Assembly: GCA_051439505.1 (NCBI GenBank)
Contig: JBFRWI010000101.1
Coordinates: forward strand, 1-17,425
Reading direction: 5' to 3'
Source of the DNA: Hormoscilla sp.
GTDB taxonomy: Bacteria > Cyanobacteriota > Cyanobacteriia > Cyanobacteriales > Desertifilaceae
DNA: 17,425 bases
In this document: positions 1 to 17,425 of the stretch, piece by piece
Position numbering within the stretch: the first letter of the stretch is position 1
Layout: each line of letters opens with the position of its first letter
Notes under the pieces: generated by a model
Told to the model about the DNA's origin: nothing
The model's database searches: none
What the model saw: the letters and a program-made list of their open reading frames with translations, nothing else
Translations under genes and position numbers: made by a program

Positions 1-17
1 ATTAATTGTGAGTTATC

Positions 18-52
18 TGTAGGTTGGGTAGAGGCACGAAACCCAACCTACA
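18..52. repeat. GTAG-type REP-like palindrome
   Basis: TGTAGGTTGGGT-11 nt-ACCCAACCTACA, a perfect 12-bp inverted repeat containing GTAG. Confidence 0.8.
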
Positions 53-82
53 AATCAACACTTTATAGATAATACTTTCAGT

Positions 83-197
83 GGGTGTGGTCAAAAGTAG
101 TTGTAAAGGATCCCCCCCAAACCCCCCCTTCCCGAAAGGGGGGGCTCCGGAAGCCCCCCTTTTTAAGGGGGGTTTGGGGGGATCCGGCGACCGGGAG
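83..197 (-). repeat. 115-bp dispersed palindromic element (GGATCC-bounded G/C-run core), copy 1, intergenic
   Basis: Its reverse complement matches 1279..1393, including flanks CTCCC(G/A)GTCGC and CAACTACTTTTGACCACACCC. The core at 108..185 is a nested inverted repeat. Confidence 0.9.
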
Positions 198-391
198 GGC
201 GGCAACATCGGCCCGTGCAAATTCCATTGTAATCATATCTGGAGATCGGCGATCGGTTAAGTGAAGTCCCAGGACTGACCAGTATGCCCCTCCCTGCCAC
301 TTGCTGGCCCCGCTGCGGAAGTGGTCCCAAATTATCGGTGTTGTTGCGCAGCGCCGTTAGGGAAAAGAAATTTATGAATTGTTTGGTGGTA

Positions 392-420
392 TTGACAGCA
401 GGGTAAAGGTAATCTATGTT
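392..420 (+). promoter_or_regulatory. Putative sigma70-type promoter of the dha cluster
   Basis: TTGACA (392-397), 17-nt spacer, TATGTT (415-420), about 85 nt upstream of the start codon. Confidence 0.6.
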
Positions 421-504
421 GATTGTTGCTCATAGTTCTAAGCAGTCATATGATGCATGAGCATCTGTTGCTAGCAACATCTCAAAACTAGGCTCGGTGT
501 GAGT

Positions 505-3147
505 ATGGTGGGAATTGTAATTGTGTCTCATAGTGCTAAGTTGGCCGCAGGTTTGGCAGAACTGGCAAGACAAATGGTTGGAGATACTGTACCAATGGCG
601 ATCGCGGCAGGAATGTCGGATCCAGAAAATCCCTTGGGCACAGATGTGATGGCGATAAAAGAGGCGATCGCATCTATATATAGTGAAGATGGCATCTTGG
701 TACTGATGGACTTGGGTAGCGCCATCCTCAGTGCGGAAATGGCGTTAGAATTTTTGCCTGCCGACCAACAAGAGAAGGTGAAACTCTGCGAGGCCCCCCT
801 GGTGGAAGGAACGATCGCCGCAGCAGTGCAGGCAGGGACCGGTGCATCCCTGGATGAGGTGATGGCGGAAGCGCGAAATGCCCTGAAAGCCAAAGTCGCT
901 CAGTTATCGGGGGGGGAAACTGTCAGTTCGGATGGAGAACCAGAACTACCGCTGGCCAATAGTCCCTCGCAAGAGGAAATCAGCTCGGAAATTCATCTTA
1001 CGATCGCAAATCAGATGGGGTTGCACGCTCGTCCGGCAGCTAAATTGGTGCAGACTGCTTCGAGGTTTCAGTGTCAGATCGCGTTACAAAATTTGACCAA
1101 AGGCAGTCAGCCAGTGAATGCTAAAAGTATTAATCAAGTGGTGACTTTAGCTGTAGGTCAAGGGGAGAAAATCGCGATCGCGGCTAGGGGAAATGATGCA
1201 GAGGCGGCCCTGAAAGCTTTGCAGCAACTGGTGGAGAATCATTTTGGCGAGTCGGAAACAGCCTTAGTAGAGAAGGATCTCCCAGTCGCAGGATCCCCCC
1301 AAACCCCCCTTAAAAAGGGGGGCTTAGAAGCCCCCCCTTTCGCAAGGGGGGGTTTGGGGGGGATCCCGGGATCAACTACTTTTGACCACACCCTCAATTC
1401 TCAGTTATCGTCCCATACAATATCGGGCATTCCCATATCCCCGGGAGTGGCGATCGGGCCAGCGGTATTGTATCAATTGCCAGTTTTCCAGGTAGAAGTG
1501 CAGTTAGCGGAGAATCCCGAATCTGAATGGGAAAAGTTGCGCATCGCCCTGGACAGGGCGGCATTTGAGATTCAACAAATCCGCCAAGAGACCGCAATTC
1601 CAGCAGAAGCGACGATATTTGATGCTCATTTACTCTGTTTGTCAGATCCGGCGTTGCTAGAAGCGGTTCATCAGCAGATTTTTGCCGAAGGACTGACCGC
1701 CGCCGCCGCTTGGCAGAGGGTAATCGATGGGATAATGGCTACCTATAAATCTCTAGAAAATCCCTATTTACGGGAACGGGCGGCAGATCTGTTTGATGTG
1801 GGACAGCGAGTGCTAGGATTGCTGACAGGAGTCAGCTCCATAAATATAGAACTATCGGAACCGATATCGGCACCGAGTATTTTGGTGGCTCAGGACTTGA
1901 CAGCATCGCAAATCGCTAAGCTGGATGTGACGAAAATATTGGGTATTTGTACGGTTAGCGGCAGTCCTCTATCCCATGGGGCAATTTTAGCCCGATCGCT
2001 GGGGATTCCCGCAGTGTTCGGAGTGGGATCCCAGGAGTTATTGCAGCTCGAAAATGGTCGGGCGATCGCTCTGAATGGGGAAACGGGTCAGGTGTGGATC
2101 GACCCGGAACCAGCAAGCATCGCCGCCTTAGAAGACCTCAGGCAGAGTCAATTAGCTACCCGCAAATCCTTACTAACTGCTGCAGCAAAGCCCTGCTATA
2201 CTCGGGATGGATATCAGATTAAAGTAATGGCCAATATTGGCGGAGTTGCGGATGGGAAAATGGCCCGCAAATACGGTGCCGATGGCGTGGGATTGCTGCG
2301 GACGGAATTGCTTTATTTAGACAGCACTGAAGCCCCCAGGGAGGTAGAACAATTAGAAATTTATCGGGCGATCGCCAAGGGGACTGCCCCCCATCCTCTA
2401 ACTATTCGGGTTTTCGATATGGGGGGCGATAAACCCCTGCCTTTTATGTCCAGTCTGGATGGTGGGTGGGGCCAAAACCAAGGGGATCTGATGCTGGGAT
2501 GGCGGGGAATTAGAGTATTATTAGATTGTCCCGAACTGTTGAAAACTCAGTTAAGAGCAATTCTGCAAGCCAGTTACGGACATCAGCTCAAAATCTTATT
2601 ACCCATGGTGGCATCTTTACCGGAAATGAGAGGGGTTAAACAGATTTTAGCCGAGTCGAAAGCAGAATTGAGACAAGGGGGAATTCCCTTTGATGAAAAT
2701 ATCCCAGTGGGAATAGCGATCGAAGTTCCGGCATCAGTGGCGATCGCCGATCGATTAGCAGCAGAAGTGGACTTTTTCAGTATTGGCACCAATGACTTAA
2801 GTCAATATACGATGGCGGCGGATCGGAACAATGCTAGAGTTGCCAATCTTGCGGATGGGTTTCAACCAGCGGTGCTCAGAATGATTCAGCAGACGGTAAA
2901 ATCAGCCCAGGGATGGGGCATTTCCGTAGCAGTTTGTGGCGAGTTAGCCTCGGAAATTTTAGCCGTGCCAATTTTATTAGGATTGGGAATTGATGAATTA
3001 AGTATGAATGGGCCCATGATTCCGCAAATAAAGGCCGCTGTGGGCAAATTAAAAATCACGGAAGCGAAGGAAATTGCCGAGGCAGTATTACAATTAGATA
3101 CCGCAGCAGATGTGAGAGAATATGTGAAGAATTGTTGCAAGATATAG
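505..3147 (+). CDS. dhaM: Multidomain PTS phosphotransferase for dihydroxyacetone kinase: DhaM-type EIIA + HPr + full-length Enzyme I (PEP-protein phosphotransferase, PtsP-like)
   Basis: N-terminal MVGIVIVSHS...LVLMDLGSA (DhaM EIIA); GLHARPAA (HPr His); SHGAILARSLGIPAV (EI His); GLLRTE, DMGGDK, LGWRGIR, FFSIGTNDLSQY and VCGELA (EI PEP-binding domain); adjacent to dhaK/dhaL. ATG 505 preferred by homology; GTG 499 is possible. Confidence 0.93.
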   Translation: MVGIVIVSHSAKLAAGLAELARQMVGDTVPMAIAAGMSDPENPLGTDVMAIKEAIASIYSEDGILVLMDLGSAILSAEMALEFLPADQQEKVKLCEAPLVEGTIAAAVQAGTGASLDEVMAEARNALKAKVAQLSGGETVSSDGEPELPLANSPSQEEISSEIHLTIANQMGLHARPAAKLVQTASRFQCQIALQNLTKGSQPVNAKSINQVVTLAVGQGEKIAIAARGNDAEAALKALQQLVENHFGESETALVEKDLPVAGSPQTPLKKGGLEAPPFARGGLGGIPGSTTFDHTLNSQLSSHTISGIPISPGVAIGPAVLYQLPVFQVEVQLAENPESEWEKLRIALDRAAFEIQQIRQETAIPAEATIFDAHLLCLSDPALLEAVHQQIFAEGLTAAAAWQRVIDGIMATYKSLENPYLRERAADLFDVGQRVLGLLTGVSSINIELSEPISAPSILVAQDLTASQIAKLDVTKILGICTVSGSPLSHGAILARSLGIPAVFGVGSQELLQLENGRAIALNGETGQVWIDPEPASIAALEDLRQSQLATRKSLLTAAAKPCYTRDGYQIKVMANIGGVADGKMARKYGADGVGLLRTELLYLDSTEAPREVEQLEIYRAIAKGTAPHPLTIRVFDMGGDKPLPFMSSLDGGWGQNQGDLMLGWRGIRVLLDCPELLKTQLRAILQASYGHQLKILLPMVASLPEMRGVKQILAESKAELRQGGIPFDENIPVGIAIEVPASVAIADRLAAEVDFFSIGTNDLSQYTMAADRNNARVANLADGFQPAVLRMIQQTVKSAQGWGISVAVCGELASEILAVPILLGLGIDELSMNGPMIPQIKAAVGKLKITEAKEIAEAVLQLDTAADVREYVKNCCKI
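1279..1393 (+). repeat. 115-bp dispersed palindromic element, copy 2, read through in frame inside dhaM
   Basis: Inverted copy of 83..197. It encodes LPVAGSPQTPLKKGGLEAPPFARGGLGGIPGSTTFDHT between the HPr and EI domains. Confidence 0.9.
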
Positions 3148-3196
3148 CAGTTATAAAATTACTGTGATATGCTGTTGGGGATGTTGCTTAGGGGGG

Positions 3197-3279
3197 GAGA
3201 TTGCTTCGGGGGGGTTAACTCATAAAGCATAAGTTGATCGCTACGTACCCCCCACGCTGCGCGAAAAATCGCAATGACA
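3197..3279. repeat. GAGATTGCTTCG...TCGCAATGACA-type dispersed repeat with an extended interior
   Basis: Both recognisable ends are present (3197-3208, 3269-3279). The interior has a G-run/C-run pair able to form a stem. Confidence 0.5.
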
Positions 3280-3346
3280 AATAAGAGATTTGGCTGTAAC
3301 ACATCAATTTGAGAAAGGCAATAGAAACTGAAGAAAAAGAGGAAAG

Positions 3347-4420
3347 ATGAAAAAAATAATTAATAGCCCGGATAACTTTGTGAGAGAAAGTCTAGAAGGA
3401 CTGGCATTAGCTCATGGGGATCTGATAAAAGTTAACTACGATCCCAACTTTATTTACCGGGCAGATGGGCCGGGAAAAAATAAAGTGGCCCTGGTTTCTG
3501 GGGGTGGGAGTGGACATGAACCAATGCACGGAGGATTTGTCGGTTACGGAATGCTGGATGCCGCTTGTCCCGGTGAAGTGTTCACATCTCCCACCCCCGA
3601 TCAAATGCTAGAAGCTGCCAAAGTTGTCAATAATGGGGCGGGAGTGCTGAATATTGTCACAAACTACTCTGGGGACTTGATGAATTTTGAGATGGCGGCG
3701 GAGTTGGCTAACTCAGAAGATATCCCGATGTTGAATATCTTAATTGATGATGATGTGGCCGTTAAAGATAGTATTTATACTCAAGGTCGTCGCGGAGTGG
3801 GCACCACAGTGTTAGCGGAAAAAATCTGTGGAGCAGCGGCAGAACAGGGGTATAAGTTACAGCAACTGGCCGACCTTTGTCGCCGAGTTAATCTGCATGG
3901 CCGTAGCATGGGCATGGCCCTGACTTCCTGTACAATACCCGCTAAAGGTAGCCCCACTTTTGAACTGGGAGAGGGAGAAATAGAAGTGGGCATTGGCGTT
4001 CACGGAGAACCGGGACGAAAGCGCATGGTGCTGAAATCAGCGGATGAAATTACAGAAATGCTGGCGTTATCAATTATCGAAGATTCCGACTATACTCGCC
4101 GGGTTCGGGAGTGGGATCTAAAGAAAAATGACTGGGTGGAGATAGAACTGGTTGACCCACCTATGGAAAAGGGCGATCGGGTGCTGGCTTTTGTAAACAG
4201 CATGGGGGGCACGCCAATTTCCGAACTATACATCATCTATCGGAAACTAGCAGAAATTTGCGAGCAGAAAGGGTTAAAAATTGTCAGAAACTTAGTGGGG
4301 CATTATATCACTTCTCTGGAAATGCAGGGCTGCTCGATTACTTTGCTGAAGATGGATGATGAACTGATTAAATTTTGGGATGCGCCGGTGAAAACACCGG
4401 CTATGCGCTGGGGAATTTAA
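3347..4420 (+). CDS. dhaK: Dihydroxyacetone kinase substrate-binding subunit DhaK
   Basis: [63 protein letters not shown] upstream. Confidence 0.96.
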
Positions 4421-4440
4421 CCGGGATCATCCCATATTTG

Positions 4441-4500
4441 CGCCCGAACCCTAAAGGGCCCGGCTACAGGAACAAAGCCCGCCTGCGCGGGCTACATTAC
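4441..4500 (-). repeat. 60-bp double-hairpin GTAG-type REP-like element, copy 1
   Basis: Its reverse complement is 57/60 identical to 10218..10277. It has two hairpins, each preceded by GTAG on the minus strand. Confidence 0.9.
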
Positions 4501-4589
4501 ATGCATTATCGTTGCACCCAATTTAACCATTGTTTGGGTCTGGTTTATGGTTAACTCGAAATTAAATAATTGAAGCTTCAAAGATAAAC

Positions 4590-5216
4590 ATGGTGACAAA
4601 ACAGCAAATTTGGCAATGGTTGCAGGCGGTAGTGACGACGATCGCCCAAAATAAAGACTATTTAACAGAACTGGATGCGGCGATCGGGGATGCAGACCAC
4701 GGCATAAATCTCCATCGGGGCTTTCAAAAAGTGCAAGACCAGTTACCCCAGTTGGCAGAGAAAGACATTGGCAGTATGCTCAAAACCGTGAGTATGACTC
4801 TGATTTCCACAGTGGGTGGGGCCAGTGGGCCGCTGTACGGTACCTTATTTTTGCGAGGGAGTGCCGCCGTTGGGGCCAAAGAAGAACTCAGTAATGAAGA
4901 TTTGGTCGCCTTTTTTCAAGGGGCGGTGGCGGGAGTCCTGCAACGGGGAAAAGCGCAACTGGGTGATAAGACCATGTTGGATGCCCTGATCCCGGCGTCG
5001 GATGCCTTCCAGCAAGCGATCGCCTCCGGTGATGAGACCGTAGTTGCGTTGTCAAAGGCGGTGGCCGCAGCAGAAACTGGCAAGGATAATACCATTCCCT
5101 TAGTGGCGAAAAAAGGCCGGGCGAGTTATTTGGGCGATCGCAGCATCGGTCATCCCGATCCTGGGGCCACTTCCACTTATTTAATTTTGAACGCCTTCTT
5201 AGAAGTGCTCAAATAA
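4590..5216 (+). CDS. dhaL: Dihydroxyacetone kinase ADP-binding subunit DhaL
   Basis: LTELDAAIGDADHG, VGGASGPLYGT, GDKTMLDAL, KGRASYLGDRSIGHPDPGATS. Confidence 0.96.
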   Translation: MVTKQQIWQWLQAVVTTIAQNKDYLTELDAAIGDADHGINLHRGFQKVQDQLPQLAEKDIGSMLKTVSMTLISTVGGASGPLYGTLFLRGSAAVGAKEELSNEDLVAFFQGAVAGVLQRGKAQLGDKTMLDALIPASDAFQQAIASGDETVVALSKAVAAAETGKDNTIPLVAKKGRASYLGDRSIGHPDPGATSTYLILNAFLEVLK

Positions 5217-5296
5217 CTAGGGAATAGTATAGTATTTTGGGTACCCTCTAGAGGAAAGTATAATACGGCCTACGAGATCCTCTCAAAGACTTTCCC

Positions 5297-5329
5297 AATT
5301 TTGAACTTTGAATTTTGAATTTTGAATTG
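5297..5329. repeat. Heptamer short tandem repeat (AATTTTG)n, STRR type
   Basis: AATTTTG AACTTTG AATTTTG AATTTTG AATTG immediately before ATG 5333. Confidence 0.85.
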
Positions 5330-5332
5330 CTT

Positions 5333-6217
5333 ATGTCTGGTCATCAACTGCGTAAAATCCTAGAACAACCGGGAATTCTCACCCTGCCTGGGGTCTACGA
5401 CTGCATCGGCGCGAAACTGACAGAACAATTAGGTTTTGAAGCGGTGTTCACTAGCGGTTTCGGCATTTCCGGCTCCACCCTCGGTCAGCCGGACTACGGT
5501 TTCCTCACGGCCACGGAAATGCTCTATTCTGTGGGCCGGATCGCTCAATCTGTAAATATCCCCCTCGTCGCTGATATTGATACTGGTTATGGCAACCCCC
5601 TGAACGTGATCCGAACCGTTACAGAAGTAGTGAAGTTAGGGGTTGCTGGCATTATTTTGGAAGACCAGTGCTGGCCCAAGAAATGCGGTCATTTTGAGGG
5701 CAAGCGCGTAATTGAGATGAGCGAACATGTCGAGAAAATTAAAGCAGCAGTTCATGCTAGGGGCGATAGCGGTCTGGTAATCATTGGTCGGACGGATGCC
5801 CGGGCCCCCCTGGGTTTAGAAGCAGCAATTCGTCGGGGTCAAGCTTATTTTGACGCCGGTGCTGATGTGGTTTTCATCGAGGCTCCCCAGTCCCTGGATG
5901 ACCTGAAGGCGATCGCCTCTGCCTTCGATAAGAACGTGCCTTTGTTTGCCAACATGATAGAAGGGGGGAAAACTCCTGTTCTTTCGGGGAAAGAACTACA
6001 AGAATTAGGTTTCAAAATTGTGGTTTATCCCCTTTCCGGTCTGTTCTCGGCAACGAAAGCACTGATGAATTGCTTGAGCCATTTGAAGGAAAATGGAACT
6101 ACCTCTGGGTTTACCGATCTAGTTAATTTCCAAGAGTTCGAGCAAATTATTAACGTGCCCTATTATAAGCAACTGGAAAAGCAGTTTGCCGTGCCTAGCA
6201 CTCAGGATGAAGCCTAA
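5333..6217 (+). CDS. Isocitrate lyase/PEP mutase family protein (PrpB/CPEP-mutase/dimethylmalate lyase-like; substrate not assignable)
   Basis: FTSGFG, PLVADIDTGYG, LEDQCWPKKCGH, GRTDA, GADVVFIEA, ANMIEGGKTP. The TTG start at 5315 lies inside the STRR, so ATG 5333 was chosen. Confidence 0.9.
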   Translation: MSGHQLRKILEQPGILTLPGVYDCIGAKLTEQLGFEAVFTSGFGISGSTLGQPDYGFLTATEMLYSVGRIAQSVNIPLVADIDTGYGNPLNVIRTVTEVVKLGVAGIILEDQCWPKKCGHFEGKRVIEMSEHVEKIKAAVHARGDSGLVIIGRTDARAPLGLEAAIRRGQAYFDAGADVVFIEAPQSLDDLKAIASAFDKNVPLFANMIEGGKTPVLSGKELQELGFKIVVYPLSGLFSATKALMNCLSHLKENGTTSGFTDLVNFQEFEQIINVPYYKQLEKQFAVPSTQDEA

Positions 6218-6270
6218 GCTTCTGGGTAAGGTGGGCGGGGCATGGCAGCAGGTTGTGCCCCGGTATCCAT

Positions 6271-6423
6271 GCGATCAGGTGGTCGGGTTGGCGGGTTGGC
6301 GGGTTGGCGGGCGATCGGGTTGTGGGGCGATCGGACGATCTGGAGATCGGGCGATCGGGTTGGCGGGCGATCGGGTGGTCGGGCGATCGGGTTGTGGGGC
6401 GATCGGATGGTCGGGCGATCGGG
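6271..6423. repeat. Degenerate 8-nt tandem array (GGGCGATC / GGGTTGGC / GGGTGGTC units), HIP1-related
   Basis: 8-nt periodicity over about 150 nt; similar shorter tracts at about 9215-9318, 9526-9550 and 9781-9806. Confidence 0.85.
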
Positions 6424-6442
6424 GAAATTGTGGGATGTGGCC

Positions 6443-6503
6443 GGGGCACGGCAACAGAGAATTGGCGGGCGATGGTGTTAATTTGCGGATGCCGTGCCCC
6501 TAC
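6443..6503 (-). repeat. 61-bp long-loop GTAG REP-like element
   Basis: GGGGCACGGC-38 nt-GCCGTGCCCC-TAC; four more members lie at 9319, 9452, 9575 and 9709. Confidence 0.88.
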
Positions 6504-6531
6504 GGTTAATTGGTTGGGATGGGTAAATTTG

Positions 6532-6540
6532 TGGTATAAT
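6532..6540 (+). promoter_or_regulatory. Putative extended -10 promoter (TGnTATAAT) for the protease-TPR gene
   Basis: TGGTATAAT, a perfect extended -10, about 220 nt upstream of ATG 6760. Confidence 0.45.
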
Positions 6541-6605
6541 TTTTGATATTGGTCTAGGAGAAATTGGGCAGGTGTGCTGGTGATGACAGGAGGCAGAGCT
6601 TCGTG

Positions 6606-6630
6606 CGTTCCCAGGCAGAGCCAGGGAACG
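6606..6630. repeat. CGTTCCC...GGGAACG REP-like hairpin
   Basis: CGTTCCCAGGCAGAGCCAGGGAACG, an imperfect inverted repeat of a type commonly dispersed in cyanobacteria. Confidence 0.65.
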
Positions 6631-6652
6631 AGATATAGAAGAGAATATTTGC

Positions 6653-6703
6653 AGTCGGTTTTCAACCGACTTCAGCTATTAGCCGTGGGTTTGAACCCAC
6701 GGC
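6653..6703 (+). repeat. Double-hairpin dispersed repeat
   Basis: AGTCGGTT-TTC-AACCGACT, 10-nt linker, GCCGTGGGTT-TG-AACCCACGGC; same two-hairpin layout as the 4441/10218 element. Confidence 0.75.
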
Positions 6704-6759
6704 GGGGTAACAGCGAAGATGAGAGATTAGAGAACGAAATGTAAAGGGAGGATAGTAGG

Positions 6760-9186
6760 ATGAAGCACAGAGGAATAGTTCTGATTTCAGCAATAGGTTT
6801 GTTGCTGCTGCCGGGGGGTAACACTTCACTTTGGTCAAAACCAGTTGATAAAAAAATACCACACCCGCTTCTGGTGGGCGGTGCCCACCCTACGGAGACT
6901 GCCCAATTGCAGGAATTGGCAGAGTCGATTACTGTCAGAGTGATGAGGGAAAATGGCGCTGGTTCGGGGACGCTGATTAGAAAAAATGGGCAGGTTTATA
7001 CTGTGCTCACTAATGCTCATGTGGTTCGCCCTGGCAAACCCCACCGCATCGAGACTCCTGATGGCATGTCCTATCCGGCCCAGGTTGTCAATGTTACTCA
7101 GAATGCCTACGATATGGCTATTTTACAGTTTACCGCTGGGGCTGACTATGAAGTGGTATCTTTAGCTAGTTCTCCTGGGAAGGTTTCGGAGCCCGTGTTT
7201 GCGGCTGGGTTCCCTTCGGAAGCCCGATCGTTGCTCTTTACCAGGGGAGAGATTTCTATGTTTCCTCCTGTGGCTTTGCGGGATGGCTATCAAATCGGCT
7301 ACACCAATGATATCCAACAGGGTATGAGTGGCGGTCCCGTGCTGAATGGTGCGGGTGAGTTGATAGGCATTAATGGTATGAATGCTTTTGTGATTTTGCA
7401 GAGTGCCTATGAATTTGTTGATGGTTCCTACCCTAGCGACGAGCTGCGCTCTGAGATGAACCGCTTGAGTTGGGGGGTGCCCATTGGCAGGTTGGCCTCT
7501 GTAGATCCTAGCTTTGCAGAAGACTTCAGTCCAGAGAGGCCATCTCTGACGGGTGTGGCGGCTGAGGTACTCGATATTGCCCGACAGATTACGGTGCGCA
7601 TTGAGAGGGAACGGGGGAATGGTTCGGGAGTGATTATTGCGCAGCAGGGAAATACTTACTATGTCCTGACTGCGGGTCACGTGATGAAGAAAAAAAGGGA
7701 ATATGAGGTGGTCGCCCATGATGGGAAGCGATACCCGGTGGACTATGAGTTGGTACGCATACTGGAAGGGGTGGACATGGCGGTGTTGCAGTTCCAGAGC
7801 AATGAAAGTTACCGCGTGGCAACTTTGTCAAATTATAGGTTGGGGACAGAAGAAAGACGCTGGGTTTTTCTGTCGGGGTGGCCGGGTTTGAAAGCTGTCC
7901 AGTCCAGAAGTGCTGACCCAAAGTTGACCGCTGGAGTGGTTTTGAGCAAGGAAAGGGGGTCTCTTAATGCGAAAAGCACGAGTTCTTTAACTGAAAAAAA
8001 TGGTTATGAGCTAGTTTACACTAATCCTGCTCAAGGAGGGATGAGTGGCGGACCCCTGTTAGATGCTCGCGGGCGGGTAATTGGCATTCATGCGGCAGCA
8101 GAGGGAGACTTTATATATGAAGAAAGGGCTAGCGTTCAACTGGGTTTTAGTTTGGGAGTGCCAGTCAGGACGCTTTTGAGTTTGACAAGGAAGGCGAAAA
8201 TAAAATCTGAGTGGTTAAAGGTAGAGTCGTCAGCACCACCGCCACTGAAGAGAGGAGAAGTAACTGCCATCCGCGAGGCTTTATTCACTGCAAAGAGACC
8301 GTCAAAGGGTGCAAAGGCAACGGATTGGATAAATTATGGGAATCAATTGTGGCGGTTATTTGAATATGAGGAGGCGGTGGCGGCGTTTGACGAAGCGATT
8401 AAACTGAAGCCAAAATTAGAGCAAGCATGGTATGGGCGGGGTTTGGCGCTGTCCTCTCAGCGAAATTATCGAGAAGCTGTGGCATCTTTTGATAAAGCTA
8501 CGGAAATAAATCCCAGATTATATGAGGCTTGGCGCGAACGAGGTGAGGCGCTTTCCTTGTTAAAACGATACCCAGAGGCACTGGCATCTTTTGATAAAGC
8601 GATTAATCTAAAACCTGAAGATTCAGTACTTTATGGTTTGCGTGGTTGGATACTACGAGGATTAGAACGCTATGCAGAAGCAGTGGAGGCTTACAGTAAA
8701 GCGATCTACATTTGGCCCCATGCCATTGCCTATAACGACCGGGGTCTGACACGCTCAGACTTGGGAGAATATTCAGAGGCGATCGCGGATTACAATAAGG
8801 CGATAGAAATTAACCCCGAATTCGCCTTACCCTACAACAACAGGGGGAATGCACGCTCAGACTTGGGAGAATATTCAGGGGCGATCGCGGATTACAATAA
8901 GGCGATAGAAATTAACCCATACTTGGCAGAAGCCTACAACAACCGGGGAGCAGCACGATCTAACTTGGGAGACTATAAAGGGGCGATTTCAGATTACAAT
9001 AAGGCGATAGAAATTAATCCCCAAAATGGCGCTACTTATGCAAATAGTGGGCTTTTATATTATAAAATAGGAGATAGACAAAGAGCGATCGCAGATATGC
9101 AGAAAGCTGCACAACTATTATGCGAACAAAGAAGTCCTAATTGCCAACTAGCACAGGAATTACTCAGACAGCTTCAGCAGCAGTAG
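6760..9186 (+). CDS. Probably exported serine protease with two trypsin-like (S1) domains and a C-terminal TPR array
   Basis: Hydrophobic N-terminus. Domain 1: LTNAHVV / YDMAIL / GMSGGPVLN. Domain 2: LTAGHVM / VDMAVL / GMSGGPLLD. About 8 TPRs (e.g. AYNNRG...DYNKAIEINP). GGAGG upstream. Confidence 0.92.
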   Translation: MKHRGIVLISAIGLLLLPGGNTSLWSKPVDKKIPHPLLVGGAHPTETAQLQELAESITVRVMRENGAGSGTLIRKNGQVYTVLTNAHVVRPGKPHRIETPDGMSYPAQVVNVTQNAYDMAILQFTAGADYEVVSLASSPGKVSEPVFAAGFPSEARSLLFTRGEISMFPPVALRDGYQIGYTNDIQQGMSGGPVLNGAGELIGINGMNAFVILQSAYEFVDGSYPSDELRSEMNRLSWGVPIGRLASVDPSFAEDFSPERPSLTGVAAEVLDIARQITVRIERERGNGSGVIIAQQGNTYYVLTAGHVMKKKREYEVVAHDGKRYPVDYELVRILEGVDMAVLQFQSNESYRVATLSNYRLGTEERRWVFLSGWPGLKAVQSRSADPKLTAGVVLSKERGSLNAKSTSSLTEKNGYELVYTNPAQGGMSGGPLLDARGRVIGIHAAAEGDFIYEERASVQLGFSLGVPVRTLLSLTRKAKIKSEWLKVESSAPPPLKRGEVTAIREALFTAKRPSKGAKATDWINYGNQLWRLFEYEEAVAAFDEAIKLKPKLEQAWYGRGLALSSQRNYREAVASFDKATEINPRLYEAWRERGEALSLLKRYPEALASFDKAINLKPEDSVLYGLRGWILRGLERYAEAVEAYSKAIYIWPHAIAYNDRGLTRSDLGEYSEAIADYNKAIEINPEFALPYNNRGNARSDLGEYSGAIADYNKAIEINPYLAEAYNNRGAARSNLGDYKGAISDYNKAIEINPQNGATYANSGLLYYKIGDRQRAIADMQKAAQLLCEQRSPNCQLAQELLRQLQQQ
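6873..6893 (-). repeat. 21-nt GTAG REP-like hairpin inside the protease CDS
   Basis: GGTGGGC-GGT-GCCCACC-CTAC, read as VGGAHPT just after the signal region. Confidence 0.75.
8728..9033 (+). repeat. Three tandem 102-bp TPR-coding repeats
   Basis: Units 8728-8829, 8830-8931 and 8932-9033; units 1 and 2 share a 67-nt stretch with one mismatch. Confidence 0.9.
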
Positions 9187-9318
9187 TTAGACAGAGATTG
9201 ACTCCTGGGACGGCAGCCGATCGCCCCAGAAGTGCGATCGGGCTGTGCAGTCGCTGGGCGATCGGGGGCAGCAAGTTGAGTCCAAGAGGGGTGCGATCGT
9301 CGATGGGGCGATCAGGTG

Positions 9319-9806
9319 GGGGCACGGCGATAATAATATTGTCATTATTAGCGAAAGATTTCGGATGCCGTGCCCCTACATAAATTTGCAAAAATGGGGG
9401 CGATCGTCCGTGGTATTAGGGTACAATATATTAAACATTTTAACAGCATCGGTAGGGGCACGGCATCGATAACATTGGGCCATAAACCCAAAGATATATA
9501 ACGCCGTGCCCCGGTTGTGCTGAGAGGCGATCGGATCTGGGGGCGATCGGATTTAGGGGCTCACGGGTGGGGCCGGGGCACGGCGATAATAATATTGTCA
9601 TTATTAGCGAAAGATTTCGGATGCCGTGCCCCTACATAAATTTGCGAAAATGGGCGCGATCGCATAGGGAGTTGGGGTACAATATATTAAACATTTTTAA
9701 CCGCATTGGTAGGGGCACGGCATCGATAACATTGGGTTCCCAACCGAAAAATATATAACGCCGTGCCCCGGTTGTGCAATGGGCGATCTGATCTGGGGGC
9801 GATCGG
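9319..9806. repeat. Tandem duplication (period about 256 bp), each unit holding two oppositely oriented 61-bp REP-like elements (BIME/REPIN-like)
   Basis: 9319..9550 resembles 9575..9806; elements at 9319-9379, 9452-9512, 9575-9635 and 9709-9769. Confidence 0.9.
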
Positions 9807-9819
9807 GTAGGTGCGTGCC

Positions 9820-9834
9820 AGAAACCGGGTTTCT
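9820..9834. repeat. AGAAACCGGGTTTCT palindrome, a common cyanobacterial dispersed repeat
   Basis: 15-nt palindrome near the vapC breakpoint; a partial copy (CGGGTTTCT) lies near 10198-10207. Confidence 0.7.
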
Positions 9835-9861
9835 TAATTGATAATTGCTTCGGTGAAGATA

Positions 9862-9927
9862 ATTGCTAAGATGCACATTACCTGAAAAGAACCAAATCAA
9901 GGCATGAGTATCGAGAATATATTTCAT
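9862..9927 (-). pseudogene. Truncated PIN/VapC-family toxin (only about 22 N-terminal codons remain)
   Basis: MKYILDTHALIWFFSG is a typical PIN N-terminus; the frame then runs into repeat DNA. Its ATG overlaps the restored antitoxin stop (ATGA). Confidence 0.85.
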
Positions 9928-10146
9928 AAATAATCATTAAAATCTTCTAACGGTTCGTCAAAATCATCGGCTATGGAAATCACATCTTTGTCCGATCAAA
10001 AAAGGTCTTTTTTGAAGAGGATGCAGTGATACTAATTTAACCATAGGTTGGTTATTCTTTGTGATAATAATTTCTGTTCCATTGTATGCCATTTCTAGTA
10101 ATTGGGACATTTGCCCTAAGGCCCGATCGATGTCTAATATTTCCAT
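9924..10146 (-). pseudogene. Frameshifted Phd/YefM-family antitoxin with a DUF2281-like acidic tail
   Basis: The N-terminal part (SQLLEMAYNGTEIIITKNNQPMVKLV) is Phd-like. After the T6 run (9998-10003 on +) another frame gives SDKDVISIADDFDEPLEDFNDYL*, ending at 9924. Confidence 0.82.
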
Positions 10147-10217
10147 GAATTCAGCTCCCTAATGCAACTAGCCCCCTGACAACCCGATCGCCCTCAGACG
10201 GGTTTCTACTCACTAAA

Positions 10218-10277
10218 GTAATCTAGCCCGCGCAGGCGGGCTTTGTTCATGTAGCCGGACCCTTTAGGGTTCGGGCG
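10218..10277 (+). repeat. 60-bp double-hairpin GTAG-type REP-like element, copy 2
   Basis: 57/60 identical to the reverse complement of 4441..4500. Confidence 0.9.
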
Positions 10278-10287
10278 GCTGCCAAAT

Positions 10288-11535
10288 TCAACGAACTTGA
10301 CTGCAAATGCCAAACACCGAAGTATAGCCATGTAGAAAGGTGTTCCCGCCCACTGGTCCGATTTCCCCATTGCAGAAAAAACCACTCAGGGGAATGTTCT
10401 GTAGATAGCGTTGAAAGATCTGAGAGTCAAAATTGGGCTGTCCGTAAAGTCCTTGTCCCCGTCCCATGCAGGCGAACATTAAGGCCCCGGCGGCGGCCCC
10501 TTTGCCAGACTGATTTTGATAGCGCTGCAACAGCAAGTCTAAATCTTCAGCAGATGCTTCGGCGTCTCGCAGGTGGAATTGGATCCGCTGACCCAGACGC
10601 ACCCGATCGCCGATCGCGATCGCGCCAGCATTGGGATCGACTCCCAGCAAATTGCGGATGAGAAAGTCACCATGTTCCAGTTGCAGCTTAAATTCATCCC
10701 GGGCAATGCCTACAAACAGGGAATGTTCGGCCAACTCCCGGTCTTTGTCGCTCAAAGTTGTCACCATCTCCCGCAACAGTTCTAGAGGGGGGCGCGACTG
10801 GCCACCACCACCCAGTGCTGATTCGGCATCGGACTCGGACAGTCCTAGCAAAATATTTCGCTCTCCCTCCGTCACCCGGAACGTTGGCCCGATCGGGCGA
10901 CATCCCTGAGCTACAATTGTTTCCATGACGATATTGCCACTCAAGGCCACTCCCACCGTACCCTCTCGGTAGAGTTGGTAATTGCAAAACAAACTGCTGC
11001 CCGACCCCGGGCGATCGCCACTAGCGAGGCCCCCCACCTTCACCGACCCAGGGTAAGCATAATCCAATCCCTGGAGTAGGTCATTGATGCCAGCATAAAA
11101 CGGATCGCCTAAGATGATAAACTGAGGACCGACAGCAGGGGAAACCCCGATCGCCTGGGCCCAAGCGTCCGGGGGACTATCCAGATCCGGCAAAGCCTCG
11201 GAAGTCACGTGAAAAGCGTTCACCTGCACGCCGGGGAGCTGAGCTAAAGTAATACTGAGGGCTGGCGAACCTTCCAGTTCTTGGGCCTTTCTGTGCTGGT
11301 TCATGCCAATCACGCCGCCGCCGCCGCAACCAATCAGCGCCGGCACCGACAACCGTTCTTGCAGCAGGGGCATCAGGCGGGAATACTCGCTGGCGAAAGC
11401 ATTGGAAATAAACACTAGGGCCAAAGAAGCCTCTCCTGGTAATTCTGCGGTCAAGTTCTCACAGACTTCCGTGACTGCTGCTTCCAAGGAAGCACGGGTT
11501 GATAAGGCATTGGCCCATTTCATTCGATCGCTCAT
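10288..11535 (-). CDS. FIST N- and C-domain signal transduction protein (NosP-like family)
   Basis: LIGCGGGGVIG, VGGLASG, VAQGCRPIG, DFLIRNLLGVD, QFHLRDA, FACMGRG, GFFCNGEIGP, LHGYT. ATG 11535 (MSDRMKWANALS) preferred over GTG 11583. Confidence 0.92.
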   Translation of the reverse strand: MSDRMKWANALSTRASLEAAVTEVCENLTAELPGEASLALVFISNAFASEYSRLMPLLQERLSVPALIGCGGGGVIGMNQHRKAQELEGSPALSITLAQLPGVQVNAFHVTSEALPDLDSPPDAWAQAIGVSPAVGPQFIILGDPFYAGINDLLQGLDYAYPGSVKVGGLASGDRPGSGSSLFCNYQLYREGTVGVALSGNIVMETIVAQGCRPIGPTFRVTEGERNILLGLSESDAESALGGGGQSRPPLELLREMVTTLSDKDRELAEHSLFVGIARDEFKLQLEHGDFLIRNLLGVDPNAGAIAIGDRVRLGQRIQFHLRDAEASAEDLDLLLQRYQNQSGKGAAAGALMFACMGRGQGLYGQPNFDSQIFQRYLQNIPLSGFFCNGEIGPVGGNTFLHGYTSVFGICSQVR

Positions 11536-11588
11536 AATTATAAATTGCCTATAGTTTCTGTCGTAGCAGTGAAATTCGCGCACTTATC

Positions 11589-11631
11589 GGCTGTCGGAGC
11601 GCCGACAGCCCTTCGACGCAGCTCAGGGACC
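11589..11631. repeat. Hairpin plus CCCTTCGAC..GCTCAGGG-type dispersed repeat
   Basis: GGCTGTCGG-AGCG-CCGACAGCC (9-bp stem) overlapping CCCTTCGACGCAGCTCAGGGACC. Confidence 0.55.
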
Positions 11632-11759
11632 ACCTCTCGATCGTATCGGTTCGTCCAGATTTTCCATCTAGGTGAGGGTCGGTTATCTCGGTTTTCTGGT
11701 TTGTATTACCATAACTGAGCCGATTTTGACAATCTATGTTAACATTTATATACATAGGC

Positions 11760-11875
11760 AGCACGAGAGCGCTGGTGCTGAGGGAGGATGGGTGAAATCT
11801 GAAAAATCAGCACCGAGCTAGTCCCCCCCAGAGTCAGGTACGTGGTGCCTGGCGCCAGAACCGGCGCTCCCTGCT
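11760..11875 (+). promoter_or_regulatory. Candidate structured RNA leader upstream of cp12
   Basis: Nested stems found by eye: 11767-76/11860-69, 11778-89/11821-31, 11791-94/11811-14, 11799-802/11807-10 and 11833-41/11845-53. TTGACA lies at 11726. Confidence 0.45.
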
Positions 11876-11904
11876 CAACTAGCAAACATGATTGAGGATA
11901 ATAA

Positions 11905-12135
11905 ATGACTACCACCCCTACCCTGGAAGAAAAAATCGAAAAAGAACGCCAGGAAGCTCGTGCTGTATGTGATACCAAAGGTGCAACATCTCCAGAATGT
12001 GCCGCCGCCTTAGATGCTCTCGAAGAAATGCAAGCAGAAGCATCCCATCAGAAGGAAGTTCCGCCGAAAAGCGGCATGGAGATATACTGCGATGAGAATC
12101 CTGATGCTGTCGAGTGCCGTATATACGAAGACTAG
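11905..12135 (+). CDS. cp12: Calvin cycle regulatory protein CP12
   Basis: N-terminal Cys pair (AVCDTKGATSPEC), core ALDALEEM (canonical AWDxVEEL), C-terminal YCDENPDAVECRIYED; GAGG RBS. Confidence 0.93.
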   Translation: MTTTPTLEEKIEKERQEARAVCDTKGATSPECAAALDALEEMQAEASHQKEVPPKSGMEIYCDENPDAVECRIYED

Positions 12136-12207
12136 GGCTTCGATCGGCGATCGCCCTCTGGGAGGATCTGCTGGCAGATCTCGCGCTGGGAGGTAAATCA
12201 GACCCAA

Positions 12208-12242
12208 AACAACCCCGCTAGCAGGGTGCTAGCGGGGTTGTT
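12208..12242. terminator. Strong hairpin after cp12 (terminator or 3' stabilising stem)
   Basis: AACAACCCCGCTAGCA-GGG-TGCTAGCGGGGTTGTT, a perfect 16-bp stem; the U-tract is weak on the + strand. Confidence 0.6.
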
Positions 12243-12304
12243 GCTGTCAGGTAGCATGGTAGGATGCTAGGCTTGTTTAGCTGTGATCGGTGGGGGAAAT
12301 GTTT

Positions 12305-12901
12305 ATGGATGAAATGTTGTTGCGAAGTCTTGTCTGGACTGACTACCGCCTGGCGGTAATATTTACAGTGTTGATACCCCTAGGGCTGCTCGTCTGGGCG
12401 GCTGTCAAGCGATCGGGGGCGGTGGTGCATTTATTAATCATCTACTGGCGAGTTGCGAGTCTGCTAGCAATTACAGTCTATCTGATGATTGCTGCTATGC
12501 CCATCAGTTTTATCTCAAGTCTGTGCGCCCGCATTTTGATTCCCATCTCCCTGTGGTTTTGGGTGGACCTGAACGAAGAAATTGAAGATTTGCCGTCATC
12601 TCGGCCTTTGAAACTATGCTTTACTGCCTGGCGCTGGGCAGTAACAATTTACACGCTTGGGGGCGCTGTGGCCCAAATTTCTAGTCTGCGTTGTGCGGTG
12701 CTGGGAAAAGCCCAACTGATCGCCGATCCATTTTGCAGCGTTTGGCTAGAAGCCCCTTGGGCCTATAAACAGATTTTCCATGGCAACTCTACGGAAGGAT
12801 TTTTAGGGGTTCTGGGGATCCTGGGCTTAATGATTTACGTTGTGTACTTCAGCTCTTTTGTGCTGTTCAAACTAGGCAAGCAAGGACGATCGGCTGTATA
12901 A
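12305..12901 (+). CDS. DUF3177 family membrane protein
   Basis: LVWTDYRLAV, IIYWRVASLLAITVYL, SLWFWVDLNEEI, AWRWA, KLGKQGRSA and several hydrophobic segments. The start could be 12290, 12299 or 12305. Confidence 0.85.
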   Translation: MDEMLLRSLVWTDYRLAVIFTVLIPLGLLVWAAVKRSGAVVHLLIIYWRVASLLAITVYLMIAAMPISFISSLCARILIPISLWFWVDLNEEIEDLPSSRPLKLCFTAWRWAVTIYTLGGAVAQISSLRCAVLGKAQLIADPFCSVWLEAPWAYKQIFHGNSTEGFLGVLGILGLMIYVVYFSSFVLFKLGKQGRSAV

Positions 12902-12935
12902 GTAGTTCGTAGTTCGTAGTTCGTAGTTCGTAGTT
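12902..12935. repeat. Heptamer short tandem repeat (GTAGTTC)n, STRR type
   Basis: Four perfect units plus GTAGTT directly after the stop codon. Confidence 0.9.
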
Positions 12936-13028
12936 ATTTTCAGATTTTCTGCTCTCCAGCTACCTTTGGCTTTCAGCTTGGATTACGATATTACATAATG
13001 TGCATTGAAAATGCACGACCGCTTAACT

Positions 13029-13328
13029 ATGAATAACTCAATTGCAAACCGTCTGGAACAGTATACCATTAAACGTCCCCAAGAAGTGCTGCTGGTGGCG
13101 GCAGAAATTAATGGAGAATCAGATCTAATTCTGATTTTCAAGGGGTTTTCTAGTTCCCTAATGCGCCCGACGGCTTTTGACCCCGATGTCCCAGTTCTGC
13201 CAGGGTCCGCGAGGATTGTTACTATCGATCGGGTCAAAAGTCCCTTAAATCTAGATGCTCCCTGTTACATTCAACAGGGACTGACTTGGGAAACTATGGA
13301 ACCTCTCTTGGCAGAGGTGGGAGTTTGA
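13029..13328 (+). CDS. Conserved cyanobacterial hypothetical protein (about 99 aa)
   Basis: RLEQYT..RPQEVL, IFKGFSSSLMRPTAFDPDVPVLP and IDR..SP form a pattern I recognise from a small cyanobacterial/plastid family. ATG 13029 preferred. Confidence 0.8.
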   Translation: MNNSIANRLEQYTIKRPQEVLLVAAEINGESDLILIFKGFSSSLMRPTAFDPDVPVLPGSARIVTIDRVKSPLNLDAPCYIQQGLTWETMEPLLAEVGV

Positions 13329-13535
13329 TTTATGTATAGAAAATGCCATCACCCGTTTCCCGGAGGTTCTCACATTGTGGTGGGGCTATACTTCGCTACG
13401 CGGGTTTGATTGGCATTCTTAATTATAAGAGAACAACTGTGCTTGATGATGCAGGCGATCGCCCGCGTCTGTGCGGATAGTATACCTGTCATGTCAAGTG
13501 ATCCTTTGAGGATAATGAGTTAACCCTGGGAAGTT

Positions 13536-13748
13536 ATGTTGGCGATCGAGTTTCAGGCAACTATCAAAAATGGCTTCATCAAAATACCTGATGAATATCA
13601 GCAGCAATTTGAACGGCAAAAATCTGTAAAAGTTATTCTGATGAAGGAGGAAACTCTCCCGACACAAGATTTAATTGGTCAATTGCTAAGTACACCTCTA
13701 GAGATTGAGAATTTTTTTCCTTTGAAACGAGAGGATATTTATGATTGA
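13536..13748 (+). CDS. Small hypothetical protein, putative antitoxin of the type that precedes PIN toxins
   Basis: IEFQATIKNGFIKIP (AbrB-like beta start) and a PLKREDIYD tail; no toxin follows. Confidence 0.65.
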   Translation: MLAIEFQATIKNGFIKIPDEYQQQFERQKSVKVILMKEETLPTQDLIGQLLSTPLEIENFFPLKREDIYD

Positions 13749-13756
13749 GACTCCGC

Positions 13757-15337
13757 CTACTGGCACGGCAACTCGTGGGCTAGACGATCGCAAAGTTCGA
13801 TCGCCGACAAGCAAAAAGCTACAGCAACTTCCAGGGATACTTCCTGTCCCTCTGTATGTTGACCGAAATCACCTACAGTTTGGATGTGACTGACAAGGAT
13901 AGCGGTGGACTTGGAAACAAAACGGGCACAAATATTGGTATTGCCTTTGCGAGTGTTTGTCATCACGCGCAGAATCTCGCACTGAATCCCACGACTACCT
14001 GGAAGACGGCTTTGGTCTTGTTTCCACTCGTTGTCTTGCTCCCACTGTTCGATCCATTCTGGCGGGATTTGGCGATCGGGCACTTCGGCATTCCAGATTA
14101 ACTCAAGAACTCGATCGGCGATCTGGCGGAACCAGATTATCGCATCCTTTGGCTCTGGATGCAAGTCTTCGATCGCTCGTCGGATACGACGCTGCAACTC
14201 GGGATCGGCATTTTGTATTTGGGCCAGTCTTAATTCGAGTAGACTACGAACATTTTTTTTATAGCTTTGGATGTTACCAAATAAACGGCGCAAATCATTT
14301 ACTTGACTGCCTTGCTGAGCTGCATACTCTTGGATGAAACGGCAGGAAGCCCGAAGCTTGCTGCCCGAGCTGCTCCCATAGCCGCGCTCTTCTAAAATTT
14401 TACAGCGGTCAGGGGGGATTTGGGACAAAGGCAGGTCTTGTTTGGCGAGATCGATTAGGTCGCTTTGAACTTCCACCGAGCAGTCATCCCAGAGTTCGTC
14501 GAGAATGGTTCGATATCGATCGAGTACCTGGTTGGCAGTGGCGTCAACTTGTTGTTTAGAAACCGTGGCTCCCGATTCAACTTGGCTCCAAATGCCCGAA
14601 CAGATAGCAGCCGCTAGGATAGGCACTCCTCCACTCCAATTGATGAGTTCCTTTTGACCGCTGCTATCAAAGGAAATTAAGAGATCTTGAAAAGGCGATA
14701 ATAGCTCGGGCCAGTCGCTCTCTTCAAATATACTTACTTTCAGAGGAGTAGGGTTGAAGATATTCCAGAAATCTGAGGTTTGAGAAGCCTCAGTTTTACA
14801 AATCTCCCGCAGGGGTCGGCGGCTGCCTGTTACTAAGGACAGGCTTTTTTTCTCAGCCAGAGATCTGAGGTAATCCCAGAGGTTGCGAGTAATGCTTGTC
14901 ATTCCCAGCACTCGATCAAAGCCGTCAAGAACCGCTAGAAGTCGTTGTCCCTCATCTTCTAAAAATTCCAGCACTTCGGGGAGTATATCCCATAAATCTT
15001 CAGAACCGGGCTCTATTTCATTTGCTACTTCCGGTGTAACTGGCATGAGTGCTGATTTCAGTTCCTCGGCAAAACGACACAGGAACTGATTATCTGATGA
15101 GGGGGTTTGATGACCCAAATCCCAGTATATGGCAGTATCGTATGATTTACCTTCCGATTGAAAGCGATCGACGACATGCTTGAGAAAGACTGTTTTGCCA
15201 ATTAACTTGGGTCCGACGACCTGTACGTGGTCGGGGGTTGGCTTCACGAGCTGACGGGTCAATTGCTCCAATAGCTTTTGTCGGCCCCGCAGAATGACTG
15301 GCTCGGTGCCCAATACTCGATAGGGATTAGTTGTCAT
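13757..15337 (-). CDS. P-loop (STAND/AAA-like) ATP-binding protein with a C-terminal helical, possibly HEPN-like, domain
   Basis: NPY...GR..LL lead-in, Walker A GPKLIGKT, Walker B LAVLDGFD, LVTGSR, SGGVPIL (GxP); C-terminal AIIWFRQIADRVLE...VGDFGQH. Confidence 0.85.
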   Translation of the reverse strand: MTTNPYRVLGTEPVILRGRQKLLEQLTRQLVKPTPDHVQVVGPKLIGKTVFLKHVVDRFQSEGKSYDTAIYWDLGHQTPSSDNQFLCRFAEELKSALMPVTPEVANEIEPGSEDLWDILPEVLEFLEDEGQRLLAVLDGFDRVLGMTSITRNLWDYLRSLAEKKSLSLVTGSRRPLREICKTEASQTSDFWNIFNPTPLKVSIFEESDWPELLSPFQDLLISFDSSGQKELINWSGGVPILAAAICSGIWSQVESGATVSKQQVDATANQVLDRYRTILDELWDDCSVEVQSDLIDLAKQDLPLSQIPPDRCKILEERGYGSSSGSKLRASCRFIQEYAAQQGSQVNDLRRLFGNIQSYKKNVRSLLELRLAQIQNADPELQRRIRRAIEDLHPEPKDAIIWFRQIADRVLELIWNAEVPDRQIPPEWIEQWEQDNEWKQDQSRLPGSRGIQCEILRVMTNTRKGNTNICARFVSKSTAILVSHIQTVGDFGQHTEGQEVSLEVAVAFCLSAIELCDRLAHELPCQ

Positions 15338-17425
15338 CGAAAATTCTCCTGTCCTTCTTGTACTGCTTTGCGGCGAATGTCTTCATGGTCAATATGAGCC
15401 TTAATCCAGTTAGCCATGAGTGGAATCGCTAGCTTGTAGACGGCGGATGAAACTCCTGTGTTGTCCAGTTCCAGAAGTTCGAGTTCTCGCAGAAACTCAA
15501 GATCTTCATCCAAGCTCTTCCCAGGGGTAATCTGGACTTCTGCCTCTTCTAACTTATTCTCTAATATAGCCATATTCAAGGGGTCAGGCCCCTCTTCTAG
15601 CTGATGGCATAGTGACAGGATAAACCTCCTCCGGTCCGTACCCGCGTAATCCCATAATGTCCGGAAATGCTCGTTATCCCGCACCATGTCATCAGCAGCG
15701 GCTTGCACGGCGCTGAGGGTAATGGTTCGATCGCCACTCTGAGCTGCTCGCTCAAAAATGCGGTTACACAGCACCTGAATTAAGTAAGGCTGGCAAGCGC
15801 AGAGCGCGATGAGGCGGTCTCGTGCTTGGGGAACGTACACGAGGCGACCTTCCACAGGTTTAGTCACCAGTTTCCGGGCCTCGTCTGGTTCGAGGGGGTC
15901 GAGTCCAATCCGGTAGCCCAAACCAAATAGTACAGACCAGTATTCCTCTCGCAGACGCTTCAAGCGACGGGAACCCGTGATGATACCGGATAAATTAGGA
16001 TAGGTCTGGAACAGATAGCGGATATTTTCAGGAACCTGGGCGCTGGTGGCACCCGAATCAATTCCTTCTTGGAGCTTGTCGAATTCATCCAGCATGAATA
16101 GGATCCGGCGCGGACTTGCCGCTTCGAGAATGGATTGCACGAACATTTCAAAGTCTTCAAAAGGATTGTCTGGGGAAAAGTATTGACGGAGCGATTTCAC
16201 AAACTGGAATCGAAAACGTTGAGTTTGCTCCAAGGTCGGCATACCGGGAAGCTGCACGGTGATGCCAGCCTCATACGCCCCGATCCCAAGCTGCTTTGCC
16301 ATCAAGCGAAATACTTCCTTGGTCGCCAGTCCCACTCTATCCTTGTCACCCTCAGCCCCCTGAAAAGAACACTCTACCACAATCCATCCAGGCAGCTTTC
16401 CTTCTAGTTGAAGGTATCTCAATATCGATGTTTTTCCCGTTCTGCGGTTACCCTCTAAAAGAATAACGTTAGCATTCTCTGATGTAGCCAGTTGCCGCCG
16501 GATAGCATCTATTTTCTGGCCGCGTCCAAAAAACATTTCTTCCCGGTCAACAGGGTTGCCTACAATATAGGGGCTAGCGCCTAAGTCTCTCATGAAAGAT
16601 GTTCCTACAGGTCTAATCTCAAGAGTGAGTGGAATTTCTCCTTTAGTTTGGTCGCCATTCAAAAACGTACCACGCCAATGGACTTTAAAGTTCAGCATTC
16701 CCTTATCCTCTTGGGCGGGAACCGTCAAAGGCACATCTATATTCTCTCCTTCAGCTAAGTATGGCCTTTTGGTCTCGCCCAGTTTCCGGCTTGTGGAAAT
16801 AACCAAATCGCGAATTGGCATAACTCCGCTGTTGTCTAAAGTCAGAATTACTTCTGATGGCTTGTCTGTGTCAATGACTGGCGGGCTTAACTTTGCTTCT
16901 AGGCGAACGTCTGTAACTTGCTCTTGTATCTGTGAGCTTACCAGTTCGAGCAGTGCAATTGTAAATTGTTTAGCTCGCTTAACGAATGGATCCTCGGAAT
17001 CGGCTAGGCGTTGGAGCGCTAGAGTCAGAGAAAGTTTCAGATTTGTCAGCACAGCCAGACTGGCAGTGCCAGGGGGAATCTCCTCGAACCGCTGCAACTG
17101 ACGGAAGCCATATCTTACATCAGATACCCACCCATAGAGCAAGCGTCTTTTTTGCCCTGGGACGGAATCAATTGTATCCCAGAGCAATAAAATATGCTCG
17201 CCAGTCTTTAGAAGTAAAGCAAGATTGACTTTCGCATAGATAACAGCATTTATAACATTTTCGACTATCGGATCTGTTTCCAACCAGTCATCAAGCAGAT
17301 TGAAATTGTCTTGGTTTAGACAAGCAAGAAGCCGCTTCGTGGCGTCTATAGCGCTGTTATATTTTGTACTAACTACCTTCTTCTGAATATCCAATGGTGG
17401 TACTGGAACTGGAATTTGACGGAGA
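15334..17425 (-). CDS. Large multidomain protein, 5' end outside the window: HsdS-like motif, helical region, Ig/CARDB-like domain, STAND-type AAA ATPase, wHTH-like tail
   Basis: The frame stays open to the window edge (LRQIPVPVPPLDIQKKVV). SPYIVGNPV..FFGR, Walker A GNRRTGKTS, Walker B FMLDEFD, IITGSR, CQPYLIQVLC. Its stop overlaps the next ATG (ATGA, 15334-15337). Confidence 0.88.
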   Translation of the reverse strand, partial: LRQIPVPVPPLDIQKKVVSTKYNSAIDATKRLLACLNQDNFNLLDDWLETDPIVENVINAVIYAKVNLALLLKTGEHILLLWDTIDSVPGQKRRLLYGWVSDVRYGFRQLQRFEEIPPGTASLAVLTNLKLSLTLALQRLADSEDPFVKRAKQFTIALLELVSSQIQEQVTDVRLEAKLSPPVIDTDKPSEVILTLDNSGVMPIRDLVISTSRKLGETKRPYLAEGENIDVPLTVPAQEDKGMLNFKVHWRGTFLNGDQTKGEIPLTLEIRPVGTSFMRDLGASPYIVGNPVDREEMFFGRGQKIDAIRRQLATSENANVILLEGNRRTGKTSILRYLQLEGKLPGWIVVECSFQGAEGDKDRVGLATKEVFRLMAKQLGIGAYEAGITVQLPGMPTLEQTQRFRFQFVKSLRQYFSPDNPFEDFEMFVQSILEAASPRRILFMLDEFDKLQEGIDSGATSAQVPENIRYLFQTYPNLSGIITGSRRLKRLREEYWSVLFGLGYRIGLDPLEPDEARKLVTKPVEGRLVYVPQARDRLIALCACQPYLIQVLCNRIFERAAQSGDRTITLSAVQAAADDMVRDNEHFRTLWDYAGTDRRRFILSLCHQLEEGPDPLNMAILENKLEEAEVQITPGKSLDEDLEFLRELELLELDNTGVSSAVYKLAIPLMANWIKAHIDHEDIRRKAVQEGQENFR

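Follow-up and report, generated by a model that had tools for sequence, protein, structure and literature searches.

What does a recognition module derived from Type I restriction-modification (R-M) do when it is wired to an ATPase switch and followed by a second ATPase? The question is raised by two genes at the end of a contig of Hormoscilla sp. (JBFRWI010000101.1), within a window of 17,425 nucleotides that comprises the whole stretch of DNA analyzed. A previous sequence-only reading had described two minus-strand ORFs with an ATGA overlap, a STAND-like NTPase in each and an HsdS-like motif at the window edge, all of which we confirmed. Sequence comparisons place these genes, A and B, in a gene pair that is widespread but has no name and that most probably serves as a novel type of phage alarm. 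New here are the loss of a catalytic Asn in a methylase-like domain, the vertical inheritance of a TRD, the prediction of an A-B complex, mutually exclusive Arg positions in the tail of B, and a YprA helicase variant.

Architecture of the two proteins

ORF-A (15334..17425, minus strand) encodes 696 aa, the 3' half of a protein of ~1,350 aa whose 5' half is cut off by the contig end. Full-length A in relatives (~1,350 aa) consists of an HsdM-like domain, a single TRD, a helical bundle, an Ig-like domain, a STAND NTPase and a winged helix (wHTH), so that an R-M-derived recognition module is indeed fused to the switch, as had been proposed. This architecture is constant among the top 120 of 1,070 long homologues, with N6_Mtase listed for every one. 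ORF-A is 90 and 89% identical to P0001 and P0002, across their residues 659-1357 and 669-1367, respectively, and two strain contigs with ~95% identity extend 2.3 and 11.8 kb beyond the window edge. No copy of the missing half was found elsewhere in the genome by tblastn with four full-length homologues; the assembly is 93% complete, and its break falls at the locus.

The part of A in the window begins with the end of an HsdS-type TRD (residues 1-36; 17317..17424), comprising the conserved-region motif and the next helix. It is followed in the AlphaFold2 model by a helical bundle linker (residues 43-170; 16915..17298) and a beta-sandwich (residues 175-271; 16612..16902), whose seven-strand pattern suggests the Ig-like label. 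The linker is fast evolving (median identity 0.23 across 24 operons), and the STAND is the most conserved region of the protein. This STAND/ORC-like NTPase (15595..16578), with Walker A and Walker B intact, shows the STAND/ORC-Cdc6-like features of sensor-1, a helical domain with a GxP-type motif, and a C-terminal wHTH, modeled at 15337..15573; residues 284-676 are covered by a match to structure 2qen. No TPR, LRR, or WD40 repeats lie behind the wHTH of A, and neither ORF has a repeat Pfam or a family-level match in NCBIfam or PADLOC. A metagenome scan with P0001 as query returned four distant STANDs and nothing else, and the match lists of whole-model fold searches with A and B were filled by STAND domains.

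ORF-B (13757..15337, minus strand) encodes 526 aa, with a STAND NTPase (14483..15298), a wHTH, and an all-helical domain of ~150 aa in the model, referred to here as the HEPN/DUF4145-like tail (residues 379-522; 13772..14203). Its ATPase is STAND/AAA+-like, not ABC-type, with an intact Walker A, a NACHT-type Walker B, and invariant sensor-1 and GxP motifs. A and B are only remotely alike (21.5% identity over 251 aa), which speaks against a recent duplication of A as the origin of B. Modeling of the heteromer, which had been put forward as a check, predicted an A-B heterodimer with a score of 0.80 versus 0.00 for the best control, among controls that contained no other STAND ATPase; the score mark is reached by 116 of 157 solved pairs and 2 of 215 mismatched pairs. 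The runs share at least 96% of contacts, the pLDDT of the partner is at least 83, and the predicted interface takes in P-loop residues 327-328 and 332 of A. The score may reflect solved ORC/Cdc6-type heteromers.

Pairing, regulation and distribution

The two genes meet at an ATGA stop/start overlap (15334..15337, minus strand; gap of -4), suggesting that their translation is coupled. The gap is -4 in 34 of 70 related pairs and at most 30 nt in 68 of 70, and B lies next to A in 77 of the 78 loci with at least 600 nt downstream, across many phyla, in line with the expected adjacency of homologues. The fuller operon order is an RtcR-like sigma-54 activator, HsdR-M-S, A and B, and conserved neighbors are limited to these genes. 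Normal HsdM (NPPY) and HsdS adjoin A in full operons, and HsdR-A-B without separate HsdM or HsdS occurs in L047 and the plasmid locus L109. In the fetched DNA, 28 of 62 loci carry neither HsdR nor HsdM, and the pair outlasts R-M loss among close kin (L022 and L023 versus L019, L024, L025, and L028). A search with one query found no cognate HsdM in this genome. The suggestion that the pair is a backup that fires when R-M is inhibited is thus not supported. Four loci are broken (L016, L028, L043, and L055).

The regulator matches RtcR_PspF2 (E 3e-199) and is present in 38 of 62 loci. Of 37 regulator genes, 21 have a sigma-54 consensus at the 3' end, compared with none upstream and 2 in the in-gene control. 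Outside cyanobacteria, the pair is often preceded by an RtcR-like CARF activator together with a sigma-54 promoter; sigma-54 itself had no match in this genome. RtcR/PspF-like CARF activators are described as heading defence superoperons linked to R-M (PMC4012209, PMC11090510), and the A-B operons share both the activator family and the R-M link, although the superoperon descriptions in these accounts mention neither the fusion nor its partner. Supplementary File 4 of PMC4012209 (2014) lists one such fusion without comment, its sole annotation being that of a Type I methyltransferase subunit. The sequence-only reading had included neither this activator nor the methylase-like domain and its missing Asn.

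The distribution of the pair is patchy, as it is missing from all four congeners and from 200 further genomes belonging to the order. Synteny with the four congeners stops at 13330-13336, at the left boundary (13331..13756) of a variable island that carries other cargo in the congeners; the boundary stretch contains a 70-aa ORF (13536-13748, plus strand) with no Pfam match. The defence-island setting foreseen for the pair was borne out, in that it often sits in a Type I R-M operon and amid defence genes. PADLOC assigns the nearest downstream gene on the same strand to defence in 9 of 34 loci versus 4 of 33 distant genes, a modest contrast, with 23 of 57 loci lacking a downstream gene to scan. 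The architecture also falls outside named systems, as the earlier reading had held: no PADLOC model matched, and our literature search found no publication describing the pair. In a STAND survey of 589 clades (PMC13581612), "methyltransferase" and "methylase" are absent from the text, and five such terms are all absent from seven supplements.

The methylase-like domain, the TRD and the HEPN-like tail

As the methylase half of this copy lies beyond the window edge, its motif IV is taken from relatives. The nearest, P0001 and P0002 (89-90% identical), have VPPF. Among 76 fused domains, Asn is present in 22 and absent in 54 (V/A/T in 45, S/D/H in 9), and it is kept in just 5 of the 120 closest long homologues. 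Changes of N266 are reported to abolish M.EcoKI activity (PMC2647291), and the fused methylase copy is, judging from these motifs, probably inactive. FGxGG, FGxAG, and FGxGE types dominate motif I of the fused domains, the motif II acid is found in 72 of 76 homologues, and the aromatic base-pocket residues are retained. Asn-keeping domains fall mostly within one clade (NPPW; support 0.89), where R-M genes are usually kept (16 of 20). The 30 HsdM comparison rows were chosen on NPPY; without this filter, NPPY is found in 30 of 44 short HsdM-cluster ORFs, the other 14 being fragments. Rooting of the motif IV tree is unreliable (basal support 0.27), and we therefore do not claim an order of events.

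A carries one TRD, not the two of Type I HsdS. It matches PF01420 in P0001 (E 1.6e-7), PADLOC Specificity_I (E 0.021 on ORF-A, E 5e-19 on P0001), and Esub1 (E 3e-8), described as a stand-alone TRD-like protein to which a phage protein binds. Neighboring HsdS proteins have the same type of conserved-region motif, and the fused TRD is net basic, as are HsdS TRDs. Fused TRD identity follows STAND and HsdM identity (rho 0.82), whereas that of HsdS TRDs does not (rho -0.02 to 0.23), and close pairs share 89-95% identity in the fused TRD but 13-32% in their HsdS TRDs. Similarity of the fused TRD to its own HsdS is no better than chance (mean rank 12.2 of 24). These comparisons indicate that the fused TRD is vertically inherited, whereas the adjacent HsdS TRDs shuffle. 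In L053 and L054, a YprA-like helicase replaces the methylase-TRD, and in P0345 and P0322 the methylase-like domain is joined directly to the tail. Such swaps may be deletion fusions, as they are single events: L053 and L054 are 73% identical to each other, and 627 candidates (one hit) included no second long relative of P0345, giving no family of STAND-less fusions.

A HEPN-like effector tail on B had also been proposed, and it stands in part: the helical domain with a conserved His is present, but the Arg of the Rx4-6H motif is absent in this copy (G489 and H494). A comparison with ten DUF4145 sequences gave an hhalign probability of 1.7% (E 0.03), and Pfam DUF4145 matches 2 of 66 tails (best E 0.046), weakly supporting a HEPN identity; the tail had no usable match in the ESM Atlas, and its profile matched nothing meaningful among PDB sequences. 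Among relatives, the His is conserved in 262 of 265, and the canonical Rx4H with Arg is present in 26. The Arg lies either on the first helix (233 of 258) or in the motif (24 of 258), and never in both (0 of 258); this copy keeps the alternative, conserved R404. The Rx4H Arg is replaced by Gly in this copy, and Gln sits where RAZR has catalytic R146, so its tail may not cut RNA. The NPPW methylase form pairs with an RNxxxH tail. Since Arg exclusivity and this pairing both track two clades, they represent few events. Of 65 loci scored at both sites, 42 have lost the methylase Asn and also carry Gly in place of the HEPN Arg.

Possible functions and comparison with known systems

A defence role of some kind for the pair is highly probable. 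From sequence comparisons, we give about even chances to a two-protein inducible sensor-switch-effector module, Ronin- or PrrC-like, that derived from a Type I R-M operon. In such a module, A would dimerize into an M2S-like clamp that has lost methylation and serves as a sensor; ligand binding would cause the STANDs of A and B to stack head-to-tail, gathering the B tails for a HEPN-type output, either cleaving or binding RNA, that would arrest the infected cell. The ligand could possibly be a phage anti-restriction protein or DNA mimic directed against HsdM/HsdS, with A as decoy, and foreign or abnormal DNA is a somewhat weaker candidate. If A were a decoy, one might anticipate a close likeness to the local HsdM/HsdS, to which its domain is just 24-39% identical.

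Plant paired NLRs with an integrated decoy follow an RRS1/RPS4-type logic. The pair might, tentatively, be a bacterial counterpart, with a sensor STAND bearing a dead R-M clamp as bait that traps anti-restriction proteins (exchangeable, with a YprA helicase in one lineage), a helper STAND with a HEPN nuclease whose catalytic Arg has moved to another helix, and a cyclic-phosphate-sensing sigma-54 activator that switches on the whole.

Among known systems, Ronin is described as an HsdMS decoy that does not need methylase activity and is triggered by anti-restriction proteins (bioRxiv 10.1101/2023.04.06.535777). It likewise ties an HsdM/HsdS-type unit without HsdR to a cell-death effector, RonA, but is described as separate HsdM and HsdS with a 61-aa membrane toxin and as lacking an ATPase. 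The present pair instead joins M and a single TRD to a STAND, shows natural loss of the Asn, and has a HEPN-like tail on a second STAND as its putative effector. In place of the Ronin layout, our 80 loci have a fused M-TRD-STAND and a 526-aa partner. PrrC/EcoPrrI, reported as an NTPase and HEPN protein inside a Type I R-M operon and a second line of defence (PMC3710099), uses an ABC ATPase and is restrained by a working R-M enzyme, unlike the two STAND/ORC-like NTPases here, one of which is fused to a dedicated methylase-like copy. Avs and other bacterial STAND receptors (e.g., Avs3, 8dgc) share the STAND NTPase, helical domain, and wHTH, and presumably an oligomerization-driven effector logic. 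Unlike Avs and NLRs, the pair lacks a C-terminal repeat sensor, and its layout is reversed, with the putative sensor N-terminal on A and the effector C-terminal on B. Type I methyltransferases (HsdM2-HsdS1; closest solved 5ybb) share the N-terminal helical domain, SAM-binding motifs, TRD, and conserved-region motif with A, but the single fused TRD of A is not shuffled and its motif IV Asn is mostly missing. MANTIS (Gao_RL) and MADS also combine a methyltransferase-type protein with ATPase partners, and PADLOC gave a weak mad8 match on STAND-A (E 0.006) and mad2/mad5 matches on the M and S domains. MANTIS is described as an active methylase with a helicase-nuclease in four genes (MtsABCD), and MADS as an eight-gene methylating system (mad1-8). 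Neither of these two gene sets occurs here, and ARMADA, BREX-related, and HEC systems were likewise rejected on gene content.

A less likely explanation is a DNA-reading restriction accessory. In this case, A would be an M-S clamp without methylation activity whose target is either a fixed sequence or a modified base in the retained flip-out pocket; the two ORC/Cdc6-like ATPases would load it on DNA (cf. MtsA/MtsB loading MtsC in MANTIS), and it would recruit HsdR to cut, with the tail as a dimerization or regulatory domain. Both ATPases are nearer to ORC/Cdc6 and archaeal ATPases with a terminal wHTH than to repeat-bearing NLRs, and the retained motif I, motif II acid, and aromatic residues, the basic TRD, and the HsdR-A-B loci agree with it. 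However, nearly half of the loci have neither HsdR nor HsdM in the fetched DNA, the pair outlives R-M loss among close kin, a TRD reading sequence in an arms race should shuffle as HsdS does, and the conserved tail His and Arg would be left unexplained. It is unlikely that the pair is a non-killing regulator, a switch for signaling or restriction alleviation that would bind HsdR, DNA, or RNA but cut none of them. Both catalytic sites would then be dead in the clade of this copy; the 42 loci above agree with this, and HEPN families without the motif have been proposed to act through binding (PMC3710099), but the nearly invariant tail His, an alternative Arg present exactly where the canonical one is lost, the defence-island context, and the patchy spread argue against it. 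It is very improbable that A acts as a functional second methyltransferase, at least within the NPPW clade, and that the V/A forms, including this copy, are decaying remnants. The Asn-keeping clade with its R-M genes and the several broken loci agree with this reading. However, V/A forms are the majority and occur in many phyla, their reading frames stay open over ~1,300 aa with a STAND core that hardly varies, so few of the closest homologues keep the Asn, and strain copies with ~95% DNA identity come from separate studies.

If the sensor-switch-effector reading is true, a widespread multi-phylum system joins the guards of R-M, and STAND immune switches can have an inverted layout in which sensor and helper are paired and the bait derives from an enzyme. 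Direct testing is feasible: many genomes make do with the two genes, there are two natural subfamilies that differ at each of the catalytic sites, and non-pathogenic carriers are available in culture (L044, L067, L076, and the Desulfococcus entry of Supplementary File 4). Current annotation files A-type fusions as ordinary N-6 methylases, an annotation trap that we flag here.

A conserved pair of STAND genes at a contig end

The host genome is 6.47 Mb and 93% complete, and the window is the full length of its contig C101. The two long minus-strand ORFs that the sequence-only reading had joined by an ATGA overlap were confirmed as ORF-A (17424..15334, 696 aa, frame open at the contig end) and ORF-B (15337..13757, 526 aa). 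The STAND-like NTPase assigned to each was also borne out: both have Walker A and Walker B motifs, and their AlphaFold2 models (pLDDT 87.1 for ORF-A and 90.4 for ORF-B) resemble the archaeal ATPases 2qen and 2fna as well as ORC/Cdc6 proteins and NLRs. In the ORF-A model, the end of a TRD is followed by a predicted helical bundle, beta-sandwich, STAND domain, and winged helix. Flanking genes in the window encode DUF7734, DUF3177, and FIST proteins, which, together with the closest named homologs, indicate that the host is a cyanobacterium.

Sequence beyond position 17425, which the same reading had wanted, is supplied by relatives. The frames of P0001 and P0002, homologs 90% and 89% identical to ORF-A, extend upstream through the TRD and an HsdM-like domain, and two strain contigs (~95% identity) reach 2.3 kb and 11.8 kb beyond the window edge. 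A search of the host assembly (93% complete) did not find the 5' half of ORF-A elsewhere. When homologs were restricted to longer proteins (1,070 matches among 8,000 scored), N6_Mtase was present in all of the best 120, most of 1,250-1,480 aa. Forms with a doubled STAND-wHTH unit (P0015, P0017, L076:9944-15448; 1,700-1,830 aa) also occur, and the host has two further large STAND genes distantly related to that of A (C53:73593-77354 and C220:30221-34207; frames of 972 and 1,001 aa).

Of 143 candidates from a scan of GTDB genomes, 115 were confirmed as relatives; the scan gave 80 loci, with titles spanning cyanobacteria, planctomycetes, acidobacteria, spirochaetes, gemmatimonads, delta- and gammaproteobacteria, verrucomicrobia, and others. 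The homolog pairs do stay adjacent across phyla: B directly follows A in 77 of the 78 loci with at least 600 nt downstream (exception L043; two of the 80 had too little downstream DNA). Start assignment succeeded in 70/73 pairs; of these, 34 have an A-B gap of -4, 18 one of -8, and 68 one within 30 nt. Overall, A-B is a real, conserved, unnamed two-gene module, of which the window holds a truncated cyanobacterial copy.

The fullest operon order is RtcR-like activator, HsdR (EcoEI-like), HsdM, HsdS, A, and B. Among the 62 loci with at least 7 kb upstream, HsdM is present in 32, neither HsdR nor HsdM in 28, and the activator in 38, including 0 of 6 cyanobacterial loci. The host genome gave no sigma-54 match; 4 of 14 control genomes have one. 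The sigma-54 consensus pattern occurs at the activator 3' end in 21/37 loci (upstream 0/37; in-gene control 2/37), also where A comes directly after the activator. PMC4012209 already links the activator to restriction-modification (R-M), and its Supplementary File 4 contains one gene with COG0286+COG0732+COG1672, annotated solely as a methyltransferase subunit. Operon variants include a conserved gene of 560-610 aa that matches no family and sits between activator and HsdR (L065:3468-5309, L067:4073-5764, L077:2889-4730), a ~335-aa Zn-ribbon gene (PDC-M14A-like, E 1e-21) between HsdS and A (L069, L072, L083, L085; e.g., L072:7349-8374), and HsdR followed directly by A and B, separate HsdM and HsdS genes being absent (L047:7573-15267, L109:9798-17563). 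L109 is a plasmid copy adjoining WYL and JAB-domain genes.

The methylase-like half, the fused TRD, and the tail of B

In motif IV, 22 of 76 fused methylase-like domains carry Asn, 45 carry Val/Ala/Thr, and 9 carry Ser/Asp/His; motif I is retained, as is the motif II acid in 72/76. Asn was found in 5 of the 120 closest long homologs (10 not parsed), and the closest relatives of the window copy have VPPF. Adjacent whole HsdM proteins have NPPY (30/44 short ORFs, the remaining ones being fragments). Since the Asn is mostly lost, and changes of N266 or F269 abolish M.EcoKI activity (PMC2647291), most fused domains are probably pseudo-enzymes; judging from its relatives, the window copy would be one as well.

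In 24 complete operons, the median pairwise identity of the fused TRD is 0.37, vs. 0.18 and 0.22 for HsdS TRDs; it follows STAND and HsdM identity (rho 0.82, vs. -0.02 to 0.23 for HsdS TRDs), and its similarity to its own-operon HsdS is at chance level (mean rank 12.2 of 24), these figures being descriptive because operon pairs are non-independent. Because the fused TRD tracks the backbone and not its own HsdS, it lies, by this comparison, outside the specificity shuffle. Such comparisons of sequences establish the composition and linkage of the module, the Asn loss, and the TRD behavior.

A profile search with the tail of B recovered 403 representatives; the 150 listed are, with few exceptions, B-like proteins or fragments. 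The tail His is kept in 262/265 rows; four residues before it, the canonical Arg occurs in 26/265 and Gly in 235/265. Of 258 rows scored, 233 have a first-helix Arg (R404), all without the canonical Arg; it is missing from all 24 having the canonical Arg, and one row has neither. DUF4145 proteins have the first-helix Arg and GNxxxH pattern in common with the tail; their alignment is in register but weak (probability 1.7%), and Pfam matches 2/66 tails. The DUF4145 RNase RAZR requires Arg eight residues ahead of His (PMC13017515), where the window copy has Gln. On these sequence features, HEPN-like is the best label.

One subfamily combines the motif IV Asn with an RNxxxH tail (12 loci, mostly with R-M genes), and a second, containing kin of the window copy, lacks the Asn and has Gly at the canonical Arg (42 loci); six further loci have Asn and Gly, and two other combinations. 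STAND-less proteins with the tail include P0345 (FHA, methylase-like domain, TRD), P0322 (methylase-like domain, canonical RNxxxH), and P0269 (HATPase-like domain).

Predicted complex and possible mechanisms

The heteromer model that the sequence-only reading had called for yielded a predicted A-B complex scoring 0.80 (best control 0.00), above a mark reached by 116/157 solved complexes and 2/215 mismatched pairs. Runs share at least 96% of contacts, with partner pLDDT of at least 83. The predicted interface places B residues 150-164, 175-177, and 189-198, many invariant, near the P-loop and lid of A, and fits head-to-tail AAA+ stacking. The pass may reflect mere likeness to solved ORC/Cdc6 complexes, as the controls contained no STAND. 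In L053:7391-11230 and L054:7769-11659, one event in two species, a YprA-like helicase (6znp, E 7e-32) stands in for the methylase-TRD-bundle-Ig part before STAND-A, with B still next, and in P0345 and P0322 the tail is fused directly to the methylase-like domain. Judged by sequence, variants of these two kinds tie both ends of the system together. Each could have arisen through one deletion that fused the parts.

The likeliest mechanism, at about even chances, is an inducible sensor-switch-effector defense module, in which the non-methylating M-TRD clamp of A, putatively a dimer, would sense anti-restriction proteins or foreign DNA as ligand, sensing would drive A-B oligomerization, and oligomerization would unlock a HEPN-type output that may kill. 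The boldest reading, a paired-STAND integrated decoy, is tentative and rather doubtful. The rival idea of a DNA reader, which ORC-like ATPases would load and HsdR would serve, is favored by the HsdR-A-B loci L047 and L109 and seems unlikely. We consider a non-killing regulator quite unlikely, and a working or decaying second methylase very improbable.

Ronin and PrrC (PMC3710099) are the systems most alike in way of working to the proposed defense module, and A-B falls outside both; it likewise falls outside Avs, MADS, and MANTIS. The impression that no named system was recognizable held up: PADLOC and NCBIfam have no model for the pair, and the accessible parts of the literature searched (including PMC12839542, PMC11090510, PMC13581612 with seven supplements, and bioRxiv papers; subscription journals thinly covered) contained no description of it.

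Genomic surroundings

The first gene downstream on the same strand matches PADLOC (E 1e-20 or better) in 9/34 loci, vs. 4/33 distant genes (23/57 loci had no such gene to score); matches are Tiamat, Cas12k, Hhe, PDC-S02, GmrSD, two pAgo systems, a CBASS effector, and DruH. The pair was not found in four congeners or in 200 other genomes of the same order, and synteny with congeners stops at 13330-13336. Right after the DUF7734 gene (end at 13328), the four congener sites (L105-L108) hold different cargo, namely DUF4325 (STAS-like) genes, a PIN gene, a PLD-domain protein, and a ~1,140-aa Ser/Thr kinase-SF1 helicase fusion, which looks like another defense-type cassette at a hot spot. At 13536-13756, a plus-strand 70-aa ORF without Pfam match has an ATGA overlap with a second start running into the ORF-B end, and one strain contig carries 909 extra bases at 13746/13753; the region is possibly a small toxin-antitoxin pair minus its second gene here.

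Elsewhere in the window, DhaK/DhaL-like genes come after a fused PTS phosphotransfer protein (499-5216, judged from translations), and a protein with a double trypsin domain and TPR lies at 6760-9186; both regions are ordinary for such a genome. A low-complexity repeat tract lies at 6195-6546, and short repeated elements at ~4441-4507, 6653-6718, 10209-10282, and 12898-12945 have many copies in congeners and very high contig depth.
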